This document shows, piece by piece, positions 1 to 64,000 of a stretch of 64,000 nt of DNA (within the stretch, counting starts at the first letter, position 1; each line of letters opens with the position of its first letter). The position numbers were made by a program, and so were the translations under genes. Source of the DNA: Escherichia virus KFS-EC; sequence record MH560358. The stretch is one strand, 5' to 3'. The notes beneath the pieces were generated by a model that made no database searches, had not been told where the DNA came from, and saw nothing but the letters and a program-made list of their open reading frames with translations.

Positions 1-16
1 ATTTGTTCAACCATTA

Positions 17-349
17 TCACACCTTTAAAGTCATAGACGCATAAACATTAATGCCAGGCCAGTTAGGATCGCAATTATACTCAACATCCCACAAATAAAG
101 CGGTTTAGATGTATCAGCCAAGTTTTTAAAATCTTCTACCCACATTTCAAGGCTATATGATGGATAAACTAGGCTATCATATCCGCCGTAACGTTGGCCT
201 ACTGGTCGGTCAGTAAAAACTACATCAAGATCCGGTAATTCTTTTTCAAGGATAACCGCCAGCGCATAAATCAGACGGTCTTCCTTGTTACGCTGCCGTA
301 GGACCGTTGTCAGTTGGTTTTTCTGGTTCACTAGCAAGCACCTCCACAT
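17..349 (-). CDS. hypothetical protein (about 110 aa)
   Basis: Six-frame ORF; first ATG at 349 (track start 355 is GTG). No recognisable motif. Overlaps the upstream gene by about 60 nt. Confidence 0.35.
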   Translation of the reverse strand: MWRCLLVNQKNQLTTVLRQRNKEDRLIYALAVILEKELPDLDVVFTDRPVGQRYGGYDSLVYPSYSLEMWVEDFKNLADTSKPLYLWDVEYNCDPNWPGINVYASMTLKV

Positions 350-608
350 TTTCACAGAATGAAATTTTCACAGACACAATTTTACCATAAGTGAAGAATG
401 AATATACATTATCGAGATATTCAACGTCACCTACAATCACATCAAACTGCGGATCAGCCACTGCCGCAACATATTCTACCAGTTCATCAAGAGAATGCAA
501 CTTAATTTCATCAATTCGGCTGTATTTGGTTGCATCTTTGATTTTAAAACCACGTTCTTTCAGCTTATCAATTAGAATTTCACGCGGAGTTTCAAACAGT
601 TTGCTCAT
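288..608 (-). CDS. hypothetical protein (106 aa)
   Basis: ORF with GAGG Shine-Dalgarno a few nt upstream of the ATG at 608; no recognisable motif. Confidence 0.45.
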   Translation of the reverse strand: MSKLFETPREILIDKLKERGFKIKDATKYSRIDEIKLHSLDELVEYVAAVADPQFDVIVGDVEYLDNVYSFFTYGKIVSVKISFCENVEVLASEPEKPTDNGPTAA

Positions 609-629
609 AATATAATCCTCACATTAAAT

Positions 630-830
630 CTAAAATTTGTTAACGACGAATTGCATAATTAGACTAATCACAAACATTGCAAACCAAGTATAAATGCAAC
701 AGATAAAAGCTACATACAATTCAATCTGGTCAGAGAATACACCTGGTAAAAGCATTAGCAAAATAACAACAGTAAAAACGCTAGCGATACCCGCAACAAA
801 ACCAATATCATTTTTACTAATCGTCATCAA
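630..830 (-). CDS. small hydrophobic (membrane) protein
   Basis: 66-aa ORF dominated by hydrophobic stretches; tandem with two similar small ORFs. Confidence 0.4.
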   Translation of the reverse strand: MMTISKNDIGFVAGIASVFTVVILLMLLPGVFSDQIELYVAFICCIYTWFAMFVISLIMQFVVNKF

Positions 831-1036
831 GTCACCGTTTTGTAAAGAAACACAATAAAATCCAAGACAAGAAAGACAGTGTAAATGATCATCGTCAAGA
901 CAGTAAACACTGTCAAATTTTCATCGTTAGTTAATTCATAGTCGCCCATCCATACAACCACAAGATATAGCATTGAAAGAATGGAAGCACCTACGAAGTT
1001 AAAAAACATATTCTTGAGCGTCATATTAACAACCAT
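827..1036 (-). CDS. small hydrophobic (membrane) protein
   Basis: 69-aa ORF with two hydrophobic segments; 4-nt stop/start overlap with neighbour. Confidence 0.4.
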   Translation of the reverse strand: MVVNMTLKNMFFNFVGASILSMLYLVVVWMGDYELTNDENLTVFTVLTMIIYTVFLVLDFIVFLYKTVT

Positions 1037-1208
1037 CGCGGCTTAAGTCAACAGCAATTGCATACAGCATAATGAATATGCTAGCCGATCCGAGAATCAA
1101 TACACCCTCACATTTTGAAACTCGCTCATCAAAATGTAACATTATCCATCCGAGGATGTTAAAGGCGCAGACCGCGCCTATGTTCGCTAACCAATTAATC
1201 TTTTTCAT
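1026..1208 (-). CDS. small hydrophobic (membrane) protein
   Basis: 60-aa ORF, hydrophobic core; overlaps neighbour. Confidence 0.35.
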   Translation of the reverse strand: MKKINWLANIGAVCAFNILGWIMLHFDERVSKCEGVLILGSASIFIMLYAIAVDLSRDGC

Positions 1209-1216
1209 AATATACC

Positions 1217-1543
1217 TTAGAAAGAAACAGTTTTCAAGAAATCCAGATTTTTAGTACCGAAAACAGAAAAGTAGTGTTTTCCTTTTTCGGTTTTAGAGAA
1301 AGCGATTGTCTTCTCTACATGGTGACGGAAGCCAGACAGACGATCACCCAGGTCAAGGCGGCAAGCGTAAGTAGTGCCGTTTTCGAAAGTAACCTCGATT
1401 TGAGTTTTGTCGTATTCGCTTTCATAGGCTTTTGCTGCCGCGTCCTGTGCTTTACGCTCGAAGTCTTCGAAGTGGAATACTTCGTTTGCGTTAGCGAATA
1501 CAGAAGATTCAGAGAAGATAACTTTAACAGATACTGGTTTCAT
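1217..1543 (-). CDS. hypothetical protein (108 aa)
   Basis: ORF whose ATG directly abuts a conserved promoter-leader cassette ending ...AGGAGTATCAAAATG. Confidence 0.55.
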   Translation of the reverse strand: MKPVSVKVIFSESSVFANANEVFHFEDFERKAQDAAAKAYESEYDKTQIEVTFENGTTYACRLDLGDRLSGFRHHVEKTIAFSKTEKGKHYFSVFGTKNLDFLKTVSF

Positions 1544-1620
1544 TTTGATACTCCTTAGTAGTTCGTGTTTCGTTTCGATGGGTGTATTATGCTATACACC
1601 CTCTCTCGTGTCAACAACTT
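1544..1620 (-). promoter_or_regulatory. PeSL-like early promoter + stem-loop + leader cassette
   Basis: Minus-strand reading: TTGACA -35, AT-rich -10 within an inverted repeat, conserved CGAAACGAAACAC leader, GGAG SD, ATG. Same cassette recurs at least 10 more times in the window. Confidence 0.6.
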
Positions 1621-1622
1621 TT

Positions 1623-1811
1623 TTAGTCTTTTTTCATAATTTCTAGAGCAGTTTCTACAGCACCTTTCCAACCTTCCCACATAATGGACATAGTAAGGAA
1701 GTTAAAGCACCCGCAGGAATCAACCTTTTTAGAGATAAACCATTCTACAAACGCTTCGCTCATACCATGCTCTTTAGCGGATTCGCGTAATTGTTCAATT
1801 TGGTCTTCCAT
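1623..1811 (-). CDS. hypothetical protein (62 aa)
   Basis: ORF with GAGGTGA SD upstream. Confidence 0.4.
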   Translation of the reverse strand: MEDQIEQLRESAKEHGMSEAFVEWFISKKVDSCGCFNFLTMSIMWEGWKGAVETALEIMKKD

Positions 1812-1833
1812 AGTATCACCTCAACACTTAACG

Positions 1834-2028
1834 TTATTCAAACTCAAACGGTCTATTCATCCTATTGTAAAAGTACATATAACAAGCATAGTTATGTTTT
1901 GGTTGTACCGTATCAGATAGACACGCTTTTACAGCCTCGCGGTCCGATGGGTCTACACCCTCAGCTTTAAGTAATTCTAAAATCTGGTTATAGCGTACTC
2001 TTAGTTGTACTAATGGTTTATCCCCCAT
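1834..2028 (-). CDS. hypothetical protein (64 aa)
   Basis: ORF with AGGGGG SD upstream. Confidence 0.4.
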   Translation of the reverse strand: MGDKPLVQLRVRYNQILELLKAEGVDPSDREAVKACLSDTVQPKHNYACYMYFYNRMNRPFEFE

Positions 2029-2037
2029 ATTACCCCC

Positions 2038-2259
2038 TTATAGTTGATCAGCGATGTAAGCGTGACAAGCGCGGAGTTTCATTAATGCACTACCTTTCAC
2101 TTCGCCTACGATGTTCATAACTTCTAAGCGGTCGGATGGATTCATCTTAGAGCACCAGATCTGGTTAGCCAATTCCAGTTTACTCATATTTGGTTCCATC
2201 TCAAACAGTTCACGCTCAAAGTCGATAATTTCTTTTGCTGCGTCTTTAAAGTTAATCAT
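2038..2259 (-). CDS. hypothetical protein (73 aa)
   Basis: ORF immediately downstream of a PeSL-like cassette. Confidence 0.5.
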   Translation of the reverse strand: MINFKDAAKEIIDFERELFEMEPNMSKLELANQIWCSKMNPSDRLEVMNIVGEVKGSALMKLRACHAYIADQL

Positions 2260-2322
2260 TTTGATTCTCCCGTTTCGTTGATGGTTGTATTGTAGGGGAG
2301 TTATCCTCCCCTGTCAACACTT
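2260..2322 (-). promoter_or_regulatory. PeSL-like early promoter cassette
   Basis: TTGACAGGGGAGGATAACTCCCCTACAATACAACCATCAACGAAACGGGAGAATCAAAATG on minus strand; GGGGAG...CTCCCC inverted repeat spans the -10 region. Confidence 0.6.
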
Positions 2323-2325
2323 TTA

Positions 2326-2511
2326 TCAGAAATATGCAATATAGTTTGCCAGTCCTACAGAGTCATCATTCGGCATTGCTTTTACTGCCAGTTCAAACCC
2401 TGCTTCAACTTTCTGTTTAGCGGATTCTTCGTTATAACCCCAGATTACCAGAATAGCTACTACGTTTTCTTTGCTTACTGCTTTCAGTGCTTTAGTGATG
2501 CGACGTGCCAT
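2326..2511 (-). CDS. hypothetical protein (61 aa)
   Basis: ORF preceded by PeSL-like cassette. Confidence 0.5.
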   Translation of the reverse strand: MARRITKALKAVSKENVVAILVIWGYNEESAKQKVEAGFELAVKAMPNDDSVGLANYIAYF

Positions 2512-2596
2512 AATTTGATTCTCCGTTTAAGAAAGTGTGTTTCGTTTCGATGGGTGTATTATGCTATAGGCCGGGTCTGGTGTCAACAACTTTTTT
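2512..2596 (-). promoter_or_regulatory. PeSL-like early promoter cassette
   Basis: TTGACA at about 2581-2586 (minus strand), conserved leader CGAAACGAAACACACTT and GGAG SD. Confidence 0.6.
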
Positions 2597-2614
2597 AAAA
2601 AAATTTTAGGCAAT

Positions 2615-2638
2615 AAAAAAGCCACTCCGAAGAGTGGC
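2615..2638 (-). terminator. intrinsic terminator (minus-strand orientation)
   Basis: GCCACTC-CGAA-GAGTGGC hairpin followed by a T-run when read on the minus strand. Confidence 0.6.
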
Positions 2639-2789
2639 TTATAGGGAAGGTAGCGAATCTTCCTTGTCTCCAACCTGCTAGCGGCCTAGCAAGTGAATGC
2701 TTTAGCGTACCGGATCGCCCACATACGCTGTAATAAATGCGGCTAGGTGACGTCCAAATCATTCTAACCGCGCTGTCTTTAGTTCACTA

Positions 2790-3008
2790 TTATTTATATC
2801 GCTTTCTCTCGCGACGTTTTTGATCTTCTTCCTTGATAGAGTTAAATGCATCAAAAAGACACATGACACTAATAATAAACATAACCGTATTTTCTACGAT
2901 ATCCCACGGCTTCGCATCAGTACAGATCCCCAAAACGGTAAGAAATGCAAATAAGGCAGAAGAGATCACAAGCATGATACTTGCTAAGATATAAAAAGTC
3001 ATTTTCAT
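2790..3008 (-). CDS. small membrane protein (72 aa)
   Basis: Two hydrophobic segments and a basic C-terminus (RRERKRYK). Confidence 0.45.
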   Translation of the reverse strand: MKMTFYILASIMLVISSALFAFLTVLGICTDAKPWDIVENTVMFIISVMCLFDAFNSIKEEDQKRRERKRYK

Positions 3009-3199
3009 GGTTTTACCTCAATTCTTCGATATTCATCACACATCCACGCAGTAAGCAAGAATCCCAACACATAAGCAACAAAATACGTTAATGCTTCTTC
3101 TGGTTCGGTGCTATGCGTCATCATCAGACCAGCGAGAAAGGTCTTAACAATTACATTTAAAATAATTAGCCACGCAAATAATTTCATCGTTTGCCCCAT
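3005..3199 (-). CDS. small membrane protein (64 aa)
   Basis: Hydrophobic segments; 4-nt overlap with neighbour. Confidence 0.45.
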   Translation of the reverse strand: MGQTMKLFAWLIILNVIVKTFLAGLMMTHSTEPEEALTYFVAYVLGFLLTAWMCDEYRRIEVKP

Positions 3200-3423
3200 T
3201 TCGGTCGAGTCTTTTCAAACTTATACATTCCGTAACAATCTCGAATCATCCACGTAACAAGAGCACCAGTCAACACAGACAATACACAGAAGAAGTAAAA
3301 CGGTCCGGTTGCATTATCAACATGAGCAAGCCAGGTAAAGAAAACACATGCTAAGAATGTAAAGAACATCATAAAGCACAAGAAAGCGAAATATTTTATA
3401 CTACTCATAGCGCCACCATACAA
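3184..3423 (-). CDS. small membrane protein (79 aa)
   Basis: Hydrophobic segments. Confidence 0.45.
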   Translation of the reverse strand: MYGGAMSSIKYFAFLCFMMFFTFLACVFFTWLAHVDNATGPFYFFCVLSVLTGALVTWMIRDCYGMYKFEKTRPKWGKR

Positions 3424-3511
3424 CAGATCATAAGAAAACCCAACGCAATAAGAATTGCATCAAATTTAGTGAACTCAGGTCCACCTATCAAAATCATTCG
3501 TTCTATTTCGT

Positions 3512-3709
3512 TCATAGCGTACAAAGCCATTTAAAAGCACCACATAAAGCGAGCAGAATACTAGGTATAAACGAGACCATAACAAGTTTGCAAAAATCAT
3601 CTAAGGTAACACCGGAATAGCTACCTACTGTAACAACACCGATCATCAGACACAGAAAGAAAACAAATGCAATCATAAACAAAGTATTGCTAAACAGTTT
3701 AGTGATCAT
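3512..3709 (-). CDS. small membrane protein
   Basis: Hydrophobic ORF. Start placed at internal ATG 3709 (GGGGTG SD; 11-nt overlap with upstream gene) rather than track start 3790. Confidence 0.35.
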   Translation of the reverse strand: MITKLFSNTLFMIAFVFFLCLMIGVVTVGSYSGVTLDDFCKLVMVSFIPSILLALCGAFKWLCTL

Positions 3710-3902
3710 TAGACACCCCACGACGATCAATTTCAAAAACTTTTTTATCATCAACGAAGCATGTAACAACTGCCTCGTTGACTTCCGCAAATTGTTGTGT
3801 TACCCACTTAAGGTCAGAGCGAAACAATGTTCTATTAATAACAAATGTTTTACCGCTCTTATCCTTACCCATAAATTTTGCTTTAACCATATCCAATTCC
3901 AT
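3699..3902 (-). CDS. hypothetical protein (67 aa)
   Basis: ORF with AAGGTGA SD upstream of ATG at 3902. Confidence 0.45.
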   Translation of the reverse strand: MELDMVKAKFMGKDKSGKTFVINRTLFRSDLKWVTQQFAEVNEAVVTCFVDDKKVFEIDRRGVSNDH

Positions 3903-3909
3903 ATTATCA

Positions 3910-4068
3910 CCTTATTTGCTAATCGCTAAACCCAATCCGAAGAGAGCACCCGATGCTACAGTATACCCGAAAGTTTCAAATGCAGTAAAGATATCTAAGC
4001 CACCAGCTAACAGAGTTGCAGTAAACAGAGTACCAGCTACGAACATAAAAGTTTTACCGATAAATTTC
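3910..4068 (-). CDS. small membrane protein (52 aa, MKFIGKTFMFVAGTLF...)
   Basis: ORF below the 60-aa track cutoff, found by hand; its ATG abuts a PeSL-like cassette (GGAGAATCAAAATG). Confidence 0.45.
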
Positions 4069-4140
4069 ATTTTGATTCTCCTTTCGTTTGTTTGTGGGGG
4101 GTATCTTACTACCCCCGTTTCATGTTGTCAACTATTTTTA
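4069..4140 (-). promoter_or_regulatory. PeSL-like early promoter cassette
   Basis: TTGACA (4126-4131 minus), GGGGGTAGTAAGATACCCCCC inverted repeat, leader CAAACAAACGAAAGGAGAATCAAAATG. Confidence 0.55.
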
Positions 4141-4515
4141 AGAATATTTTACTTCGTCTACAATGTCTTTCATGACATTGATTTCCATTCCGGTCAGAAC
4201 ACGTTGGAACATGTGCTGCACATACGCTTTCAGGTATTCATTTGATGGCTTACTATCGAAAGTCTTTTTAGTGTAGTAGTCATCACCGAAAGCTACTGTA
4301 ATTACATTTTCGTCGTCGTTCCAAGCGATATAAGCAAATTTGCCGTTATCCCAGAAGCGAGCACTAATTGCTACTTTTGTTGAATCGAATCCTACTTCGC
4401 TGTGAGATTCAAGAACTACTTGCGTACCAGTTTCTTTATGAATGTAGTAGCGGGATACTAAGTCAAAGTTACGGGTGTAGTGACATTCGAATTTATCTTT
4501 AAACATCATCATCAT
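4138..4515 (-). CDS. hypothetical protein (125 aa)
   Basis: ORF preceded by PeSL-like cassette. Confidence 0.55.
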   Translation of the reverse strand: MMMMFKDKFECHYTRNFDLVSRYYIHKETGTQVVLESHSEVGFDSTKVAISARFWDNGKFAYIAWNDDENVITVAFGDDYYTKKTFDSKPSNEYLKAYVQHMFQRVLTGMEINVMKDIVDEVKYS

Positions 4516-4588
4516 TTTGATTCTCCTAAGTGTGTTTCGTTTCTATGTGTGCATTATGCTATAGTCGTTTATGGTTGTCAACACCTAA
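4516..4588 (-). promoter_or_regulatory. PeSL-like early promoter cassette
   Basis: TTGACA (4576-4581 minus), conserved leader and SD. Confidence 0.6.
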
Positions 4589-4592
4589 AAAC

Positions 4593-4618
4593 AAAAAACC
4601 CCGAAAAATTTTCGGGGT
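4593..4618 (-). terminator. intrinsic terminator (minus-strand orientation)
   Basis: CCCCGAAAA/TTTTCGGGG hairpin with T-run on minus strand, just downstream of the 57B-like gene. Confidence 0.6.
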
Positions 4619-4624
4619 ATAAAA

Positions 4625-5095
4625 TTACAGTTTGGTCGTCCACTCCAGGTCTAGATCTTCGACATACTCATGAGATCGGACAATCTCTAAATCGAACTCT
4701 AGGTCAGTGCCAAATTTACGCGCACCAACATCATAAGAAAGCGTGATATGCGGTACATATTCAGGATAATCCCACGTCGCACCTAAAGCAGTGCCGATAT
4801 CGTGTCTGAATTGCATGTAGTCGCTTTCAAATGCCAGCACAAGCGCATTAGTACCGGATTGAGTTTCAAACACTTTCAGATGGCATAGAGAGCCTAAGAA
4901 CTTCTCCCCTTCTTCTGGGATAAACGGAACATAGACACGAGAATATAAGATAGTGCTATGCAGTTTATCACGAGGAACGGCATTAGGCAGATCGTAGAAC
5001 TCCTGCAATTTTTCAATGCGGTCTAGTGTATCCTCAGTGAATTTAACCGCCGCATATGTACCTTTAACGGATTCTCTAAACGGGGTCATAATCAA
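4625..5095 (-). CDS. 57B: 2H-phosphoesterase-family protein, T4 57B-like
   Basis: Two H-x-T/S-x motifs (LHSTIL and PHITLS), the hallmark of 2H phosphoesterases; position immediately downstream of the 57A-like gene. Confidence 0.55.
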   Translation of the reverse strand: MIMTPFRESVKGTYAAVKFTEDTLDRIEKLQEFYDLPNAVPRDKLHSTILYSRVYVPFIPEEGEKFLGSLCHLKVFETQSGTNALVLAFESDYMQFRHDIGTALGATWDYPEYVPHITLSYDVGARKFGTDLEFDLEIVRSHEYVEDLDLEWTTKL

Positions 5096-5358
5096 GCCTC
5101 CGTGATCAGTTCTACTTCCTCTTCTGCGTCTTCCGCTGCTTCGTCTTTAGGGAGAAGTGCTTTCACTTCTTCGACAATAGCATCAAGGGAAACAGTCCCG
5201 TTTTCGTCTGGCTGAATACCCAGAATGCGTACCAGTTCCATCAATACACGCTCACGATCTTTCAGTTGGCCTTCTAAGAATGCGGCCTTTTCTTGAGTGT
5301 CAAACAGACGTACTTTCAGGACATTAATCATTTGTTCATGCTGATTGGACATATTCAC
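5092..5358 (-). CDS. 57A: tail-fibre assembly chaperone gp57A-like
   Basis: 88-aa coiled-coil-like protein with acidic C-terminus, adjacent to gene 1; resembles T4 gp57A as recalled. Confidence 0.55.
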   Translation of the reverse strand: MNMSNQHEQMINVLKVRLFDTQEKAAFLEGQLKDRERVLMELVRILGIQPDENGTVSLDAIVEEVKALLPKDEAAEDAEEEVELITEA

Positions 5359-5384
5359 ATCTCCTACTTGTTGATAACTTTTTA

Positions 5385-6041
5385 TTAAATGTTCGCGAGA
5401 ATCGCGCTTTCAAATTCTTCTAATGTACCATTATTTATGATAATGGTTTCACCGTCAATAGGCAAAATTCCTTTTTCGGTGGAGTGAGTCGATACAATAC
5501 CAGTATCACGCTGAATATGCAACACCTTAGCACCCATAGCACGCATTAGAGCAATTTCAATAGGCTGACGCACATCAACCACTACAAAATACCCTTCTTC
5601 ATTTTTGCGCTTCATAAACTCATTCACGAAGAGATTACACCAATAAAGCGGATTGATCAAGTTAACCATTATATCAGTACCGAGAGTGGTTAACATGAGA
5701 CGAATAGACCAGACGTTATTATGTTTTTCGCCGATCTCATTAACGACCTTGTAAATCTCAGCCAGACGATCACAAGTAAAGGAACTACCGCCATACTTCG
5801 AATCTAGCATAAGCAGACACTGAATAAACCACTTATGCGCGGTATAGGTATCAATACCTAGATCGGCTTCTCTGTCACGCCCTAACCCGTCAAAGTCAAG
5901 ATAAGTCAGACCTAAGTCTGGTTGACATTCGCATAAGATTTCTTTGATCGGTGCTGCCAGTTGATAACTGTGTCCATCAATGATTAACGCGGCAGTATCT
6001 TTTCCTACTCGCTTTTTACCACAAAGTGCAATCAATTTCAT
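5385..6041 (-). CDS. 1: deoxynucleoside monophosphate kinase (gene 1)
   Basis: N-terminal P-loop MKLIALCGKKRVGKDT; size and position match T4 gp1. Confidence 0.75.
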   Translation of the reverse strand: MKLIALCGKKRVGKDTAALIIDGHSYQLAAPIKEILCECQPDLGLTYLDFDGLGRDREADLGIDTYTAHKWFIQCLLMLDSKYGGSSFTCDRLAEIYKVVNEIGEKHNNVWSIRLMLTTLGTDIMVNLINPLYWCNLFVNEFMKRKNEEGYFVVVDVRQPIEIALMRAMGAKVLHIQRDTGIVSTHSTEKGILPIDGETIIINNGTLEEFESAILANI

Positions 6042-6056
6042 TATATAAGCCTCTTA

Positions 6057-6647
6057 TTACTTTCTAAAAGCAGGGTGCATAGCTTTAATACCTTCCACCC
6101 TCTGACGATCCGCCGCCTGAATTGCTGGGCGAGGAACGATCAGTTGACCATCACGTTCAATGCTCATTGTTTTAAAGGGAAGAATTGCAGTACACACCAG
6201 AGATTCATGCATATCATCGGTGTATGTTAACTCAAGTTCCCCCAATTGTGAACACCAACAACCATAAAAGTTAAAAGTGCACACAATGTTACGTCGTTCG
6301 TTGTCCATCATGTGAACTTGAACGGCTTCCGGCATTGAATCCTTCCACGCAGTGGAGTTACCGTTATTGTAGTCTACTATAGAAAGCATCCATGTGTAAA
6401 GGTTTAGATAGCTTTCCAAATGCTCATCGACAATAAACCGGACTACCAACGGGTCAAACTCCACATGACTAGACGGATAATCAGCGACCGCCAAACCATA
6501 TTGACCAGCAACTTGCTTAGTCGGTGGAATGGTTATAGCCGGAAGTGTAACACCTTGAGCATTTAAAGTAAAGCCTTTTGTTAGTTGTCCATCTGGAATA
6601 TTGATCTGCCAGTTGCTGGGGTTAGCATAGTTAAAGAGATTAGACAT
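6057..6647 (-). CDS. 3: gp3-like tail completion / sheath stabiliser
   Basis: Assigned by position between gene 1 and gene 2 homologues and by size (196 aa); no diagnostic motif. Confidence 0.5.
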   Translation of the reverse strand: MSNLFNYANPSNWQINIPDGQLTKGFTLNAQGVTLPAITIPPTKQVAGQYGLAVADYPSSHVEFDPLVVRFIVDEHLESYLNLYTWMLSIVDYNNGNSTAWKDSMPEAVQVHMMDNERRNIVCTFNFYGCWCSQLGELELTYTDDMHESLVCTAILPFKTMSIERDGQLIVPRPAIQAADRQRVEGIKAMHPAFRK

Positions 6648-6724
6648 TACTGATTCCTCAAATGAAAATATTTATTAACAATTGTCGCTTTGCGACGTGC
6701 CGGAGGCACTGACTACTTTTTAAC

Positions 6725-6767
6725 CGAAACAAATTTTTATTATTCTAAAGATCTTTCTTCGTTTTGG
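6725..6767. repeat. copy A of a ~45-bp repeated intergenic element
   Basis: CGAAACAAATTTTTATTATTCTAAAGATCTTTCTTCGTTTTGG; near-identical to sequence at 42904-42961 and 43066-43111. Confidence 0.7.
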
Positions 6768-6836
6768 TTATGTTTTAACCAATAACTATATTTTTATACA
6801 GTAATAAATAAAACGGGTACTATACGAGGACTTCTT

Positions 6837-7091
6837 ATGACAGAAGACATTTTGTTAAAACTCTATGATCGTTTGGATAACGAATTAGCAACATTGCGGG
6901 GTGAAGTTCTCTATTTGTCTAAATGCAATACAGATCTGCTTAAGCAGATTGCAGAAAGGGATGACCAAATAAAATCCCTTTCAGGTGCATTACGTGATCG
7001 CGACAAGGCATTAGAGATTTTACAGCGTGTTACCAATAAGGAAGAATTAAAAGACTTCTTACATGGTTATGCTCATGCTATCGATCTATAA
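6837..7091 (+). CDS. hypothetical coiled-coil protein (84 aa)
   Basis: Plus-strand ORF between minus-strand gene 3 and gene 2 homologues; GAGGA SD upstream; heptad-like sequence. Confidence 0.4.
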   Translation: MTEDILLKLYDRLDNELATLRGEVLYLSKCNTDLLKQIAERDDQIKSLSGALRDRDKALEILQRVTNKEELKDFLHGYAHAIDL

Positions 7092-7092
7092 T

Positions 7093-7116
7093 AAAAAAGC
7101 CCGTCATTGACGGGCT
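7093..7116 (-). terminator. intrinsic terminator (minus orientation)
   Basis: GCCCGTCA-TT-TGACGGGC hairpin with T-run on minus strand, downstream of gene 2. Confidence 0.6.
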
Positions 7117-7121
7117 TAATG

Positions 7122-7943
7122 TTATGCATCCTTCCAAACTTTCCTTGCGTCGTATTTCTTGCCTTTTGACATAAACTGATATGTCGGCATATAGATAATA
7201 TTGCTCCAGTCTTTCGGGCTAATCTCAACAAGTTTTGTTTTAATGTGTCCCGGTAGATATGCTTTGATCATGTGGTCACTACCACGCATACCTTTTACAT
7301 CGCTCCATTTGATTTTTAAGCGTGTTTTATTGCTCAAGGTAGGAGTAGATGCATATTGCTTTAAAAGTGCTTCCAGAAACTGCTGACGGGCTTTAGGCGT
7401 TACATAGTGTAAGTTAAGACCCAGCATAACAGTATTACCCGCTTTTGTCTTAGAATCACCCAGACAAATGATCAGCGGGAAAACATCCCAATATGGCAAA
7501 GTGTCTTTATACTTCGCATCATACATAAAGGTATAGATTCGCCCTACTTGCGGTTTTACAATCTGGTGTCCCTTTATTCCCGCTTTTATTGTTTTAGTAA
7601 ACCACTCCTGTGATTTTTCTTTCGGACGACTCTTTGATACAGCACGCATAGACGCACGAAAATCATTAATCATCATCATTGCGCGTTGCTGCTTATTGAG
7701 ACCCTTTGCGCCTTTCCCTTTTAGTTTTTCAACTTCTATTGCTGTTTTAATTTCGCTGGCATAACGAGACATACTTTTAGTGAAAGTCGCATAGGCTATT
7801 CCCTTAGAATCTGCAAATGCTTTAGCTGTCATGCCTTTGGCTTTTGCTTTCGCAAATTCTACACCCAATTCGACCCACTGTTTAGACTTTCTTTTTTGGG
7901 GAGACGGCTTTTCGTCTTCTGTGATTATTTCAAATACGCTCAT
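7122..7943 (-). CDS. 2: gp2-like DNA end protector protein
   Basis: 273-aa basic protein in the 1-3-2-4 position; size matches T4 gp2 as recalled. Confidence 0.55.
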   Translation of the reverse strand: MSVFEIITEDEKPSPQKRKSKQWVELGVEFAKAKAKGMTAKAFADSKGIAYATFTKSMSRYASEIKTAIEVEKLKGKGAKGLNKQQRAMMMINDFRASMRAVSKSRPKEKSQEWFTKTIKAGIKGHQIVKPQVGRIYTFMYDAKYKDTLPYWDVFPLIICLGDSKTKAGNTVMLGLNLHYVTPKARQQFLEALLKQYASTPTLSNKTRLKIKWSDVKGMRGSDHMIKAYLPGHIKTKLVEISPKDWSNIIYMPTYQFMSKGKKYDARKVWKDA

Positions 7944-7954
7944 AATATTATCCT

Positions 7955-8428
7955 CTATTTGTTAAGCCCTTTAAAGCCAAACACTTTCTTTAATGCATGT
8001 TCGGTTATGATCTTAAACTCCATGTTATGCTTTTGGCATAATTTCACGGCAGCTAACCATTTTTCAGTATTTTTTGTGTATGTCCATACTTCATGCATAT
8101 ATCGTTGCTTTGTCTTCGCGGTCATTCTTTTTGGCTTTTCCGGTGGCCTTGTCTCTTTAGCTGGTTTAACTTCCCATAAATGCTCCTTGCCATCATCAAA
8201 CTTAACGTAAAAATCCATAAAGTATCTGTGTCTTTTTCCGTCTGTTGATGACTCATAAGGAATTACTACGGTCTCAGATCCCCATTTTGCAACTCTAGGA
8301 TTGCGGTCTAGCCACTGCATGATCCATCTTTCCCAGCTTGAACGGTATGTGATCTTACGTATATCCCCTTTATACTTTTCCTTATTCTCAGGAACATACT
8401 TGCCCTTATAAGTGTTAGATCCTCCCAT
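7955..8428 (-). CDS. 4: gp4-like head completion protein
   Basis: 157-aa ORF between the gene 2 and gene 53 homologues. Confidence 0.55.
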   Translation of the reverse strand: MGGSNTYKGKYVPENKEKYKGDIRKITYRSSWERWIMQWLDRNPRVAKWGSETVVIPYESSTDGKRHRYFMDFYVKFDDGKEHLWEVKPAKETRPPEKPKRMTAKTKQRYMHEVWTYTKNTEKWLAAVKLCQKHNMEFKIITEHALKKVFGFKGLNK

Positions 8429-8443
8429 TTTAGCACCCTTTAT

Positions 8444-8451
8444 TATAAATA
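8444..8451 (+). promoter_or_regulatory. T4-type late promoter (TATAAATA)
   Basis: Exact TATAAATA about 33 nt upstream of the gp53 ATG. Confidence 0.6.
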
Positions 8452-8483
8452 CATAATACTATTTATCAATTGAGGGTGATAAA

Positions 8484-9038
8484 ATGCTCTTTTCTTTCTT
8501 CCCTGCCATTGAATACAACGGCAAGATGATTACTGACATTGTGCGCAATTACCGCGCATATTTCAACGCAATAATTTCTGATTATAACATACAAACATAT
8601 TACATTCAAGGTAGTCCACGACCGGAACAAGTTGCATATGAAGTATACGGAAACCAACAACTTTACTGGATCTTGCTGATGCTTAATGACGTATACGATC
8701 CGTTCCATGACTGGATCACCGATCAAGAGACAGCATATGAATCAGCCGAACAACGATATGCAAACGTAGGAGGAAATCAAGTATTATACCACGTTGATAT
8801 TGACGGAAACAAGTATTGGAATCTTACCGAATATCCGAAAGGATCAAGCAATTGGTATGATAAAGGGGATATTCATCATCGTCATTTGCAGTTTCAAGGT
8901 GCATTATCGGCAGTAGACACACTGGAAGATGCGATCCTCCGTAATGAGGAACGACGCAAGATCAAGATCATAGATCCTACACAAATTAAACAATTTATTA
9001 ACGCATTCATTCGAGAAATGGAAAAGGCTGATGTGTAA
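8484..9038 (+). CDS. 53: baseplate wedge protein gp53
   Basis: Position upstream of gp5, size (184 aa), late promoter upstream. Confidence 0.6.
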   Translation: MLFSFFPAIEYNGKMITDIVRNYRAYFNAIISDYNIQTYYIQGSPRPEQVAYEVYGNQQLYWILLMLNDVYDPFHDWITDQETAYESAEQRYANVGGNQVLYHVDIDGNKYWNLTEYPKGSSNWYDKGDIHHRHLQFQGALSAVDTLEDAILRNEERRKIKIIDPTQIKQFINAFIREMEKADV

Positions 9039-9049
9039 GGTGATTAATT

Positions 9050-10849
9050 ATGCTAATGTTTAATAACTCCGTTAAATGGTTTACCGGAATTGTAGAAAAC
9101 AGGGAAGACCCATTAATGCTGGGGCGCGTTCAGGTTAGGATTCATGGTATACATCCCTCGCTATCCGCACACGGTGACATTCAAGGTCTTCCAACCGAAG
9201 ATCTATTATGGATTACGCCAGTACAAGATATTACAAGCGCGGCGATCTCCGGTATAGGTCAAAGCCCTACTGGTATTGTTGAAGGTTCAATGGTATTTGG
9301 TTTGGCTTTAGATGAACGTTATTTAAACTGCGTTATTCTTGGTACTATTGCCGGACAATATACAGAGAAACCACTCACTACAGAAGGTTTTTGCGACCCT
9401 TCTGGTGCATATCCTCGTTATATTGGTAATGATGTTAATATTCTTGCTCGTGGCGGTATTAACCCAGAAACCGGACAAACAACAAAACCTGATAGTGTCT
9501 ATATTCGAGATGAAAACACTGGAGTTGCAGTAAATCCAGACGACGAGCCATTAGACCAAATTCCGGTTGATGATAATCCTGATTTTACAATAGAAAAAAT
9601 GCTGCGTGGCGATGAGGGGTATCGCGAGAAATGGTATCTTGATTCAGAAGGATATCCGACAATAGGCATCGGGCATTTGATCATTTATAAGAAAACCAGT
9701 GATCTTGGTATTATCAATAATGAACTTTCTAAGCTGGTAGGGCGTGAAGTTACAAACGGAAGACTTACAGCCGAAGAAGTTAGTAAAGTATTTGCTGACG
9801 ATATAGAAAAGACTCGTCGTGATATGCGCAAACATCCACGAATTGCACCTGTCTATAATAAATGTAATGCCTCACGTCGTATGGCATTAGAAAATATGGC
9901 GTTTCAAATGGGTGTTAGTGGATTGGGTAAATTTAAGAATAGTCTTGCTGCGATGTTAGCGGAAGAATGGAAACAAGCCTATGATGGATTACGTCAATCG
10001 GTGTGGGCTAACCAAACTCCAGGACGTTCAAGCCGTGTTTCTAAAATTATTCTTACTGGTAACTTAGAATCATATGGCGTAATTGCTCCAAAGAAAGAGG
10101 AATCTGTTTCTGATGATCCGCGAGCACGTTTGAGAAATGCCCGTATTGCTGCCTATAAGACGCAGAGAGCAGAAGAAGACCCAGAAGCACCGTTTACCCC
10201 ACAAGACACACGAATCATGTTTAAAGAGCCTAAGAGTTCGTATTCTGCAAGGTATCCATATAACCATGTATACGAGTCAGAGAGCGGTCATATTATCGAG
10301 ATTGATGATACTCCTTCTCATGAGCGATATCATCGTAAACATCCTTCTGGTACATTTGAAGAAACCAGACCGGACGGAACGAGGGTAGAAAAGATTGAAG
10401 GTGATGATTATCTGATCGTTAAGCAAGGCCGGAAAGTCAACGTTAAGGGTAATTTGCAAGTTGTTGTTGAAGGTGACGCGCAAGTTTATTATATGGGTAA
10501 TGTGATGCAAACCGTTGATGGTAACGTCACTGAATTTATTCGTGGCAATGTTAATCAGACCGTTGAAGGTACTGCTAACATGCATGTTGTCGGTGATGTT
10601 ACCGCTCAGCTTGACGCTAATTTGACGGCTAATGTCAAGGGTAATGCTGAATTAATGATCGAGGGTAACACTACCGAAACAATTAAAGGTAACTATGATT
10701 TAACCGTTGAGGGTAATTTTAATATGACCGTCAATGGCACTAAATCAGATCAGGTTAATGGTGACTGGTCCCGTAATTGTGGTGCAAGCGTTAAAGATAT
10801 TGCATCTGGTACAGTTAAAATTGATGGTAGCCGTATTGATCTTGGGTGA
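9050..10849 (+). CDS. 5: baseplate hub + tail lysozyme gp5
   Basis: Central T4-lysozyme-like segment (DSEGYPTIGIGHLI) and C-terminal periodic VxGNxxxx beta-helix repeats. Confidence 0.9.
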   Translation: MLMFNNSVKWFTGIVENREDPLMLGRVQVRIHGIHPSLSAHGDIQGLPTEDLLWITPVQDITSAAISGIGQSPTGIVEGSMVFGLALDERYLNCVILGTIAGQYTEKPLTTEGFCDPSGAYPRYIGNDVNILARGGINPETGQTTKPDSVYIRDENTGVAVNPDDEPLDQIPVDDNPDFTIEKMLRGDEGYREKWYLDSEGYPTIGIGHLIIYKKTSDLGIINNELSKLVGREVTNGRLTAEEVSKVFADDIEKTRRDMRKHPRIAPVYNKCNASRRMALENMAFQMGVSGLGKFKNSLAAMLAEEWKQAYDGLRQSVWANQTPGRSSRVSKIILTGNLESYGVIAPKKEESVSDDPRARLRNARIAAYKTQRAEEDPEAPFTPQDTRIMFKEPKSSYSARYPYNHVYESESGHIIEIDDTPSHERYHRKHPSGTFEETRPDGTRVEKIEGDDYLIVKQGRKVNVKGNLQVVVEGDAQVYYMGNVMQTVDGNVTEFIRGNVNQTVEGTANMHVVGDVTAQLDANLTANVKGNAELMIEGNTTETIKGNYDLTVEGNFNMTVNGTKSDQVNGDWSRNCGASVKDIASGTVKIDGSRIDLG

Positions 10850-10857
10850 GGTAACTA

Positions 10858-11427
10858 ATGGTTGAAATTCTTCCGATGAGTTCAAAATTGGAGGATATCA
10901 GCGAGCGAGAAATCTTTGAGGTGGTGTTCTCTTATAAAGCAACGCCACCGGATGCAAATACCACATACACGATTAAAGAGTTTAAGATCAGCGAGTATCG
11001 CCCTAATAAGGGCGTTACCGTTGAAGAAACTAAAATATCTGGTGAGTATAGGGATAGTTTTTCGCTTGGCGCGGATTCTCTTAAATATATAACGAAAGAT
11101 CGAATTAAAAAATCTGCCGGAAGTTTTGATGATTTACCAGATCCAACTACCGCAGATCTATATTATTTTAACGCTCCTACACGTCTACAGGAGGTTTATA
11201 CTTATAAAGTAACCCTAACCTATATCCAATCTGTTTCAGAGTCTTCTGGTGGTTCTGGTGAAGGAAATAGTGGTGGTTCCAATAGCCGAGAGGGTGCTGG
11301 TGAAACTAATCCGCCTCCGGTAGTAACCGAGCACACAATAGAGAAAGTTTATACTCAAACCGTTTTTGGAAATTGGGATGTGTGGAGTAAACAGTTAAGA
11401 GATTATGTTAGAAGAAGTGAGGGATAA
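10858..11427 (+). CDS. 5.1: gp5.1-like protein
   Basis: ORF immediately downstream of gp5; positional assignment only. Confidence 0.4.
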   Translation: MVEILPMSSKLEDISEREIFEVVFSYKATPPDANTTYTIKEFKISEYRPNKGVTVEETKISGEYRDSFSLGADSLKYITKDRIKKSAGSFDDLPDPTTADLYYFNAPTRLQEVYTYKVTLTYIQSVSESSGGSGEGNSGGSNSREGAGETNPPPVVTEHTIEKVYTQTVFGNWDVWSKQLRDYVRRSEG

Positions 11428-11428
11428 T

Positions 11429-11968
11429 ATGATTGAAGTAATTCATTACACCAAAGAAGATGAAATTTTATATAATAGACTACATGAACTATTTTATGAA
11501 GTTGACGGAAAGGTTTATAGAAGGTTCTCTCGTGGACGTTCTAAAGCCGGAAGTCTAGTTGGTGGATTGAAGATAAATCCATGTGGATATAGATATTGGA
11601 GACTTGCTGTTGATGGTAAAGAGTTTCAGAGGTCTCATGTTGTTTATCATATGCATCACGGACACACTCCGAGAAAACCACTACAAATAGATCATATTAA
11701 CACAAACTCCCTTGACGACCGAGTTAGCAATTTAAGACCAGCAACCGTTACTCAACAAATGTACAACCAAAATAAACAATCCGATTGCACATCTTCATAT
11801 ATTGGTGTTAATTGGAATAAAAATTCCAAAAAGTGGGAAGCTAGAATTAGAGCCAATGGAAAACGAATCCGTTTAGGTCTATTTGATAATGAAATTGACG
11901 CTGCGATTGCCTATAACACCGCTGCATTATCTAGAGATTCAAAAGTTAACAAATTAAACGATGTATGA
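11429..11968 (+). CDS. HNH homing endonuclease with AP2 DNA-binding domain
   Basis: HNH motif ([10 protein letters not shown]...[17 protein letters not shown]) followed by AP2-like [43 protein letters not shown]; start set at ATG 11429 with GTGAGGG SD. Confidence 0.8.
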
Positions 11969-11981
11969 AGATGGGGTTTTG

Positions 11982-12275
11982 ATGGCTGGTTTATCATATG
12001 ACAAAGCAAAAACTACTGGACATGGTAATTACGGTCCGACAATAATTAATGCAACTCAATCTAAGGTATTTGTTGAGGGTATCCCTGTATTAGTAGAAGG
12101 AGACCCAATTACACCACATACAAAAACAACAAAGCCTTATGATACACACGGGGGAACTACGGTCGCCAGTACCCCGAAAGTATTTGTTACCGGAAAGAAA
12201 GCAATTCAAATGGCAGATCGTATTAGCTGTGGCGATACCGTCGCTATGGCATCACCGAAGGTATTCATAAAATGA
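11982..12275 (+). CDS. 5.4: PAAR-repeat baseplate spike tip protein gp5.4
   Basis: About 97 aa, Gly/Thr-rich PAAR-like sequence directly upstream of gp6; start at internal ATG 11982 (GATGGGG SD). Confidence 0.6.
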
Positions 12276-14176
12276 CAAAGCAAAAGATTACACAAATTCC
12301 TGATATTTTTAATGCTGCTACATTCGATGAAATTAAAAGCGCATTAACAGACTGGATGAGAAACCAGGAAGAATTTAAAGATTTTGATTTTAATGGTGCT
12401 GGTATTAACGTATTGATGGACTTGCTCGCATATAATACCCTTTATATTCAGCAATTCGCCAACGCCGCTCTATATGAATCTTTTATCAGAACGGCAATTA
12501 AGCGTAGTTCAGTTGTTCAAGCCGCGCAAGATTTAGGATATTTGCCAGCAAGTAAAACTAGTGCATCGACTACAATTATGTTGCACGTATCCCATCCGCG
12601 AAATCCGGCAAGTATTCGAATCCCACGAGGAACTAAATTTATTGCAAGTGTGGATCGCCAGACTTCTTACCCGTTTGTTACTACCGAGGATGTTGTAAGC
12701 GTTTTGGGTTCAAATGGTTTATATACGCCTATGCTTAAAGTCGCACAAGGTCGTATTGTTCGTACAGAAATGTTATTTGATCCGAAGAAACAAATTCTGA
12801 TCCGTGATCCTGATATTGACCGCGCTCAGGTTAAGTTGTGGGTAGATGGTGCTGAATGGAAAGACTGGACACGAGAAAGCATTGTTAACGCAACTGGTGC
12901 AAGCAATATTTTCTATATGCGTGAAACCGTAGACGGTCATACAGAAATCTTCTTTGGTGAAGGCGAATCAACTTTATCTGCTGCTGGCGGTGCACTGGAA
13001 GCAAATTATATTGGTGGACTTAAGCCGTCAACTGGTGCTAATATTGTTATCGAATATATCAGCACTAAAGGCGCGGAAGCTAACGGATCTGTCAATTTCA
13101 CATACGCGGATACCCTTGCATCTATCTCTATTGTTAAAATTATTGAGAATCCGACAAATGACCGTGATTATGTCGGTGCAGATGGTGGTGGTGATCCTGA
13201 ATCAATCGAACGTATCCGTGAACTTGCTCCGGTAATGCGTGAATCTCAGCGTCGTTGTGTTACTGCTTCCGACTATGAGGCTTTTGTGTCTAGCCGTTTT
13301 GGTAGTATTGTTCAGGCGGTACAATGTTTCACCGACCGAGAAAAGCCAGGTTATGCTTTTGTTGCTGTTAAGCCGAAATCTGGCTTGCGCTTGACAACTG
13401 TTCAAAAAGAAGATATGCGGGATTATCTGGCAAAATATAACCTTGCCCCTATCACACCGAGCATCATTGACCCTAACTATCTATATATTAAACAGAATAT
13501 TAAAGTTTCATATTCAATCAATGACTTGTCTGAATCAGAACAGTGGCTGCGCGGTGCGGTTATTGATCAGATTGATGCATATTATAACGACGAAGTGGAA
13601 ATCTTTAACCAGACATTTAGTAAGTCTAAAATGCTTGCACGTATTGACAAGGCTGATGTTTCTGTAATAGGTTCTAGTGCAGAGATCGAGATGGTGCGAG
13701 AGATCGACAACTTCTATAAAGCACCTATGGCTGGAATCAAGTTCTTAAACCAATATAAGAGCGGAATCAAGTCTAGTTCTTTCAACTTTGAAAAGGATGG
13801 CAAGCAATACCCTATCCATTATGTAAGTACAGAAATGAACAAAGAATCCGGTTTAGCTAAATTACTGGTTGGACCTTTCCCTGTTGGTTCTACAATCGCT
13901 TTACCGCACTATTCCGGCACTGATTTTGATAAAGAGATTATCGACGGTGCGGACCTATACTTTGAGGTTGGAGAGGTTCAGCATTATGAAGACCTTATTT
14001 CATGGGATCTGGGTAAACTGAATATCAATAGCGATCGCTTTACTGGTTCATATATTGAGTTGACAGCTAAACCGATTGCTGATAACATCTTTACTAAAGA
14101 CGGTTCTTTGATCGTGTTTGAAAACGATCTCCGTCCTCAGTACACAACTATTAGTCTGGAGGCAATTGCTCAATGA
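12272..14176 (+). CDS. 6: baseplate wedge protein gp6
   Basis: 634 aa, position and size; 4-nt overlap with gp7. Confidence 0.75.
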
Positions 14177-17100
14177 TTAAAGCGCCTAGTGTAACTAGCT
14201 TGACAATAGAAAAATTGTCTGCTAATCAGGCGTATATCACATGGGATGACGTAGGCGAAAACTTCTTTTATTTTGTGGAGTTAGCCGAAACCAGAACACG
14301 AGACGGGGAGATCATCCCCGTCGATGAGTTAAGCTGGGTAAACCTGGGATATACTGCCGACCAAAACTGGTTTGAGGACAAAAACCTTTTTCCAGAATAT
14401 TATTACAAATTTCGTGTAGCAGTAGCCGCAGAAGGATTTGAACAAAGTAAATGGGTTGAGACAGAAGAATTTCAGACATTTAAAACAAACGCATATAATT
14501 TTTCTATGATGCGAGAGTTCAACCTTGCAAACGAGTTTGTTAAGCAAAAGTTTACATATGATAATCGTGATTATATTAAATTCAATACTGATTTAATTCA
14601 AGCATCATTGATGCAGGAAGATTTTGTTTTCAGTCCTGAATATGCAAACATCACAAATATTTCTAACAAAATTATTGTTGATGAAAACTTTCATGAAATA
14701 CAGGATCACATAGAAAAAGTTTGTATTGATATAAACCGCACTATGTTAGCGGAAATGAACGGTGTTTTGTACCTTTTCGAACGGTTCCAGCCGATCGTGA
14801 AAGTGTCAAATGATAAAGGTCAATCATGGAAAGCATATAAAGCGTTTAACGACCGTGTAGGCAATCCGGTTTCCCGTACATGCGTTTATCAGTCTAAAAC
14901 CACTACTTACGTTTTAGGATATGATCGAATCTTTTACGGACGACAAGCGAGCGATACTCGATGGAGCGCGGACGATGTTCGATTTAGTGATGATACGATC
15001 ACTTTTGCAAAGGTTGGTGACGAGAACGATTTAGGCTTTGACGTTGAGGTCTTTGGTGTATTTTCCAGATTAACAGGGGACACCACAAAATACGCCGAAG
15101 CTATGGCATGTAGTGATGACTATTTGTGGGTTGGTGCTAAGGATGTTATTCGCCGGATTCGTCTTAAGAATACTCCGGTTGATACCGTACAGGGTTCGCC
15201 TACATTTGGGGAAAAGATATTTGACCCTGATATTATCAGAGTAACAGGAAATGACAAAGCTGTTATTCAGAAAATGGATGTGATCGACGGTAAATTGCTT
15301 GTATTTGTTACTGGTGAAGTTAAACAGCGTTATCAAGATCCAACTAAACCAGAAAACGTTGTTCCGTCAGATGATGCGGGTGTATACTTAATTGGGAGTG
15401 ATGGTCTGTCTTTTCAGAGAGTATTTGGCAACACTCCGCAGGAAAGGGAATATATTCAGCATGGGTTCAGTAATATGTCAACCAATGGTGATGAGGTGTT
15501 TATAAGCCATTATAATCATCACTTCGAAAGCATTTTACCTGATCCAGAAACTGCCGCGAAATATGAATTGGGCGAAGCTGTAAAATATTCTCAGGAGCCA
15601 ACTTATCTAACTGATAAGAAAATACATCAAACTACTTTCAGAGCAAGTTATGATGATTTGCGTATTTGGGAGTTAGGACCGCAAGCGTATTATAATGAAG
15701 CCGACTATACATGGATGCGTCGAAATGGTGTTCGTGTGTGGATCACAAATGATAATCGCCCGTTGGTTGTTTATCCAGAGGTTATCTATACTCAAGAAGT
15801 TGATACGTCTGGCATTCTTGACCAAAATAGGGTCAACCGAGAAGTTTATGATAAAGGGACCGTGACCTGTTATCTTAACAATGTTAAATTTGAAGGATTC
15901 AAACAATATGCATCCGGTGTAATGTTCCATAAAAACACGGGAGAGATCATAGGTTTCTATCAATTTAATTATCGCGTTCGCGATCTGGTTGGTGTATATT
16001 GGAAGCCTACAAATGTAGCATTTGTTGCTGAACTGCAAAATCAGATCCGAGAGGTTCCCTGGGTTCCGGTTCACTACGATCGAGAGCAAGATCCAGATTT
16101 GCGACCTTTACTGAATAAGATGACACCGGATAGTTTTTTACTTGAGAACGAAAATTTCAGAAAATTCTCTGAATATTATCTGCAATTCTTAAGTGATGGT
16201 TCTGGAACATATTATAATAAACTAAAAAATCTGATTAAAAACAAATATCCACGCGAGCAAGATGCATATGAGTATCTTTGGTCAGAGATGAACAAACGAA
16301 ACATCTATGCAGATAAAAACAAGCGAGATGCGGTCGTAAGATTCTTCGAATCCCGCAAATCAGATTTTTATTCCACTAAGGGCGTGGAGGCTTCTTACAA
16401 GTTCTTGTTTAAGTTACTTTATAATGAAGATGTGGAAATTGAGGTTGAATCACAAGCCGGACTAGAGTATGATATTGTTGTTAGTTCAACGAACATTGAC
16501 GAGGATATCGTAGGTCGCACGATCTATACTCCAACCGGACGGGCTAACGTGACTTATCTTGAAAGGGAATATGAAGGTGGACGTCTACGCTGGCGAGTAG
16601 CCATTCATAACCTGATCGGGCGGTTCGAAGAAGGTCAAGTGATCAAATCAGAGAAAACAGCGTTTGAGGGGATGATCCTTGTTGGTGTACGTGGTAAAGA
16701 GTTGTTGAGTAGTTCGATCGACTATATCAACCGCTCACGAAGCCAATACACCATGAAGATTAAAAGTGCATTGCCAGTTTCGCGCTATGCAAATGATGTA
16801 ATGCGATTCGTTCATCCTGTCGGCTTTGGGTTTATCGGTGTTACCCTGCTTACGATGTTCATTAACAGCGGGTTGAGCATGAAGCACACCGAGACTATAA
16901 TTCAATCTCTGAAAAATTATAAGTTTGACAGCGGATTGCCTAGCGTGTATCCTGATCGGGTGGCAGACCTTGACGTTGACGGAAACATTAAGAAAGACCC
17001 GCTTACCGGAAAAGCATTATATTTGACTTCACCTTTAATTAGTGATGAATTTCCGGTTCCTCCTGAATATGATCAGGAGAACAGCGAATTGTTCCACGGA

Positions 17101-17259
17101 CTTAAAGCAAGCGAACGAAGATTTGCAATGAGTCCACTGTTTGACCAGTCGGCGGTAACATTCTCTATGTTCCGTGAACTTGTAGATAAACGGTTGAAAG
17201 ATAATATAGGGAATCCACGCGATCCGAAGAATCCGACACAGAGGAAAATTAATGGCTAA
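14173..17259 (+). CDS. 7: baseplate wedge protein gp7
   Basis: 1028 aa, position and size. Confidence 0.75.
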   Translation: MIKAPSVTSLTIEKLSANQAYITWDDVGENFFYFVELAETRTRDGEIIPVDELSWVNLGYTADQNWFEDKNLFPEYYYKFRVAVAAEGFEQSKWVETEEFQTFKTNAYNFSMMREFNLANEFVKQKFTYDNRDYIKFNTDLIQASLMQEDFVFSPEYANITNISNKIIVDENFHEIQDHIEKVCIDINRTMLAEMNGVLYLFERFQPIVKVSNDKGQSWKAYKAFNDRVGNPVSRTCVYQSKTTTYVLGYDRIFYGRQASDTRWSADDVRFSDDTITFAKVGDENDLGFDVEVFGVFSRLTGDTTKYAEAMACSDDYLWVGAKDVIRRIRLKNTPVDTVQGSPTFGEKIFDPDIIRVTGNDKAVIQKMDVIDGKLLVFVTGEVKQRYQDPTKPENVVPSDDAGVYLIGSDGLSFQRVFGNTPQEREYIQHGFSNMSTNGDEVFISHYNHHFESILPDPETAAKYELGEAVKYSQEPTYLTDKKIHQTTFRASYDDLRIWELGPQAYYNEADYTWMRRNGVRVWITNDNRPLVVYPEVIYTQEVDTSGILDQNRVNREVYDKGTVTCYLNNVKFEGFKQYASGVMFHKNTGEIIGFYQFNYRVRDLVGVYWKPTNVAFVAELQNQIREVPWVPVHYDREQDPDLRPLLNKMTPDSFLLENENFRKFSEYYLQFLSDGSGTYYNKLKNLIKNKYPREQDAYEYLWSEMNKRNIYADKNKRDAVVRFFESRKSDFYSTKGVEASYKFLFKLLYNEDVEIEVESQAGLEYDIVVSSTNIDEDIVGRTIYTPTGRANVTYLEREYEGGRLRWRVAIHNLIGRFEEGQVIKSEKTAFEGMILVGVRGKELLSSSIDYINRSRSQYTMKIKSALPVSRYANDVMRFVHPVGFGFIGVTLLTMFINSGLSMKHTETIIQSLKNYKFDSGLPSVYPDRVADLDVDGNIKKDPLTGKALYLTSPLISDEFPVPPEYDQENSELFHGLKASERRFAMSPLFDQSAVTFSMFRELVDKRLKDNIGNPRDPKNPTQRKING

Positions 17260-18247
17260 TGAAAATAGTGTGATCTATCGCTCAATCATTACTAGCAAAT
17301 TCAGAACAGAAAAACTTCTGAACTTCTATAATTCTGTAGGCGATGGAGCAAATCAAATTACAATTTATGGAACGTTTGGACGTTCGGAGCCGTGGTCAGA
17401 AAACGAAAAAGAGGTGGGCTTTGCCCCACCTTATCCGACCGATTCAACGGCTGGCGTTGTTGACATGTGGACCCATATGATGGGTGCGGTTAAGATTAAC
17501 AAATCACTTCTTGATGCGGTTATCCCCCGTAAAGATTGGGGTGATACCGGACAGGATAACCCGCGCACGTTCTTTATCAATGACGTTGTTGTTGTAAACT
17601 CAGCACCATATAACCGTACAGATGTTGGTAGCGGTTGGATGGTATATCGAGTGACAGATGTTCCTGATCGCGGTTACTGCTCTATTTCAAGCATTGACGC
17701 TAAGGTAGAGTGTTTGAAGCTGGGCGGAAAGTGGACACCTACCCATGAATCAATTGCGCCACCTGTAGGAAAGGGCGATTCTATTGATATGGGTGACGGA
17801 TATCGTTGGGAGTATTTGTACACAATTCCGCCTGATGCGGCTATCAACCGTTGCACCAATGAACATATTGTTGTTCCATTCCCTGATGAACTGCGACAAG
17901 ATCCGGCGCGTTGGGGATATGATAATGTGATCACCTGGTATAATGACTATAATCTGCTTTATCGGCTGAAAGTAGTAACTTTGCGTTTTCAGGCTTATAT
18001 GGACTCTGCGCAATTCACAACTACCGCGTTAGTGGGTAATACTGGTTTCCGTCAGTTAAGCATTATCCTTAACCCATTGGAAAAGAAAGCACGCCCTAGC
18101 GATCCAGACGTTAAAGCGGTTCAAGATAAGTACCGTCCGCAAGACTTAGAGCCACACTCAGGCGAAATGATCTACATGGAAAACCGACAACCTATCGTTC
18201 GGTCATTAGATCAAACAGAACTTGTTTCTGTATTGTTTGAGTTCTAA
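17252..18247 (+). CDS. 8: baseplate wedge protein gp8
   Basis: 331 aa, position and size. Confidence 0.7.
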   Translation: MANENSVIYRSIITSKFRTEKLLNFYNSVGDGANQITIYGTFGRSEPWSENEKEVGFAPPYPTDSTAGVVDMWTHMMGAVKINKSLLDAVIPRKDWGDTGQDNPRTFFINDVVVVNSAPYNRTDVGSGWMVYRVTDVPDRGYCSISSIDAKVECLKLGGKWTPTHESIAPPVGKGDSIDMGDGYRWEYLYTIPPDAAINRCTNEHIVVPFPDELRQDPARWGYDNVITWYNDYNLLYRLKVVTLRFQAYMDSAQFTTTALVGNTGFRQLSIILNPLEKKARPSDPDVKAVQDKYRPQDLEPHSGEMIYMENRQPIVRSLDQTELVSVLFEF

Positions 18248-18257
18248 GTGTATGATT

Positions 18258-18290
18258 TAAAAGCCAATTCGAGAGAGTTGGCTTTTTCCA
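18258..18290 (+). terminator. intrinsic terminator after gene 8
   Basis: AAAAGCCAA...TTGGCTTTTT hairpin with T-run. Confidence 0.6.
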
Positions 18291-18298
18291 TTTTTGGT

Positions 18299-18327
18299 GT
18301 TGACAATCTTATTTGGTAAGGTATAAT
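18299..18327 (+). promoter_or_regulatory. sigma70-type early promoter
   Basis: GTTGACA -35, 16-nt spacer, TATAAT -10, then GGAGGA SD and ATG at 18357. Confidence 0.7.
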
Positions 18328-18356
18328 ACACACATCTAAACAACGGAGGATAAATT

Positions 18357-18614
18357 ATGGCACGTCGTAAATTTACAGATAATTGTGAAGCAATTCAGGT
18401 ATCCCCTTGCGGTTGGGATGTGATCGCGAATGGTGAAAAGATCGGAGAGATCATCGATCATACTCATTCATCACTAGCCGATTATACCGATGAACTATGG
18501 GAGGGTATCAACTTCATGAATGACACTAAACGATTCAAGACTATTGATGAAGCTATACATTTTGTGTATAATCCAACTTTCGGTATGTGGAGTGATAGAA
18601 AATGGCACGCGTAA
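18357..18614 (+). CDS. hypothetical protein (85 aa)
   Basis: First gene of the inserted early module; strong SD. Confidence 0.55.
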   Translation: MARRKFTDNCEAIQVSPCGWDVIANGEKIGEIIDHTHSSLADYTDELWEGINFMNDTKRFKTIDEAIHFVYNPTFGMWSDRKWHA

Positions 18615-18934
18615 ATATTAAATTGCATTACACAATGAATAAAGCTAAGTTCCCAATGCAAAAGCATTACTATGGTCTACGTGCACAAGATCCTAAACTC
18701 TATGGTACTCATTGGTTTTGTAAACATGATAACCAATGGCACACATACGAAGAAATGCACGAGATGATGAAACAGGGTATTGAATTTAGTTATTCTAATT
18801 ATGACCATCGTATAACTTGCATTCGAAAATTGAAACGATGGATTCGTAAGAATCCGCAATTTAAAAACTTTGTGTTCTTTATGTCTCATACTTATCTGGG
18901 GCATAGCGTTACCGTAACAGCAAAGGTTAAATAA
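18602..18934 (+). CDS. hypothetical His-rich protein (110 aa)
   Basis: Second gene of the inserted module; overlaps neighbours. Confidence 0.5.
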   Translation: MARVNIKLHYTMNKAKFPMQKHYYGLRAQDPKLYGTHWFCKHDNQWHTYEEMHEMMKQGIEFSYSNYDHRITCIRKLKRWIRKNPQFKNFVFFMSHTYLGHSVTVTAKVK

Positions 18935-19773
18935 TGGCACGACTTTCTAAACAAGAACAAAAATTACACGACCGAGCAATGGAGTTGATTAATTCAGATC
19001 GTCCATTGACATTTGAAGAAAAAGAATTTTGCTATAATAACTATCATGGCGATGGGCTAGGTGGTTCCGGTGCATTCTTTACCCCAGAATGGCTTGCCTG
19101 GGATTTTACCATTGACGCACACTGCACAGGAAAAGTATTGGACCTTTGTGCTGGGATCGGTCGTTTATCTTTTTGTATGTTGCATCGTTGTAAGCCAGAA
19201 AAGATCGTATGCGTCGAACTCAATCCAGAATTTGCGCGGATTGGCAAGCGACTATTACCGGAGGCAGAATGGATCACCAGCGATGTATTCGAATTTGAGT
19301 CAAACGAGAAATTCGATGTTGTAATTAGCAATCCACCTTTCGGGGAAATCAATACTACCAACACAAAGGATGTATTTGAATATACTGGCGGTGAGTTTGA
19401 ATTTAAGGTTATGACGTTAGGCCAGAAGTTTGCCGATGTAGGTTACTTTATTGTTCCTTCTAGTTCCGCTGGTTTTGCCTATTCCGGCAGACCTTATTAT
19501 GATGAATCAGTGAAGTCTAATAAATATCTAAAATGGAGCAAACAAACTGGTTTGGTGACTTATGCCGGATGTGGGATCGATACATCAGTCTATCGCGATG
19601 AATGGCATAATACCAACGTTTTAACAGAAGTGGTTGAGGTTCGGTATTACGAGAAAGAAGCCGTAGAAGCGCCTAAATCGCGTCCTAACGAACAAATAGA
19701 AGAAAGTAAGGAGATTACCTTACCGAAACAGGAAACAGCGTCTGTGGCGCTCTCAGACTTGTTTGACATTTAA
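18934..19773 (+). CDS. putative N6-adenine (amino) methyltransferase, gamma-class-like
   Basis: Motif order FFTP (motif X-like), VLDLCAGIG (SAM-binding motif I), NPPFG (motif IV catalytic); substrate (DNA, RNA or protein) cannot be decided from sequence. Confidence 0.7.
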   Translation: MARLSKQEQKLHDRAMELINSDRPLTFEEKEFCYNNYHGDGLGGSGAFFTPEWLAWDFTIDAHCTGKVLDLCAGIGRLSFCMLHRCKPEKIVCVELNPEFARIGKRLLPEAEWITSDVFEFESNEKFDVVISNPPFGEINTTNTKDVFEYTGGEFEFKVMTLGQKFADVGYFIVPSSSAGFAYSGRPYYDESVKSNKYLKWSKQTGLVTYAGCGIDTSVYRDEWHNTNVLTEVVEVRYYEKEAVEAPKSRPNEQIEESKEITLPKQETASVALSDLFDI

Positions 19774-19777
19774 TTAT

Positions 19778-19804
19778 AAGCCGTCCTCGTGGGCGGCTTT
19801 TTTG
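19778..19804 (+). terminator. intrinsic terminator
   Basis: AAGCCGTCC...GGGCGGCTTTTTTG. Confidence 0.55.
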
Positions 19805-19813
19805 TATGTATTT

Positions 19814-19821
19814 TATAAATA
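19814..19821 (+). promoter_or_regulatory. T4-type late promoter (TATAAATA)
   Basis: Exact TATAAATA about 28 nt upstream of the gp9 ATG. Confidence 0.6.
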
Positions 19822-19848
19822 ATACATCATAACACGAGGAATTAAACA

Positions 19849-20703
19849 ATGGCACAAGTTCCAAAGAAAAGAATAGACACTGGTACAGTCGGCAATCCAT
19901 CGACTGGCGATATCTTATATGATGGCGGTAATAAAATTAACGATAACTTTGATTCGATCTATGACGCATTTGCGGACCAACGTCTAAAAGAGATTGATCA
20001 TGGTGCTGGTCGAATGGTTATTCATGCCACTGGATACTATCAGAAACACCCACGACAAAATTATGCAGGAACGGCGGTAGAGATTGGCAGTCTGCATGAT
20101 ATTGACACAACTCAAGGCGCATTAATAGCAATCCTTCCTAAAGCTAAAGTTGGTGAGGGTGTTGTGTTCATAAATAGTAACGGTAGCTTTTCGGCAACAA
20201 CACCACTAAACATTAGAACTCAAGCAGGAGATTCTATTAGCGGGTATTCCGGTGACGCGGTAATAACTCAACCTTTCTCAAAAGTCACCGTCTGGTGTAC
20301 TGCCGTCGAAGGTAGTAGGGTTACATGGCGGCTGGGCATCGAAAGTATGTTTACCGACACAACCACACCACTAGATAGGACAGTTAATGTAACTGGAGTT
20401 GCAACCAACGTTGCTATTGCAGCAAAAACAGAATATGTATCAATTAAACTACTAACAACCGCTAGCAATACGACGGGTTCAAAAATGCGCTCAAGCGAAA
20501 CTCTATTGATGATTGATGCCAGAGCCGGAAAAGTTTACGCGACAGAATATGCGGTTTTACAGAAAACAGAAGACGAATTATACACGGTTCGTTATTTCAT
20601 TGGTTCCGGCGATAAAGTATATGCAGAGTATAAGGCTACTGGCGAAAATATTCGTTTAGCAGTTAAAGCCACAGACACTATTAAAATCGGGGTTGCTACA
20701 TGA
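19849..20703 (+). CDS. 9: baseplate wedge / long-tail-fibre socket protein gp9
   Basis: N-terminus PKKRIDTGTVGNPSTGDILYDGGNKINDNF matches the recalled T4 gp9 N-terminus. Confidence 0.85.
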   Translation: MAQVPKKRIDTGTVGNPSTGDILYDGGNKINDNFDSIYDAFADQRLKEIDHGAGRMVIHATGYYQKHPRQNYAGTAVEIGSLHDIDTTQGALIAILPKAKVGEGVVFINSNGSFSATTPLNIRTQAGDSISGYSGDAVITQPFSKVTVWCTAVEGSRVTWRLGIESMFTDTTTPLDRTVNVTGVATNVAIAAKTEYVSIKLLTTASNTTGSKMRSSETLLMIDARAGKVYATEYAVLQKTEDELYTVRYFIGSGDKVYAEYKATGENIRLAVKATDTIKIGVAT

Positions 20704-22502
20704 AACAATTAATTAATATCGGTAACGTTGTAGATGACGGTACTGGTGATTATCTAAGAAAAGGCGGTCAAAAGATCAACGACAACTTTTCTGAACTTTA
20801 TACTAAGCTGGGGGATGGCGATACCCCCCACGCATCCGGTGCATGGAAAACGCATACAGATCCATTATTAAAGCCTAATTTTGGTGATGCGTGGGCTATC
20901 AATACAACAAACAACGCTGTGTCGGTAGAGCTTCCTAAAGGTGGCGTTGGTGATTATAACAAGACAATTAAACTTCGTGATGTTTGGCGCTCGTGGGCGT
21001 CTCACAACGTAACACTTAAGCCAGCGCAAGGCGATACAATTAAAGGATCACCAATCGACCGAGAATTGTATAAAGACTTCATGGACGTTGAATTGGTTTA
21101 TTGTGCGCCTGGACGTTGGGAATATATCGAAAACAAGAGAGTTGACACGATCACCACGTCTGATCTAAGCACAGTAGCTAAGGAAGTTTATATTGCCACA
21201 GAAGGGCAAACAGATTTCCCTAATGTATTTGGTTCCAACACATATAACACGCGAAATGTGGAAGTATATTATCGAGGAAACCTTTTATATTATGGCAAGT
21301 CTTTTAGTAATGACTCTAACTACGGTTCAATCGGTGAGGATGGATCACTTGTTGAACTTGATGGCAAAAGCATAAAACTTCGTTTTCCTTGTTCTGCTGG
21401 GGACACCGTTCAAATTATTACATATATGGACGGAATTGCGTCTTTCCGTTCTAGTTATATCACGCACACAATTAGAGTGTATGATACCGGAATGACAGCA
21501 CTAGAAACTATTCCGGGTGAAGTATGGGTTGGTGATTTGTCTAAGAAAAAAGAATTTACTAATGCTGATTTGGGCGTTAGTAAACGTGATATAATTAACC
21601 CAAATTCATTTGAGTTATTAATAAATGGTACTCAAATGATTAAAGCTGGTGATGCTGATCTTCCTTCGTTTGTCTGTGAAGGTGCTGACGGAGAAACCGA
21701 AGAGAGTTGCGCACTTGCTGGCGGTCAGTGGGTACAGTCTGGAGAAGATTATTCACTGGTATTTGATGAGAATAGCATTGTAACAGGGATTAAATTAGCT
21801 AAAGCGTTGGACAATAGAGATACTATAACAATTCGTTGGTTTAATAACGATATCGGAACTCTATTAGAATGGGATGGTGTCGGCGGAATTAAAGAAAAAG
21901 CAGACAAGATTTATCTCAATAACGAAGACGAAGTTAATTTAACAAAACAAATTGAATATACAGACTTCCAGAATCCTAGCCAGAAAAACACTCGTCCGGC
22001 GGAAGAGTATTCAGGTCGAATTATGGATATATATTCACTGTTTGATATTTTCCATCCGGTCGGCACGATATACGAAAACGCACATAACCCAGCTAACCCA
22101 GCGACCTATATGGGGTTTGGTATCTGGGTTCGGTATGCGGAAGGAGAATTTCTTGCTGGTTGGTCTTCCGATGCCAGCGACCAGAATTTTGCATTAAACA
22201 ATAACGATCTTGATGTTCATGGACAACCTACACACACCGCTGGCGGTACTGGTGGTGATGTTGCCTATCAAATCAAGAAAAATATGATTCCTGAATTACA
22301 ATCCAGCGATCGTGTTTTGGTGAAAGACGATACAGGGTCGATTATCATTGGTGGCTGTCAAGTTGATCCCGATGCGGAAGGTCCAGCGTTTACGAAATAT
22401 CGAGAGGATATCGTAAAAGTTAATTCTGGAAATGTTGACCCATCAATGATGGGTATTCTTCCTCCATATCGCACCGTTCATCGCTGGTTAAGGGTAGGTT
22501 AA
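20700..22502 (+). CDS. 10: baseplate wedge protein gp10
   Basis: 600 aa; position between gp9 and gp11. Confidence 0.8.
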   Translation: MKQLINIGNVVDDGTGDYLRKGGQKINDNFSELYTKLGDGDTPHASGAWKTHTDPLLKPNFGDAWAINTTNNAVSVELPKGGVGDYNKTIKLRDVWRSWASHNVTLKPAQGDTIKGSPIDRELYKDFMDVELVYCAPGRWEYIENKRVDTITTSDLSTVAKEVYIATEGQTDFPNVFGSNTYNTRNVEVYYRGNLLYYGKSFSNDSNYGSIGEDGSLVELDGKSIKLRFPCSAGDTVQIITYMDGIASFRSSYITHTIRVYDTGMTALETIPGEVWVGDLSKKKEFTNADLGVSKRDIINPNSFELLINGTQMIKAGDADLPSFVCEGADGETEESCALAGGQWVQSGEDYSLVFDENSIVTGIKLAKALDNRDTITIRWFNNDIGTLLEWDGVGGIKEKADKIYLNNEDEVNLTKQIEYTDFQNPSQKNTRPAEEYSGRIMDIYSLFDIFHPVGTIYENAHNPANPATYMGFGIWVRYAEGEFLAGWSSDASDQNFALNNNDLDVHGQPTHTAGGTGGDVAYQIKKNMIPELQSSDRVLVKDDTGSIIIGGCQVDPDAEGPAFTKYREDIVKVNSGNVDPSMMGILPPYRTVHRWLRVG

Positions 22503-22503
22503 T

Positions 22504-23148
22504 ATGATTTCTAAAACACGTTCTAAAGCAAGCGTATTTTCTAGTGACGCAGCATTCATTTCATACGATCCGGGGTTGAAAGACCCCGTTATTGGCAACA
22601 TTCGCCCAATTGGTGGATTAAACGTAGACCAATCTCGCAAAGGTTCTTTTATTAACAACGTGCAGTCGGCAATTGATGACCTGTATAGCATTTCTATGCT
22701 TAATGTTGGTGATGTATTGGTAACTACAAATTCAACTCCACCGGAAGCGGCAGGACAAATAGAAACTCTTTCTTTCACTGGAACGGTAACAAATAAACAC
22801 GATCCAGCCGCGCAAAAAGTTGTAATTGAAGTTTTGGGCTATCCATTTGTTGTTAATGTTGGAACATCGAATGTTGCATTGTGCGAGACAGTTGCAGAAA
22901 AATTTACTGAATTGAAAGACAAAAGCATCCTGTTCTCTAAAGTTCAGAGGAAAGGCACTGGCAACGATCAAATAGAGATTCAGTATATTGATTCAAACGC
23001 ACACGAAGCAACGGTCGTAGAAAAATATGGTATTAGCGTTCGTGGGGAAATAAATTCCCCTGCTCGTTATGGTTATGGTGCATGGTCCAAATTGGGAACG
23101 GAAGAAAAATTTGATACAACACTATTTTATTTTAAGCGTATTGCGTAA
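22504..23148 (+). CDS. 11: baseplate wedge protein gp11
   Basis: 214 aa; C-terminal ...LFYFKRIA similar to recalled T4 gp11 end. Confidence 0.8.
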   Translation: MISKTRSKASVFSSDAAFISYDPGLKDPVIGNIRPIGGLNVDQSRKGSFINNVQSAIDDLYSISMLNVGDVLVTTNSTPPEAAGQIETLSFTGTVTNKHDPAAQKVVIEVLGYPFVVNVGTSNVALCETVAEKFTELKDKSILFSKVQRKGTGNDQIEIQYIDSNAHEATVVEKYGISVRGEINSPARYGYGAWSKLGTEEKFDTTLFYFKRIA

Positions 23149-23158
23149 GGTGTAAATT

Positions 23159-24562
23159 ATGAATAACACTATTAATCACATAAAAGACGATGCACAGTAT
23201 GTTAAGTTTGACCCTACCGGAAATTGGCCTAGCAATATAAAAAACGTACAAGCGGCATTAGCCGCTATTCAGGGGTTTGCTATTGCAGGTCTTCCAACGG
23301 CAACCGAAGAAACAGCGGGTATTGCTGAAATTGCTACTCAAAAAGAAGTAGATGATGGGTTGGATGGAACTAAAATTGTTACCCCAAAAACATTGGCTGT
23401 TAAGCTGTCAAGACCGGACGCAACAAAATTTGTTAAAGGGATCACTCGCTATGCTAATAACGACGAAGCTATGGGCGATACTCCAAATATTGCAATTGGT
23501 CCTGATACATTAACCCATGTATTCGAGAAGAAGAAAGCAACGGAAACCGTACAGGGTACAATTAAAATTTGTTCTATGGATGCGGCAAAAATCGGTAGCG
23601 ATGACACTATGGCAGTTACGCCTAAAAAGATGCACGCTGCTATTGCTCAGATTGTTCCTGGGTTGATTCCAGAACAAAACACGGCGACCGAGTCCCGTGA
23701 GGGTTTAGTTAGACTGGCGACAAGCCAACAAACGCTTGCTGGTACTATCAGAGAAGGATTTGCCGTTAGTCCATATGCATTTTCCAACGCAAGAGCAAAT
23801 GAAAATCAGGCGGGTACGGTTAAAATTGCCTCATCCCAACAAATGATTGACGGTAATGACAACACAGTAGTAGTATCAGCACAAAAATTTGCGAACACTA
23901 AAGCAACCACTGGACAATTCGGTGTTGTTAAGCTAACAGATAATCCCGGTTCCGGTGAAGCAAATGCTGCGTTATCTGCAAATGCTCGTGTATTGCCTCT
24001 AAGCGGTGGTGTCGTTACCGGTGATGTGTATCGTCATAGCGGAGGCGACGGAAACCAGTTTACCACTAAAAACGAAATGGATGCATGGTGTATGCCAATT
24101 GGTGCAATTATTCTAACTGCATTCAATAGCAATGATCATGGCGCATTTAAAATTTGTAACGGGCAATGGTTGAATAAACACCAATATCCTACGCTATTTG
24201 CTCGCATCGGATTTACATATGGTGGTGACGGTGGAGACCATTTTGCTGTTCCAGATATGCGCGGTCTTGTTGCTCGTGGGTGCGATTGGGGAAGAGGTTT
24301 AGACCCAGGTCGTGGATTTGGTACTTATCAAGACGACACCATGCAACATATGACAGGTAACTTCCCTGTAGCTAACCGCTATCGCGGTTGGACTGGTGGT
24401 GCATTTACCATCACAGGTGGTCAATGGAGCACGAACTATAAAAACGGTGGCGGCGATGATTGGGGTAGTATTGTTAACTTTGACAGCGCAAGACAGGTTA
24501 GAACGTCTGGCGAAACTCGCGTTAAAAGCCTTGCATTAAACTACGTTATAAGGGTACAATAA
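23159..24562 (+). CDS. 12: short tail fibre protein gp12
   Basis: N-terminal YVKFDPTGNWP..., C-terminal ...ALNYVIRVQ similar to recalled T4 gp12. Confidence 0.85.
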   Translation: MNNTINHIKDDAQYVKFDPTGNWPSNIKNVQAALAAIQGFAIAGLPTATEETAGIAEIATQKEVDDGLDGTKIVTPKTLAVKLSRPDATKFVKGITRYANNDEAMGDTPNIAIGPDTLTHVFEKKKATETVQGTIKICSMDAAKIGSDDTMAVTPKKMHAAIAQIVPGLIPEQNTATESREGLVRLATSQQTLAGTIREGFAVSPYAFSNARANENQAGTVKIASSQQMIDGNDNTVVVSAQKFANTKATTGQFGVVKLTDNPGSGEANAALSANARVLPLSGGVVTGDVYRHSGGDGNQFTTKNEMDAWCMPIGAIILTAFNSNDHGAFKICNGQWLNKHQYPTLFARIGFTYGGDGGDHFAVPDMRGLVARGCDWGRGLDPGRGFGTYQDDTMQHMTGNFPVANRYRGWTGGAFTITGGQWSTNYKNGGGDDWGSIVNFDSARQVRTSGETRVKSLALNYVIRVQ

Positions 24563-26331
24563 TGATCGAACAATTAAACATTCGAAAGATCCCTAACGTC
24601 GATGGTGTCCCCGGAGAGGGACAACATTCTATTAGCTGGATTAAAAATGGTGAATGTCTAAGCGCAGCAACCACAGAAACAGGACACGAGGGGACGCTTA
24701 ACCGCGCCCCTTATGCGATTCAAGAAAATATTGTTCGTCTGGATGAAAATTCTAAGACAACGGTAACAAAAGTTAACGAAGTTGTTACAGCAGTTAATGA
24801 TATTAAAACTACTTTAGGCGCGGTTGCTGATGGTAGTATTATTGATATTGTCAATCAAACTATTGCAAAGGTTGAGTCTGTAGAAGAAAATTTAGGAGAA
24901 ACTTCAAGGACATTACAAACCACAGTAGATGAACTGGCGGAGACAGGAAAGAAAATTGGTGTTCGTCCGGCAGCAGATCCGAGTACACGAACAATATATG
25001 ATGATATTTCTTTCATCAAACAAGAATTGGGTGCTTTCCCTAACTTCAACATCAACGGTTATCCAGATCCAGGTAGTTCCGGTTCCGGTATCAAATATCG
25101 AGTTATCCAGAATACGGAAGCATTAAACAACCACGGTCAGCGAATCCGCCAACTAGAAAACGACTGGCAAGATTCTGACGTTGGAGAGCTAACAAAACAA
25201 GTTAACAAAATGCGAAGCGAGCTAGGCGACCCATCACTAGCAACACAGGACAATGTTTATCTTCGTCTTCGTACCAACACTCGCAATATCGCTAGTATAT
25301 CAAACGAAGTTCAGGAAGTAAAGAAAGCGATTCTATTTGAATCAATTCCTGATATCGGTACTAAAGTAACCAAGCTACAATCTGATTATACACAGCTTAA
25401 TGATGAAGTCAACGGCGTTGACGCTGGTATCCGTCCTCGTTTAACTCGTCTGGAAAATAAGATTGGCAATCCTCAATCCGCTGGAAGTATTGATTATCGA
25501 TTGACTAATCAAGAACGGGAATTTGTAGATCTTAAATCTATTGTCGGTTTCAGTGGTGCTGATGGCCTACGTGGTGAGGTTGCACGAATCACTAACACCG
25601 TCGGCACGGATAACGAGCGTCACACAATCGCTGGTCGACTGAAAATCGTCGAAAACACGCAAGGGCGTTTAGAAGCAAACGTGCAGGATATCGAGCAAAT
25701 GATCGGCAATCGAGATTCCGGTCTAATCGCTGGGGTTATTAAGCTGTCAAGCGACATGTACGGCAATCCAGAAGGAAGCACGCAGTTTGAACAAGATGGG
25801 ATCGTGAAAACTGTTAAGGCATTGAGCACGTCAAATGAAAGCAAGGTAACAGACGTTCCTGATGATGGGTTCCACTATCTCCGCAAACACGGAGAATGGG
25901 TCCAAGTTGCGTGGGCTGCTGGTGCATTTAAAAACACCACTCAGATTGATCTTACTCTAGACGAACAAGACCAATACAAAGGAATCCCGCTTACTGACAT
26001 GACCGCAGAAGTTCCAGTGCGTGGATTGGTTAAGAGCGAATCTCTTGTTACGGTTAACGACAAAGGCTTATTCCGTTGTGTTTTCCGTTGTTCTGTACAC
26101 GCGGCACATAACGCTACTTTCGTAGTCGGTATTGCTAAAAATGGTCAGATTGTACATGAGGTACGAAATGGTCATTATGGAACTGATGAATTAATTAGCT
26201 ATTCTACCAGTGCTTTCCTAAATATTGAAAAGGGCGACCGGATCGATATTCGTATTAAGGGTGTATCCGTAGAAGCATTAGCGCAACCGCTACAAATTAA
26301 AGAGTTCCTCTTTGGGATTTCTCCGGTATAA
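24562..26331 (+). CDS. wac: fibritin (whisker) with C-terminal extension
   Basis: N-terminus NVDGVPGEGQHSISWIKNGE, long coiled-coil-like middle, foldon-like FHYLRKHGEWVQV, then ~140 extra residues. Confidence 0.85.
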   Translation: MIEQLNIRKIPNVDGVPGEGQHSISWIKNGECLSAATTETGHEGTLNRAPYAIQENIVRLDENSKTTVTKVNEVVTAVNDIKTTLGAVADGSIIDIVNQTIAKVESVEENLGETSRTLQTTVDELAETGKKIGVRPAADPSTRTIYDDISFIKQELGAFPNFNINGYPDPGSSGSGIKYRVIQNTEALNNHGQRIRQLENDWQDSDVGELTKQVNKMRSELGDPSLATQDNVYLRLRTNTRNIASISNEVQEVKKAILFESIPDIGTKVTKLQSDYTQLNDEVNGVDAGIRPRLTRLENKIGNPQSAGSIDYRLTNQEREFVDLKSIVGFSGADGLRGEVARITNTVGTDNERHTIAGRLKIVENTQGRLEANVQDIEQMIGNRDSGLIAGVIKLSSDMYGNPEGSTQFEQDGIVKTVKALSTSNESKVTDVPDDGFHYLRKHGEWVQVAWAAGAFKNTTQIDLTLDEQDQYKGIPLTDMTAEVPVRGLVKSESLVTVNDKGLFRCVFRCSVHAAHNATFVVGIAKNGQIVHEVRNGHYGTDELISYSTSAFLNIEKGDRIDIRIKGVSVEALAQPLQIKEFLFGISPV

Positions 26332-26337
26332 GAAATT

Positions 26338-26361
26338 AAAGGGGCGTTAAGCCCCTTTTTC
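26338..26361 (+). terminator. intrinsic terminator after wac
   Basis: AAAGGGGCGTTAAGCCCCTTTTT. Confidence 0.65.
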
Positions 26362-26377
26362 GTTTATAGGTGATATT

Positions 26378-27310
26378 ATGTCAGGATATGTAACCAATAA
26401 CCCCAGAGAATTAAAAGACGCTATTCTGCGTCGTTTAGGCGCACCAGTAATTAACGTAGAAGTCACAGAAGACCAGATTTACGATTGTATTCAGAGAGCA
26501 CTAGAACTCTATGGAGAATATCATTTCGATGGTGTGAATAAAGGATATAAAGTATTTCGTGTTAGTGCAGAGCAAGCGCAACACGGGGTATTTGATTTAA
26601 GCGATTCTGGAGTATTCGCAGTAACTAAAATAATTCGAACAAACGTAGGTAGCGCGGCTACGATGGATGGTACTGCCGTTTATCCGTGGTTTACTGACTT
26701 TCTGTTGGGTTTAGCGGGTGTAAATGGCGGTTTAGGATCTGGCTGTAGTAAATTTTATGGTCCAAATGCAATGGGTGGTGATCTAGGATATTTCGAACAT
26801 CTTATGAGCTATAGAGCCACTATGCAAAATATGCTCAATCCGCTGCCAGATTACTGGTATAATAGCGCAAACGGACAACTTAAGATTACAGGAAACTTCC
26901 GAGAAGGTGATCTCATTGTTGTTGAATTATATGTTAAAAGCTATGTAGACGTTCCTGATATGATCGGCGCGGTTGCTGGTTATGCTCATGCGGGAGGATG
27001 TTCTACCGCTGGCGGGATTAGCGCCGTTTATGATAATCCAACTGCTGGTTTAAGCGGGATTGTTGCTGGCATGGGACCGATCAGTGAGAACAAGCAGGGC
27101 GCATATAATAACCGTTGGGTTAAAGACATGGCAACCGCTTTCACTAAGGAGGTGTGGGGGTCCATCATGGCTAAACATCAAGGTCTGCAATTACCCGGCG
27201 GTGTCACTGTTGATGGTATCCGAATCATTGAAGAAGCACGCGCCGACATTGAGAAATTGCGACAAGAACTACTTGACTTAGATCCACCATTTGGTATACT
27301 AATGATATAA
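26378..27310 (+). CDS. 13: neck protein gp13
   Basis: 310 aa; position and size. Confidence 0.7.
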
Positions 27311-27363
27311 AATAAATATGGGTATATGTTATCATATACCCTATGTAATATCGGAGATACTAA

Positions 27364-28179
27364 ATGGAACATTATGTATACAAAATAACCAACAAAATAA
27401 ACGATAAGATTTATGTCGGTGTTCGGTCTTGTGATGGATTAGCCGAAGACGATACAAAATACATGGGAAGTGGAAAAATAATAAAACAAGCTATTAAACA
27501 TCATGGATTAGAAAATTTCACCAAAGAGATATTGTCAAAATTTGATAGCAGAGAAGATGCGGATAAAGAAGAGGCAAGGATTGTTACGGTTGATTTTGTC
27601 AAGAGAGAAGACACGTATAATATAGCAGAAGGCGGTGGAACTGTTTGTATGTGGAAGGTTTCTGATGAAGCAAAGATAGAAGAAATGAGAAAAAAGATCT
27701 CAGAGAAAAATACTGGAAGAAAACATACTAAAGATACAAGACAAAAGATGTCCGCATCTCAAAAGGGAAGGAAGCATACGGAAGAAACAAAAGAAAAGAT
27801 GAGGCAAAATAACTTAGGAAAAGTTATTGCAGAAGAGACAAAAGAAAAGTTAAGGATGATTAATTTAGGAAAAAGACACACCGAAGAAACGCGAAGAAAA
27901 ATGTCTGATTCACATAAGGGTCTATCCTTATCCGATGAGGTGAAGGATAAGATAAGACAAAAACACACAGGACGTGTTTTTACTAAAGAATGGAGAGAAA
28001 GAATTAGCAAATCTAGAATCGGAATAACTAGCACTAGATCAAGAAGAATAAGCATCAACGGAGTGATATACAATAGCATAGGAGAAGCTGTTATAAAATT
28101 AAACGTTAAGAGAGGATTGATTGTCGGAAGACTTAAATCAAATACCGATAAAAACAAAAATTATTTCTTCGTAGATTAA
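27364..28179 (+). CDS. GIY-YIG homing endonuclease with NUMOD3-like repeats
   Basis: N-terminal YVYKITNKINDKIYVGV (GIY-YIG) and repeated GRKHTxET(K/R)xKM motifs. Confidence 0.8.
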   Translation: MEHYVYKITNKINDKIYVGVRSCDGLAEDDTKYMGSGKIIKQAIKHHGLENFTKEILSKFDSREDADKEEARIVTVDFVKREDTYNIAEGGGTVCMWKVSDEAKIEEMRKKISEKNTGRKHTKDTRQKMSASQKGRKHTEETKEKMRQNNLGKVIAEETKEKLRMINLGKRHTEETRRKMSDSHKGLSLSDEVKDKIRQKHTGRVFTKEWRERISKSRIGITSTRSRRISINGVIYNSIGEAVIKLNVKRGLIVGRLKSNTDKNKNYFFVD

Positions 28180-28215
28180 TAAATTGGGGGAATACTCCCC
28201 CATTTGGAGTAACAT

Positions 28216-28956
28216 ATGTTTAACAACACTCTTTTTGCTCGCCTTGAATCGCAGAAGGACTACGAGAATACACGACAAACAGAGATTTTAAATCCGTGGG
28301 TGAATTTTAATTCACATACAAACACCCAGACGTTAGCCGACGTTATGGTCGCCGAAGCTATTCAGATGCGAGGTGTAGAATTATATTACATCCCTCGTGA
28401 ATTTGTCAAACCAGATATGATATTTGGTGAGGATGTTCAAAGCAAATTTACTAAAGCATGGAAATTTGCGGCTTATATTAACTCATTTGATGGGTATGAA
28501 GGAGCGGGTAACTTCTTCTCTAGTTTCGGTTATCAAGCCAATGATGAACTAACTTTTACGGTTAACCCCAACCTATTCAAGCATCAAGTAGATGATCAAG
28601 AGCCAAAATCAGGTGACTTAATTTATATTCCAATGAGTAATGATCTCTTTGAAATTAATTACGTCGAGCCATATCAGCCGTTTTTTCAGGCTGGCAAAAA
28701 TGCCATGCGTAAAATTATTGCAGAGAAATTCGTGTATAGCGGTGAGGAATTGCGACCAGAATTACAACGCAATGAGGGAATTAATGTTGATGAGTTTGCG
28801 GATCTGGACCTTGCACCGATCACTAATCTGGACGGATTAACAGATATCAACTTAGAACAGTACAAAGAAGATAAGCAATTCAGAAGCGAAGGACAAGATT
28901 TTATTGACCCGTTTGATCCTATTAATGGCAAGGGTTCACCTTTTGCTAATTTTTGA
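28216..28956 (+). CDS. 14: neck protein gp14
   Basis: 246 aa; position and size. Confidence 0.7.
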
Positions 28957-28982
28957 TAAATACTCATAAACAAGGGGGTCAA

Positions 28983-29816
28983 ATGTTCGGTTGGCACTAT
29001 AATTCGTCAATTAGACGGTATATTGTATTGCTGGGTAATTTATTCTCCGGCGTACAAATTAAAAGGGTGCGTAGTGACGGTGAGCGGTTTATTAAAGTTC
29101 CTATCACCTACGCAAAGAAAGAAAAATTCATGATGAGTCTGGACAAATATAACAATATCTCAAGTGAGGAAGACGTAGCAAAGGTAGAAACTATTTTACC
29201 GCGCATGTGTCTTTCTTTGATTGATATGACATACGCCCAGAACTTTAAAACCAATATTGCAAATAAGACAGTTCCAAAATATACGGCTGATGGAATAAGG
29301 AGCGTAACACAATATAACCCCGTACCATATAAGTTTACCTTCGAGTTGGGGATTTATACACGTAACGAAGATGATATGTTTCAGATAATTGAACAGATTC
29401 TTCCTTACTTCCAGCCTCATTTTAACTGTAAGATTAAAGAACTACACGGTAATGATGTATGGATTGATCGAGATATTCAGGTCACAATTAGTTCTATTAC
29501 TCCAGATGAACAGGTAGGCGAAGATAAGTTTTCTCGTCGTCGTCTTGAGTGGACCATTATGTTTGAGTTCATCGGGTTTATCTATCCTCCAGCTACCGAC
29601 GTTAAGGGGGAAATCAGAACGATTTATCTTGATTTTCATGCTAATTCTCGTGAATTAAATCCTAGCGGTAATTTTGAATCGGTGGACCATGAAGTTGTTA
29701 AACGTGACGTCGAGCAAGAAGAATGGGATGGAACTGTCAAAGAATCATATTCTAGTGATATTCCAATACCAGTTGCACCAACTCCACCGGGTCCACGTAT
29801 TGTAAGAGAATTTTAA
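28983..29816 (+). CDS. 15: tail sheath stabiliser / tail terminator gp15
   Basis: Start at MFGWHYNSSIRRY (AGGGGG SD), similar to recalled T4 gp15 N-terminus. Confidence 0.75.
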   Translation: MFGWHYNSSIRRYIVLLGNLFSGVQIKRVRSDGERFIKVPITYAKKEKFMMSLDKYNNISSEEDVAKVETILPRMCLSLIDMTYAQNFKTNIANKTVPKYTADGIRSVTQYNPVPYKFTFELGIYTRNEDDMFQIIEQILPYFQPHFNCKIKELHGNDVWIDRDIQVTISSITPDEQVGEDKFSRRRLEWTIMFEFIGFIYPPATDVKGEIRTIYLDFHANSRELNPSGNFESVDHEVVKRDVEQEEWDGTVKESYSSDIPIPVAPTPPGPRIVREF

Positions 29817-29829
29817 GAGGTAATTTATT

Positions 29830-32150
<2,321 letters not shown>

Positions 32151-32181
32151 CGATAATGCATAAAAAGATGAGGAAATTCTA

Positions 32182-34185
32182 ATGACTCTATTATCACCGG
32201 GTTTCGAAACGAAAGAAACTACTCTCTCCACTACCATTGTGCAATCTGCGACTGGTCGCGCTGCACTGGTAGGTAAATTCCAATGGGGTCCAGCTTTCCA
32301 GATTATTCAAGTAACTAATGAAGTTGAATTAGTTAATAAATTTGGTCAGCCGGATAATAACACCGCAGACTATTTCATGAGCGGGGCTAACTTCCTCCAG
32401 TATGGCAATGACCTGCGTGTTGTTCGTGTATTGAATAAAGAAAAAGCGAAAAACGCAACTGCCCTAGCTGGTAACGTCGAGTTTGAAATCACAAACGAAG
32501 GTTCAAACTATGAAGTAGGCGATACCATCAAGATTAAACATAACCGTCAAGATATTGAAACGGCTGGTAAAGTAACTAAAGTTGATGGTGATGGTAAAGT
32601 TAAGGGCGTATTTATCCCAACTGGTAAAATTATCGCTCACGCTAAAGCAATCGGTGTATATCCAGAACTTGATGGCGGTTGGACGGCAGAGTTCACTTCT
32701 TCGTCAGGTAACGGTAGTGCGGCGCTGTCAGTAACTAAAATTGTTACTGATTCCGGTCTTCTGTTAACGGATCTGGAAACTTCCCGCGCCAATATCACAA
32801 ATCAGACTTTCTTGACTAAACTCCAGAAGTATGATATGCCAGCGGTAAGCGCGATCTATGCTGGTGAGATTGGCAACTCGCTGGAAGTTGAAATTCTGGC
32901 ACGTAGCGCGTTCAGTGGCGCGGTAGCACCTGAATTAACTATGTATCCGTTCGGCGGAACTCGTGCCGCAGCACGCAACCTGATTCCATATGCACCGCAG
33001 AATGATAATCAATATGCATTTATTGTTCGTCGCGATGGTGTTGTGGTAGAATCCTATGTACTGTCTACTCTGAAAGGGGATAAAGACGTATACGGCAATT
33101 CTATCTACATGGACGACTTCTTTGCTCGTGGTTCTAGCCAGTACATCTATGCAACCGCTCAAGGGTGGGTAGATGGTTTCAGTGGTATTATCTCTCTTGC
33201 TGGTGGTGTTTCTGCTAACGAAGCAACGACTGGTGGAGTTGGTGCTGATCCGTTCATCGGTGCGATGATGCAAGGTTGGGATCTGTTTGCTGAACGAGAA
33301 TCTATTCACGTAAACCTGTTGATCGCTGGTGCATGTGCTGGCGAAGGCGATGCGTTCTCTACCGTACAGAAACATGCTGTTTCCATCGGTGATGAGCGTC
33401 AGGATTGCTTAGTAATGGTTTCTCCGCCGCGTAGCACTGTTGTTAATATTCCGGTGACTACCGCAATTGATAACCTGATTGCATGGCGCGAAGGTTCAGG
33501 AAACTATAATGAAAACAACATGAACATTAATACCACTTACGCGGTTATTGATGGTAACTACAAATATCAGTATGACAAATACAACGACGTAAACCGTTGG
33601 GTTCCGTTGGCTGCTGATATTGCTGGTTTGTGCGCTCGCACTGATGCTGTATCCCAGCCGTGGATGAGTCCGGCAGGTTATAACCGTGGTCAGATCATGA
33701 ACGTGGTTAAACTGGCAATTGAGCCTCGCAAGGCGCACCGCGATCGTCTGTATCAGGCCGCAATTAACCCGGTAATCGGTGCTGGTGGTGAAGGGTTTAT
33801 CCTGATGGGTGATAAAACCGCTACGACTGTTCCTAGCCCGTTTGACCGCATTAACGTTCGTCGTCTGTTTAACATGCTGAAAAAGAATATCGGCGATTCA
33901 AGCAAATACAAACTGTTTGAAAACAACGATAACTTTACTCGCGCTTCCTTCCGTATGGAGGTTTCGCAATATCTCAGCACGATTCGCTCTCTGGGTGGCA
34001 TTTATGACTTCCGAGTACAATGCGACACCACGAATAACACGCCGGATGTAATTGATCGTAACGAATTTGTTGCTAGTATGTTCATCAAACCAGCAAAATC
34101 GATCAACTATATCATGCTCAATTTCACTGCTGTTGCAACTGGTTCTGATTTTGACGAAATTATCGGTCCAGCTAACCAGGCATAA
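32182..34185 (+). CDS. 18: tail sheath protein gp18
   Basis: 667 aa, position and size. Confidence 0.9.
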   Translation: MTLLSPGFETKETTLSTTIVQSATGRAALVGKFQWGPAFQIIQVTNEVELVNKFGQPDNNTADYFMSGANFLQYGNDLRVVRVLNKEKAKNATALAGNVEFEITNEGSNYEVGDTIKIKHNRQDIETAGKVTKVDGDGKVKGVFIPTGKIIAHAKAIGVYPELDGGWTAEFTSSSGNGSAALSVTKIVTDSGLLLTDLETSRANITNQTFLTKLQKYDMPAVSAIYAGEIGNSLEVEILARSAFSGAVAPELTMYPFGGTRAAARNLIPYAPQNDNQYAFIVRRDGVVVESYVLSTLKGDKDVYGNSIYMDDFFARGSSQYIYATAQGWVDGFSGIISLAGGVSANEATTGGVGADPFIGAMMQGWDLFAERESIHVNLLIAGACAGEGDAFSTVQKHAVSIGDERQDCLVMVSPPRSTVVNIPVTTAIDNLIAWREGSGNYNENNMNINTTYAVIDGNYKYQYDKYNDVNRWVPLAADIAGLCARTDAVSQPWMSPAGYNRGQIMNVVKLAIEPRKAHRDRLYQAAINPVIGAGGEGFILMGDKTATTVPSPFDRINVRRLFNMLKKNIGDSSKYKLFENNDNFTRASFRMEVSQYLSTIRSLGGIYDFRVQCDTTNNTPDVIDRNEFVASMFIKPAKSINYIMLNFTAVATGSDFDEIIGPANQA

Positions 34186-34258
34186 TCAGTAAATTAGCAT
34201 AGATTAAAAGTTAAATCAAGCGGGGAGAAAATCCCCGCTCTATTAAGGAATATCAATT

Positions 34259-34753
34259 ATGGCACTCGATTTGAATGATATTACACGCGGTTTCGAGTCT
34301 GGCGATTTTGCTCGTCCTAACCTGTTTGAAGTTGAGATCCCGTATCTGGGGCAAAACTTTAAGCTGATGTGTAAGGCTGCGACTGTCCCGGCTGCTACCG
34401 TAGAAAAAATTGCTATAGGCTATCAAAACCGTAAAATTAACATCGCTGGCGACCGTGTATACGACGACTGGACCATCACTGTATTCAACGATGACGCACA
34501 CAAGATCCGTGATGCTATCGTTGCATGGAGCGATCAGACACACGGCACTGGTTCGGCGATCACGGGTGCAACTCCTGCACAATATAAGAAACAAGCTATT
34601 GTTCGTCAACTTAACCGTAACACCGAATCAACTAGCGAAAAAACATTGTACGGTATTTTCCCGACCAACGTTGGTGAAGTAACCCTCGATTGGGAACAAA
34701 ACAACGAAGTTGAAACGTTTGAAGTTACTTTTGCTATCGATTGGGTAGAATAA
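34259..34753 (+). CDS. 19: tail tube protein gp19
   Basis: 164 aa, follows the sheath gene; hairpins flank it. Confidence 0.85.
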   Translation: MALDLNDITRGFESGDFARPNLFEVEIPYLGQNFKLMCKAATVPAATVEKIAIGYQNRKINIAGDRVYDDWTITVFNDDAHKIRDAIVAWSDQTHGTGSAITGATPAQYKKQAIVRQLNRNTESTSEKTLYGIFPTNVGEVTLDWEQNNEVETFEVTFAIDWVE

Positions 34754-34811
34754 ATATATTATCATGCGGGGAGAAGTTCCCCGCCTAATTTCTCCCAATT
34801 CGAGGTGAATA

Positions 34812-36377
34812 ATGTTTAGTAGATTAAAAATGCTTGCGCGTTGGGCTGATTTTGACAACGACAAATACGAAGAACAAATTAAAGATAAAGCAGAGTCTAT
34901 CGCCGCACCTAAAAACAATGATGGTGCTACGGAAGTAGAAATTAATGATAATTTACCTGCTAGCGCGTGGAACTCTCTTACCCAGCAATTTTACAGCACC
35001 GACCAGAAAATCAGCACAACTAAGCAATTAGTTAACACATATCGCGGTTTGATGAATAACCATGAAGTCGAAAACGCTGTACAAAATATCGTTAACGATG
35101 CGATTGTATTTGAAGAAGGTCATGAAGTTGTTTCATTAAATCTTGAGGCGACTGGCTTTAGTGAATCTGTAAAAGAGCGCATTCATGAAGAATTTAAAGA
35201 TCTTTTAAACACTATCCAGTTTGATAGGCGCGGTCAGGATATGTTCCGTCGCTGGTATGTCGATTCGCGTATTTTCTTCCATAAAATCATCGGCAAAAAT
35301 CCAAAAGATGGTATCGTAGAATTACGCCAGCTTGACCCACGTAATCTTGAATACGTTCGAGAGATCATTACAGAAGACACACCGGAAGGTAAAATTTATA
35401 AAGCAACGAAAGAATATTTCATTTACACTGTAGGCAATAGCTCTTATTGCGCAGGTGGTCAAGTATTCTCTCCTAATAGTCGCGTTAAAATCCCGCGTAG
35501 TGCTATTACATACGCTCACAGCGGCTTGATGGATTGTGATGATAAATATATCATTGGTTATTTGCATCGGGCTGTTAAGCCAGCAAACCAGCTTAAATTG
35601 TTGGAAGACGCAATGGTCGTTTATCGTATCACGCGTGCACCGGAACGCCGAGTGTTCTTTATTGATACCGGAAACATGAACAACCGCAAGGCTGCACAGC
35701 ACATGAACTCAGTGGCACAGTCTTTTAAAAACCGCGTTGTTTATGATGCATCGACTGGTAAACTTAAAAACCAGCAAGCAAATCTATCAATGACAGAGGA
35801 CTACTGGTTACAGCGTCGAGATGGTAAAGCAATAACCGACGTTACTACTTTACCCGGTGCATCCGGTATGAGTGATATCGATGATATTCGCTACTTTAAC
35901 CGTAAATTGTATGAAGCGTTGCGTGTACCATTGTCACGCAGTAATCTCTCCGATGCTAATATGGTGATCGGTGGTGACGGTTCAGAAATTACTCGCGATG
36001 AGTTGGAATTTTCGAAATTCATTAGAACTCTGCAATCACAGTTTTCGGAAGTATTGCGCGATCCTCTGAAATATAATCTGATTCTCAAAAATGTAATTAC
36101 GGAAGACGATTGGGATCGTGAAATAAATAATATCAAGGTGGTTTTCCATCGGGACTCTTATTATACAGAAGTTAAAGACGCGGAAATTTTAGAACGTCGA
36201 ATCGGTCTAATCGAACGTATTACACCTTACATTGGTAAATATTTCTCTAACCAGACAGTGATGCGTGACATTCTGAAATATACCGATGACCAGATGGACA
36301 CCGAGAAGAAACAGATCGAAGAAGAAGCGAACGATCCGCGCTTTAAACAAACTCCCGATGAAATAGAGGATTTTTAA
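34812..36377 (+). CDS. 20: portal vertex protein gp20
   Basis: 521 aa, position upstream of the prohead core genes. Confidence 0.85.
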   Translation: MFSRLKMLARWADFDNDKYEEQIKDKAESIAAPKNNDGATEVEINDNLPASAWNSLTQQFYSTDQKISTTKQLVNTYRGLMNNHEVENAVQNIVNDAIVFEEGHEVVSLNLEATGFSESVKERIHEEFKDLLNTIQFDRRGQDMFRRWYVDSRIFFHKIIGKNPKDGIVELRQLDPRNLEYVREIITEDTPEGKIYKATKEYFIYTVGNSSYCAGGQVFSPNSRVKIPRSAITYAHSGLMDCDDKYIIGYLHRAVKPANQLKLLEDAMVVYRITRAPERRVFFIDTGNMNNRKAAQHMNSVAQSFKNRVVYDASTGKLKNQQANLSMTEDYWLQRRDGKAITDVTTLPGASGMSDIDDIRYFNRKLYEALRVPLSRSNLSDANMVIGGDGSEITRDELEFSKFIRTLQSQFSEVLRDPLKYNLILKNVITEDDWDREINNIKVVFHRDSYYTEVKDAEILERRIGLIERITPYIGKYFSNQTVMRDILKYTDDQMDTEKKQIEEEANDPRFKQTPDEIEDF

Positions 36378-36617
36378 ATGAAACAATTTATCGAAGCAAT
36401 TAAAACTCGCGATCTAACGCTGATCGAAAAAGAATTTGATAAGATCATGGAGGCTAAAAAAGCCCAGATCATCGAATCACAGCGTGTCGAAATCGCATCC
36501 AGTATCATGATCGAAGGTGAAGAAGAAAAAGACCGCGATGATGAAGATATGGATTATGAGGACGACGAAGACGAAGATCGCAAAGACGATAAAAAAGATA
36601 AAGAAGACGACGAATAA
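36378..36617 (+). CDS. 67: prohead core protein gp67
   Basis: 79 aa with highly acidic C-terminal tail (DDEDMDYEDDEDEDRKDD...). Confidence 0.7.
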   Translation: MKQFIEAIKTRDLTLIEKEFDKIMEAKKAQIIESQRVEIASSIMIEGEEEKDRDDEDMDYEDDEDEDRKDDKKDKEDDE

Positions 36618-36629
36618 TAGGAAGCCAAC

Positions 36630-37037
36630 ATGATTAAAGATTTTACTCCTAAAGCTGACTTAGAAACTTTTCTGCCGGAAGCACAGGAAAAATTGGACAT
36701 GTTGGCTATGTTTGAGTCAGAAGAACTATTGAAAATCGTTGAAGGTATCTCCGAGGATGAGCCGGAACTGGCGGTAGCAATGCTGTCTATCATCGACGGA
36801 ATTACTGTAAATGAAGCAATGGTTAAACATGTAAACGCACGCGGGGAAGTTGCACGTAAGAAAGATCGCAAAACCCGTGAGCGTAATGCTTACATGACTA
36901 CTGGCCTAAGCAAAGCTAAACGCCGTCAAATTGCCCGTCGTGCTGCAAAAACCAAACGTGCAAATCCATCTATCGAACGTCATGCGGAACGTAAGCGCAA
37001 AAAAGCAATGCGTAAACGTAAGGCGTTAGGATTATAA
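36630..37037 (+). CDS. 68: prohead core protein gp68
   Basis: 135 aa with basic C-terminus; position. Confidence 0.65.
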   Translation: MIKDFTPKADLETFLPEAQEKLDMLAMFESEELLKIVEGISEDEPELAVAMLSIIDGITVNEAMVKHVNARGEVARKKDRKTRERNAYMTTGLSKAKRRQIARRAAKTKRANPSIERHAERKRKKAMRKRKALGL

Positions 37038-37048
37038 CAGGAAACAAC

Positions 37049-37744
37049 ATGGAAAAGAACGAATTACTGATCGAACAATGGGGCGTTCCTTGTGCTCGCG
37101 GTAGTTCGTCATTGCTTGAATCATTTGATGATAAGGCTACAGGAAATCTCTATATTCAAGGGATTTTCCTGCAAGCCGAAACGGTAAACCGCAATAAACG
37201 CTGGTATCCTCGCAGTGTTCTAGAAAATGCGGTTACTAAATACATACATGAACAAGTTGAGACACATCAAGCTCTAGGCGAACTTAATCACCCAGCAAGA
37301 GCAATGCCAGATCCATCTAATGCTTGCATCATAATTGAAAAATTATGGTGGGAAGGTAATAACGTGATGGGTAAAGCCCGTGTTATTGAAGGGGATAAAG
37401 GCGCAGGTGATAAACTTGCTGCACTGATTCGCGCTGGCTGGATTCCTGGCGTTTCCTCCCGTGGGTTGGGTCGGTTGAAAGACTCTGGTCGCGGATACAA
37501 TATTGTACAGGAAGGTTTTGTGTTGACGGTTGGTGTTGATGTTGTATGGGGTCCGAGCGCACCTGATGCGTGGGTAACTCCTGTTGTTGAGTCAACGGAT
37601 AGCGATTCTAGCGCGTCAGACGCACCAGAAAGCGATAAAACCGAAAAAGTGACTAACCCTACAGCCTCACAACAAAACATCGTAGAATTGAATAATAGCG
37701 CGTTTATGGCGCTCGCAGAAGCGTTATCTAAACGCTATAAATAA
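37049..37744 (+). CDS. 21: prohead core protease gp21
   Basis: LIEQWGVP..., ALGELNHP, GDKLAALIRAGWIPGVSSRGLG closely match the recalled T4 gp21. Confidence 0.9.
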   Translation: MEKNELLIEQWGVPCARGSSSLLESFDDKATGNLYIQGIFLQAETVNRNKRWYPRSVLENAVTKYIHEQVETHQALGELNHPARAMPDPSNACIIIEKLWWEGNNVMGKARVIEGDKGAGDKLAALIRAGWIPGVSSRGLGRLKDSGRGYNIVQEGFVLTVGVDVVWGPSAPDAWVTPVVESTDSDSSASDAPESDKTEKVTNPTASQQNIVELNNSAFMALAEALSKRYK

Positions 37745-37775
37745 TAACGTCGTTATCAACAAGAAGGTTATAACC

Positions 37776-38570
37776 ATGCTTAAAGAAATGCTGCTCGAAG
37801 AAGCAAAACAGATCACCGTAGACGTTGCTCTCGATGACCTGTTTGAATCCGTCGAACTGTCGCCGGAAGTAAAAGAAAATTTTGGTACTATCTACGCTCA
37901 GGCGGTAAAAGCTAATGCTGTTGCTCTGGCAGAAAGCCACATTGAAAAAATCGCCGCTAAAGCCGATGAACTGGTAGAATCAAAGGTCGAAGAAGCACGC
38001 ACCGAGATTGAAACCAAACTGTACGAAGATGCAGATAAATTCCTGAATCACTTAGGCGCTAAATGGCTGGCAGAAAATAAAGAAGCCGTTACCCGTAATA
38101 TTAAAGCGGATCTGTGCGAATCCCTGATTGGTTCTCTGAAAGATGTTTTCGTTACTCACAATGTTGTAGTACCGGAAGAATCTGTAGACGTTGTTGCTGA
38201 ACTTGACGAAGCACTCAAAGAAGAAAAAGAAAAAACCTCTGAACTCTTTGATGCCAAACTGCAACTTGAAAGCGAAATTCGTGGCATGAAGCGCGAACAA
38301 GCGATCAATGAAAGCACTCGTGATCTTTCCGATACTCAGAAAGAAAAAGTAACCGCGCTGATTGAAGGTCTGGAATATAGCGAAACTTTCGATAAGAAAT
38401 TAACTGCAATTGTCGAAATGGTTGCTAAGAAAGAAGACAAACCAGCGAAGATTGAAGAATCACTAAATACTGATGCCGACAAGCTGAATGTTATTGCAGA
38501 AGCTGTCGAAGAATCAGAGAAAAAGGCAACTGTAGATTCCGGCGTATCCCGCTACCTGAATTTCATCTAA
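37776..38570 (+). CDS. 22: prohead core scaffold protein gp22
   Basis: 264 aa, acidic coiled-coil-like. Confidence 0.8.
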   Translation: MLKEMLLEEAKQITVDVALDDLFESVELSPEVKENFGTIYAQAVKANAVALAESHIEKIAAKADELVESKVEEARTEIETKLYEDADKFLNHLGAKWLAENKEAVTRNIKADLCESLIGSLKDVFVTHNVVVPEESVDVVAELDEALKEEKEKTSELFDAKLQLESEIRGMKREQAINESTRDLSDTQKEKVTALIEGLEYSETFDKKLTAIVEMVAKKEDKPAKIEESLNTDADKLNVIAEAVEESEKKATVDSGVSRYLNFI

Positions 38571-38588
38571 TGTAATTCAAATCTACTT

Positions 38589-38596
38589 TATAAATA
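38589..38596 (+). promoter_or_regulatory. T4-type late promoter (TATAAATA)
   Basis: Exact TATAAATA about 34 nt upstream of the gp23 ATG. Confidence 0.65.
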
Positions 38597-38629
38597 CTTT
38601 AGGTTAACAACAAACAAGGTTTAAAGAAC

Positions 38630-40216
38630 ATGAAAACTACCAAAGAACTGATGGAAAAATGGTCCCCGCTGCTGGAAAACGAAAAACTGCCGGAAATCGC
38701 AACTGCGTCTAAGCAGAAACTGGTTGCTAAAATTCTGGAATCTCAGGAAGCGGATTTTGCTGTAGACCCGATCTATAAGGATGAAAAAGTTGTTGAAGCA
38801 TTCGGTGGCTTTATCGCAGAAGCCGAAGTTGCTGGCGACCACGGTTATGACGCATCTCAGATCGCGGCTGGTCAGACTACTGGTGCAATCACCAACGTAG
38901 GTCCGGCTGTTATCGGTATGGTTCGCCGTGCTATTCCTAACCTGATCGCATTTGATATTTGTGGCGTTCAGCCGATGAGCACTCCGACTAGCCAGATCTT
39001 TGCAATCCGTTCTGTATACGGTCCAGATCCGCTGAAATCTGGTGCTCGCGAAGCATTCCATCCGATGTATGCACCTGATGCGTTCCATAGCTCTCTTGCT
39101 GCTAAAGGTGCAACTGTAGGTTCACCAACTGGTACTGCATTCGCTAAACTAACTCTCAGCACTCCGATTGAAGCAGGTGATATTGTACACCACACCTTCG
39201 CAGAAACTGGCATTGCATATCTGCAAAACGTTACCGCAGGACAAGTAACCCCGACCCAAGCTGGCAGCGAGTCAGATGATGAAGTTGTCATGAAGCTGAT
39301 GGAAGAAGGTAAACTGGCTGAAATCGCTTTCGGTATGGCTACTTCCATTGCCGAAATTCAGGAAGGCTTTAACGGTTCCAGCAATAACCCGTGGGCTGAA
39401 ATGTCAATGCGTATTGACAAACAGGTTGTTGAAGCGAAATCTCGCCAACTGAAAGCCCGTTACTCTATCGAAGTTGCGCAGGATCTGCGTGCTGTACACG
39501 GTATGGATGCTGACGCTGAACTGAATGCTATCCTGGCTAACGAAGTTCTGCTGGAAATCAACCGTGAAATCGTTGACGTCATCAACTTTACCGCTCAGGT
39601 TGGTAAGACTGGTATGACTCAGACCGTTGGTTCTAAAGCTGGTGTATTTGACCTGCAAGATCCGATCGATACTCGCGGTGCTCGTTGGGCTGGTGAATCC
39701 TTCAAATCTCTGATCTACCAGATCGACAAAGAAGCTGCTGAAATCGCTCGTCAGACTGGTCGCGGTGCTGGTAACTTTGTTATCGCTTCCCGTAACGTTG
39801 TAAACATTCTGGCTTCTGCTGATCAGGGTATCAGTCTTGCTATGCAGGGTGCTGCAAAAGGTCTGAATACCGACACCACTAAAGCTGTTTTCGCTGGTGT
39901 TCTGGCTGGTAAGTACAAAGTATTCATCGACCAGTATGCTCGTCAGGACTACTTCACCGTAGGTTACAAAGGCGATAACGAAATGGATGCTGGTATCTAC
40001 TATGCTCCGTATGTTGCTCTGACTCCGCTGCGTGCAACTGATCCGCAGTCTTTCCACCCGGTTCTGGGCTTCAAGACTCGCTACGGCATCGGTATTAACC
40101 CGTTTGCAGACAGCAAATCCCAGGCACCGTCCGCTCGCATCACCTCCGGTATGTTGAGCAAAGACAGCGTAGGTAAAAACGCATACTTCCGTCGTGTATG
40201 GGTTAAAGGTTGCTAA
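38630..40216 (+). CDS. 23: major capsid protein gp23
   Basis: LPEIA, GDHGYDASQIAAGQTTGAITNVGPAVIGMVRRAIPNLIAFDICGVQPM closely match the recalled T4 gp23. Confidence 0.95.
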   Translation: MKTTKELMEKWSPLLENEKLPEIATASKQKLVAKILESQEADFAVDPIYKDEKVVEAFGGFIAEAEVAGDHGYDASQIAAGQTTGAITNVGPAVIGMVRRAIPNLIAFDICGVQPMSTPTSQIFAIRSVYGPDPLKSGAREAFHPMYAPDAFHSSLAAKGATVGSPTGTAFAKLTLSTPIEAGDIVHHTFAETGIAYLQNVTAGQVTPTQAGSESDDEVVMKLMEEGKLAEIAFGMATSIAEIQEGFNGSSNNPWAEMSMRIDKQVVEAKSRQLKARYSIEVAQDLRAVHGMDADAELNAILANEVLLEINREIVDVINFTAQVGKTGMTQTVGSKAGVFDLQDPIDTRGARWAGESFKSLIYQIDKEAAEIARQTGRGAGNFVIASRNVVNILASADQGISLAMQGAAKGLNTDTTKAVFAGVLAGKYKVFIDQYARQDYFTVGYKGDNEMDAGIYYAPYVALTPLRATDPQSFHPVLGFKTRYGIGINPFADSKSQAPSARITSGMLSKDSVGKNAYFRRVWVKGC

Positions 40217-40302
40217 TATAAGCCAATTCCTGAAAAACTCCGGTCGGGTGAAATACCCGACTTATCATAAACCTTATGACAGTGTAAAGTGTTAATTCCA
40301 AA

Positions 40303-40331
40303 GGGAAGACTCGAAAGGGTCTTCCCTTTTT
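40303..40331 (+). terminator. intrinsic terminator after gp23
   Basis: GGAAGAC-TCGAAAGG-GTCTTCC hairpin + T-run. Confidence 0.7.
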
Positions 40332-40347
40332 GCGTATTATAACCTGT

Positions 40348-40355
40348 TATAAATA
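40348..40355 (+). promoter_or_regulatory. late-promoter-like TATAAATA
   Basis: Exact TATAAATA at the start of the 23-24 intergenic region. Confidence 0.4.
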
Positions 40356-40716
40356 AGGTTGCAAGCCTATATTCTATTGGGAGCGAAAATCGATACACAC
40401 AACAAAGACAGGAAGATGCGGAACATCGGTGGGTTGCTAGCCTAAATCCGGTGGATATGATATGTGATTTCTTTTGATGCTGGATTTATTAAAACACAAC
40501 AAACAATTCCACCAATTTTCGTAGTAACTGCATGGCAAAGGGACCAATGAATGAAATGAGCGTTCATGTTGATATTGGGTCGGATAGATTTGGTAGATAT
40601 ACAGATCTGGTGTATGCCGACCTTGTTATGACATTCCAGCGTGACGCTAGCGATAATTTTTGGTTTTGGTACGCTGTTCCCTGAATTAACCCAAAATTCT
40701 CCATAAGGAGGAATGC

Positions 40717-40869
40717 ATGAGTAAGAAAGAAAACAGCTATGTTATGACTCGTAAGGAATACAACGAATTGATGTTAGCATTAGCTTATGCAATTATTCGT
40801 TCTGATCATGCAATTAATCTGGTAAACAAAGTTAACCGTAGCGTTGATAATGTTTCTAGGAAGAAGTAA
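40717..40869 (+). CDS. small hypothetical protein (50 aa, MSKKENSYVMTRKEYNELM...)
   Basis: Below track cutoff; strong TAAGGAGG SD upstream and a hairpin + T-run terminator directly downstream. Confidence 0.5.
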   Translation: MSKKENSYVMTRKEYNELMLALAYAIIRSDHAINLVNKVNRSVDNVSRKK

Positions 40870-40879
40870 GTTTATTTTT

Positions 40880-40906
40880 GGAATCCTTCGGATTCCTTTT
40901 TCTTTT
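40880..40906 (+). terminator. intrinsic terminator
   Basis: GGAATCC-TTC-GGATTCC hairpin + T-run. Confidence 0.65.
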
Positions 40907-40908
40907 TG

Positions 40909-40916
40909 TATAAATA
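40909..40916 (+). promoter_or_regulatory. T4-type late promoter (TATAAATA)
   Basis: Exact TATAAATA 38 nt upstream of the gp24 ATG at 40954. Confidence 0.6.
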
Positions 40917-40953
40917 TGATATATCCATTAAGGCAAATACAGGATTCATAAGC

Positions 40954-42195
40954 ATGACTCATATTTTTACTGAACTGTTGCGGGAATCTACTTCCTCAGT
41001 AGCTAACCAGACAGCGCGACCGCAACTATTATCATTAACTCGCGCGGTAAACAACCTGATTTTCTCTGATCTGGTAGCAATCCAACCAACGGATCAACCA
41101 GTATCTGCATTGTACGGCCTACGTTATCTTAATCGTGATGGTCAGATGACTTTCCGAACTGCTGCAACCTACGGTGGCGCGGCTGGTGATCGCACAGAGA
41201 TTGAAGAGTTTTCAAAAGAAAAATCTTATGACGAAGGCGCACTGTTCAAATCAGGCGATGTTGTATACGAAGTTGTGACCGCTGGTACAGTCGGTGAAGA
41301 TGCCGAAACTCCAGAATCTGCGATCTTTAAAGGCGTAATGACAAACAAAATTCGTTTCTATAGCGATTGTGCATCGGTAGAATACTTTGAAGATAAAAAC
41401 ACCGAAATTGTGTCTACCTCTATGCAGTTTGACAAGTGGCAAGTTAATGTAGGTTCTCGTAAACTGAAAACCTCGTTCACCACTGAATTAATGCAGGATC
41501 TTGAGGCAAGCCAAATCAACTCTGAAAACTCTGTAATTGATCTTCTGGCTACTGTTGCTTCCGAAGAGATCAACAAAGATATTATTCAGAAGTTGATCAC
41601 TGTATCATCTCGCTATAAAATTAAAGGGATCACCCCTGATGGCGTACTTTCTCTCGTTAGCGTTCAGGATGCACCATCACAAGCGCGTGAACTTTACCGC
41701 TATGCTTGCGAGATGAGCAATCAAATGTTGCGGACTTCCTCCTTTGCTGGTACATACGTTTTGGCGTCTTCTCGCGTGGTTGGCCTCCTGCAATCATCCG
41801 GTTGGATGGAAGAAACCGACAATGCTCTAAGCGAAGGTCGTCTACGTTGCGGTCTGGAAGTGTACGCAGACACGACAACACCTTTCGATTATATGCTCGT
41901 TGGTTGTAAGCACATGATCGGTGATATGGAGAGTGTAGGTTCTCTGTTCTACTCCCCATATACAGAAGCCGACGGCGCTGGCGCGTATAAGAGCGTAATT
42001 GACCCTAATAGCTTCCAGCATCATGTAGCTATTATGAATCGTTATTCACTCTCTGTCAACCCATACACATCAAAAGTTGATCAGGAAGAACACCAGGTCA
42101 TCAAGGGTGACGATTGGGGTAAAATGGCTGGACGTTCAGAAATGTCCTACATTTTAGGAATCGAACTGCCACCACTTGAGATTGACAACGCTTAA
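40954..42195 (+). CDS. 24: head vertex protein gp24
   Basis: ELLRESTSS...RPQLLSLTRA matches the recalled T4 gp24 N-terminus; track start 40906 lies within the late promoter so 40954 is preferred. Confidence 0.9.
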   Translation: MTHIFTELLRESTSSVANQTARPQLLSLTRAVNNLIFSDLVAIQPTDQPVSALYGLRYLNRDGQMTFRTAATYGGAAGDRTEIEEFSKEKSYDEGALFKSGDVVYEVVTAGTVGEDAETPESAIFKGVMTNKIRFYSDCASVEYFEDKNTEIVSTSMQFDKWQVNVGSRKLKTSFTTELMQDLEASQINSENSVIDLLATVASEEINKDIIQKLITVSSRYKIKGITPDGVLSLVSVQDAPSQARELYRYACEMSNQMLRTSSFAGTYVLASSRVVGLLQSSGWMEETDNALSEGRLRCGLEVYADTTTPFDYMLVGCKHMIGDMESVGSLFYSPYTEADGAGAYKSVIDPNSFQHHVAIMNRYSLSVNPYTSKVDQEEHQVIKGDDWGKMAGRSEMSYILGIELPPLEIDNA

Positions 42196-42783
42196 CTAAA
42201 TATCTAACCAAGACAAGTCAGATCCGCCCAAGATTTTTTCGACGGCGGATCTATTTTCTTGATGATATAAGTTAAAACATGGTATCCCATGTCTACGGGC
42301 AACATAAACAGCAATTCTAGTTCCTCCCGAAACGATTCCATTAACTTCTTTCGCCCAGAATATCACACAATCTACAGGATCATCAAGTGTCTCACCTAAG
42401 ACTTGAGCAACATTTCTAGAAAACAGATTTTGCATGTATAACGGTATAGAACGAGGATTATCATAAACGTGTTCTAATTCATCCATCGCCAGATTTTTTT
42501 GTTCTAAGGTTTGCCATGCAATCACATCATGACCGTTATGCTTGTGGTCATAAAACTTCCAATTTGGAATGAAAATTTTTCTATACTCTGGATCGTAATA
42601 CTTCATGAAAGCATTGTCCATACCGTAAGCCCCTCCAGAATGCGCTACAACGCGATTTTCTGACAATACCCTCCCAATGGTACTAGCCATTATCAAAATG
42701 TCGCTAGGCGCTTTTCTAGAGCCGATTAAAGCACATCTACGAAGTGGTTTTACTCCAAATAGATCTTGTAACTGGTCAAACAT
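42196..42783 (-). CDS. DprA/Smf-like (SLOG-type Rossmann fold) protein
   Basis: ALIGSRKAP...VVAHSGGAYGMDNAF and later IVSGGTRIAVYVARRHGIPCFNL resemble the DprA/SLOG nucleotide-binding signature; convergent with gp24. Confidence 0.45.
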   Translation of the reverse strand: MFDQLQDLFGVKPLRRCALIGSRKAPSDILIMASTIGRVLSENRVVAHSGGAYGMDNAFMKYYDPEYRKIFIPNWKFYDHKHNGHDVIAWQTLEQKNLAMDELEHVYDNPRSIPLYMQNLFSRNVAQVLGETLDDPVDCVIFWAKEVNGIVSGGTRIAVYVARRHGIPCFNLYHQENRSAVEKILGGSDLSWLDI

Positions 42784-42903
42784 AATATTTCCTCCATAGA
42801 AAGCAATATCATACTACAAGTTAATAACAAATACAAGTATCCGCGTAGCGGAAGCGAGCACAGCGAGCAATAAAACACTTCCAGTAATTGATTAATAAAT
42901 GTT

Positions 42904-42961
42904 CGAAACAAATTTTTATTATTCTATAAGATAAGTCTTCGTTTTGATCATAATTTAATCA
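42904..42961. repeat. copy B of ~45-bp repeated intergenic element
   Basis: CGAAACAAATTTTTATTATTCTATAAGATAAGTCTTCGTTTTGATCATAATTTAATCA. Confidence 0.7.
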
Positions 42962-43065
42962 TACATGTAAAAAACTACACAAAAGGATATCGCTTCGCGA
43001 ACTCCTACGGAGTATAACATTTGTGTTACAATATGTAGTGATTAATAATTAACCAAAGATACATT

Positions 43066-43111
43066 TTCTATGTTCTAAAGATCTTTCTTCGTTTTGATCA
43101 TAATTTAATCA
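43066..43111. repeat. copy C of ~45-bp repeated intergenic element
   Basis: TTCTAAAGATCTTTCTTCGTTTTGATCATAATTTAATCA; 24-nt identical to copy A, 26-nt identical to copy B. Confidence 0.7.
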
Positions 43112-43168
43112 AACAGTATTAATATTGTGCACATGTAAACTAAAATTATGTTAATAACAGATACAAAA

Positions 43169-43188
43169 AGCCGCCCCTAAGGACGGCT
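43169..43188 (-). terminator. possible terminator (minus orientation)
   Basis: AGCCGCC...GGACGGCT imperfect hairpin with T-run on minus strand, downstream of the 145-aa ORF. Confidence 0.4.
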
Positions 43189-43196
43189 AATGTTAA

Positions 43197-43634
43197 TTAT
43201 TTGTTGATAACGATCTGATTTCGGCGAATGGTAACATTACTCTTAGAGATGATCAGATCATCCGGCACTACGTTAGTTTTGTATGGCTGGAAGCGAACAA
43301 GCATCTGATTGCGTTTAGACCCTTCCTTAATCTTGATTTCCATCTGGATATTGTTGCCTACGTGAGCAACCGCAATTTCACCTTTATTCTCATAGACCCA
43401 CTTGCTGGTAACGTCTCCCGCAAAAGCCTTAATAACTTGCAATGCTTCGTCGTATGCGGTAGAGCTGTGAACTTTCAGAAGGCCAGCCGTAGCAAGACGG
43501 GAGCAGGTGATCGCCGGAGATTGCCAAACATCAACATTAATTTGCTCAATCAGCGTAACACCGCCCTGATCAACTGCTTTGAATGCTTCGAACATTGCCT
43601 TTTTCATTGCTACGTGGTTTTTACGGAATTTCAT
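43197..43634 (-). CDS. hypothetical protein (145 aa)
   Basis: ORF; no recognisable motif. Confidence 0.5.
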   Translation of the reverse strand: MKFRKNHVAMKKAMFEAFKAVDQGGVTLIEQINVDVWQSPAITCSRLATAGLLKVHSSTAYDEALQVIKAFAGDVTSKWVYENKGEIAVAHVGNNIQMEIKIKEGSKRNQMLVRFQPYKTNVVPDDLIISKSNVTIRRNQIVINK

Positions 43635-43680
43635 AATTAGTCACCTCTATTGATTAGTTATTCAGAATATTAATTACAAA

Positions 43681-44064
43681 TCAGGACATTGCCCGTTTGA
43701 ATGCGTCCATTATAACAGTGTTATTTGGCATGTCAACACGTTTTTGAACTTTATTTTTAAATTTTTTGTTGATGTGGTGTTTACGATAAACAACCTTTTC
43801 ACGGTTGGCGTAAGCCTCTCGTGCATCTTTTACCATCAACCATGCCTTAGCCGCATCTTGTCCGCTGATCCCGCCAATCTTTTTAGCAATATCAACAAAA
43901 TTAAGACCGTGGTCTTCGCGTAGCATGTAAACCATTAACGCTGTTTTCTTGTCCATCACTTCGCCCCATTGACGATTAACAGGATAGTGATCAGCACCGG
44001 AAACTGGATCATGACAGTACCAATAAACCGGATAAACGCATTTTCTGACTTCCACACATGACAT
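43681..44064 (-). CDS. hypothetical protein (127 aa)
   Basis: ORF; possible helix-turn-helix-like segment LNFVDIAKKIGGISGQDAAKAW (weak). Confidence 0.45.
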   Translation of the reverse strand: MSCVEVRKCVYPVYWYCHDPVSGADHYPVNRQWGEVMDKKTALMVYMLREDHGLNFVDIAKKIGGISGQDAAKAWLMVKDAREAYANREKVVYRKHHINKKFKNKVQKRVDMPNNTVIMDAFKRAMS

Positions 44065-44317
44065 GCGACTAGCTGATAGACCATTGTTGCAACCAAAGCC
44101 AGAAAATACATCTCGATTGGTGCTTCTTTGATCAATCGTACAATCTCATTCATACTTCACCTCATACATTCATAAACACAACAACGAATAATACAGTAAC
44201 AGTTATTAAAGCCATTTTCAACCCCATATTCATAATATTTTCTTCGCCTCACTATGACAGTAGCATGTCGATGCGTGCCATTATAGGCATCTAAATCGCT
44301 CTGTCAAGCACTAAAAA

Positions 44318-44348
44318 CAAAAAAGCCACCCCGAAGGATGGCTGATAG
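44318..44348 (-). terminator. intrinsic terminator downstream of hoc
   Basis: AGCCATCC-TTCG-GGGTGGCT hairpin + T-run on minus strand. Confidence 0.6.
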
Positions 44349-44354
44349 ATTTCA

Positions 44355-45581
44355 TTAAGCAGGATGCGTTTCACGAATGCGTAGAACTCGATCTGACGTC
44401 TCTCGGTCCAGTTTATGGAACTCTTTGGAATGATACATGAAACCATTGCGAGATTCCATGCAAGTGCAATCACTATATTTTTCTTCCGCTGCCGCGATTG
44501 TCTCCAGATCTTTGGCGTACTTGCTGGTAGAATAAACTTCTCGGTCACGCCACTCTAACCCAGCCTTATTGTATTTAACGATCTCGTCAAATACCCACCA
44601 TCCAATGTAGATAAATGAAGTTTTGCGCCACGGGATCGGGTGTACGTAACGAAACATTTTATGAAGAGATTCAACAACTTCCATTGAACATTTTCTGCTT
44701 GCACTTGATGCAACTTCTACTGTTTCCTCTTCGATCTGTTGATATAGTTTAGCAACACACCAGAATTTGGCTGTGTCATCGTAAGTAGCACGCTCTTTGA
44801 ATAGATGACCGTCTGGCATGATAGAAAATCCTTCCAGTGCTTCGCCGTCCTCACTACCGATCAGAGTCGGTGACGGTTGCCCTTCGCGCTGCAAATACCA
44901 GTTATGTTTGATCGTCAATTTAGGCATACCGCTAGAATCGCCTACAATGTCCTCTGACACAACATAATTAAGTAAGATCTCCTTACCTAGTGCCACGGTC
45001 TTTGATTCCACCACATCCTGATCTACGTTCATTGTTGCCAGCATGATTTTAGTCGATGCGCTATCGGCTGAATCTTCCGACTCACCCCACACTTTTACAG
45101 TATACACGCCGTTTTTATCTGCTGTAAATTCTTTGATTGTAATATTCTGTTTTGTGTCTATAACTTCTTCGCCCTTACTCCAACTATAATGTAGTTCATA
45201 GTTGTCTGCTGGAGTCTTCCCACCCGAAAATTTTACTGTTGCATGTAATTCTACGTCTTTTTGTGATGATACGTAGAAATGCGGCGGTTCGGTGATATTT
45301 ACGATTAATTCAGCTTCTTCCATGAGGAAAACGTCAGATTCTACTGATGTCGTCGTATCGGTATCTTGTACCGTTACTTTATAGCTACCCGCATTTTCAC
45401 TTGTTGCGTCTGCTACAGTTAGCGTAGCTGTGCTATTTTCATGCGGTTGGTCGTCTTTTGTCCATGTATATGTCAAATTGCTGGGTAATGGTTCGTCACC
45501 CGTTACAGTCGCCGTTAAGGTGAAACCATCGCCAGCAAGAAAACATCTTTTGTCAGATTTAATTGATACTGTGAAAGCCAT
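44355..45581 (-). CDS. hoc: head outer capsid protein Hoc (Ig-like domains)
   Basis: N-terminal MAFTVSI..., repeated Ig-like TYTW/KVTV segments, C-terminal YVHPIPWR...IGWWVFDEIV...ESRNG matching recalled T4 Hoc C-terminus. Confidence 0.8.
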   Translation of the reverse strand: MAFTVSIKSDKRCFLAGDGFTLTATVTGDEPLPSNLTYTWTKDDQPHENSTATLTVADATSENAGSYKVTVQDTDTTTSVESDVFLMEEAELIVNITEPPHFYVSSQKDVELHATVKFSGGKTPADNYELHYSWSKGEEVIDTKQNITIKEFTADKNGVYTVKVWGESEDSADSASTKIMLATMNVDQDVVESKTVALGKEILLNYVVSEDIVGDSSGMPKLTIKHNWYLQREGQPSPTLIGSEDGEALEGFSIMPDGHLFKERATYDDTAKFWCVAKLYQQIEEETVEVASSASRKCSMEVVESLHKMFRYVHPIPWRKTSFIYIGWWVFDEIVKYNKAGLEWRDREVYSTSKYAKDLETIAAAEEKYSDCTCMESRNGFMYHSKEFHKLDRETSDRVLRIRETHPA

Positions 45582-45846
45582 ATAAAGCCACTCCCATAGA
45601 AAATCCGAATTTAATTAATTGAAATAGTTGATTGCCATCAACCAGATAACCATTGCGAGATTCCAATACATGAGTATTAGAATAGTGATGCAACGAGGCC
45701 GAAATAGTATCGATCTCGTCTGGGTATTTGTTCTGTTTGATGTAATACATTGATTTTGTTAGACATGTAGTATCCTCTTTTTAATTGCATAACGGAACTA
45801 CAATTAAAATTATAACAAATATTTCACAACTTTTATCACCCAAAAA

Positions 45847-46572
45847 TTACTTGAGTGTGTGGAATTGGCTATGTTTAGTCTCTCGCACCTTGACAGACCC
45901 ATCGCGTTTGATATAATAGATCAGTGACTTGAGGGTGTCGTGTACATACGCGTGCGGGAAACGCTCTGGATACTTCTTCCAATCTGGAGTATTAACGATC
46001 CAGTCGAAAATCCACCACGGGCAGGAGTAGTAACCACGACCGCCACCGATCAAGCAAATGGTCGGACGGAAGCCAGTAAGATCGCAAAATGAATCAGTGT
46101 CATGTGCTGGGGAACGATGCTCTGCTTCGTTAGAGAAAATGTTGGCTACCGGAGATTCCACTTTAACTTCCGGTGCTTCTTCAACATCTGACTTAACTTC
46201 TTCGACCACTGGTTCAACTGCTGGAGATTCTTCTTTTGTTTCTTCAATGGCGATCTCAGGTTCTTTCATTGCTTCAACCAGAGACGGATCAACTTCGTCG
46301 AATACCACTTTATCATCTGCGGTGTCTGCTGCCAGAATAAGATCGTTAATACTGGTTCCTTCTGCCGGAGTTTCTTCTTCCATTTCGGAAGCCAGTTTAG
46401 TTAATTCGGTTTCTACGAACTCGATCATGTTCTCTAGTGATAAAGTCTTTTTGACCTTAATATCAAATTGTTTTGCGTAGTCAGCTAATTCTGTTTTAGC
46501 TGTTTTCTGTGCTTCTTTGTCGTCGGACGCCGCAATAGCGCGGAGTTCTTCGAAATATTCTTTATCAAACAT
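45847..46572 (-). CDS. inh: Inh-like protein with Hoc-type C-terminal WW motif
   Basis: Position between hoc and uvsW as in T4; acidic middle; C-terminal CPWWIFDWIV parallels Hoc IGWWVFDEIV. Confidence 0.45.
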   Translation of the reverse strand: MFDKEYFEELRAIAASDDKEAQKTAKTELADYAKQFDIKVKKTLSLENMIEFVETELTKLASEMEEETPAEGTSINDLILAADTADDKVVFDEVDPSLVEAMKEPEIAIEETKEESPAVEPVVEEVKSDVEEAPEVKVESPVANIFSNEAEHRSPAHDTDSFCDLTGFRPTICLIGGGRGYYSCPWWIFDWIVNTPDWKKYPERFPHAYVHDTLKSLIYYIKRDGSVKVRETKHSQFHTLK

Positions 46573-46598
46573 GTTATTCTCCTGATTGGGGGTGTTTG

Positions 46599-46606
46599 TA
46601 TAAATA
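46599..46606 (+). promoter_or_regulatory. T4-type late promoter (TATAAATA)
   Basis: Exact TATAAATA 37 nt upstream of the uvsW ATG. Confidence 0.55.
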
Positions 46607-46642
46607 TTTGTATACTGTATTTATTGAGTGAGGCTATTCGCT

Positions 46643-48145
46643 ATGCAAGATATTAAAATTCACTTTCTGAACTACTCCCATGTTCAAATTGAATGTAGCG
46701 ATTCAATTTTATTAGAAATGCGAGATTATTTTAGTTTTGAAGTCGAGGGAGCGCGGTTTCAAAAAAGATTTAAGTATGGTGGATGGGATGGGCGTATTCG
46801 TCTTTTAGATTACAACGGAAAGCTGCCAATCGGCCTAACTAAAACCGTGGGAATCTTCGCTAAAAATATGGGCTATAGCGTATGGGTAGATCCTCGCTTA
46901 TTCGAAAAAGAACAAGTTACAGAAGAAGAAATTACAAAATGGTGTAATGACTTAGAATTATATTCCGGTGCTAACAGGATCACCCCGCATTGGTATCAAT
47001 CAAAGGCTGTCTTTGAAGGTATCCATCATAAACGCCGTATGTTAGTTTTGCCTACGTCCGCTGGTAAATCTGCGATTGCTTGTATGTTGTCTCGCTGGTA
47101 CTTAGAGAACTACGAAGGGAAAGTGCTGATCATCGTTCCTACCACGTCGCTAGTGCTGCAAATGCGTGATGATTTTGTTGATTATCGCCAGTTTCCGTAT
47201 GAAGCAATTCATACTATCATGAGCGGTACTAGTAAACACGTAGGTGATCGCCTGATCGTTGTTAGTACGTGGCAATCAGCATGTAAACAGCCTCGTGAGT
47301 GGTTCCAACAATTTGGGATGGTAATTGTTGATGAATGTCACAAAGCCACTGCTAAAAACCTGCTAAACATCGTTACTGATATGGCTCATTGCCAATTTAA
47401 GATCGGCATGACTGGTTCCCCTCGTGACGGGAAAGCTAACATGATGCAGTATGTCGGGCTTTTCGGTGATATTTCCAAGATCGTGAGTATTGACCGCCTG
47501 ATGGAAGAAGGGCAGGTGACAAAACTGAAAATTAACTGTCTTTTCCTTCGTTATACCGATGAGGAATGTAGCGCGGTTAAGGGGCGAGAATATGCGGAAG
47601 AGATCAAGTATATTACGTCTAACCCACGACGAAATAAGTTTGCTTGTAATTTGGCGCTAAAACTCGCTAAGAAGGGCGAAAACGTATTCCTTATGTTCCG
47701 CAATACTAAGCACGGAAAACTTATGTATGACGCGTTACAGAAGGTACACGACAAGGTTTATTATATTGACGGTGGAGTTAAGACAGAAGAACGTGATGAA
47801 TTTAAGAAAATGGCGGAGGGTGACACCGGGATCATTTGTGTTGCGTCTTATGGTGTATTCTCTACTGGTGTTTCAATTAAGAATTTGCATCATGTTATTT
47901 TCGGTCATCCAGTGAAGGAATCAACTATCGTTCGTCAGAGTATCGGTCGTGCATTGCGTAAACATGGTTCGAAAGACATTGCAACGGTCTGGGATCTTAT
48001 AGATCATCTGGCGGTGAAGACAAAGAGCAAGAATGCTAAGAAACAGTTTAGCCACCTTAATTATGCTCTTAAACATGCGCTTGAAAGAATAAAAATTTAT
48101 AACACCGATCGATTCGAATATGTCACGAAAACAATCGAGATTTAA
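46643..48145 (+). CDS. uvsW: UvsW SF2 DNA helicase
   Basis: MQDIKIHF N-terminus like recalled T4 UvsW; Walker A LPTSAGKS, DECH box (VVDECHKAT). Confidence 0.85.
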   Translation: MQDIKIHFLNYSHVQIECSDSILLEMRDYFSFEVEGARFQKRFKYGGWDGRIRLLDYNGKLPIGLTKTVGIFAKNMGYSVWVDPRLFEKEQVTEEEITKWCNDLELYSGANRITPHWYQSKAVFEGIHHKRRMLVLPTSAGKSAIACMLSRWYLENYEGKVLIIVPTTSLVLQMRDDFVDYRQFPYEAIHTIMSGTSKHVGDRLIVVSTWQSACKQPREWFQQFGMVIVDECHKATAKNLLNIVTDMAHCQFKIGMTGSPRDGKANMMQYVGLFGDISKIVSIDRLMEEGQVTKLKINCLFLRYTDEECSAVKGREYAEEIKYITSNPRRNKFACNLALKLAKKGENVFLMFRNTKHGKLMYDALQKVHDKVYYIDGGVKTEERDEFKKMAEGDTGIICVASYGVFSTGVSIKNLHHVIFGHPVKESTIVRQSIGRALRKHGSKDIATVWDLIDHLAVKTKSKNAKKQFSHLNYALKHALERIKIYNTDRFEYVTKTIEI

Positions 48146-48188
48146 TAAATAGGGGCTTTAATGCCCCTTTATTCTACGGAGATTAAAA

Positions 48189-48425
48189 ATGATTAGCTTT
48201 AAACGTTTTTTGGTTGAGGCCGCTATTGACGGTTTCATGCGTAAGATTTATTCTTGTAATACTATCGAGGGATTAAATGAACTTGAGGCATATTATGAGA
48301 AGCGCAAGAAAGAAACAGAATTGAAACCTGCTGATGATATTTCGATCCGTGATGCCATCGCCGGACGCCGTAAGCAATTGGAAGCGGACAACGAGCCAGA
48401 AGAGGAGCCGGAAGAAGATTTTTAA
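48189..48425 (+). CDS. uvsW.1: UvsW.1-like small protein
   Basis: 78-aa ORF directly after uvsW; acidic C-terminus. Confidence 0.6.
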   Translation: MISFKRFLVEAAIDGFMRKIYSCNTIEGLNELEAYYEKRKKETELKPADDISIRDAIAGRRKQLEADNEPEEEPEEDF

Positions 48426-48430
48426 GATAT

Positions 48431-48458
48431 AAAAAAGCCCCATCAATGATGGGGCAAA
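48431..48458 (-). terminator. intrinsic terminator (minus orientation)
   Basis: GCCCCATC-AA-GATGGGGC hairpin + T-run on minus strand. Confidence 0.6.
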
Positions 48459-48488
48459 ATAAACCAATTAAAATCGGTTATCAACAAA

Positions 48489-48665
48489 TTACATTAACAG
48501 CATTGTTTGCTCTACGAGTTGTTCTTGTTCTTCGCCGTTCGCATCTTCACTAATCGAACGTTCTGTTACTAGCTGTAAGCAGTAGCCAGTGTGAACAACG
48601 CCGTTTTCTGTCTGGACGGCTAACGCATCCTCGACAGGTTGTTTACAACAAATACAGATTTTCAT
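48489..48665 (-). CDS. small Cys-rich protein (58 aa, MKICICCKQPVED...)
   Basis: Below track cutoff; strong AGGAGG SD; lies between uvsW.1 and uvsY where T4 has small uvsY.-x ORFs. Confidence 0.45.
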   Translation of the reverse strand: MKICICCKQPVEDALAVQTENGVVHTGYCLQLVTERSISEDANGEEQEQLVEQTMLLM

Positions 48666-48686
48666 AAAAATTCCTCCTGCATGTAT

Positions 48687-49094
48687 TTAGCGTCCAGATT
48701 CCAGCATACGCAATTCTATAGCATTCTTGATCGCAAATCCACGAGATTTAACGATATCAAGTGCGCGACCAGCAAAATCCATTACCATCTGGTAATATGC
48801 AATTTTCGTATCAAGCGGTAAGATCTCGTCGTCTGCTGCCATGACAACTTTCAATTCTGATTTCTCATATTCAGCGCGACACCAGTCATCACTACGGTTA
48901 GTGTAAAAGTCAAGACGATTTTTCATAGCCTTTTTCTTTTTAGCCTCAAGAGCAATCGTCTCTCTTTTCGCCTCGCTGTAAATCCTTAACCACTTTGAGT
49001 ATACTACCGGATTATTCAGCGCCTCCCATTGCAACTTAGTCGCATCGATCTTCATGTCAGCTTCTAATTGTTCTTTCAAATCGTTTAGGTCCAT
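48687..49094 (-). CDS. uvsY: recombination mediator UvsY
   Basis: DLNDLKEQLEADMKIDATKLQWEA...KSRGFAIKNAIELRMLE matches the recalled T4 UvsY. Confidence 0.9.
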   Translation of the reverse strand: MDLNDLKEQLEADMKIDATKLQWEALNNPVVYSKWLRIYSEAKRETIALEAKKKKAMKNRLDFYTNRSDDWCRAEYEKSELKVVMAADDEILPLDTKIAYYQMVMDFAGRALDIVKSRGFAIKNAIELRMLESGR

Positions 49095-49141
49095 AATATC
49101 CCCTTATTCACACTAAGACCTATATCATATCACACACAAAA

Positions 49142-49528
49142 TCACTTTGCAAGTCTTATGCGTAGTTGTTCAAGATCATCTGGGTTATCTATTACTGAAA
49201 AGTAGATTGATACTATGATCGAGTTGTCATCATACTGCGGAGTTACTTCTACTGTCAGGTTTCGGACCCGTGGTTCATAGTTTCGGATCGCCTCATTGAT
49301 GTTTTTTGATAAGGTATCCACTGTCAGTGGGTTCATGTTCTCAAACAGTGATTTATTGAGATCGCATCCAAACAGTGGATCAAATGGACGAGATCCCTTG
49401 CGAGTAGTCACGATCAGTAGAATAGAATCCTTAACCGCTTTAATCCCTATGTTCTTTTTAACGTCGTTATTCCACGATCTGGATATATTGAGATCCAAAT
49501 CAGTATACATCTGATTAATAGTTGCCAT
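49142..49528 (-). CDS. 25: baseplate wedge protein gp25
   Basis: TTRKGSRPFDPLFGCDL...IYFSVIDNPDDLEQL matches recalled T4 gp25; start at ATG 49528 with GAGGT SD. Confidence 0.9.
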   Translation of the reverse strand: MATINQMYTDLDLNISRSWNNDVKKNIGIKAVKDSILLIVTTRKGSRPFDPLFGCDLNKSLFENMNPLTVDTLSKNINEAIRNYEPRVRNLTVEVTPQYDDNSIIVSIYFSVIDNPDDLEQLRIRLAK

Positions 49529-49536
49529 GTTATACC

Positions 49537-50166
49537 TCAAAGAATTTTAAGGAAACTGGATAGACCTGATAATGAATATACACCAGATTCCCCGCATTCG
49601 CACTTGATCGGTACTGCCAGCGTGATTTGATTTCTTGTTAGCTCGTCGATCACTTCTTCCACTTTATCCGTGGTAAGCATATCCAGCACGCGGTCAAAGT
49701 CCTGTGCGTTCAGGTCGTCTATATTGAATTGCTGATCTCCGATCACGATATATTCGATACATGCAATTACCATCTGCATAATATCAACATCTTCTGTAAA
49801 CTTAGGTTGACGAAATTTGATTTTTACTTGCCCTAAGTCCAGAATATACGGTTCAACTTCTGGTATCTGTGTGCGTGAAACATCAAGAGAGTATACTTTC
49901 TCTTTATTGCATACACCACACACCCAAGTAGCATCAAATTTCATCTTATTGAGGCTGTGACACCATAAGAGAAGAAAAATATATTCTGCTTCGCATTTCT
50001 CTAGCTCTAATGCATTGATCCCCGTACATTCATGTATGATCTCTATAACAACCTCTGACAGCTTGCCAGTCTCTTTTGCTGCTACCAGTTTTTGAAATTC
50101 GCCGAAGGTGAAAGCACGGGCGTGTATCAACTTTTCGCCTAATTGGATCTTGAACAAGTATTGCAT
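49537..50166 (-). CDS. 26: baseplate hub protein gp26
   Basis: 209 aa; position between gp25 and gp51. Confidence 0.65.
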   Translation of the reverse strand: MQYLFKIQLGEKLIHARAFTFGEFQKLVAAKETGKLSEVVIEIIHECTGINALELEKCEAEYIFLLLWCHSLNKMKFDATWVCGVCNKEKVYSLDVSRTQIPEVEPYILDLGQVKIKFRQPKFTEDVDIMQMVIACIEYIVIGDQQFNIDDLNAQDFDRVLDMLTTDKVEEVIDELTRNQITLAVPIKCECGESGVYSLSGLSSFLKIL

Positions 50167-50208
50167 AATAAAACACCCTTTATAAACACATAGAATTATT
50201 TAGTATTT

Positions 50209-50216
50209 TATAAATA
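50209..50216 (+). promoter_or_regulatory. T4-type late promoter (TATAAATA)
   Basis: Exact TATAAATA about 21 nt upstream of the gp51 ATG (short leader). Confidence 0.5.
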
Positions 50217-50236
50217 CCCGAAAGGGGGATTATACC

Positions 50237-51007
50237 ATGAATATTATCCGAATAAAACTACCGGAAGGTGTGCAGAGATTTAAACCATTCACGGTAAAAG
50301 ATTATAGAGATTTCCTTCTGGTGTCAACTGAAATTAAGATGAATCCAGAAGAAGAACAAACGATTCTTGATGAGCTATTAGAAGAAATATATCCAGACGT
50401 AGATCCGGCATTTCGTGAATATATTTTCCTGAATGTCTTTACTAGTTCAATTGGTAAAACTAAGATACCGCTTTGTTTTACTTGCCCGACTTGCAACAAA
50501 GAAAGAAGAATGTTGCTTAACTTACAGGTTGAAGCCCTAAAACCAATCGTTCTAGAGGCCGCAGGGCTTAAAATAACTTTCCGGTATGTTAAACCATCAA
50601 CCGACTATGCAAAAACGTTTCTGGATGCGATAGAGCGTGTATCTGATGGTATTAATGATTATCTATGGACTGAATTACCGGAAGAAGTTAGAGAACAGGT
50701 TATCGATTCAATCTCATTTGCTGAATTTGAAGAAGTTGTCAAGCAGATGCACACAATCAAGATCGAACAAAAGATATCTTGTTGTGAAAGTCATGACCTG
50801 AAATACATAGGTCTTCTTCCATTATTCAAATTGTTGTTGAATCCAGATGAGTTATTCATCTTTTATCGAATAAACCATCTATTGGCAAAATCAAATTATT
50901 CTATCAGTGATCTTATGGATATGTTACCCGTCGAGAGAAACATTGCACTGACACTGGTCGAGAAAGACGTAAAAGAGGCAAATAATGCAAAGAACGGGGT
51001 TTCCTAA
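50237..51007 (+). CDS. 51: baseplate hub assembly protein gp51
   Basis: 256 aa; position. Confidence 0.65.
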   Translation: MNIIRIKLPEGVQRFKPFTVKDYRDFLLVSTEIKMNPEEEQTILDELLEEIYPDVDPAFREYIFLNVFTSSIGKTKIPLCFTCPTCNKERRMLLNLQVEALKPIVLEAAGLKITFRYVKPSTDYAKTFLDAIERVSDGINDYLWTELPEEVREQVIDSISFAEFEEVVKQMHTIKIEQKISCCESHDLKYIGLLPLFKLLLNPDELFIFYRINHLLAKSNYSISDLMDMLPVERNIALTLVEKDVKEANNAKNGVS

Positions 51008-52094
51008 TGTCTCAATAAAACTTTATCAGGATTATGAGGCATTTCTAAATCATCGCTTTATAGAATTGGGCGCTACCTTTGTTACAATGACTCTGCGTGA
51101 TTCGATTCGTGGGGTGAACGAAGGATTGTTGCAATTCTATGATAATAAGGCGATGCATACAAAATTAAACGGGAGAGAGATCATTCAGATTTCGCTATCC
51201 ACTGCTAATACAGATGAAGTGTTTAACCGAATCTATGGGATCTCTCATAGTAATGTAACAATTGACCAAAAATCCGACAACATTTTAACATTCCAGTTAA
51301 AGAGCTATCACGAATCATTAAACCTTAAATTTTCTCGCTCATTGACAAATAACGCGGTTAATAACGTAACTAGCATGATTGATGCCATCTATAAGGAAGT
51401 TCCTTTATGGAAACCTACTATAAAGGGTGATAACGTTGTTATTCCTCGTTGTCCGTGGGTTAGTACCATAAATGACTATATGGATTTTGTGAGGGCATAC
51501 GGGCAAAGCGTAGAAACCGAGTCTTTCGTGTATTGCTGGGAAGATTTTGATGGTATAACGATCGCTGGACACGATACAATATTAAAAAATGAGCCAATAC
51601 CAGCTATAATCTGTGAGCCTAGACTCATGGGGCAGTTTATTGATATGTCGCCTAATCTGATGGTTTTTAATTTCGAGTGGCAGACTAAGAGCAATGCTAA
51701 AGTTAAAAATTCATTTAGCAATGTGACATACACAACTATTGATTTTGTTACTAAGCAGTATAATAAAATTATTGTTGGTAATGGGGATAATATTGCACAC
51801 TTTGCTCATGGTGGCGCTTATGGCGATTTAACTTATAAGAATGCGTTTTTGGAAGGTTCTAAACTTGCCACAATAGAACAATATGATTCATATGCTACCG
51901 CCGTGTGTCACGGTAATTTTTCGTTGCGCCCCGGCATGGTTATTCGATTCTTTGATGAGAAGCAACAAGCACGCAATGATTTTATTGTTGACGAAGTGGT
52001 GCATGAAATTAGCCGAGAGCAATCATTAACTCACCTGTATATGATCGGTAATAGCGAAGAATTACAGGAAGTCAACTTTGAAGGTAAGATATAA
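50985..52094 (+). CDS. 27: baseplate hub protein gp27
   Basis: 369 aa; position. Confidence 0.7.
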   Translation: MQRTGFPNVSIKLYQDYEAFLNHRFIELGATFVTMTLRDSIRGVNEGLLQFYDNKAMHTKLNGREIIQISLSTANTDEVFNRIYGISHSNVTIDQKSDNILTFQLKSYHESLNLKFSRSLTNNAVNNVTSMIDAIYKEVPLWKPTIKGDNVVIPRCPWVSTINDYMDFVRAYGQSVETESFVYCWEDFDGITIAGHDTILKNEPIPAIICEPRLMGQFIDMSPNLMVFNFEWQTKSNAKVKNSFSNVTYTTIDFVTKQYNKIIVGNGDNIAHFAHGGAYGDLTYKNAFLEGSKLATIEQYDSYATAVCHGNFSLRPGMVIRFFDEKQQARNDFIVDEVVHEISREQSLTHLYMIGNSEELQEVNFEGKI

Positions 52095-52612
52095 TGACAG
52101 AAACTAAACCTATGTTAAAATTTGTTGTTCCTGTAAAAAAAATAGAGATAAACGGGAAACATATCAAGATCCCAAAAATGGGGATTAAGCAACATCGATT
52201 ATTAAAAGATGTTCGTAGCTGTGATGAAACATTAAAGATTCTTCTTGATTCAATCTGTCCTGGGTTAAACGCTGCCGAGTCTGAATTGGTTATGCTTAAC
52301 CTTTGTGCGTTTAATGGTAAGTGTCTGGAAGAAAAAGATGGTCTTAAGCTGTCTGATGTGTATATTTGTACAGAGACTGAATTTACTTTAAATGGTAAAG
52401 TCTTTAAATTTAAAAATCCAATGTATACTTCTGACCCCATTATCGATGACGCTGATTTCTTGAGTCATCATTATCACGATCCTAGCGTAGACTTCCATGA
52501 TTTCCCAGCTTTTATTATGGATTGGGCTACAGGATTAAGAAAAACTATTGCACTGGATACACCGGAAGGTACTATCTATGGTGGAATTAACATATTGGAT
52601 CGCCTATCATGA
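52094..52612 (+). CDS. 28: baseplate hub distal protein gp28
   Basis: 172 aa; position. Confidence 0.65.
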   Translation: MTETKPMLKFVVPVKKIEINGKHIKIPKMGIKQHRLLKDVRSCDETLKILLDSICPGLNAAESELVMLNLCAFNGKCLEEKDGLKLSDVYICTETEFTLNGKVFKFKNPMYTSDPIIDDADFLSHHYHDPSVDFHDFPAFIMDWATGLRKTIALDTPEGTIYGGINILDRLS

Positions 52613-54342
52613 ATGACGCATTAACATCATTTCGCGGGATGCGCAAGGAAGCGGAAGAAAACCCGATTGATAAACTTAACAAATTAGATAAACTTGATTC
52701 TATTGATAATTTGCAAGCCGCTACCGAATTGGTGGCTGAGACAGTGGAACAAAAATCTAATGAAGTTGTTGGTGCGGTAGAGGATAACACCGCAGCCAAT
52801 GAATTGACGGCAGAAAATACACAATCTACCGCTGGCAATACCCAAAAAACTTATGAAGAATTGCAAAAACTCAATAATTTCTCTTCTCAGATGAATGAGA
52901 AATTACGTGGTTTTGGTGTTATGATGGAACGTAGATTTGGTGTTGTCAGTAAAATGGCTAGCGGTATTGGTGCGATTGAAGAAGCATTGAAAAAACCGGA
53001 ACAACCGCAAACAATGCCATCACCTCAGCCAGTTTTGCCTACTGTGCCGGAACAGCCTAATAATGACAACTATCAAGGTCTTCCAAAGAAAAAACCAGAT
53101 GTTGAGGAACGGAAGAAAAAGAACGCCACAGATAAGCGTAATGCAGATTCTATGGAAAATCTTCTTAAAGTTGTTCGTGGAGGATTTAAAGAAACCATAG
53201 GTATCTCTAATAAGGTCTTAGGGATGTTATTTAAGATCACTTTGACCGCTATGGCAGAAGCCGCAAAATGGGGTGCTATTTTGATGGGTATTGTTTTTGT
53301 CATTGATACCCTGATGGTTCATTTCAGATATTGGAGCGATTTATTCGAGACAAAGTTCAGTGAATTTATGGATAAGGCCGGAGAATGGGCTGGTCCTATT
53401 AGCGATATTTTAACTACTGTTCGTCAGGTTCGAGATTATTGGTCTAAAGGCGAATATGGGGAGTTAATTAAATCTCTTGTTATGGGTATTGGTGATGCAT
53501 TCTATAAAACCTTTATCCAACTTGATCGAATTATCACTACTGGTATTGCTAAAATTCTTCGCATGATCCCTGGTATGGGTGATTATGCCGATAAGTTAGA
53601 ATATGGTGCTTTAAAATCTGCTGTCGCTCAAGGCTATACGCCAAATGAAAGAGAACTCGAATTAATGGATAAGATCGAGTCTGAACACGAAGAAGACAAA
53701 TATGGAGAGCGCACAGGATGGACAGGAAAAGCCCGTGATATTGGCGAAGCTATTGGGGATTCTATTAAGGATAAAGTTAACGAAGGTCTTGTTAGTCTGG
53801 GCTGGAGAGATCAAAAGGATGTTGACGCAGAGAAACGACAAGAAGAATTAAAACGCGGGGAATATAAGTCTGTTTCTGCTGAACAACGATCTGCTAGTCG
53901 TAAACTTAGAATTAAAAGCGAGGGCGCGATCAATAATATTAATGAAGTTATGGAGAATTTGAGCGGTGACTATGACAAAGAAAGAATGGGAGAGTTGAAA
54001 AAGGATATTGATGTTTACCGTGAGCAAGTTCAAGATCCTACATTAGTTGAAAGTGATCGTTCTCAGTTAGAGCGTCTTATTGAAAAATTTGATGAGATGT
54101 ATGCTGATAAAACTAAGGGTGTGGTTCCAACTAATCCTGTTCCTGCAACTGAAACGGAAACAGCAAAACAAGCGGAACGTACTGAACAAATGCAGAAACA
54201 AGCTGCAATCCAGCAACAAACGACAAATCAGACCTCAAACGTAAATAATACACAAATTGTAACAAACAATAGAACTATTAAACAGGGTGCACCAACAACT
54301 AGAATTGATGCTCCCGGTACAATTAATATGGGGAACTTTTAA
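52609..54342 (+). CDS. 29: tail length determinator / baseplate hub protein gp29
   Basis: 577 aa; hydrophobic central segment; position. Confidence 0.7.
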   Translation: MNDALTSFRGMRKEAEENPIDKLNKLDKLDSIDNLQAATELVAETVEQKSNEVVGAVEDNTAANELTAENTQSTAGNTQKTYEELQKLNNFSSQMNEKLRGFGVMMERRFGVVSKMASGIGAIEEALKKPEQPQTMPSPQPVLPTVPEQPNNDNYQGLPKKKPDVEERKKKNATDKRNADSMENLLKVVRGGFKETIGISNKVLGMLFKITLTAMAEAAKWGAILMGIVFVIDTLMVHFRYWSDLFETKFSEFMDKAGEWAGPISDILTTVRQVRDYWSKGEYGELIKSLVMGIGDAFYKTFIQLDRIITTGIAKILRMIPGMGDYADKLEYGALKSAVAQGYTPNERELELMDKIESEHEEDKYGERTGWTGKARDIGEAIGDSIKDKVNEGLVSLGWRDQKDVDAEKRQEELKRGEYKSVSAEQRSASRKLRIKSEGAINNINEVMENLSGDYDKERMGELKKDIDVYREQVQDPTLVESDRSQLERLIEKFDEMYADKTKGVVPTNPVPATETETAKQAERTEQMQKQAAIQQQTTNQTSNVNNTQIVTNNRTIKQGAPTTRIDAPGTINMGNF

Positions 54343-55400
54343 TGAAAATTAGTGTTATCAATGATGCCGTTGATAGCTTTAAAGCGGGGGTTAAAACCTC
54401 CGCTGGTTTTACCTCAAAAAATAAAGGGAAAACATTAACCGCTCAATTCCCCGCTGAACGTGCTAGCGGTAATGATGCTAGCGGTTATTATATCAACGAC
54501 TTATATAATAATGGTCTGTTATTCACTGCATACGATTATACATCTCGTACTACTGGTTCGTTGCGTGATTTCAGGAAAAAGAAAAATGTTGCTAGCGGTT
54601 TTGGCGGTAGCGTTAATATCGCTGGTTTTGATTTAAATTTGGGTGGGAGAAATGCTGCATTTGACCGAGAGGCAATTGCTAATATTCTTCTTCCTCGTAG
54701 TCAATCTGACGTTGACGCTGCCAGCCATAAGTTTAATGATGTTGGTGAATCTGTTATTTCTCGCGGCGGTGGTACTTTAGGCGGTGCTCTTTCTAATATG
54801 GCATCTACTGCCGTTTTTGGTGGTATCGAAAGTATTACTGGTGGATACCTTGCCGATCACGGTGAACAGATTTATAATACTGCGCGAAGCATGTATGCGG
54901 GTGCTGACGCACGAACGAAAAACTACGTATGGCATCTAACCCCACGTAGTATTGAAGACCTTCGCAATATTCTGATCATATACGAAACGTTTTTAGAATT
55001 GTCTTATGGTTCTAGTGGTATTTCCAGCACCGCAAAAGAATTAAAAGCGGAAGTTGATGCGTGGTATAAAAATACACTATTGAGAAAATCCACTCCAGAG
55101 GAAGCGAAGAGAAATGATACTCTGTTTGAAGGGATCACCGATTTTCTATCAAACGTAATTACTGTATCTAACCCGACAATATGGATGATCTCTAACTTCG
55201 GCAAGCGTACATCGTTTGAAGGGCGTAGCGATGCATTTGGTCCCGCTCAGATCTCAAGTGTACGTCTGGACAAGTCGCCTGATGGTAAGTTTAATGGCCT
55301 TGCTATTTCTCCTAACTTGCCGAGTACCTTTGTTCTGGAAGTATCATTTAGAGAGATCTTGACACTTTCCCGTGGTACTATATTTGGGAGTGCGGCATAA
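54342..55400 (+). CDS. 48: baseplate tail-tube junction protein gp48
   Basis: 352 aa; position. Confidence 0.7.
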   Translation: MKISVINDAVDSFKAGVKTSAGFTSKNKGKTLTAQFPAERASGNDASGYYINDLYNNGLLFTAYDYTSRTTGSLRDFRKKKNVASGFGGSVNIAGFDLNLGGRNAAFDREAIANILLPRSQSDVDAASHKFNDVGESVISRGGGTLGGALSNMASTAVFGGIESITGGYLADHGEQIYNTARSMYAGADARTKNYVWHLTPRSIEDLRNILIIYETFLELSYGSSGISSTAKELKAEVDAWYKNTLLRKSTPEEAKRNDTLFEGITDFLSNVITVSNPTIWMISNFGKRTSFEGRSDAFGPAQISSVRLDKSPDGKFNGLAISPNLPSTFVLEVSFREILTLSRGTIFGSAA

Positions 55401-56332
55401 TGTTTGATTTAAATGACTTTAACGAACAAGCCGCTAACCTTGACTTTCAGCGATCTAACTTATTCAGCGTGGCATTTGCCACCACTCCAAGTAATAAGAC
55501 ACAAGCGATCCTAGAAAGTATGGGCGGTGCGGTATATGATATTATACCAAATGCATTAAATGACTATTTCGGGATTACTCGTGGTGATTATACTGACGCA
55601 TTAACAAATCTTGCTGTACAGGGTGTTAGGCGTGCTGTTGATTCATCTGGTGTCAAAAAGTATCTTTTAGGTGCAATGTCATCCCGCGTAGTTCAATCTC
55701 TTCTGGGGCAATTTGATGTTGGTACGTATGCTCTTGACTGGTTCAATATGGCATATAAGACAAGCGGTCTTCTGGTGTATGCTGTTAAGGTTCCAGAAAA
55801 CAGATTGAATTATGAAATGGACCGCAATCACAATGCACCAAACATTCGAATTACCGGACGTGATTTTGACCCGCTTGTATTGAGCTTTAGAATGGACTCT
55901 AGCGCATCAAACTATAGAGCAATGCAGGATTGGGTTAACTCAGTAGAAGACCCAGTTACAGGGCTTCGTGCGCTTCCTGTTGACGTTGAAGCAGATATTC
56001 AGGTTAACTTACATAACCGAATGGGAGTTCCTCACACGATCATGATGTTTAATGGTTGTGTTCCTGTTGGTGTGAGTGCACCGGAATTAAACTATGAAAA
56101 CAACAACGAAATCACAACATTCGATGTTACTTTCGCATATCGTTCTATGCAAACTGGTGCTGTAGGAGAGCAAGCCGCGCGAGAATGGATTGAGGATAAG
56201 GCAATAAACGCAATAACAAACACTTTCGGCAATAATTTACTTGATAGTGGGTTATCTGCTGCTGGTAATGCTTTATCGCGTCTAAATGGCGTTGGTGGGC
56301 GTGTGGTGAATACTGTCACTAACTGGTTCTGA
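55400..56332 (+). CDS. 54: baseplate tail-tube initiator gp54
   Basis: 310 aa; position. Confidence 0.7.
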   Translation: MFDLNDFNEQAANLDFQRSNLFSVAFATTPSNKTQAILESMGGAVYDIIPNALNDYFGITRGDYTDALTNLAVQGVRRAVDSSGVKKYLLGAMSSRVVQSLLGQFDVGTYALDWFNMAYKTSGLLVYAVKVPENRLNYEMDRNHNAPNIRITGRDFDPLVLSFRMDSSASNYRAMQDWVNSVEDPVTGLRALPVDVEADIQVNLHNRMGVPHTIMMFNGCVPVGVSAPELNYENNNEITTFDVTFAYRSMQTGAVGEQAAREWIEDKAINAITNTFGNNLLDSGLSAAGNALSRLNGVGGRVVNTVTNWF

Positions 56333-56341
56333 TGAACGAAA

Positions 56342-56365
56342 GGCGGGGATTATCCCCGCCTTTTT
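56342..56365. terminator. bidirectional intrinsic terminator
   Basis: GGCGGGGA-TTA-TCCCCGCC hairpin flanked by A-run and T-run. Confidence 0.7.
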
Positions 56366-56834
56366 ATTTTGCTAAATCATTGCAATATTTTAGTGCCTTA
56401 GTTTGAAATTCTGCGCTGTTAAGTTCTTCATAACGGTCATAATCACCGTTTAATGCTGCCTTTCTTGCTTCTTGCTCTATCTGCATGTCAGACATGATAA
56501 TACAGCGATCCCGCGCTTTCATCTTCTCAAGTTGTATAGACTCTTCTTTCTGCTTGCGCAATTCTTCTTGACGCTTCTTTTCTTCTTGTGCTTCTTTGAT
56601 TGCATCCTTGAACATCTGCGTTTGTGGTGCTAAACCAACTTTAACGCGATCCACGTCTCGACGTTCCATTTTAGAAATAAAGCACGATTCGATCTGATCA
56701 TCACTTGCATATGCTGCTTTACATTCACGAAGCAAGAAAACCGGATCTGATTTAGCATTCATCATAGCTTCCATGTTGGCACAACCAGTAAGCATGAATG
56801 CAGCCGCAAGACCAATCAGTTTAATCATTTTCAT
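56364..56834 (-). CDS. predicted lipoprotein (156 aa)
   Basis: Signal peptide with lipobox LTGC (MKMIKLIGLAAAFMLTGC); charged coiled-coil-like middle; own GAGGTGA SD inside the 3' end of the upstream gene. Confidence 0.6.
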   Translation of the reverse strand: MKMIKLIGLAAAFMLTGCANMEAMMNAKSDPVFLLRECKAAYASDDQIESCFISKMERRDVDRVKVGLAPQTQMFKDAIKEAQEEKKRQEELRKQKEESIQLEKMKARDRCIIMSDMQIEQEARKAALNGDYDRYEELNSAEFQTKALKYCNDLAK

Positions 56835-57655
56835 TTAGTCACCTCACCGAAAATTGTAAATTGTCTACGATTCTCATCGCCGAAAGATTCTACTACGTCG
56901 TTTACCTTGACGCAAGTCCCGCGCGGTAAAATTACTTCACATTCGCAAGGGTTCCATGCAATTGACCCAACAACAAAACCTTTATGATCTTTTACGTCAA
57001 TTACCCATGATACATTACAAGAATGTTGCATCTTTCCGGTCATTGATTCATATCGATTCTCACAATAAAGGCTAGTGCTGTTTGATAGCCATCCTCCAAA
57101 GATGATTGGTGTCATGCTGGTTGACACAAAGTTTTTAAAGGTAAATTCCTTATCTTCAATAATACGCTCTATTGTCTGAATGTCAAGATGTTGACCGCGA
57201 TAAAGAGTACCGTTTAACTTTTCGGTTTTATCCATGACACAATCCATCAAATCGACAATCTCTGATATCTCATCGGTCATGTCTTCTTCCCCTAAGAGAG
57301 CACCATTTACCCATTCGTATTGCTCAGACACATAATCACAGATTGCATTATATTCTGCTGGTGTTATGTTGTTATGTTTGTAATGTTTGAATACATTATC
57401 TCCAAAGTCTTCGGAGTGTACTTCATACATCACATTAATGATTTTCTTGACAAATCCATAATCTTGTGTCTCACGCTCAAGGAAGCGGATAACCTTCACA
57501 TAATCATCAAAGTTAATCTGATCGCTGATCATCTCAGTGATCATGTAACCATTAATCCCCTCAATGTCATATGTTTCGATGTAATTATCCATACGTTCCA
57601 TCATTGATTCGCGTGATTCTTCTGAAAGACGAAAATCCTGTAATTTCTTGAACAT
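56831..57655 (-). CDS. Alt-like ADP-ribosyltransferase paralogue (274 aa)
   Basis: R-S-ExE triad: LYRG, FVSTS, ECEVILPRG, parallel to YRG / YVSTS / ECEILLPRG in the adjacent Alt. Confidence 0.7.
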   Translation of the reverse strand: MFKKLQDFRLSEESRESMMERMDNYIETYDIEGINGYMITEMISDQINFDDYVKVIRFLERETQDYGFVKKIINVMYEVHSEDFGDNVFKHYKHNNITPAEYNAICDYVSEQYEWVNGALLGEEDMTDEISEIVDLMDCVMDKTEKLNGTLYRGQHLDIQTIERIIEDKEFTFKNFVSTSMTPIIFGGWLSNSTSLYCENRYESMTGKMQHSCNVSWVIDVKDHKGFVVGSIAWNPCECEVILPRGTCVKVNDVVESFGDENRRQFTIFGEVTK

Positions 57656-57666
57656 TTTAAGCCTCC

Positions 57667-57700
57667 CATATAACAGAAAACGGGGCTAGTATAAAACTAG
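57667..57700. terminator. bidirectional hairpin terminator
   Basis: Perfect palindrome AAAACGGGGCTAGT...ACTAGTCCCCGTTTT. Confidence 0.65.
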
Positions 57701-57733
57701 TCCCCGTTTTAGTCAACCATTATTTCTTAAAAA

Positions 57734-59785
57734 TTACATTTTAAATTTATCTGGCATTGCGTCTACAGATACCAGATCAGCGATAAGCTGACGTAGAGTT
57801 GCCTTATCTGCTTTCTTACGTTCGGTTTTAGCTTCGCTAATGAAGCTGGAGAAAGACAGGTCAGAAGCAGGTTTAACAACACCTTCACGGATGAATGCAT
57901 CACCGTCCGCGATCATCTCGCCAGATTCTTGTAATGCTGCCAGTTCATTTTTGTTCATAATATGTGCCTCAATGTAATAAGTTTCTTGTGAATCCGTCGA
58001 TGCCGTAGCACGAGTTACCGTATCAAAGGATAACACAACACCGCGAGGAAGTAAAATCTCGCATTCTTTGTAAGCAAATGCTTTGTTACCTACTGGCAAG
58101 ACAGGGAGGTTTTCCGCGCCAGCAATGGAGAAAGCAACATTAGCGCCACCTTCACCACGAGAGCCAGCCATAGAATCAACACCAGCAACGGCACTAGCCA
58201 CGTTTGCATTCCAGCCGCCAAAAATGTTAGGTGCAAGGGAAGTGCTCACATAGTTTTTAAAGTAAAACGCTTTTTGCTTACGTGCAGTTTCCCACATTTG
58301 CGACCGGAAGTCCATACCACGATACAGAATAGTACCCGGATCAAGTTTAACGCCATAGTTGGAGAAGGCATTATCCAGTGCATCGCACATCTTGACCAAT
58401 TCTTCTGGATCTGAGATGCCTTCAAACTCTTCCAGCTTACGGTCGGTTAGGAAGTTGTTCATATTGATGTATGCTGCATCGGCATATTCGCTCAACACAA
58501 AACCTTCCGCGCCTGGCAGATCAAGATCAATATCTGCCATCATTTCACCCATGTTGCTAGCAATTGCTTCAAACATACCGGAAGCAACATTACGTAGGGC
58601 ATCGGTTTTAATCTGGGTGATGTGACTACGCAGCATTTCAGCTTTTACATCTGCTGGCATAGACTGGTCTACTCGAACCATTGCTAGGGCGGTGATCTTG
58701 TTTTCGAATACTTCCTCGCTCATGATTTCTTTTAAGCGTTTGATTGATGCTGCGATAACTTCCGCAGACAACGGATCATATTGATCCTGAACTTTTACCA
58801 GTTCGCTTACTGCGTATTTTGCATCGGCTTCGCTTTCAAAAATAGTACGCATGAAACCATAGCGAGTGATAATATCACTTGTCCAGTCATTCAGAGAACG
58901 GGCGGTTGAACGTTCTAAGGCTTGACGATCAATCAGAGTATTAAACTGTTTCTTAGGTTCGGCTTCGGTGATATCTTCTTCCGGTTTAAGATTAATTTTT
59001 TCTGGATGATTCACATAGTCGCTGTTATAGGTCGCTTGAGTTTTCAGCATTTCTTCTTTAGTCAAACGAGATTTAGCCGCTACGCGTTGTTCCGCTTCCG
59101 CGTTTCGTTCTTCTTCTGACACAAGACTAGCCGCATACGCCTCATCTTTAGTCAGTGATTCACCAGTAGCCTTAGATACCCAGCGATCACCTAAATCACT
59201 TTCTACTTTAGTGAACAAGGATTCATCAAGTTTAATCCCTTTAATCTTATCAATCGCCATACCGCGACGCTTGACAACAACTAAAGCGATCTTTTTGCTG
59301 GTCATTACTTCCTGCTGGAATACTTCAAACTTCGGTGTACGACGCACCAAACGCTCTATAACGCGCTTAACCAGTTCGGTCTTACCTTTCATGCGGGATA
59401 CGTTAAAACGGAACATAACAGCGTCTAATTGCGCTTTACGGGCTGTTTCCATAACCACATCAAAAGCACTTGCCATGACTGCAATCGGGTTATCGCCTAG
59501 ACCATTTTTAAGCTGTACAATACGACCGCTTTTGTTCATTTCGCACAGTACAACATGTGCGGTCTTGTCACCCATACGAATGATTTTAGGTGTTTTGTTG
59601 GTGAAGTTACAAAGACGGACAATCACATCTTTATCGCGTGTCTGTACTGCAAAAAGCTGTTTAGGATTCTGCTTAGGCTTTAAGCACTGTACAGGAGCAA
59701 TACTGCCAAAGTTTTCTTCCTCTTCCGTCAACAGCCATTTCTCGAAAGATTCAATCATTAGATCGTCGATTTCTAAGTTAAACAT
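57734..59785 (-). CDS. alt: ADP-ribosyltransferase Alt
   Basis: 683 aa, C-terminal R-STS-ExE motifs; position after gene 54 as in T4. Confidence 0.85.
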   Translation of the reverse strand: MFNLEIDDLMIESFEKWLLTEEEENFGSIAPVQCLKPKQNPKQLFAVQTRDKDVIVRLCNFTNKTPKIIRMGDKTAHVVLCEMNKSGRIVQLKNGLGDNPIAVMASAFDVVMETARKAQLDAVMFRFNVSRMKGKTELVKRVIERLVRRTPKFEVFQQEVMTSKKIALVVVKRRGMAIDKIKGIKLDESLFTKVESDLGDRWVSKATGESLTKDEAYAASLVSEEERNAEAEQRVAAKSRLTKEEMLKTQATYNSDYVNHPEKINLKPEEDITEAEPKKQFNTLIDRQALERSTARSLNDWTSDIITRYGFMRTIFESEADAKYAVSELVKVQDQYDPLSAEVIAASIKRLKEIMSEEVFENKITALAMVRVDQSMPADVKAEMLRSHITQIKTDALRNVASGMFEAIASNMGEMMADIDLDLPGAEGFVLSEYADAAYINMNNFLTDRKLEEFEGISDPEELVKMCDALDNAFSNYGVKLDPGTILYRGMDFRSQMWETARKQKAFYFKNYVSTSLAPNIFGGWNANVASAVAGVDSMAGSRGEGGANVAFSIAGAENLPVLPVGNKAFAYKECEILLPRGVVLSFDTVTRATASTDSQETYYIEAHIMNKNELAALQESGEMIADGDAFIREGVVKPASDLSFSSFISEAKTERKKADKATLRQLIADLVSVDAMPDKFKM

Positions 59786-59853
59786 TTTATATCCTCTAGT
59801 TGATAACCTATAAACCTATATTTATGAAAACGGGGATTAACGCCCCCTTTTTA

Positions 59854-60066
59854 TTATAATGCACCATCAAGCAATTGCTCTAAGGTGTATCCTGAATAGT
59901 CTTTTTCAATCAGGATATATTTTCCTACTCGTTTAATACAACCACGCATTTCAACGTATTCTGCGTAGTTGATGGTACGAGTTGTTCCATCTTCCAGTAA
60001 TGCAGTACCGATTTCGTTAATGCGGTCATAAGTTACGTCGGTAATGATGATTTCGATGTTAGCCAT
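59854..60066 (-). CDS. hypothetical protein (70 aa)
   Basis: Start set at ATG 60066, which abuts the PeSL-like cassette; the track's N-terminal extension is translation of the leader. Confidence 0.5.
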   Translation of the reverse strand: MANIEIIITDVTYDRINEIGTALLEDGTTRTINYAEYVEMRGCIKRVGKYILIEKDYSGYTLEQLLDGAL

Positions 60067-60140
60067 TTGATACTCCTTAGTAGTTCGTTTCGGTATGTGT
60101 GCATTATAGGGGATCACCGATCCCCTGTCAACAACTTTTT
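60067..60140 (-). promoter_or_regulatory. PeSL-like early promoter cassette
   Basis: TTGACA (60126-60131 minus), GGGGATC...GATCCCC inverted repeat, leader CGAAACGAACTACTAAGGAGTATCAAATG. Confidence 0.6.
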
Positions 60141-60657
60141 AGTTATTTTTTAATTGTTCATCTTGCAATAATGCAATCACATGCTGGCGATGTTCTTCCG
60201 ATTGAGGTACACCGAAAAAGTTTGTTTTGTAGAAATACTCTAATCGGTCTTCTCGTGTGCTCTCTTCCATCATGATCGCGGGTAGTCCGAGATTTCGGAA
60301 ACGTCGCTTTTCTGCTGGCGTAAAATCACTGTAATACAACATAGAATCATCATTACAAGCAATGCTAAACTCATCTTTCATAAAGGAGAATATTGCGTTT
60401 AAACGCTGTTTACCGTCCACGATTTCGATCTCATAGCGAGAGCCATCATCAATCTTAGCCATTGCGATAGCACCAACCGGAAAATCATTAATCAGGTTTT
60501 CGATAAACATACGTTTGTTTTCGGTGTCCCATACCAAAGGACGCTGATAATCTGGGTTCATGTTGATATAGCCATCTTCTAACCATGCTTCGTAAACAGA
60601 GATGACAAAGTTTTTAGTATTGGTATAGTAACGGCGTTTAGGCGTTAAACGGTTCAT
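60139..60657 (-). CDS. DUF262 / ParB-like nuclease-domain protein
   Basis: DYQRPLVWDTENKRMFIENLINDFPVG...VDGKQRLNAIFSF fits the DUF262 signature (Y-x-RP-x-VW ... DGQQR); start at 60657 with AGGAG SD. Confidence 0.65.
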   Translation of the reverse strand: MNRLTPKRRYYTNTKNFVISVYEAWLEDGYINMNPDYQRPLVWDTENKRMFIENLINDFPVGAIAMAKIDDGSRYEIEIVDGKQRLNAIFSFMKDEFSIACNDDSMLYYSDFTPAEKRRFRNLGLPAIMMEESTREDRLEYFYKTNFFGVPQSEEHRQHVIALLQDEQLKNN

Positions 60658-60658
60658 G

Positions 60659-60991
60659 TTATAGTCTCCTGAATGGATCATCACGTAAATCAATATCTTT
60701 TAAGAACTCATCCCATGAATGGCGGATATTGTTCTTAATTCTCCAGATAAGCGCAGGGATTGAACGCTCTCCCATCTGGAAGTATGGATCATATGATCCG
60801 TATGACCAATATGCTACTACAATTCCACAATCAGCGCAATAGTATTCTATTTCACTTGCTGGCGACCAAAGTCCATCAATATGATCGGTGATCTTGCTTT
60901 CGATGTTATGGCTATGACAATCAGGGCAACGGATGCAATGACCTTGTTTATCGTAATTTGACGTTAGAGAATACTTAAACAATCTCATCAT
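60659..60991 (-). CDS. Cys4 zinc-ribbon protein (110 aa)
   Basis: CIRCPDCHSH...CADCG metal-binding pattern. Confidence 0.5.
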   Translation of the reverse strand: MMRLFKYSLTSNYDKQGHCIRCPDCHSHNIESKITDHIDGLWSPASEIEYYCADCGIVVAYWSYGSYDPYFQMGERSIPALIWRIKNNIRHSWDEFLKDIDLRDDPFRRL

Positions 60992-61704
60992 GGATCCTTA
61001 TTTGCTTCAAATACTGCCTTTGCGAATCCTCGCGGGGTAAGTGACCTGATAGTCTTTGTTTTCGTTCCTTTCCCGCCTAGCTTAGAATGCTGTTTACTGT
61101 ACCCTTTATTAATCTGCACCGGTTTCTTTTCTGGCATTATAAAGCCTTGTCCGGTCCATAAGCAAGTCTTTTTTGGGTACATATCACGGGCGGCAATATA
61201 CTCAGGAAACGTAGGATGCTTATCATCTTCCGGCAAATAACCGCCATATTCCCACGGATGGAACATGTAATCAGGCTTACGCCACATGCTAGAGATAACG
61301 CTTACAGGATTCTCTATCATGTAGGGAACTCCTAGCCATTCACCCAAATAAGCGGTTATTTTAGCTGCCCGTACATCATGAACTTGAATCAATGGTCCTT
61401 GTTCTAGTTTCTTTCGTTCAAAGTGCGCAGCGCCACTAACAGCTAAATTGGTGCACGGTGGGAATGCAAAGATAATATCCGGTTTCCCCCATTCAAGGTC
61501 CATTGCTCTTTCCAGCCAGTTCAAATCAACCCAGGTGTTTACATAGGTAATGTTTTGATGTTCAAATCGGGTATTATATTTTTTGTATGTACCGTGGTCG
61601 CCATCGTCAGCATTAAAGCAGATCACCTTATGACCCGCTTTAGCCCATTCTAACCCCATTATCCCCGATCCGTCAAAGTTGCAGAATATTAATTTTTGTT
61701 TCAT
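60988..61704 (-). CDS. compact DNA C5-cytosine methyltransferase-like protein
   Basis: Motif I-like FCNFDGSGIMG, motif IV IIFAFPPCTNLAVSG (catalytic Pro-Cys), motif VI MIENPVS in canonical order and spacing; no recognisable target-recognition region or motifs IX/X. Confidence 0.6.
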   Translation of the reverse strand: MKQKLIFCNFDGSGIMGLEWAKAGHKVICFNADDGDHGTYKKYNTRFEHQNITYVNTWVDLNWLERAMDLEWGKPDIIFAFPPCTNLAVSGAAHFERKKLEQGPLIQVHDVRAAKITAYLGEWLGVPYMIENPVSVISSMWRKPDYMFHPWEYGGYLPEDDKHPTFPEYIAARDMYPKKTCLWTGQGFIMPEKKPVQINKGYSKQHSKLGGKGTKTKTIRSLTPRGFAKAVFEANKDP

Positions 61705-61946
61705 ATACTCCCCTTTAATCCAACACAGATTTTAGAAGGTTCTTTGCCGTGCCACATTAAGTAAAGTCCGTTAATGCGGCCTTGTTTTGTATATGATTCT
61801 TTTCTGATCTTCTTATAGTGTCGTGTTTCCTCAGCCGATTGTTTAGAATACCAATCATAAAGGAAGATGAACAAAGGCCACCCATTAGCGGCCTTAATGC
61901 AGTTATTCAAAAATTCCTTATTGCGTTTAATTAATTTTCTTTTCAC
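61701..61946 (-). CDS. hypothetical protein (81 aa)
   Basis: ORF, stop/start overlap with neighbours. Confidence 0.45.
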   Translation of the reverse strand: MKRKLIKRNKEFLNNCIKAANGWPLFIFLYDWYSKQSAEETRHYKKIRKESYTKQGRINGLYLMWHGKEPSKICVGLKGSI

Positions 61947-62194
61947 GCTGCCCCCATTGGTTTGATAGTAACAGAATCTAAAAGACCTTTGTTAGCCAGT
62001 TCGCGGCAAGTTTTCAGATCCGCAACTTCCCAGCCAGCCGCAATCAGGTTATCGATTAGGCTGTTAGCAACTTCTTCGCTCATGAAAGAGCACTGTTTGC
62101 CGATGGTGTAGCGTACACGCTGTAATTTCAGTTTACGGAAGCCTTTAACGTTCAGGTCTTTAGCGATTTTCTTTGCGGTTTCGATGTTAGCCAT
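61943..62194 (-). CDS. hypothetical protein (83 aa)
   Basis: First gene after a PeSL-like cassette. Confidence 0.5.
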   Translation of the reverse strand: MANIETAKKIAKDLNVKGFRKLKLQRVRYTIGKQCSFMSEEVANSLIDNLIAAGWEVADLKTCRELANKGLLDSVTIKPMGAA

Positions 62195-62275
62195 TGTTTG
62201 ATTCTCCTAAGTGGTATCTCGTCTTGATGGTTGTATTGTAGGGGGAGTTATCCTCCCCTGTCAACACTTTTTATA
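62195..62275 (-). promoter_or_regulatory. PeSL-like early promoter cassette
   Basis: TTGACAGGGGAGGATAACTCCCCCTACAATACAACC...GGAGAATCAAACAATG (minus strand). Confidence 0.6.
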
Positions 62276-62278
62276 AAA

Positions 62279-62446
62279 TTATTTGTTAATTTCTGGTGCG
62301 TTGCTAGGATAGTAACCTTCTTTAACTCCGAGATATTTCGCAACCATCCCTACAATCTTCTGTGCTACTACAATGTCAAATTTCAGATAATCTTCGCCGT
62401 GGGTTTCAATGATATATGCTTCACATGCTGCTTTAGTCTCGAACAT
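62279..62446 (-). CDS. small hypothetical protein (55 aa)
   Basis: Below track cutoff; ATG abuts a PeSL-like cassette. Confidence 0.45.
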   Translation of the reverse strand: MFETKAACEAYIIETHGEDYLKFDIVVAQKIVGMVAKYLGVKEGYYPSNAPEINK

Positions 62447-62520
62447 TTTGATTCTCCTATTTCGTTTCGTTATGTGTGTATTATAGGGGATCTCCCGATC
62501 CCCGTCAACAACTTTTTTAA
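62447..62520 (-). promoter_or_regulatory. PeSL-like early promoter cassette
   Basis: TTGACG variant -35, GGGGATCGGGAGATCCCC inverted repeat, conserved leader. Confidence 0.55.
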
Positions 62521-62522
62521 AA

Positions 62523-62804
62523 TTATTCGTGATTAGTTTCGATGTTGTGCATTTTGCACCAGTTCAGCCAATCACCCAGATCCTGATAGTTAATGCTTTT
62601 ATCTGCTGCCATCGTTTTTGTCTTGATACCCATATGTGCGTTATGAGTAAGCATTTTTACAGTGAACTCAATTTTATCACCTTTAGCTTTAACATCAACC
62701 AGTTTGGTCCACTGGCTACCAGCGCCGCGAATGTTCATACCAACGATGTTTCCGATGTATGCTTCTTTGTTTTTCAGGATTTCGGTTGCTTTGATGAATT
62801 TCAT
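62523..62804 (-). CDS. hypothetical protein (93 aa)
   Basis: ORF preceded by PeSL-like cassette. Confidence 0.5.
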   Translation of the reverse strand: MKFIKATEILKNKEAYIGNIVGMNIRGAGSQWTKLVDVKAKGDKIEFTVKMLTHNAHMGIKTKTMAADKSINYQDLGDWLNWCKMHNIETNHE

Positions 62805-62878
62805 TTTTGATTCTCCAGTTCGTTTCGGTATGTGTGTATTATGCTATGTTCTTACTTTGGTGTCAACAACTTTTTTAG
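62805..62878 (-). promoter_or_regulatory. PeSL-like early promoter cassette
   Basis: TTGACA (62861-62866 minus) plus conserved leader. Confidence 0.6.
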
Positions 62879-63144
62879 ATATTTTCAGAAATAAATTTTA
62901 AAACTTGACGTAAATGTTTCTCATCTTTGATAGTCGCCGGAAGTTCTTCTTTTACTTCCTGTGCAAGATAGATATTTCCGTTCCAAGTGAAAGATCCGTC
63001 TTCGTTTACGCGATAGCTGAACATCCACTCGCAATCATTTTCGATTTCATATACACACAGAAGGGTGTAATCGTTAAAGTTATTGATTTCAAGGTCGAAG
63101 CCGTGACGTTTTGCAAAGTTGGTAGTGGTTTTAGTCAGCGCCAT
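62875..63144 (-). CDS. hypothetical protein (89 aa)
   Basis: ORF preceded by PeSL-like cassette. Confidence 0.5.
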   Translation of the reverse strand: MALTKTTTNFAKRHGFDLEINNFNDYTLLCVYEIENDCEWMFSYRVNEDGSFTWNGNIYLAQEVKEELPATIKDEKHLRQVLKFISENI

Positions 63145-63225
63145 TGTTTGATTCTCCTAAGTGGTATCTCGTTTCGATGTGTGTATTATGCTATAGGCGT
63201 GATTTGGTGTCAATGCCTTTTTTAA
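63145..63225 (-). promoter_or_regulatory. PeSL-like early promoter cassette
   Basis: TTGACA (63208-63213 minus) plus conserved leader. Confidence 0.6.
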
Positions 63226-63238
63226 AATTTTATGCAAT

Positions 63239-63263
63239 AAAAAGCCGACGCTAAGGTCGGCTA
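63239..63263 (-). terminator. intrinsic terminator (minus orientation)
   Basis: AGCCGAC-GCTAAG-GTCGGCT hairpin with T-run on minus strand. Confidence 0.6.
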
Positions 63264-63269
63264 ATAAAA

Positions 63270-63578
63270 TCATTTAGACAAATAATCATTCTGTGCAATC
63301 CGGTCGGCGTATGCTGGTGTTATGTCAATCGCCAACACTTTAACGCGTGCTTTCTTGCGACCTGGGTTTTCTCGTAACCAGTGCTCATGACCGTGAACAT
63401 TTTTATACTGAGATGCTTCTTCGAAGGTACGGATCGGACCTGGGTAATCAGCGTAAAGGATCTCTAGGTCATCGGTGATGTAAAAATATACATCATAATT
63501 ACTGTTCTCTAGTTTAAGCAGAGAGTTGCGAAATTGTGGTAAATTCTCGCGGGTAAATTCAACTACAAGATTTTTCAT
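63270..63578 (-). CDS. hypothetical protein (102 aa)
   Basis: ORF; no recognisable motif. Confidence 0.45.
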   Translation of the reverse strand: MKNLVVEFTRENLPQFRNSLLKLENSNYDVYFYITDDLEILYADYPGPIRTFEEASQYKNVHGHEHWLRENPGRKKARVKVLAIDITPAYADRIAQNDYLSK

Positions 63579-63628
63579 AGTGATATCCTCATTCAGATAG
63601 ATTAAAAGGGGGCTTAACGCCCCGTATA

Positions 63629-63916
63629 TTAAAACAGTCCTTCCTGTACACCGTAGTAGAGTTCGTCGCTGATAATTTCATTAATGCGACGGTGTGCATA
63701 TTCCTGATTTGCGAAGTTGTCAGCAAGTTCTACTTTAGTTTCGCCGTCATGAGTCCATTTAGTGATAACTTTACCATCTGCAAATTTGAAGTTGAACTCT
63801 TTAGCTACTGCATCGCGTACCAGACGTGCGAACTTGTTGTTACGGATTGCATTATCGGTTTCGTGTGCAGCGTGAGCGAATTTGTTAACTTTCAGAGTGA
63901 TAGTAATGTATGCCAT
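63629..63916 (-). CDS. hypothetical protein (95 aa)
   Basis: ORF preceded by PeSL-like cassette. Confidence 0.5.
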   Translation of the reverse strand: MAYITITLKVNKFAHAAHETDNAIRNNKFARLVRDAVAKEFNFKFADGKVITKWTHDGETKVELADNFANQEYAHRRINEIISDELYYGVQEGLF

Positions 63917-64000
63917 AATTTGATTCTCCTAGTTAGAAAGTGTATCTCGTTTCGATGGGGATATTATGCTATATCCCCGATCCGGTGTCAACACTTTTTA
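63917..64000 (-). promoter_or_regulatory. PeSL-like early promoter cassette (runs to window edge)
   Basis: TTGACA (63986-63991 minus), GGGGATAT...ATATCCCC inverted repeat, conserved leader. Confidence 0.55.

Follow-up and report, generated by a model that had tools for sequence, protein, structure and literature searches.

In phage T4 the neck genes 13 and 14 lie 1 nt apart and are uninterrupted. In Escherichia virus KFS-EC, an RB49-like coliphage of the genus Krischvirus, a 271-codon ORF stands between a complete gene 13 and a complete gene 14, the latter followed by gp15. This raises the question of what the intervening gene is, how it came to occupy the junction and how it spreads. The DNA analyzed here, referred to as the window, is a stretch of 64,000 nt from sequence record MH560358. 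An initial annotation of its letters had proposed a Seg-like mobile insertion that encodes a GIY-YIG/NUMOD3 protein. Our analysis indicates that the ORF, which is free-standing, is likely a functional GIY-YIG homing endonuclease gene of the Seg type and part of a ~0.9-kb cassette (about 27272–28183) at the 13/14 junction of a Krischvirus. We infer cleavage, target site, homing and promoter activity of the 271-aa gene from its sequence and by analogy with related systems.

In kind the gene is ordinary: a selfish homing endonuclease cassette, present in only some relatives. The kind was already known, as GenBank annotates this gene as a "Seg-like homing endonuclease", and segC of phi1 was listed at 13/14 among the differences between phi1 and RB49 in 2010 (PMC2839356). 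What looks new, judging from sequence, is that the cassette brings with it a rewritten end of gene 13 that resembles a promoter of its own. Homing endonucleases of the free-standing kind influence both marker exclusion and mosaicism among T4-like phages and may supply parts for genome-editing nucleases. The features of the locus are collected in Table 1.

Table 1. Positions of the features described at the gene 13/14 junction of the window
Feature	Position	Strand	Details
Gene 13, neck protein / head-tail adaptor Ad2, upstream	26378..27310	+	310 aa; phrog_211, E=5.7e-40; gene 13 in RB49
Recoded 3' end of gene 13, travels with the cassette	27272..27310	+	14 positions differ from the empty allele
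Predicted sigma-70-type promoter	27273..27300	+	TTGACT-16-TGgTATACT; 10/12 matches plus TG
Cassette-specific 5'-UTR stem-loop	27320..27341	+	GGGTATATG-TTAT-CATATACCC
Shine-Dalgarno GGAG of the seg ORF	27353..27356	+	7 nt before ATG; unpaired in predicted fold
Seg-like homing endonuclease ORF	27364..28179	+	271 aa; Pfam, PHROG and TIGR01453 profile matches
GIY-YIG catalytic domain	27364..27645	+	aa 1–94; conserved columns, 1LN0/1MK0 matches, model
Six tandem 17-aa NUMOD3 repeats	27715..28020	+	aa 118–219; Pfam, model helices, 51-nt DNA repeats
I-TevI-type C-terminal helix-turn-helix (DNA-binding)	28024..28167	+	aa 221–268; PF20987 and 1I3J matches
Native 13/14 intergenic G5/C5 hairpin	28185..28202	+	TGGGGGA-ATAC-TCCCCCA; in RB49 and all empty sites
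Gene 14, neck protein / head closure, downstream	28216..28956	+	246 aa; PF11649, E=2.5e-101

Domain architecture and relatives of the 271-aa protein

The protein begins with MEHYVYKITNKINDKIYVGV in the ORF translation. An identical protein is labeled "homing endonuclease" in the GenBank record of KFS-EC and "putative Seg-like homing endonuclease, GIY-YIG family" in that of Ec_Makalu_001. Three Pfam families match above their curated cut-offs: SegE_GIY-YIG (PF19835; residues 4–79, E=9e-6), NUMOD3 (PF07460; E=2.2e-12) and I-TevI_DNA-bd (PF20987; residues 221–268, E=2.9e-6). The protein also matches PHROG 314, "homing endonuclease" (4.9e-59), and TIGR01453 (1.5e-21; 77.4 bits against a cut-off of 56). 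The N-terminal GIY-YIG and NUMOD3 assignments of the initial annotation were thus borne out by the Pfam and TIGR01453 profiles, on exactly the ORF given in Table 1. Its placement between the two neck genes was likewise upheld, by the phrog_211 and PF11649 matches of the flanking products.

For comparison with known structures, we used a profile of 42 sequences together with an AlphaFold model, a single-sequence search of the PDB being too weak (E=0.17). Among the 42 homologues, Tyr-6, Tyr-17, Gly-19 and Glu-70 are invariant, and Asn-86 is at least 90% conserved. In the profile alignment these residues correspond to Tyr-6, Tyr-17, Gly-19, Glu-75 and Asn-90 of I-TevI; the Glu is the metal-binding residue of such enzymes. 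The family profile matches the I-TevI catalytic domain 1LN0 with E=7.7e-10, the best Foldseek match of the GIY-YIG domain is 1MK0, and the model has a pLDDT of 95–98 across this domain. Enzymes of this type also have a conserved catalytic Arg following the YIG motif, Arg-27 in I-TevI; its region falls into an insertion or gap of the profile alignment, and no column there is conserved at 90% or more.

The tandem NUMOD3 repeats that had been noticed earlier are present; they number six, where at least four had been counted. They start at Gly-118, Gly-135, Gly-152, Gly-169, Gly-186 and Gly-203 and follow the consensus G[RK]xHTEETKxKM. The high-confidence model predicts one helix per repeat, six in all with 17-aa spacing, and the DNA of this region contains direct repeats with a 51-nt period. 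The C-terminal domain resembles the DNA-binding domain of I-TevI (family profile against 1I3J, E=6.1e-8; Foldseek probability 1.00), and the six repeat helices together with the beta-beta-helix-turn-helix are modeled at pLDDT >90. The profile matches and the model together identify the ORF as a member of the I-TevI/Seg-type GIY-YIG homing endonucleases, a class described by TIGR01453 and by Pfam PF19835 or PF01541 with PF07460 and PF20987. Enzymes of this class make site-specific double-strand cuts with 2-nt 3' overhangs.

By sequence, the protein is closest to the SegA–E subgroup. SegB is the best match in T4 (39% identity over 191 aa, E=5e-30), ahead of SegD (E=1e-25), SegC (E=1e-22), SegE (E=3e-21) and SegA (E=1e-18), and the N-terminal motif YxYKITNKINxKIYIGV...YMGSG is common to SegB, the other SegA–E proteins and the window's protein. 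Like segB, the gene is free-standing, lies between genes of a T4-like phage and is missing from close relatives. It differs from segB in its genus, Krischvirus, and its locus, 13/14. The protein is 50 aa longer owing to the six NUMOD3 repeats, and it has Arg-21 where SegA–E are aligned with a His. The window's cassette also includes the recoded, promoter-like end of the gene upstream, whereas T4 segB is without a promoter close to its 5' end (PMC2330249). The T4 seg genes move by intronless homing with co-conversion (PMC2330249, PMC2988022).

I-TevI has the same three-part build of a GIY-YIG domain, an extended linker or minor-groove region and a C-terminal helix-turn-helix, although its identity to the window's protein is only 24%. 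I-TevI contains a single NUMOD3-type element, compared with the six repeats found here. Unlike I-TevI, the window's protein is not intron-encoded, and no zinc finger is evident. An Rfam scan of 26000–29500 revealed no intron or other RNA family at threshold, even at E≤1, and the ORF is therefore regarded as free-standing, like the seg genes of T4.

Occupancy of the junction and the recoded end of gene 13

The proposal of a mobile insertion was supported by comparison of the 13/14 junction in relatives, where the polymorphism is clear and there is no conserved presence. Among 56 Krischvirus records the junction is empty in 41, contains this ORF in 5 and contains other GIY-YIG ORFs in the remaining 10, with flanks that are 95–99% identical between carriers and empty sites. 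Carriers were gathered from the GenBank phage collection and from Logan/ENA contigs. At all 10 places listed, taken from 23 public contigs encoding the identical protein, the gene lies between genes 13 and 14. Scans of IMG/VR with gp14 (3 loci) and with the Seg protein (4 loci) gave no further carriers; a type C ORF was seen at the gp14 locus L006.

The 10 other-occupant records represent three different GIY-YIG ORFs at the same junction: segC of phi1 and ECD7, the ORF of E26 and that of G37-3, G5211 and Brandy. These are likewise of the GIY-YIG/I-TevI type and from the same genus. They share 30–45% identity with the window's protein, have lengths of 194, 311 and 214 aa and are inserted a few nucleotides away from the window's insertion point. 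These other occupants (types B, C and D, with type D being the G37-3/G5211/Brandy ORF) overlap or replace the start of gene 14 and remove or split the native hairpin. In the window's type, both the native hairpin and the start of gene 14 are intact, and it is the end of gene 13 that is rewritten instead. Recoded ends of flanking genes are found at every occupied junction. With four GIY-YIG genes at one junction and dozens of sequenced genomes, the locus is a compact natural experiment.

The last 39–42 nt of gene 13 belong to the mobile unit. In 1710 shared columns there are 14 fixed differences between carriers and empty sites, of which 13 are located at 27272–27309. The changes in the block comprise E299L and L300D in gp13, seven synonymous third-position substitutions and replacement of the stop codon TGA by TAA. 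Carriers and empty alleles diverge by 0.35 across the block and by 0.048 over the remainder of gene 13, and no variation in the block is seen among 14 carriers. It is separable from the window's ORF, because it also occurs in G37-3 and G5211 alongside a different seg ORF and half of it (TTGACT) is present in JSE, which has no seg gene.

Two observations bear on a possible target. At empty sites, the end of gene 13 shows 7% divergence in a lineage whose divergence is 16% elsewhere. In the E26 cassette, the end of gene 13 has been recoded independently (27% divergence versus 7% in the gene body). The only CNNNG in the empty-site gene 13 end is CTCCG at 27285–27289, ~20 nt upstream of the insertion point, and the alignment shows it to be destroyed in the seg+ allele. 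The corresponding spacing of I-TevI is 23–25 nt, and that at the empty site is similar; a tie between this motif and cleavage by the 271-aa protein is speculation. Eight of the 14 substitutions in the block build the promoter-like site described below, and the others remove the sole CNNNG. The sharply bounded 39-nt seg+/seg- block thus leads to a testable prediction of a target site, an immunity determinant and an embedded promoter.

Alternatively, the block may simply be what remains of gene 13 from a divergent donor, with no selection for immunity involved. A divergent donor phage with a gene 13 end matching the block was sought, and only Krischvirus matches were obtained. In T4, the cut sites of free-standing endonucleases are often hundreds of base pairs away from the genes that encode them (PMC2988022); a target outside the recoded block is therefore conceivable.

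Hairpins and a predicted promoter around the cassette

The ORF had been described as flanked by hairpins of its own on both sides. This holds for the upstream side, where the stem-loop at 27320–27341 (-12.9 kcal/mol, z=-3.8) is missing from empty 13/14 sites. The downstream hairpin is native, being found in every genome without the ORF; on this comparison it lies outside the insert, whose right-hand boundary it defines. In type D the seg ORF is situated inside the loop of this native hairpin. The upstream loop reads TTAT in 10 of 14 carriers and ATAA in 4, and both hairpin loops around the cassette occur in two inverted states among carriers. The ribosome-binding site of the seg ORF is annotated in the Makalu_001 record. 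A hairpin sequestering this site, of the I-TevI/MobE kind, was sought, but the predicted fold leaves the Shine-Dalgarno sequence free of the cassette hairpin.

The predicted sigma-70-type promoter consists of a -35 element TTGACT (27273–27278), a 16-nt spacer and an extended -10 element TGgTATACT (27292–27300), with an expected transcription start near 27307. The eight substitutions raise the consensus match from 3/12 to 10/12, and the site is absent from both empty junctions scanned (RB49 and JSE). The plus strand of the 64-kb window contains 16 sites with at least 10/12 matches, 5 of them with TG, or about one per 4 kb. At the occupied junctions scanned (E26, ECD7 and G37-3), a promoter-like site lies directly upstream in each, and such a site precedes the ORF in three of the four cassette types. 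Within type D it is seen in G37-3, the carrier scanned, and in G5211 with the same block; Brandy, the other carrier, keeps an RB49-type gene 13 end. The T4-type late promoter TATAAATA has 10 exact matches in the window, none of them near the ORF. Versions with one or two mismatches overlap the stop codon of gene 13, and no claim is attached to them.

A sigma-70-like promoter, a stem-loop, a Shine-Dalgarno sequence and ATG before a variable ORF recall the PeSL (promoter-early stem-loop) cassettes of RB49 and phi1, intergenic units in which the stop codon of the upstream gene and an AT-rich tract are followed by sigma-70 -35/-10 elements with a stem-loop, a Shine-Dalgarno sequence and ATG (PMC2839356). 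The putative promoter is a consensus match only and, unlike in canonical PeSL cassettes, its -35 and -10 elements lie within coding sequence, at the end of gene 13, and the -10 comes before the stop codon of that gene. A/T pairs predominate in the stem, which has G3/C3 ends where PeSL stems have G4-5/C4-5. Types B and C, in which a strong hairpin (z=-4.7 and -4.3) encloses the promoter, fit the PeSL definition better than the window's type does.

Spread of the cassette and rival explanations

The ORF is under strong purifying selection, with 30 synonymous versus 5 non-synonymous variable codons, the catalytic domain included. Across 14 carriers, diversity is 0.0095 in the ORF and 0.0063 in the recoded block, compared with 0.0415 in the body of gene 13 and 0.0617 in gene 14, a 4- to 6-fold lower diversity in the cassette than in the genes on either side. 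In twelve carriers the 816-nt ORF departs from that of the window by 0–2 nt, gene 13 by 18–56 nt and gene 14 by 3–78 nt. A near-identical cassette is therefore present in 12 genomes with flanks differing by 2–10%, and the ends of the shared tract vary, at 27088–27262 on the left and 28192–28944 on the right. Together, the low cassette diversity and the 30:5 codon ratio look like those of an intact gene that has recently spread over different backgrounds, into diverged genomes. This is the population signature expected if the cassette and variable lengths of flank were transferred together by co-conversion. Ordinary recombination that reshuffles the flanks could also yield low cassette diversity.

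Two further candidates for traces of transfer were rejected. A patch in gene 14 (28279–28326), considered as a co-conversion tract, is equally variable among phages without seg. A 12-nt direct repeat (27283/28196), considered as a target-site duplication or an excision site, matches at 11 of 12 positions and is no longer than expected by chance; one of its arms is coding sequence, and recombination across the repeat would truncate gp13.

By analogy with SegB, SegE, SegF and SegG of T4, the enzyme would cut the seg-less 13/14 junction of a co-infecting phage during mixed infection. The break would be resected and then repaired by the phage recombination machinery with the seg+ genome as the template, bringing in the cassette and flanks of variable length. 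The sequence pattern suggests a target within or beside the final ~40 nt of gene 13, since empty genomes keep this stretch unusually well conserved and the seg+ allele has it rewritten. The rewritten end would then give the seg+ allele self-immunity, and the sigma-70-like promoter in the block may allow the endonuclease to be made early, independently of late neck-gene transcription. Krischvirus phages are under development for therapy, and the cassette could sweep between co-infecting phages, dragging neck-gene sequence along.

The main competitor to homing is that general or stem-loop-mediated recombination of the PeSL type moved the cassette, with the G5/C5 hairpin as the hotspot and the ORF as cargo. 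RB49 and phi1 shuffle ORFs in this way via PeSL cassettes, with crossovers mapped in the loops of the stem-loops (PMC2839356). In types B and C the PeSL is of the textbook form, the type D insertion falls exactly within the loop of the native hairpin, the two inverted loop states suggest that the hairpins are active in template switching, and the recoded block occurs with another ORF. We nevertheless regard this as unlikely to be the whole explanation, since GIY-YIG endonucleases, and not random ORFans, account for all four occupants of the site, which is hard to explain if the endonuclease activity does not matter. The ORF is also strongly constrained with its catalytic residues intact, and a conserved gene 13 end was recoded independently in two cassettes, as expected of nuclease targets. 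The two mechanisms are compatible: recombination could have given the first insertion and homing the spread.

It is considerably less probable that the protein is no longer a mobility nuclease and persists as a DNA-binding or regulatory protein, for example a repressor acting on its own gene or on neighboring ones, in the way I-TevI acts at its own promoter, or as a decaying neutral passenger. The DNA-binding region of six NUMOD3 repeats and the helix-turn-helix does dominate the protein, an equivalent of Arg-27 cannot be assigned in the profile alignment, and the promoter-like block, if derived from the target, could act as an operator. The type D ORF of Brandy is frameshifted, so decay happens at 13/14. 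Against this, the Tyr, Tyr, Glu and Asn residues are conserved in a confidently modeled GIY-YIG domain, the codon ratio holds for the catalytic domain, and the near-identical cassette in diverged backgrounds points to recent spread and not to slow decay. An intron-encoded endonuclease, within a group I intron splitting a fused 13–14 gene, has next to no probability. The name of TIGR01453, "group I intron endonuclease", and some GenBank labels for ORFs at this site would fit such an origin, but the gene structure refutes it: in every phage, T4 included, the two neck genes are distinct, gene 13 ending at its own stop codon and gene 14 beginning at its own start. A short UTR with a Shine-Dalgarno sequence flanks the ORF, and the Rfam scan gave no intron.

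Within the preferred reading of a mobile Seg-type endonuclease, several features can tentatively be joined into one scheme, to which we give a rather low probability as a whole. In this scheme, a dual-purpose, separable 39-nt block would combine substitutions that destroy the recognition or cleavage site with the assembly of an early sigma-70 promoter inside a late structural gene. As the promoter would derive from target sequence, it may still be bound by the endonuclease but no longer cut, which would give autorepression of the kind that I-TevI exerts at its own operator. An unrelated SegF-like endonuclease gene in G37-3 and G5211 would later have acquired the block, and at least four homing endonuclease genes would be in competition at the 13/14 junction, with immunity and expression modules passing between them. 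Elsewhere in the neighborhood, the endonuclease gene at 14/15 and the long gp17 are optional and vary independently of the cassette.

The endonuclease gene and its protein

The neck module of the window is T4-like and encodes, in order, a tail collar fibre, fibritin (wac), gp13, a 271-aa ORF, gp14, gp15, gp16 and gp17. Krischvirus (RB49-like) coliphages match the region at 95-98% identity. In T4, genes 13 and 14 lie one nucleotide apart with no insert. No intron or other Rfam family was detectable around the ORF.

Features of the 13/14 region and of the encoded protein
Feature	Position	Strand	Basis or remark
gp13	26378..27310	+	neck gene upstream of ORF
Upstream hairpin	27320-27341		-12.9 kcal/mol, z=-3.8
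Seg-type endonuclease ORF, 271 aa	27364..28179	+	window sequence; N-terminus MEHYVYKITNKINDKIYVGV
gp14	28216..28956	+	neck gene downstream of ORF
gp17, 607 aa	30324-32147		without the extra segment of long relatives
GIY-YIG alpha/beta domain	aa 1-94		AlphaFold2 model
Short disordered hinge	aa 95-99		AlphaFold2 model
Helix	aa 102-116		AlphaFold2 model
Six 17-aa repeat units	starts G118, G135, G152, G169, G186, G203		271-aa protein
Six repeat helices, evenly spaced			AlphaFold2 model
Beta-beta-helix-turn-helix	aa 228-270		AlphaFold2 model

The initial annotation had placed a GIY-YIG/NUMOD3 endonuclease ORF between the two neck genes, and both the gene and its location are confirmed. Pfam profiles for a SegE-type GIY-YIG domain (aa 4-79, E=9e-6), NUMOD3 (E=2.2e-12) and the I-TevI DNA-binding domain (aa 221-268, E=2.9e-6) all exceed their curated cut-offs, and the protein also matches PHROG 314 'homing endonuclease' (4.9e-59) and TIGR01453 (1.5e-21). 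The tandem array of NUMOD3-like repeats is present and consists of six units, where the initial annotation had counted at least four.

The AlphaFold2 model has a mean pLDDT of 90.9, and the closest solved structures found with Foldseek are 1MK0 and 1I3J. A profile of 42 homologues matches both solved domains of I-TevI, catalytic (1LN0, E=7.7e-10) and DNA-binding (1I3J, E=6.1e-8). I-TevI aligns with the window protein from end to end at 24% identity. In the profile alignment, I-TevI residues Y6, Y17, G19, E75 and N90 correspond to Y6, Y17, G19, E70 and N86 of the window protein. The first four of these are invariant in the 42-homologue alignment, and N86 is nearly so. No residue could be assigned as the equivalent of I-TevI Arg27 in the profile alignment. 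Among T4 proteins, SegB comes closest (39% identity over 191 aa, E=5e-30), followed by SegD, SegC, SegE and SegA.

Among 5.8 billion proteins searched, the homologues form a single tight cluster of 13 members with at least 90% identity, below which the next are at 47% or less. Five alleles of the ORF differ at 30 synonymous and 5 non-synonymous codons, and the protein is therefore under purifying selection. The element is an uncharacterised representative of a familiar kind, and GenBank labels it accordingly: the identical protein is named 'putative Seg-like homing endonuclease, GIY-YIG family' in Ec_Makalu_001 and 'homing endonuclease' in KFS-EC. The present analysis adds a census of a four-way endonuclease hotspot, a sharply bounded recoded block, and predictions, open to testing, for the target site, the determinant of immunity and an embedded promoter.

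Occupancy of the 13/14 junction

A census with the 13-14 segment of RB49 as query covered 56 Krischvirus records. The junction is empty in 41 (RB49 and others, span 1710-1712 bp). Five carry the window's ORF, type A (Ec_Makalu_001, Ec_Makalu_002, MIZ4, MIZ5 and PHB13). A 194-aa ORF annotated 'segC', type C, occupies six records (Phi1, ECD7, kvi, phiS), a 214-aa SegF-like ORF, type D, three (G37-3, G5211 and the frameshifted Brandy), and a 311-aa ORF, type B, one (E26). The segC gene of phi1 was noted as a difference from RB49 in 2010 (PMC2839356). Representatives of types B, C and D (the proteins of E26, ECD7 and G37-3) share only 30-45% identity with the window protein. All three match TIGR01453, G37-3 under the curated cut-off, as well as the SegE GIY-YIG and/or I-TevI DNA-binding Pfam profiles. 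In Brandy (1134-1794 of its locus), which keeps an RB49-type gene 13 end, the type D ORF has lost 1 nt compared with G37-3 and resembles a copy in decay at this hotspot.

Mean pairwise diversity among 14 carriers is 0.0063 in the recoded block and 0.0095 in the ORF, compared with 0.0415 in the body of gene 13 and 0.0617 in gene 14. In twelve carriers the 816-nt ORF lies 0-2 nt from the window, whereas the same genomes differ by 18-56 nt in gene 13 and 3-78 nt in gene 14. Genomes vary in where the tract in common with the window stops (left 27088-27262, right 28192-28944), as would be expected after repeated conversion events with tracts of variable length. Contigs with the identical protein have it at the g13/g14 position in all places shown, and optional elements nearby, among them another endonuclease gene located between g14 and g15 and a 938-aa gp17 with a probable intein, vary independently of the cassette. 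The presence/absence polymorphism at the junction, the low diversity of the cassette relative to its flanks and the variable tract ends support the proposal of a Seg-like mobile insertion. The window gene is an intact gene of Seg/I-TevI type for a predicted nuclease; its location is fixed, its presence varies between relatives, selection maintains it and it has spread recently.

Alignment with empty sites limits the insert to the stretch between the gene 13 end and an intergenic hairpin, TGGGGGA-nnnn-TCCCCCA. This hairpin is native, because every empty genome also has it. Of the two flanking hairpins ascribed to the element, only the upstream one, absent from empty sites, is thus its own.

The recoded end of gene 13

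Over the final 39 nt of gene 13, carriers and empties differ at 14 positions. A comparison of 5 carriers with 11 empties over 1710 shared columns gives 14 fixed differences, 13 of them at 27272-27309 and one at 28181. Divergence between the groups is 0.35 at 27272-27309 versus 0.048 in the rest of gene 13 and 0.050 in gene 14. Read off the alignments, the block changes gp13 by E299L and L300D, after which each codon permitting a synonymous change has one (CCT to CCA, CCG to CCA, TTC to TTT, GGC to GGT, ATC to ATA, CTC to CTA, ATT to ATA); the stop codon becomes TAA instead of TGA. The block is separable from the window's ORF. It accompanies type D in G37-3 and G5211, it is missing beside type D in Brandy, and seg-less JSE has its TTGACT half only.

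In insert-free genomes the final 42 nt of gene 13 (equivalent to 27269-27310) are far better conserved than the rest, synonymous sites included, with 7% divergence in a lineage 16% diverged elsewhere. This implies that the nucleotide sequence itself is constrained. With the E26 cassette, the gene 13 end is recoded in a different way from the window's (27% versus 7% in the gene body), and in type C the first 45 nt of gene 14 are recoded instead (33%). Just such a pattern would be expected of nuclease targets that the carrier has to disarm. I-TevI cleaves at a CNNNG-type motif. The only such motif at the empty-site gene 13 end, CTCCG (27285-27289), is CACCA in carriers; lying ~20 nt from the insertion point, it is, speculatively and by analogy, a candidate cleavage motif.

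A consensus scan also revealed a promoter-like site on the + strand of the block, TTGACT (27273-27278) and TGgTATACT (27292-27300) with a 16-nt spacer. Eight of the 14 substitutions assemble it, raising the consensus match from 3/12 to 10/12, and the empty junctions of RB49 and JSE have no such site. The + strand of the 64-kb window holds only 16 sites at least this good, five with TG, so coincidence appears unlikely. Types B and C have promoter-like sites of their own nested in strong hairpins, fitting the promoter-early stem-loop (PeSL) cassettes described in RB49 and phi1 (PMC2839356).

Proposed movement of the cassette, and neighbouring features

On the model of homing by T4 SegB, E, F and G (PMC2988022, PMC2330249), the endonuclease would cleave a seg-less allele in mixed infection, the cut DNA would be resected, and recombinational repair off the seg+ genome would copy the cassette with flanks of variable length. 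The sequence pattern suggests that the gene 13 end and junction are the target, that the recoded block plus the insertion would confer immunity, and that the embedded promoter would drive early expression. The main rival, movement by stem-loop recombination without nuclease action, is improbable as a full account: it leaves unexplained why all four occupants are GIY-YIG nucleases and why the window's ORF is under purifying selection. Stem-loop recombination may well have brought cassettes into the site originally, and type D lies in the native hairpin loop.

Each of the hairpin loops at 27329-27332 and 28192-28195 has two forms, one the exact reverse complement of the other. In the first loop, 10 of the 14 carriers have TTAT and 4 have ATAA; in the second, the window and two other loci (L036 and L037) have ATAC, and the remaining carriers and almost every empty site have GTAT. 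Among the 14 carriers a change in one outer loop base is always accompanied by a change in the other, even between cassettes 1 nt apart in 816, a pattern suggestive of loop inversion through template switching at the palindromes. In one divergent empty genome the second loop reads ATAT, and there change may have been stepwise. A 12-nt direct repeat, TCCACCATTTGG (27283-27294) and TCCCCCATTTGG (28196-28207), brackets the cassette 913 nt apart; the gene 13 recoding raises its match from 9/12 to 11/12, and it is probably due to chance.

In place of the G5/C5 hairpin, the sequence at 28193-28211 can form another one, in which TACTCC is paired with GGAGTA of the gene 14 Shine-Dalgarno region; the two structures exclude each other, which may give gene 14 a native switch of translation. 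Gene 14 itself contains a site with a perfect sigma-70 match (TTGACA-18-TATAAT) on the minus strand (28409..28380). It is directed antisense across the gene 14 start, and the stretch around it is invariant in all four genomes aligned. The native hairpin has a terminator-like score on that strand (28202..28185), and together they could yield a short early antisense RNA over the gene 14 start. A hypervariable patch in gene 14 (28279-28326, gp14 aa ~22-37) reads PWVNFNSH in the window and PYVNFHKY, NFNRH or NFNSH elsewhere; it is not tied to the cassette, since it varies in seg+ and seg- phages alike.

A second optional GIY-YIG/I-TevI-type gene (251 aa) lies between genes 14 and 15 in MIZ4 (4120-4875 of locus L012). 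It is also found in JSE, G2494 and two further loci (L033 and L037), is absent from the window between 28956 and gene 15, and occurs independently of the 13/14 cassette. In Makalu_002/003, FL15 and two other loci (L031 and L032) the large terminase gene, gp17, is 2817 nt long and its product of 938-939 aa gives a faint LAGLIDADG match; these long forms probably carry an intein.

Follow-up and report, generated by a model that had tools for sequence, protein, structure and literature searches.

The window analysed here is the whole stretch of 64,000 nucleotides of Escherichia virus KFS-EC (MH560358), and the locus of interest is the spacer between gp23 and gp24. On the basis of spacer matches and synteny the window was assigned to Krischvirus, i.e. 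the RB49-like T4-type phages (Straboviridae). In the phage collection the spacer (40217-40953) was matched by 56-57 phage records, every one of them Krischvirus, with an identity of 99.0% to Shigella phage Sf20 and of 98.2-98.4% to RB49. The elements that an initial annotation had listed for this spacer (gp23 terminator, promoters, a gap of ~340 bp, and a 50-aa ORF with its terminator) were all recovered at the positions it gave, and are collected with the other features in Table 1. An ORF scan of the gap (40356-40716) yielded short frames throughout, the longest of which has 50 codons and no Shine-Dalgarno sequence (SD), in agreement with the description of some 340 bp that lack a credible gene. 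The two intrinsic terminators carry terminator annotation in GEC-3S, Makalu_001 and G2248 as well. The additional hairpin just downstream of gp23 is kept in relatives, including those phages that carry the gene cassette described below. A T-run follows it when it is read on the minus strand, where it looks terminator-like; it might act bidirectionally, but no minus-strand gene lies close enough to make use of it.

Table 1. Features of the gp23-gp24 spacer, its flanks and the related cassettes; positions refer to the window unless a relative is named
Feature	Position	Strand	Remarks
gp23 ORF	38630-40216	+	upstream flank of the spacer
First hairpin	40242-40262	+	GUCGGGUGAAAUACCCGAC, just 3' of the gp23 stop; fold -13.1 kcal/mol, z -3.55
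gp23 intrinsic terminator	40300-40334	+	13-bp stem and UUUUU; -20.9 kcal/mol, z -4.65
Late-promoter motif	40348-40355	+	exact TATAAATA; putative original promoter of the lost 102-aa/570-aa/310-aa/50-aa operon
Old 5' leader of the lost operon	40356-40401	+	SD GGGAG and inactivated 102-aa start; ends at junction 1
Junction 1	40401/40402		short CACA / GATGCACAC repeats around
Remnant A, internal ~50 codons of the ~570-aa fibre-like gene	40402-40545	+	~145 bp; blastn and peptide match
Junction 2	within 40546-40564		19-nt imperfect direct repeat; AATGAATGAAATGAGCGTT at both L004 1803-1821 and 3001-3019
Remnant B, last ~50 codons of the ~310-aa coiled-coil gene	40546-40703	+	~160 bp; holds the SD-less 50-codon frame (40532-40684)
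SD of the 50-aa ORF	40704-40711	+	TAAGGAGG; five nt upstream of ATG 40717
50-aa ORF (RB49p162 / phrog_16600)	40717-40869	+	conserved small protein
Intrinsic terminator of the (former) operon	40880-40908	+	GGAAUCC-UUC-GGAUUCC and U-run; -9.2 kcal/mol, z -3.5
gp24 late promoter	40909-40916	+	exact TATAAATA; 37 nt upstream of the gp24 ATG
gp24 ORF	40954-42195	+	downstream flank of the spacer
Cassette spans outside the window	L004 168-3162 (Brandy); L005 151-3123 (G2248)		also in L016, L017, L009 and L019-L022

The criterion that we used for a late promoter was the T4-type (gp55-dependent) core TATAAATA, centred near -10 and upstream of a late gene, and judged by their sequence the sites at 40348 and 40909 are both putative promoters of this type. 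The bare motif was not significantly enriched in the window (10 copies versus 5.9 ± 2.6 expected), and it is the position of the sites, not the motif count, that speaks for real promoters. Nine of the ten copies are on the + strand. The distance from TATAAATA to the start codon is 32-37 nt for the genes encoding gp22, gp23 (both 32-33 nt) and gp24 (37 nt), and the motif at 40348 lies at the same 37 nt from a dead start codon (ATA, 40393). A third copy was not found within 40217-40953, even when one mismatch was allowed, and upstream of the 50-aa ORF the motif at 40348 is now the sole one for a late promoter. In the cassette-bearing relatives, where it precedes a 102-aa gene, this motif is kept, while the gp24 motif does not vary among the 12 short spacers of the alignment and is found in Brandy and G2248 too. 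The motif scan upholds both late promoters of the initial annotation, and both had been predicted before in RB49 (94970-95012 and 95534-95576; Nolan et al. 2006, PMC1524935, additional file 5), at positions that correspond to the window sites 40348 and 40909. MotA middle promoters are absent from RB49 (PMC1524935), and a scan for sigma-70 promoters returned six sites versus 3.0 ± 1.8 expected, none of them compelling.

The product of the 50-aa ORF, which includes the peptide EYNELMLALAYAIIR, is 100% identical to RB49 ORF162 (RB49p162, NP_891733.1), Phi1 ORF162 and JSE EpJSE_00167, all encoded at the same gene 23-24 position, and matches phrog_16600 end to end (E = 1.5e-38). The SD and the terminator (a hairpin and T-run) that had been assigned to this ORF were both confirmed; the SD is invariant in 12 relatives and SD-like motifs are found at the same place in divergent homologues. 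Compared to G2248 the dN/dS of the ORF is ~0.14, and compared to JK32 the amino-acid identity is 59-60% with synonymous sites saturated, frame and length intact, and a dN of 0.285 (versus 0.122 for gp24). Frame, SD and length are thus kept in divergent relatives and dN/dS is well below 1, which on comparative grounds establishes the ORF as a genuine conserved coding gene, with purifying selection on the gene, its SD and its terminator. The family is small: an exhaustive HMMER search of 1.84 billion representatives recovered four 50%-identity clusters only, each of 48-50 aa, one of which (P0049) comes from the most divergent carriers of the gene, the metagenome contigs L019-L022; in the divergent contigs, too, the homologues sit at the same place, upstream of gp24. 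A word-indexed search with the protein retrieved only clusters at at least 88% identity; comparison with Pfam, PDB sequences and wide protein sets gave no match outside the tiny Krischvirus-type family; tblastn of the phage collection gave only chance matches outside Krischvirus; and a scan of IMG/VR gave only two further loci. The gene is restricted to this lineage and, as it is already annotated as a hypothetical protein in RB49, it is not new. The earlier suggestion of a possible novel late protein encoded by the small ORF holds in so far as this is a real conserved gene that appears to be placed for late expression, and fails with respect to its novelty, given RB49p162 and phrog_16600. No function, expression, proteomic or ribosome-profiling data for RB49p162 were found in the searchable literature, and neither were proteomics or transcriptomics studies of any Krischvirus. 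In the AF2 model the protein forms a single helix (residues 12-49, pLDDT 86.6) with a heptad register in which Y15, L18, L22, A25, A32, V36, V39, V43 and V46 occupy a/d positions; these are hydrophobic in 9 of 11 cases, and a coiled-coil-type helix is predicted for that reason. The annotation of the 50-aa ORF as a real gene is worth keeping.

Comparison with the 23-24 spacers of related phages, a check that had been proposed with the initial annotation, revealed an intact late operon at the same site in six Krischvirus records: Brandy (Brandy49, MZ504876), G2248 (MK327932), SSG23, SFHK24, UPWr_E1 and JK32. The order is: gp23 terminator, late promoter, a 102-aa gene, a ~570-aa fibre-like gene, a ~310-aa coiled-coil gene, the 50-aa gene, terminator and gp24 promoter. 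The spacers of these six phages are ~3.4 kb or longer and match the window spacer in its 3' part only, and the cassette annotation that we examined for Brandy, G2248, JK32, SSG23 and UPWr_E1 was intact at this site. A cassette-type spacer of 3,394 bp was also found in an IMG/VR contig (L009), and the four divergent metagenome contigs L019-L022 are all complete, with gp23 followed by genes for 102, 564, 309 and 49 aa and by gp24. The families of the 570-aa and 310-aa proteins reach down to 37% and 50% identity, respectively, in phage contigs of ~170 kb. Within this collection two deviations were observed. In Brandy the ~570-aa gene (L004 484-2213) is split into two CDS, of 250 and 327 aa, by a frameshift at a glycine/G-run, which could reflect a sequencing error, incipient decay or slippage. 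In JK32 an extra gene for a 614-aa coiled-coil ('tropomyosin-like') protein is present between the 307-aa and 50-aa genes (L006 1128-2972), an insertion that indicates that the cassette is itself modular.

With sensitive blastn the window spacer mapped to three separate pieces of the Brandy cassette: 40235-40401 to L004 9-176 (94% identity; this covers the terminator, the promoter, the leader and 9 nt at the start of the 102-aa gene), 40402-40564 to L004 1661-1821 (87%; inside the 570-aa gene) and 40546-40954 to L004 3001-3410 (95%; this covers the end of the 310-aa gene and the 50-aa gene, together with the terminator and the gp24 promoter). Common to the window and the intact Krischvirus cassette are thus both terminators, the late promoter with its leader, the 50-aa gene and the gp24 promoter, whereas the window lacks the 102-aa gene and ~90% and ~85% of the 570-aa and 310-aa genes, respectively, and the gene fragments that it does contain are frameshifted or stopped, unlike the intact forms. 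Where Brandy and G2248 have the ATG that starts the 102-aa gene, the window reads ATA (40393-40395). In remnant A a GGA codon has become a TGA stop and a 1-bp insertion shifts the frame; its peptide ...FDAGFIKTQQTIPPIFVVTAWQR aligns with ...FDVGFIKTPQTIPPIFTITVWHR of the 577-aa ORF of G2248. Remnant B contains a +1 T shift, and its 50-codon frame (...VDIGSDRFGRYTDLVYADLVMTFQRDASDNF...) can be aligned to the C-terminal end of the 310-aa protein (...VNVGTDRFDQYTDPVYVDLVMTFQRDASGNF...). In cassette-bearing relatives, Brandy and G2248 among them, the 310-aa gene stops at the TAA inside TAAGGAGG. The three-piece map and the repeats found at both junctions are accounted for by two repeat-mediated deletions, of ~1.5 and ~1.2 kb. 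It had been suggested that the untranslated stretch could be a decayed gene, and this proved correct: by homology, 40402-40703 consists of an internal piece and a 3' piece of two genes that are intact at this site in relatives.

The constraint on these fragments was assessed in an alignment of 12 short spacers, in which variation was scored by region. Over remnants A and B together (40402-40703) 35 of 304 columns were substituted (11.5%) and 11 distinct indels were found (of 1, 1, 1, 1, 2, 4, 11, 12, 13, 22 and 94 columns), 8 of which were not multiples of 3; over the 50-aa ORF there were 2 substituted columns in 153 (1.3%) and no indels (Fisher p = 4e-5 for the substituted columns, 12 relatives). 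Remnant A accounted for 21 substituted columns out of 146 and 7 indel events (1-94 bp), and remnant B for 4 indel events (1, 4, 11 and 12 bp). The two properties by which we recognise pseudogenes and deletion remnants are both present, namely homology to intact genes at the orthologous site, and a lost start, frameshifts or stops and relaxed constraint. As far as the aligned relatives show, the remnants are decaying pseudogenes, non-functional and free to drift. The 87% identity of remnant A to the Brandy gene could partly represent allelic diversity of the cassette rather than decay.

An alternative for remnant B is that the 50-codon frame encodes a functional small protein, the C-terminal part of the 310-aa protein having been domesticated. 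In most relatives a frame of 45-64 aa that opens with ATG does cover remnant B, it has been annotated in some of them as a hypothetical protein of 45-57 aa (Phi1 ORF161.1, GEC-3S, JSE, MIZ6), and the C-terminal ~40 residues of the intact 310-aa proteins match a PHROG family, phrog_20809. We nevertheless consider such a protein very unlikely. The frame has no SD, its start codon and N-terminus vary from phage to phage, and in most phages the +1 T swaps the ancestral C-terminus GFGTLFPELTPNSP for FWFWYAVP; a 4-bp insertion in RB49 itself and an 11-bp deletion in 011D4 moreover disrupt the frame, and in phiS it is shortened by 12 bp. Since the remnant frame is not conserved, the annotated 'hypothetical proteins' of 45-57 aa are best regarded as pseudo-ORFs. 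Those that go back to the 3' remnant of the 310-aa gene are Phi1 ORF161.1, GEC-3S BN201_0163/0164, JSE EpJSE_00166 and their counterparts in MIZ6 and the Makalu phages. The profile of phrog_20809, which has 45 positions, corresponds to remnant B and is matched by the C-terminal ~40 residues of the intact G2248 310-aa protein; the family appears to have been built on pseudo-ORFs. For annotation practice this means that several GenBank records and phrog_20809 appear to treat fragments of dead genes as hypothetical proteins.

The initial annotation had also proposed that the untranslated stretch could encode a late small RNA, and the same ~340 bp might be read as a functional late non-coding RNA or as a structured 5' UTR with a regulatory effect on the 50-aa ORF. 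The position of the stretch, between a late-promoter motif and a translated ORF, implies that it is probably transcribed, and a weak 6-bp hairpin is able to pair the SD of the 50-aa ORF with the preceding codons. We judge a role of either kind to be highly improbable, as the whole stretch is explained by homology to protein-coding genes and the signs of a structured RNA were absent. An Rfam scan of 39800-41400 with a permissive E-value gave three noise matches and no family above noise (best 17.7 bits versus a gathering score of 43), the fold of the 355-nt leader had a minimum free energy no better than that of shuffled sequences (z +0.41), and the region is rich in indels and partly deleted in close relatives, where 99, 22, 13, 12 and 11 bp have been lost in addition to many indels of 1-4 bp. 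The hairpin at the SD (-6.8 kcal/mol, z -1.6) was not significant, as 14 out of 200 shuffles equalled it, and is not kept in JK32, L018 and L019. Translational coupling through an SD-sequestering hairpin was dropped for its weakness and its lack of conservation in distant homologues.

In T4 the spacer between genes 23 and 24 holds segD, an antisense gene for a GIY-YIG homing endonuclease (PMC2988022), as the initial annotation had mentioned for segD. The T4 spacer resembles that of the window in that terminators and the late promoter of gene 24 flank optional DNA at the same place among the head genes (PMC2988022), and differs in that its insert is an antisense nuclease gene, whereas the optional DNA of the Krischviruses is a sense-strand late operon for fibre-like proteins. 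Optional DNA is thus a recurring feature of the 23/24 spacer in T4-like phages. That the spacer of the window would be a degraded segD-like homing-endonuclease site is suggested by the presence of segD at this position in T4 (PMC2988022), which makes the same spacer a variable one in T4-like phages; it is extremely improbable, however, as all of 40402-40703 is homologous, in sense orientation, to fibre-like or coiled-coil genes and no nuclease domain was found in those cassette proteins that were scanned against Pfam and PHROGs. A GIY-YIG / seg remnant was therefore rejected for the window, the region being accounted for by the fibre-like genes. Clear homology to a degraded homing endonuclease gene without a conserved small ORF had been named beforehand as the outcome that would count against the initial reading, and what we found is the opposite on both points: no nuclease homology and a conserved small ORF.

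Taken together, the gp23-gp24 spacer is very probably the scar of a late operon that was lost by most Krischviruses, and of which the promoter and the last small gene survive. The ancestor would have possessed the full late operon, with the 102-aa, ~570-aa, ~310-aa and 50-aa genes, as in the intact relatives. The RB49-type lineage then lost ~2.7 kb through two deletions between short direct repeats; what stayed was the promoter with its leader, ~145 bp from the interior of the 570-aa gene and the final ~160 bp of the 310-aa gene. From 40348, the former operon promoter is expected to drive a late transcript of ~550 nt that ends at the 40880 hairpin, has ~360 nt of pseudogene debris as its leader and would yield the 50-aa protein as its sole translated product; read-through of the gp23 terminator could be an alternative source of mRNA for the 50-aa ORF. 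We infer from the sequence comparison that the cassette was lost and not gained, i.e. that it is ancestral and the RB49-type spacer derived, because the window contains internal gene fragments out of their context and because the cassette occurs in the most divergent relatives; insertion of the cassette into an RB49-type spacer is implausible because the internal gene fragments would have to pre-exist. The event is ordinary gene loss with remnants, and there is no evidence for a new RNA or a new mechanism. In the searchable literature we found no description of the spacer as the scar of a fibre-like operon. The reference phage RB49 itself appears to be reduced from an ancestor with an extra late fibre-like operon beside the major capsid gene.

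The more interesting lead lies outside the window, in the uncharacterised fibre-like cassette. The 570-aa protein contains a collagen-like G-x-y run and gave no sequence-level match to Pfam families or to the sequences of solved structures (PDB). Its AF2 model has a moderate overall confidence (pLDDT 61) and a C-terminal domain that is modelled better (80-90). A Foldseek search with the model returned the baseplate receptor-binding proteins (RBPs) of phi812 (9euf), the R1 pyocin fibre (6cl5) and the RBP of phage 1358 (4l92), with E-values from 1e-5 to 1e-9, together with many 'tail fiber' entries in BFVD, and the best-modelled C-terminal domain aligned to TNF/C1q jelly-roll folds with a target TM of 0.6-0.7. 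On model fold the protein is therefore alike to phage RBP/fibre proteins with collagen-like and TNF/C1q domains, of which the window keeps only a dead fragment of ~50 codons. A precomputed Pfam annotation, PF27308.1, is attached to some of the homologues of the 570-aa protein (P0010-P0012). The 310-aa protein is an alanine-zipper coiled coil, for which matches to tail-fibre PHROGs were weak and nothing was found among PDB sequences. On this evidence, which is of moderate quality, the cassette looks like a late fibre or adhesin module.

The 50-aa gene has been retained after the loss of the upstream fibre genes, which means that its role goes beyond those genes. Its product is probably a coiled-coil-forming helix and may serve as a small morphogenetic accessory factor. 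Tentatively, and with rather low confidence, we would connect two further readings: that the 50-aa helix is a general late morphogenetic factor of Krischviruses, and that the lost cassette was an accessory fibre or adhesin that sets host range. The former, in which the helix might for example assist the gp24 vertex or trimeric fibres as a coiled coil, would if true explain the lone survival of the 50-aa gene; the latter would make the common RB49-type phages, including that of the window, natural deletion mutants of a fibre-bearing ancestor. For Brandy49 a broad host range and a penetration of O-antigen have been reported that are both unexplained (PMC9569957), and a link of these to the cassette is possible. 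The cassette thereby offers a testable candidate for host-range differences among therapeutic RB49-like phages.

Within the phage collection the deleted form of the spacer is found in 51 of the 57 records, and this form has itself diversified. A further deletion of ~99 bp across junction 1 (window 40397-40495) characterises the JSE type, to which 10 of the 51 belong, and Phi1, Cognac and MIZ6 share a 22-bp deletion (Phi1 type, window 40435-40454). The resulting spacer lengths, 737-741 bp for the RB49 type, 714-718 bp for the Phi1 type and 627-638 bp for the JSE type, provide a convenient lineage marker within Krischvirus. The spacer of Makalu_002 measures 723 bp and carries a 13-bp deletion instead of the 22 bp of the Phi1 type.

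Follow-up and report, generated by a model that had tools for sequence, protein, structure and literature searches.

The nearest characterised relative of the PHROG 768 clade, a large and mainly viral group of SLOG Rossmann proteins, is the Rossmann domain of DprA/Smf. In the bacterial proteins (PDB 3MAJ, 4LJK/4LJR, 3UQZ) this domain is accompanied by an N-terminal SAM domain and/or a C-terminal winged-helix/DML1 domain. Three arginines were shown to contact single-stranded DNA (ssDNA), namely R52, R143 and R170 in Helicobacter pylori DprA and R139, R234 and R261 in ShosA, the DprA-like antitoxin of the ShosTA system (PMC12961424). The same work found that ShosA needs its SAM domain for stability and does not bind the toxin ShosT directly (PMC12961424). 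Another group found that ShosA is unstable and that host shut-off releases ShosT (PMC11961720). Iyer et al. 2021 (PMC7824862) independently suggested that the DprA/Smf SLOG proteins of jumbo phages may serve as additional ssDNA binders, and the sole experimental localisation of a phage 'DprA' is that of Erwinia phage RAY gp153, which is nuclear, with UvsX (bioRxiv 10.1101/2023.02.24.529968).

Members of PHROG 768 such as those of JSE (NC_012740), of phi92 (gp47-like) and of Klebsiella phage Mineola (gp230) share the same size of about 180-200 aa and the same motifs, and the protein described here shows no substantive difference from them. The family name is a homology-based label, and experimental work on any PHROG 768 member was not found in the literature. 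The RefSeq record of JSE (NC_012740) and several Pharokka-annotated genomes already label the gene 'DprA-like'; since it is thus catalogued under the same label, the finding itself is not new. What is added here is the delineation of a distinct DprA-like clade, its tandem with rnlB in other T-even genera, its fusion partners and comparative support for a terminator lying within the gene.

Genomic setting

The 64-kb window, that is the whole stretch of DNA analysed, comes from a Krischvirus, an RB49/JSE/phi1-like relative of the T-even phages. The gene and its immediate surroundings are delimited as follows.

40954..42195, plus strand: gp24 capsid vertex gene, which runs towards the DprA-like gene and whose transcript the terminator would presumably end
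42196..42783, minus strand: DprA-like gene, coding sequence for a single-domain SLOG protein of 195 aa, TAG stop (42196-42198) included
42791..42795, minus strand: Shine-Dalgarno sequence GGAGG, 7 nt 5' of the DprA-like ATG, read directly from the sequence

The reading frame opens with ATG at 42783-42781 (minus strand), and the three motifs that had been quoted for this 195-aa ORF in the first-pass annotation are all present, with IGSRKAP at residues 20-26, HSGGAYGMD at 48-56 and SGGTRIA at 152-158. The gp24 TAA (42193-42195) abuts the TAG of the DprA-like gene, leaving zero spacer between the two convergent genes. T4 gp24 aligns by tblastn with 46% identity across 40972-42186, and the gene 24 coding sequence of phage G2494 is annotated as 1242 nt. 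Besides gp24, the neighbours of the DprA-like gene are a phrog_15652 protein and a DUF2774 protein; in Pfam, the neighbouring PHROG protein matched nothing.

An identical or 99%-identical protein is carried by 57 deposited Krischvirus genomes, and the 25 best of these 57 matching genomes show 98.6-99.1% identity across the 2.7-kb region around the gene. Beyond the genus, the protein was detected by tblastn in 1,352 of 50,697 phage records, from Krischvirus, Jiaodavirus, Moonvirus, Acinetobacter Lazarusvirus and Aeromonas and Vibrio phages to Pseudomonas Nankokuvirus, phiKZ-like jumbo phages and phi92-like phages. An exhaustive HMM search (E <= 1e-3) collected 4,319 family representatives at 50% clustering, mostly stand-alone proteins of about 175-200 aa, and a scan of bacterial genomes with narrow search patterns gave 3 loci.

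Protein family and fold

The protein is a single-domain member of the PHROG 768 clade. Its match to the profile phrog_768 ('DprA-like DNA recombination-mediator protein') is full-length, with an E-value of 1.3e-60 and residues 15-187 aligned to positions 4-181 of the 191 profile positions, which places it in this family. An AlphaFold2 model built with 32 homologues is confident (pLDDT 94.1, pTM 0.89) and contains a single domain, only the last ~15 residues (181-195) being uncertain; beyond N171 the pLDDT falls to 77 and then to 47. The model displays the hallmarks of a SLOG protein, that is a Rossmannoid fold of three layers in which glycine-rich loops follow strands 1 and 2 and another such loop lies near the C-terminus. 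Taken together, the PHROG match and the model uphold the SLOG/DprA-like fold and family assignment that had been made from the sequence motifs. The predicted pI is 6.4, hence mildly acidic.

Other profile libraries gave a more limited picture. The DprA family PF02481 was the sole Pfam match, but with 22.3 bits it lies under the gathering threshold of 29.6 and covers residues 15-60 only, in other words the N-terminal motifs. The NCBIfam DprA equivalog TIGR00732 scored 14.4 bits against a cut-off of 191.15. No Pfam SLOG family other than DprA matched at an E-value below 10, including PF03641 (LOG). The family assignment was thus borne out full-length by PHROG 768; of the profile searches suggested by the first-pass annotation, PF02481 stayed below threshold and the LOG and YpsA families had no match. 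Searching PDB sequences with the family profile yielded H. pylori DprA alone (E 3e-4), over its N-terminal 49 residues, and the structural neighbours found in BFVD belong to the same unnamed family as the DprA-like protein. In structure comparison, the predicted model also resembles other SLOG proteins, with scores of 12.0 for a MoCo-carrier protein, 11.8 for TM1055, 11.3 for ShosA, 11.2 for YpsA, 11.1 for LOG and 9.7 for the 3'cADPR-binding SLOG domain of ThsA; judged on this model, DprA is only slightly ahead of the other SLOG families.

Relation to DprA/Smf and other SLOG proteins

The phage protein is not an orthologous DprA but belongs to a separate, mostly viral clade of single-domain proteins. 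It is no DprA orthologue because it falls below both curated thresholds, it lacks the N-terminal SAM and C-terminal winged-helix/DML1 domains of the bacterial proteins, and Escherichia coli Smf maps to PHROGs 4299, 38708, 30500 and 9185 and not to 768. It counts 195 aa versus 374 aa for E. coli Smf, and identity with the bacterial proteins is ~20% across ~130 aligned residues. An hhalign comparison of the family profile with E. coli Smf aligned the N-terminal 66 columns only, with low probability, and the comparison with Smf is therefore based on motif order and spacing instead of hhalign. The four motifs of the Rossmann domain are collinear in the two proteins, at GSR 21, SGGAYGMD 49, RN 123 and SGG-TR 152 in the phage protein and at GSR 114, SGLARGID 142, RN 211 and SGS..TAR 231 in Smf, and SGxAxGxD follows GSR at a distance of 28 residues in either protein.

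An alignment of 161 diverse PHROG 768 members shows that the clade has kept one nearly invariant pocket, made of G-S-R23, S49-G-G-A-x-G-x-D56, R123-N-x-x-Q127 and G153-G-T155-x-x-A158. Conservation reaches 98% for R23, 97% for S49, 100% for G50, 99% for A52 and G54, and 100% for D56 in the first part of the protein, then 99% for R123, 96% for N124, 97% for Q127, 99% for G153, G154 and T155, 96% for A158 and 97% for N171, the last near-invariant residue. The spacings of 91-95 and 27 residues between the ssDNA-contacting arginines of H. pylori DprA and ShosA indicate that these belong to the motifs GSR, RN and T(A)R. By motif alignment rather than structural superposition, the first two correspond to R23 (98%) and R123 (99%). 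The third would be R156, placed in the same way, which is found in the DprA-like protein and its close relatives but not family-wide.

As regards the other SLOG groups, profile matches to LOG, YpsA, MoCo-carrier and ThsA-SLOG families are absent and the phage protein has the DprA-type GSR and RN motifs. LOG enzymes carry a catalytic glutamate in PGGxGTxxE, in contrast to the GGTxxA of the phage family, where Ala158 stands in 96% of members; this replacement of the catalytic glutamate argues against LOG-type chemistry. Transfer of the nuclear localisation of RAY gp153 was considered and rejected: gp153 belongs to phrog_11222/652, it has no profile similarity to the DprA-like family and, as a member of a different family, its localisation cannot be carried over.

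The DprA-like antitoxins ShosA and PsyrA/RqlI of the ShosTA and PsyrTA systems raise the question of counter-defence. The protein could be a stand-alone decoy that mimics these antitoxins, either keeping a host toxin silent or taking over the DNA or RecA contacts of the antitoxin. A stable phage-made substitute would be advantageous given that ShosA is unstable and ShosT is released on shut-off, and the gene is an accessory one, present in many large lytic phages and absent beside gene 24 in T4. PADLOC did report weak matches to the antitoxins PsyrA (E 4e-5) and ShosA (E 3.5e-4), but these span residues 15-61 only, a motif common to all DprA-like proteins. Furthermore, the phage protein has no SAM domain, which stabilises ShosA, and the lack of direct binding between ShosA and ShosT leaves a simple decoy without an obvious target. 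ShosTA and PsyrTA are toxin-antitoxin defence systems, whereas the gene described here is a lytic-phage gene in a conserved neighbourhood of structural genes, and the neighbours gave no phosphoribosyltransferase (PRTase, as ShosT) or helicase (RecQ-like, as PsyrT/RqlH) match that would indicate an adjoining toxin gene. Unlike fast-turnover anti-defence genes, the family is of great age and keeps its synteny with capsid genes throughout the T4 superfamily, and an anti-defence report for it was not found in the literature. We consider a decoy function improbable. The mention of defence and counter-defence contexts in the first-pass annotation accordingly gained no direct support, the only signal being the weak PADLOC matches to the N-terminal motif shared with PsyrA and ShosA.

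Gene order and the link with rnlB

In T4, rnlB lies antisense directly after gene 24, and the DprA-like gene is absent beside gene 24. The gene thus occupies the site where T4 has rnlB, as had been noted at first reading. A substitution of rnlB by the DprA-like gene was nevertheless rejected as an explanation, the two genes being found together, rnlB immediately followed by the DprA-like gene, in Jiaodavirus, Moonvirus and at least 8 other T-even-like loci. In Klebsiella phage Mineola (Jiaodavirus) they lie on the same strand with a 1-nt overlap, and in the Moonvirus Citrobacter phage CF1 the DprA-like gene comes directly after rnlB. When T4 Rnl2 was searched by tblastn in 80 IMG/VR loci, its end coincided with the start of the DprA-like gene in 10 T-even-like loci, and in an eleventh it was one gene away. 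Krischvirus loci were the only T-even-like ones without Rnl2 at the DprA-like site, and no Rnl2 homologue that could represent a relocated rnlB was detected within the 64-kb window.

Judging from these sequences, the fuller arrangement is ...24.3, 24.2, rnlB, DprA-like, convergent with gene 24; compared with it, T4 is without the DprA-like gene and Krischvirus is without rnlB at this place. With regard to the first-pass suggestion to look for homologues beside gp24, the gene is convergent with a gp24 homologue in all six diverged relatives for which DNA was compared (loci L014, L007, L003, L004, L005 and L006). In addition, nine very distant loci of the T4 superfamily keep a gp23/24-like capsid gene in convergent orientation 1-4 kb downstream, which indicates that the position is old.

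Candidate expression signals upstream of the gene

Three elements were found on the minus strand upstream of the gene.

43169..43188, minus strand: intrinsic terminator closing the upstream early transcription unit, with an 8-bp stem (6 GC pairs) plus TTTTTGTAT, from the terminator scan
42840..42852, minus strand: short stem-loop TCCGCTACGCGGA just 5' of the candidate promoter, a terminator-like scan match
42808..42836, minus strand: candidate sigma70-like early-type promoter, TTGTAT-17 nt-TATGAT, read from the sequence

The terminator at 43188-43169 is also annotated (ARNOLD) in phage G2494 and is followed by a gap of 315 bp without ORFs. As it ends the upstream unit, the DprA-like gene would need a promoter of its own. 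The candidate promoter matches 8 of 12 consensus positions, which is why it is missing from the promoter-scan list. A unit made of a hairpin and TTGTATyTGTTATTAAC recurs at 43188-43150, the motif itself lying at 43166-43150, after the upstream terminator.

The stem-loop and the candidate promoter resemble, at the sequence level, the PeSL cassettes (promoter-early stem-loop, that is a stem-loop and an early promoter) described in RB49/phi1 and noted near hoc (Arbiol et al. 2010, PMC2839356). As in RB49-type phages, a stem-loop is followed by a candidate sigma70-like promoter 5' of the gene in the hoc/24.3 plastic region, but the promoter hexamers here agree at 8 of 12 positions and the stem is without the GGGG...CCCC signature. 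The gene may therefore be one that is transcribed early from its own weak promoter.

A probable gene 24 terminator inside the coding sequence

The 3' end of the gene contains, on the opposite strand, the two parts of a putative terminator.

42220..42252, plus strand (gp24 sense): hairpin AGATCCGCC-(15-nt loop)-GGCGGATCT, inside codons 178-188 of the minus-strand gene
42253..42260, plus strand (gp24 sense): T-tract ATTTTCTT following the hairpin, the other strand of which encodes Q175-E-N177

The element has the composition of an intrinsic terminator, with a 9-bp stem containing 6 GC pairs plus AUUUUCUU, located 25 nt past the gp24 stop, although its 15-nt loop is atypical. It stays outside the output of the simple terminator scan because that scan accepts loops of 3-8 nt only. 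In the minus-strand frame, the stem arms correspond to R178-S-A180 and G186-G-S188; with the T-tract at residues 175-177, the hairpin begins 18 codons before the stop and the whole element lies within the last 21 codons, in agreement with the earlier statement that the last ~18 codons encode the gp24 hairpin. The convergent terminators and PeSLs of RB49-type phages are intergenic, whereas this one sits within a coding sequence.

It is very probable, from the comparison of diverged sequences, that the hairpin truly terminates gene 24 and has been overprinted on a C-terminal tail that tolerates it, codons 175-188 providing, when read from the other strand, a Rho-independent terminator for the late transcript of the convergent gene 24. 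Alternatively, and this appears unlikely, it would not terminate transcription at all, its conservation being a by-product of selection on the residues R-S/T-A...G-G-S and on codon usage, or of an action in the minus-strand mRNA, for example as a 3' stabiliser. In support of a terminator, the 86-nt hairpin region reaches -28.9 kcal/mol versus -11.6 +/- 2.8 for shuffled sequences (z = -6.2, 0 of 200 shuffles as good). The minus strand folds equally well (-31 kcal/mol, z = -5.7), which, together with a loop that is long for an intrinsic terminator and the lack of a call by the standard scan, counts for the alternative. The minus strand has no U-run after the hairpin, however, and only in the gp24 sense does a T-run persist 3' of the stem, through four different amino-acid triplets (QEN, MKK, IKI and QKN).

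The relatives with available DNA have protein identities of 86% (L014), 71% (L007), 57% (L003 and L004), 59% (L005) and 50% (L006). The hairpin is found at the same codons in the first five (57-86% identity), and 97.8% of the cells of the alignment are paired. Seven of the nine stem pairs are invariant and hence uninformative on pairing. One pair is compensatory (U-A to A-U), in which a Ser-to-Thr change (TCC to ACC) is matched in the other arm by a synonymous change of Gly (GGA to GGT), which counts against the alternative; it probably represents a single event, and a covariation score as high as the observed one arises in 48 of 500 column shuffles. Retention of the same codon is higher inside than outside the element in L007 (78% vs 40%, p = 0.03), but the other three of the four comparisons are not significant.

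Two relatives also count against the alternative. In L005 the internal hairpin persists even though 40 nt of intergenic spacer are free, and L006, from which the internal hairpin is absent, has a separate intergenic GC hairpin, GGGGGCATTCGCCCCC, instead. Moreover, the element lies past N171, where the protein is least conserved and its model least confident, which makes a strong constraint at the protein level unlikely. The overlap with the gp24 terminator claimed in the first-pass annotation is therefore strengthened by conservation in diverged relatives. An extended 80-nt palindrome around the hairpin was dismissed as a feature, as it is not conserved in these relatives, and an Rfam scan of 42000-43400 returned a chance-level match only.

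Neighbours, fusions and proposed function

Outside the T-even phages no dominant operon partner emerged: the 123 neighbour proteins, taken from 36 non-redundant viral loci, include no family with more than 4 occurrences. The commonest were GapR-like proteins (4), the helicase AAA_30 (2), DUF1937 (2) and DUF4406 (2), and ThyX, Tmk, NAMPT, UvdE, SNF2 and DUF4326 occurred once each. In Nankokuvirus the gene lies between an ATP-dependent DNA ligase and a helicase; a possible link with RNA ligases in these phages was abandoned, the nearby 'polynucleotide ligase' being that ATP-dependent DNA ligase.

The DprA-like domain is also found fused to other domains, and these fusions say more than the neighbours do. 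It is joined to NADAR in four two-domain proteins of about 320 aa, and two proteins of ~1,480 aa combine it with YAcAr and LDcluster4 SLOG domains and NADAR. Other fusions involve RecJ (DHH-DHHA1-OB) and DUF4326, and an AlkB-like 2OG oxygenase was found in one giant ORF and DUF4326 in another. The giant ORFs L033 and L037 also contain the domain but gave no Pfam match; they may have arisen from faulty ORF calling or from the use of alternative genetic codes. NADAR enzymes reverse guanine ADP-ribosylation in ssDNA, RecJ is an ssDNA exonuclease and AlkB acts in the repair of single-stranded nucleic acids; what the fusions and the ligase neighbours share is thus work on single-stranded or damaged nucleic acid.

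By analogy, the gene is proposed to encode a dispensable, early, single-domain protein that would bind single-stranded nucleic acid through its DprA-type pocket and would aid phage DNA repair, recombination or replication, a reading that we prefer while holding belief and doubt in equal measure. Synthesis would start early, from the gene's own PeSL-like promoter, and the protein, with single-stranded nucleic acid bound in its pocket, would serve as a dispensable accessory factor that, for example, holds or protects ssDNA or passes it on to a partner enzyme. Since the corresponding arginines of DprA and ShosA contact ssDNA, the ligand is most likely single-stranded nucleic acid and probably ssDNA. 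Both the fusions to RecJ, NADAR, DUF4326 and AlkB-like repair modules and the neighbours, that is Rnl2 in T-evens, DNA ligase and helicase in Nankokuvirus and helicases, UvdE, SNF2 and GapR elsewhere, most likely point in the same direction by analogy.

Several observations count against ssDNA binding. The Pfam and TIGRFAM DprA models fall short of their thresholds, R156 is not family-wide and the pI is 6.4. The SAM and C-terminal domains that canonical DprA and ShosA use for stability and partner contacts are missing. Finally, nucleotide or ADP-ribose chemistry would account just as well for the fusions to NADAR and to several SLOG domains.

A role as a replacement for the recombination mediator UvsY was also considered and discarded: uvsY is present at 48690-49094 in the window and, the phage already having UvsY, a mediator role for the DprA-like protein would be redundant.

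A distinctly less probable but still plausible possibility is that the protein is a classical SLOG module acting on a small molecule (free nucleotide, NAD or ADP-ribose derivative) and not on ssDNA, either in NAD/ADP-ribose-linked repair with Rnl2 or NADAR, or by quenching a host nucleotide signal. The recurrent NADAR fusions and the giant proteins with YAcAr and LDcluster4 SLOGs would suit such a function, as would DUF4326, which is both fused and neighbouring, neighbours such as NAMPT, the deoxyribosyltransferase-like DUF1937 and DUF4406, the 1-nt overlap of the gene with rnlB in Mineola and the neutral to acidic pI. However, the LOG motif PGGxGTxxE is replaced by GGTxxA with its conserved Ala158, no Pfam SLOG family other than DprA appeared at an E-value below 10, and the RN motif shared with DprA is, to our knowledge, DprA-type and not a feature of the LOG, YpsA and ThsA families. 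The known phage sponges Tad1, Tad2, Acb2 and Acb4 have other folds, and a SLOG sponge was not found in the literature. The adjacency to Rnl2, for its part, is limited to one viral lineage and may be plain inherited synteny.

A more speculative proposal, which we consider improbable, is that PHROG 768 forms the substrate-recognition half of a phage pathway reversing nucleic-acid damage rather than a recombination mediator. Its pocket would recognise nucleotides that are modified or broken within single-stranded DNA or RNA, such as a base ADP-ribosylated by DarT-type toxins or a cleaved tRNA end, and would hand them to a partner enzyme, namely Rnl2 in T-evens, or NADAR, AlkB-like, RecJ and DUF4326 modules when fused.

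Implications

The gene is properly labelled a DprA-like SLOG protein and not an orthologous DprA, and the label 'RNA ligase', present in several GenBank records at or beside the gene, should be avoided. The probable terminator within the coding tail neatly illustrates how a densely packed phage genome can use the same letters twice, although it is unsurprising in itself. If the damage-reversal proposal were true, it would provide a physiological context for the long-orphan T4 Rnl2 and a new counter-defence module. The tandem of rnlB with the DprA-like gene and the fusions to NADAR, RecJ and AlkB-like modules are testable leads, one of which bears on the physiological role of T4 RNA ligase 2. 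As the family is large, and ancient within the T4 superfamily, the biochemistry of one member would serve to annotate thousands of genes.

The DprA-like gene and rnlB in other phages

In other T-even genera, the DprA-like gene lies immediately 3' of rnlB, the gene for RNA ligase 2. This tandem, rnlB followed by the DprA-like gene, was observed at the following compared loci:

L009 2991-4546, Klebsiella phage Mineola, with a 1-nt overlap
L008 3001-4543, Citrobacter phage CF1
L016-L023, L043 and L054, T-even-like loci

The CF1 record annotates rnlB as two CDSs, so this phage may carry a split rnlB or a pseudogene. In four phage records, MW748999 (Skers), MW021751 (Cronuts), OL849997 (KMB17) and LT614807 (Pet-CM3-4), the annotated features that coincide with the DprA-like match bear the name 'RNA ligase' or 'RNA ligase 2'. 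These labels were probably assigned by synteny with T4 rnlB, and in some of the records the label may belong to an overlapping neighbour gene.

The region upstream of the DprA-like gene

A 315-bp gap without ORFs, unusually long for a T4-like genome, is present upstream of the DprA-like gene in the window. Within it, a 38-nt direct repeat is present twice, 150 nt apart and with 89% identity, and no Rfam family matched the gap. The gap could hold remnants of PeSL (promoter-early stem-loop) cassettes, a small RNA or the trace of a deleted gene such as rnlB. A unit made of a GC hairpin followed by TTGTATyTGTTATTAAC was also found twice in the window and resembles the PeSL cassettes, a stem-loop plus an early promoter, of RB49 and phi1, in which these cassettes reportedly drive modular shuffling (PMC2839356).

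42853-43168, ORF-free gap
42928-42965 and 43078-43115, copies of the 38-nt direct repeat inside the gap
43150-43188 and 42820-42852, minus strand, GC hairpin and TTGTATyTGTTATTAAC units

Other genes of the window

A strong terminator-like hairpin (GGAATCCTTCGGATTCC then a T-run) is located at 40880-40905, directly 5' of gene 24. In the gp24 ORF, the TTG at 40906 is the earliest in-frame start codon, and the deposited annotations imply a CDS of 1242 nt starting at the ATG at 40954. Further along, the match to T4 UvsW (46649-48371, plus strand) consists of two pieces in different frames:

46649-48160, plus strand, first piece
48174-48371, plus strand, second piece

In T4, uvsW and uvsW.1 presumably form a two-ORF arrangement; the T4 RefSeq table lists one uvsW CDS only. 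Downstream of the match, uvsY (48690-49094) and then gene 25 follow in the same order as in T4.

Domain fusions and the DprA label

Some giant proteins also include the DprA-like domain. It is combined there with NADAR, YAcAr and LDcluster4 SLOG domains, DUF4326, DUF7831 or an AlkB-like oxygenase. P0040 and P0042 (~1,480 aa) are examples of such proteins, and giant ORFs carrying the domain occur at three loci:

L037 55-8631
L087 1051-10221
L074 3643-7983

For two of the giant ORFs with this domain, Pfam gave no match; they may result from faulty ORF calling or contain recoded stop codons.

Erwinia phage RAY gp153 (L094 7630-8511), called 'DprA-like', localises to the phage nucleus (bioRxiv 10.1101/2023.02.24.529968). 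Its C-terminal part is GTP-binding-like. As gp153 falls in phrog_11222/652 and at the profile level is unrelated to PHROG 768, the family of the window gene, the DprA label covers two different phage families.

Position beside the head genes

In very distant metagenomic viruses of the T4 superfamily (L035, L050, L053, L057, L058, L062, L068, L069 and L071), whose DprA-like proteins are ~30-35% identical, a gp23/24-like capsid gene is still found in convergent orientation 1-4 kb downstream of the DprA-like gene. The placement of this gene beside head genes is therefore ancient.

Follow-up and report, generated by a model that had tools for sequence, protein, structure and literature searches.

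In bacteriophage T4, transcripts made at replication origins prime leading-strand synthesis through R-loops. Two of these origins, oriF (uvsY) and oriG (34), are units of about 100 bp in which a promoter without a -35 hexamer is followed by an A+T-rich unwinding element; most origins of T4 are found in late-gene regions, and oriE, oriF and oriG sit close to strand switches (PMC3016281). A different kind of element, the PeSL/PmSL cassettes, consists of repeated intergenic stem-loops combined with promoter-like sequence, and bears signs of recombination (Arbiol 2010; Comeau 2014). PeSLs are characterised by a near-consensus TTGACA-N17-TATAAT promoter and a stable Gn-loop-Cn stem-loop able to stop transcription arriving from upstream, and they occupy mainly hyperplastic regions before ORFans equipped with a Shine-Dalgarno sequence and a start codon. 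Homologous irregular hairpins of about 60-70 nt lie between genes of the virulent phage T7, where they are RNase III sites, and MITEs are short non-coding units with inverted-repeat ends that occur in several copies.

In this study we focus on a repeated non-coding element of Escherichia virus KFS-EC (sequence record MH560358), from which a stretch of 64,000 nucleotides, hereafter the window, was analysed. The 2.2 kb around positions 42784-43196 share 94-99% identity with 57 Krischvirus records, RB49, Phi1, JSE and GEC-3S among them; judged by these identities, the window is RB49/JSE-like Krischvirus DNA, hence from a T4-type phage. A gap of 413 bp separates a DprA-like gene (42196-42783, minus strand) from a gene of 145 aa (43197-43634, minus strand), downstream of gene 24 and upstream of gp24.3 and hoc. 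Across the records, its only functional annotation is the terminator of the 145-aa gene. The gap contains no conserved ORF, in agreement with the sequence-only reading, which had described these ~410 bp as gene-free: an ORF of 21 aa is intact in only two of 13 genomes, one of 18 aa starting with TTG has no ribosome-binding site, and a TTG ORF of 53 aa (42750-42911), which overlaps the start of the DprA-like gene, is frameshifted by an indel in two of the 13 genomes.

The repeat is an imperfect palindrome of 73-75 bp, present as four copies (A to D) at three loci. The three copies of the window and the features next to A and B are the following.

42889 to 42961, no strand assigned: copy A, reading TGATTAAT...TTTAATCA, a 73-bp imperfect palindrome.
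43039 to 43111, no strand assigned: copy B, 150 bp from A and in the same orientation; its minus-orientation hexamer is TAGAAC, not TAGAAT.
6710 to 6782, no strand assigned: copy C, in the divergent intergenic region between gene 3 (minus) and an 84-aa ORF (plus).
42196 to 42783, minus strand: DprA-like gene, downstream of copies B and A.
43169 to 43188, minus strand: intrinsic terminator belonging to the 145-aa gene and annotated in several records; as transcription runs, it is directly upstream of copy B.

Copy D lies outside the window between the tail-fibre genes 35 and 36 (152.4 kb in JSE), in the opposite genome orientation. The sequence-only reading had proposed three copies of a ~45-bp element, at 42904-42961, 43066-43111 and 6725-6767. 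All three are present, although alignment extends each of A, B and C to ~73 bp with the limits listed above, and the fourth copy has to be added. The third had been placed near the junction of genes 3 and 2; it does stand beside gene 3, with the 84-aa ORF intervening before gene 2. The long perfect identities reported between copies are exact and not due to chance: CTTCGTTTTGATCATAATTTAATCA is found at 42937-42961 and 43087-43111, and TTCTAAAGATCTTTCTTCGTTTTG at 6743-6766 and 43073-43096, each with 0 matches in 100 shuffles. A micro-ORF read from the sequence of A and B (MIKTKKDL) was discarded, as it is absent from C, D and a related copy in a prophage (see below).

The element is far from randomly distributed. 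It occupies conserved positions in 57 of 57 Krischvirus records, nearly all of which have the four copies, and in these 57 genomes the arrangement is the same, with no gene gained or lost between A and B. Searches of the whole ~166-kb Krischvirus genome and of the prophage with nhmmer and a covariance model returned only the known copies. A and B are only 70% identical and therefore do not stem from a recent duplication; the conserved core is moreover found outside the genus. Within the element, C is 96% identical to copy D of JSE, and by eye their homology covers a unit of ~105 bp, which runs on through the hairpins and takes in the late-promoter octamers before genes 3 and 36. The copies resemble one another in a mosaic way (A equals C on the left, B equals C in the middle, A equals B on the right), and copy D of ECD7 has a loop of the A/B type, which together indicate gene conversion rather than recent duplication. 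Beyond the genus, IMG/VR contained the element in two Krischvirus contigs only, a phage collection in Krischvirus only and a plasmid collection not at all; GTDB genomes gave chance matches only, and no family carrying it emerged from metagenomes beyond Krischvirus and the prophage lineage. A literature search with sequence strings found only unrelated primers, and a literature search for a Krischvirus transcriptome found none.

Among 13 genomes, 19-21% of the third codon positions of the flanking genes are variable, compared with one of 69 columns in the core of A (42893-42961) and three of 61, all singletons, in the core of B (43054-43114; binomial P = 4e-6 and 8e-4, respectively). The linkers at 42962-42980 and 43115-43178 vary in the same genomes. 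At the locus of copy C, for which six genomes were compared, two of 78 columns vary in the element and six of 190 in the whole intergenic region, versus 27 of 197 third positions of gene 3. This pattern of variation indicates that the element is under selection.

Copy C also matches 53 of 5426 complete E. coli genomes, with ~78% identity over 80 nt. All five genomic contexts examined belong to one prophage lineage, an uncharacterised member of which, in ETEC4085, measures 35.7 kb, is inserted in hicB and encodes a serine recombinase. There the element sits in a control region of 1.3 kb that has no genes and separates divergent operons, as a conserved island in mosaic flanks, and its GC hairpins, closed by C(UUCG)G loops, stand on the same side as those of the phage copies. 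Its identity to the latter is 64-78% (nhmmer E ~1e-13) and, in a further comparison, 0.68-0.78, which equals the identity between the paralogue classes of the phage, and we thus regard it as a fifth member of the family. Prophage and Krischvirus have other DNA in common, namely 387 bp of an LprI-like gene at 94.6% identity, parts of the tail-fibre and gp38-like genes, a stretch of 82 bp at 94% that follows gene 37, and two terminator hairpins. The best-supported description of the element is that it is a selected, cis-acting, hairpin-forming non-coding cassette common to two unrelated E. coli phage lineages.

Could such a cassette be kept by recombination, with no regulatory role? As a linker or selfish palindromic repeat, it would persist by mediating or surviving homologous exchange, in the manner of the module shuffling proposed for PeSLs. 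The signs of gene conversion in the mosaic copies and the ECD7 loop fit this idea, as do the insertions around C (an HNH-AP2 endonuclease gene in genome L007, an endonuclease gene in JSE) and the several other segments exchanged between phage and prophage. We nevertheless find it very doubtful, given that diversity between genomes is far below the synonymous-site level at two loci, that the arrangement is the same in every genome, that conservation of the prophage copy contrasts with mosaic flanks, and that there are four copies only, lacking target-site duplications. A MITE was rejected on related grounds. The element resembles MITEs in being a short non-coding unit with inverted arms, that has several copies and is found in a second replicon of the host too; unlike them, it shows no target-site duplications in the flanks as read, its sites are fixed in the 57 genomes, and apart from the one prophage copy none occurs elsewhere in the E. 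coli chromosomes, plasmids and other phages searched.

The palindrome is built of outer arms TGAYTA/TAAYCA and inner arms AACCGAAAC/GTTTYGGTT, with ~30 bp rich in A+T between them; the inner arm on the right has an alternative partner in the right outer arm (TTGRTYA-N5-TRAYCAA). Each copy is accompanied by one or two GC hairpins of 4-5 bp, always on its left side in window orientation, whose loops are GTA, GGA, GAA or their complements.

42840 to 42852, no strand assigned: GC mini-hairpin beside A, TCCGC-GTA-GCGGA, as read from the sequence.
42990 to 43000 and 43002 to 43012, no strand assigned: pair of GC mini-hairpins beside B, TCGC-TTC-GCGA and CTCC-TAC-GGAG, as read from the sequence.
6684 to 6696 and 6697 to 6709, no strand assigned: pair of GC mini-hairpins beside C, GTCGC-TTT-GCGAC and GTGCC-GGA-GGCAC, with a loop polymorphic between GGA and GTA.

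Copy D is flanked by the same pair as copy C. In the 13 genomes, only column 42833 varies in the stretch 42815-42869 around the mini-hairpin of A, and one of 50 columns in the block 42981-43030 that holds those of B. Two mini-hairpins were flagged as terminator-like on the minus strand (42852-42840 and 6696-6684); they are not of the Gn-loop-Cn type.

Over 20 distinct sequences, which amount to ~5 independent lineages, the long-range helices are 86% paired versus 30-55% when slid, and the local hairpin is 85% paired. The helix formed by columns 20-28 and 60-68, 83% paired, contains each of the three pairs in which both sides change (20:68 A-U/G-C/C-G; 22:66 C-G/U-A/U-G; 24:64 A-U/G-U/G-C). Counting wobble pairs against A.C mismatches over the pair tables reveals no strand preference, and folding z-scores, which for some copies are as low as -2.6 to -3.2, point to one strand or the other depending on the copy. 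The palindromic symmetry is thus real, but it is not assignable to the RNA of one strand.

This limits the case for a structured RNA within read-through transcripts, which could serve for processing of the RNase III type, for stabilisation or for attenuation through alternative pairings, or could be a small RNA. Such an RNA would account for the pairing of the tested structure, outer helix included, for the two-sided changes in columns 20-28/60-68, for the low z-scores, for a middle arm able to pair with either of two partners, and for the C(UUCG)G tetraloops displayed on the plus orientation in the prophage. The T7 RNase III sites offer a precedent for repeated intercistronic hairpins, homologous and irregular as here and likewise in a virulent phage; unlike them, the Krischvirus element has no strand preference and is known from its sequence alone. 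The z-scores and wobble pairs point to different strands depending on the copy, covariation is weak with so few independent lineages, and the arms of a palindrome can be homogenised mechanically. B and D, furthermore, come just after efficient-looking terminators and may be little transcribed, and the element matches no Rfam family: in searches of Rfam 15 at gathering and permissive thresholds, the window gave no match, and the region and the prophage control region gave chance-level matches only. A structured RNA appears improbable to us.

Promoters were examined in several ways. The element has no TATAAATA octamer and was rejected as a T4-type late promoter. Motifs of the form (T/A)ATAAATA do adjoin C and D, where they belong to genes 3 and 36 and to the 84-aa ORF; those of the window are the following.

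6669 to 6676, minus strand: late-promoter-like AATAAATA before gene 3, within the stretch homologous between C and D; D has TATAAATA before gene 36.
6803 to 6810, plus strand: late-promoter-like AATAAATA before the 84-aa ORF, at the opposite side of copy C.

A plain sigma-70 promoter was also rejected, in either orientation: the best sites of any copy on either strand reach PWM scores of 4.5-8.9, compared with 14.8 for a PeSL and with a median of 7.6 for random 230-nt windows, and a consensus promoter scan listed nothing within the cores.

These scores bear on the relationship with PeSLs, to which the element had been said not to belong. At the level of sequence and promoter this is correct, and PeSL identity is ruled out: no copy has a near-consensus TTGACA-N17-TATAAT, and instead of Gn-loop-Cn stem-loops there are A+T-rich arms and GC triloop hairpins of 4-5 bp. 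All of the copies, four only, lie in conserved late-gene modules (beside gene 3, at genes 35/36, and between the 24.x genes and the DprA-like gene) and not in hyperplastic regions before ORFans. The likeness is one of general design, with repeated intergenic stem-loops, promoter-like sequence and signs of recombination, to which may be added that the box YCRAAACGAAG resembles CGAAACGA, found at about +3 to +10 of 12 PeSLs. The element is not mentioned in the PeSL papers examined.

A weaker cassette of this design can still be imagined on the plus strand, in which GC stem-loops and an A+T-rich upstream stretch would precede a -35 hexamer TTGRTN, an A+T stem-loop in the spacer and, at a spacing of 16/18, a -10 hexamer starting with TAT. 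It would drive the 84-aa ORF at C and a 150-aa gene in the prophage, and would produce antisense RNA at A, B and D. The site TTGGTT-17-TATATT at C, with a score of 8.9, is the best in any copy; B has TTGATC-17-TATTAA and A has TTGATC-18-TAAAAA, and for the prophage TTGGTG-17-TATGAA was read from the sequence. A gene on the same strand follows within 50-110 bp at C and in the prophage, and PeSL sub-classes with a stem-loop between or over the hexamers and an A+T-rich stretch upstream are on record (PMC2839356). Such a cassette is distinctly unlikely, however, when the -10-like hexamers have no -7 T in four of five lineages, lie in the variable linkers (42962-42980 and 43115-43178) outside the conserved core, and differ in sequence and spacing among prophage variants. 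Except at C the scores are at or below the level of random windows, and three of the four phage copies would make antisense RNA only.

The element could also be a palindromic protein-binding site, whether operator, architectural element or insulator. Recognised by a host protein or a putative phage protein, and itself starting neither RNA nor DNA, it would set up or insulate the transcription units around it, above all where late promoters diverge at C and where gene 36 has its late promoter. The symmetric arms of 5-9 bp, such as TTGRT-N9-AYCAA and the inner arms given above, suit this explanation, and so does the lack of strand bias between G.U and A.C mismatches, which is expected for duplex DNA. 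It is also consistent with the absence of a usable sigma-70 promoter on either strand, with the constant location of the element at unit boundaries, after terminators and before late promoters, and with a prophage control region rich in other short repeats, for instance GAAAGGGATT and ACCTACA. By tblastn, no DNA-binding protein common to phage and prophage was detected, which fits a host factor. More generally, if the function is the same in both, it would depend on host factors or on nucleic-acid structure, or the prophage would use the element only during Krischvirus infection. By-eye comparison with the sites of IHF, FNR, ArgR, OmpR and ArcA and with the RfaH ops consensus was, however, unconvincing. 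The most conserved block of the element is asymmetric, and arm positions co-vary between lineages (20:68 A-T/G-C/C-G) where protein binding would conserve them. The other late promoters of the genome have neither the element nor its hairpin cassette. On balance, a protein site of this kind seems unlikely.

The sequence-only reading had offered promoter or operator sites, origin iterons and homing-endonuclease targets or footprints as possible roles. The class of explanation that still fits best is a cis element of regulatory or origin type, from which the plain sigma-70 promoter drops out on its scores (4.5-8.9 against the random median of 7.6). Iterons, such as those of T4 oriE and of plasmid origins, are clusters of evenly spaced direct repeats. 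A repeat search of the whole window found no short tandem direct-repeat family in or beside the region, so that these are not iterons in the usual sense; within the unit, a motif of 9-10 bp recurs in direct-inverted-direct order, as read off alignment A2. A homing-endonuclease role is unsupported, the element being intact with or without endonuclease genes beside C.

Within this class we tentatively favour, as possible on its anatomy and context, an activator-dependent initiation module of the T4 oriF/oriG kind that reads toward the hairpins; the element may thus be a start site of transcription or of replication. The module would be read on the minus strand of the window, toward the mini-hairpins and the next gene. 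Its promoter, having no -35 and needing an activator, would comprise the invariant box CRAAACGAAG, a spacing of 9-10 nt and a -10-like TAGAAT, and the hexamer would be followed by ~35 bp of 74-86% A+T and then by one or two stable GC hairpins.

6742 to 6747, minus strand: -10-like hexamer TAGAAT in copy C, placed 9 nt after the invariant CAAAACGAAG; resembling the consensus only, with no -35.
42921 to 42926, minus strand: -10-like hexamer TAGAAT of copy A, in the same arrangement as in C.
43072 to 43077, minus strand: hexamer TAGAAC at the -10 position of copy B, in the same arrangement as in C.

Copies A, C and D as well as the prophage copy keep CRAAACGAAG-N9/10-TAGAAT, B having TAGAAC instead, and this arrangement does not occur in the genome outside the elements. 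The most conserved block, columns 42-65 of alignment A2, spans -33 to -9 when counted from TAGAAT, and in a test of composition only, the 35 nt after the hexamer contain 74-86% A+T in each of the five lineages. The end of the element that faces the hairpins and the next co-directional gene is the same at all three loci, an agreement that chance would give in about one case in four and that is statistically weak. Terminators stand upstream of B (43188-43169), of D and, further off, of C (7117-7097). No strong sigma-70 promoter was found between 7117-7097 and gene 1 (dNMP kinase), and no strong sigma-70 or late promoter between 43188-43169 and the DprA-like gene. By analogy with T4, the dNMP kinase of gene 1 is needed before late transcription.

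Since the layout matches that of oriF and oriG, we propose that the copies would start pre-late transcripts, A and B toward the DprA-like gene, C toward gene 3 and then gene 1, and D toward gene 36, and that they may double as replication origins placed within late-gene regions. We infer a transcription start at the element, its strand, the existence of an activator and any replication role from this anatomy and setting. The three loci, one at gene 3/2, one downstream of gene 24 and one in the tail-fibre cluster, are near what we take to be the syntenic neighbourhoods of T4 oriE, oriF and oriG. As in oriF and oriG, a unit of ~100 bp has a promoter-like part without a -35, followed by an A+T-rich stretch (PMC3016281); the copies lie in late-gene regions, C at and A and B near switches of the transcribed strand, and D is in the tail-fibre cluster, which recalls oriG. 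Unlike those origins, the element has no MotA box (TGCTT, near -30 in MotA-dependent middle promoters), and Krischvirus no MotA; RB49 has no known middle-promoter consensus (PMC1524935). The T4 origins, furthermore, have no common sequence, whereas the Krischvirus copies are homologous, palindromic and furnished with GC hairpins. An origin of the oriF/oriG type is defined by a persistent R-loop and by autonomous replication, during infection, of a plasmid that carries the unit, and the Krischvirus element is compared with them by sequence layout alone.

Several observations speak against the initiation module. In B, TAGAAC has lost the critical -7 T in 13 of 13 genomes, yet B is as conserved as A. 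The TAGAAT sites have PWM scores of 4.5-5.8, below the median of random windows, and the promoter reading consequently rests on a putative activator; the tblastn comparison of phage and prophage described above detected no common DNA-binding protein. The only genes that D precedes are late ones, already served by a TATAAATA promoter. In the prophage, what lies ahead on the minus orientation is ~1 kb of non-coding DNA, and one prophage variant (L034) lacks 17 bp including TAGAAT. The palindromic symmetry and the compensatory changes are left unexplained by a promoter model.

The prophage lineage has further motifs of its own. Five exact TATAAATA octamers are present, all intergenic and around the control region. 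Similar octamers (at most one mismatch, most with a TAAATA core) are found 8-85 nt upstream of 15 of the 24 prophage genes, and two of these directly follow a terminator-like hairpin. No replication genes are annotated, and family searches of the unannotated proteins of the regulatory region found none; PHROGs and Pfam were uninformative for the proteins beside the element. With no recognisable replication genes, nnTAAATA motifs before most operons and tail-fibre and other segments in common with Krischvirus, the prophage could be replicated and transcribed by helper machinery on superinfection. Dependency on T4-type helpers is conceivable, as a lead only. The fuller proposal, in which the element would be a Krischvirus replication origin or helper-recognised initiation site and the hicB prophage a satellite-like parasite of these phages, is improbable in our estimation.

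To our knowledge, no replication origin has been mapped in RB49-type phages, which have no MotA, and how, if at all, they run a middle mode of transcription is a question of its own. A conserved cassette in four copies, which is not a sigma-70 promoter and sits where non-late promoters are missing and in places like those of T4 origins, gives both questions a concrete target that is easy to test. That it also occurs in an unrelated prophage shows movement of non-coding control modules between the virulent and the temperate phages of one host. Together with the T4-late-like motifs of the prophage, the element raises the possibility of a new dependency between this prophage and Krischvirus.

The octamer CGAAACGA occurs 17 times in the genome. 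Twelve of these occurrences each lie in an early promoter of the PeSL type (promoter-early stem-loop cassettes of T4-type phages), 8-10 nt past the -10 hexamer, roughly at positions +3 to +10. Five of the PeSL sites lie in L003/L004, and seven are in the window:

1570, 2542, 60085, 62462, 62820, 63169 and 63947, minus strand, CGAAACGA at PeSLs

The octamer constitutes a conserved box of the PeSLs, of leader or operator-like type, of which the portion of the PeSL literature consulted makes no mention. A related box, YCRAAACGAAG, is found in the ~73-bp imperfect-palindrome repeat (the element).

In copy B of the element, the inner helix contains a C.A mismatch (window 43053/43097, columns 22/66 of the element alignment A2). 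Independent changes on its two sides have restored the pair in different genomes: 6 of 13 genomes have T in place of C at 43053, and genome G2248 has G in place of A at 43097. The prophage variant on metagenome contig OJJG01000368.1 (L034 6304-6392) retains both arms and has lost 17 bp of the element centre, TAGAAT included, the deletion running between two AAAGAT direct repeats. Small GC hairpins accompany the copies, and their trinucleotide loops are of the GNA type (GTA, GGA, GAA) when read on one or the other of the two strands:

6697-6709, GC mini-hairpin
42840-42852, GC mini-hairpin
42990-43012, GC mini-hairpins

Loops of this type give unusually stable DNA mini-hairpins. Hairpin 6697-6709 is polymorphic at a single position, window 6703 in the centre of its loop (GGA or GTA).

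In some GenBank records, short 'hypothetical proteins' are called across copy C, or the DprA-like ORF is drawn out across copy A. The overlapping ORF annotations, all from GenBank, are:

L048 782-877
L049 782-877
L013 359-1075
L017 914-1075

The two at copy A look like over-annotation, since a frameshift disrupts the 53-aa ORF beneath them (window 42750-42911) in 2 of 13 genomes. Two different endonuclease genes have been inserted near copy C, each in a different Krischvirus genome and neither in the window, and copy C is intact despite these adjoining insertions:

L007 2148-2681 (IMG/VR 3300045988_033703), HNH-AP2 gene between gene 3 and the hairpins, with its own promoter, TTGACA-17-TAGATT
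L005 15901-17043 (JSE), 'endonuclease' gene between the 84-aa ORF and gene 2

Of 5426 complete E. coli genomes, 53 carry an uncharacterised prophage lineage, 35.7 kb long, in which the element also occurs; strain ETEC4085 represents this lineage (NZ_CP122634.1, in hicB; L021 14700-40082 and L046 36185-46701). All five exact TATAAATA octamers of the lineage are intergenic; 15 of 24 prophage genes have a TATAAATA-like octamer (at most one mismatch) 8-85 nt upstream, the majority of these octamers retaining the TAAATA core. Several DNA segments are common to prophage and Krischvirus, namely an LprI-like gene (94.6%), tail-fibre genes and two terminator hairpins, which are 97-100% identical over 24-29 bp and share the form AAAAAAGCCAC(T/C)CCGAAG...GGCT:

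2615-2638, terminator; prophage counterpart L021 22024-22047
44315-44343, terminator; prophage counterpart L021 35920-35947

Neither the prophage annotations nor family searches of its unannotated regulatory-region proteins revealed a replication gene or sigma factor. The prophage lineage could possibly be a helper-dependent element.
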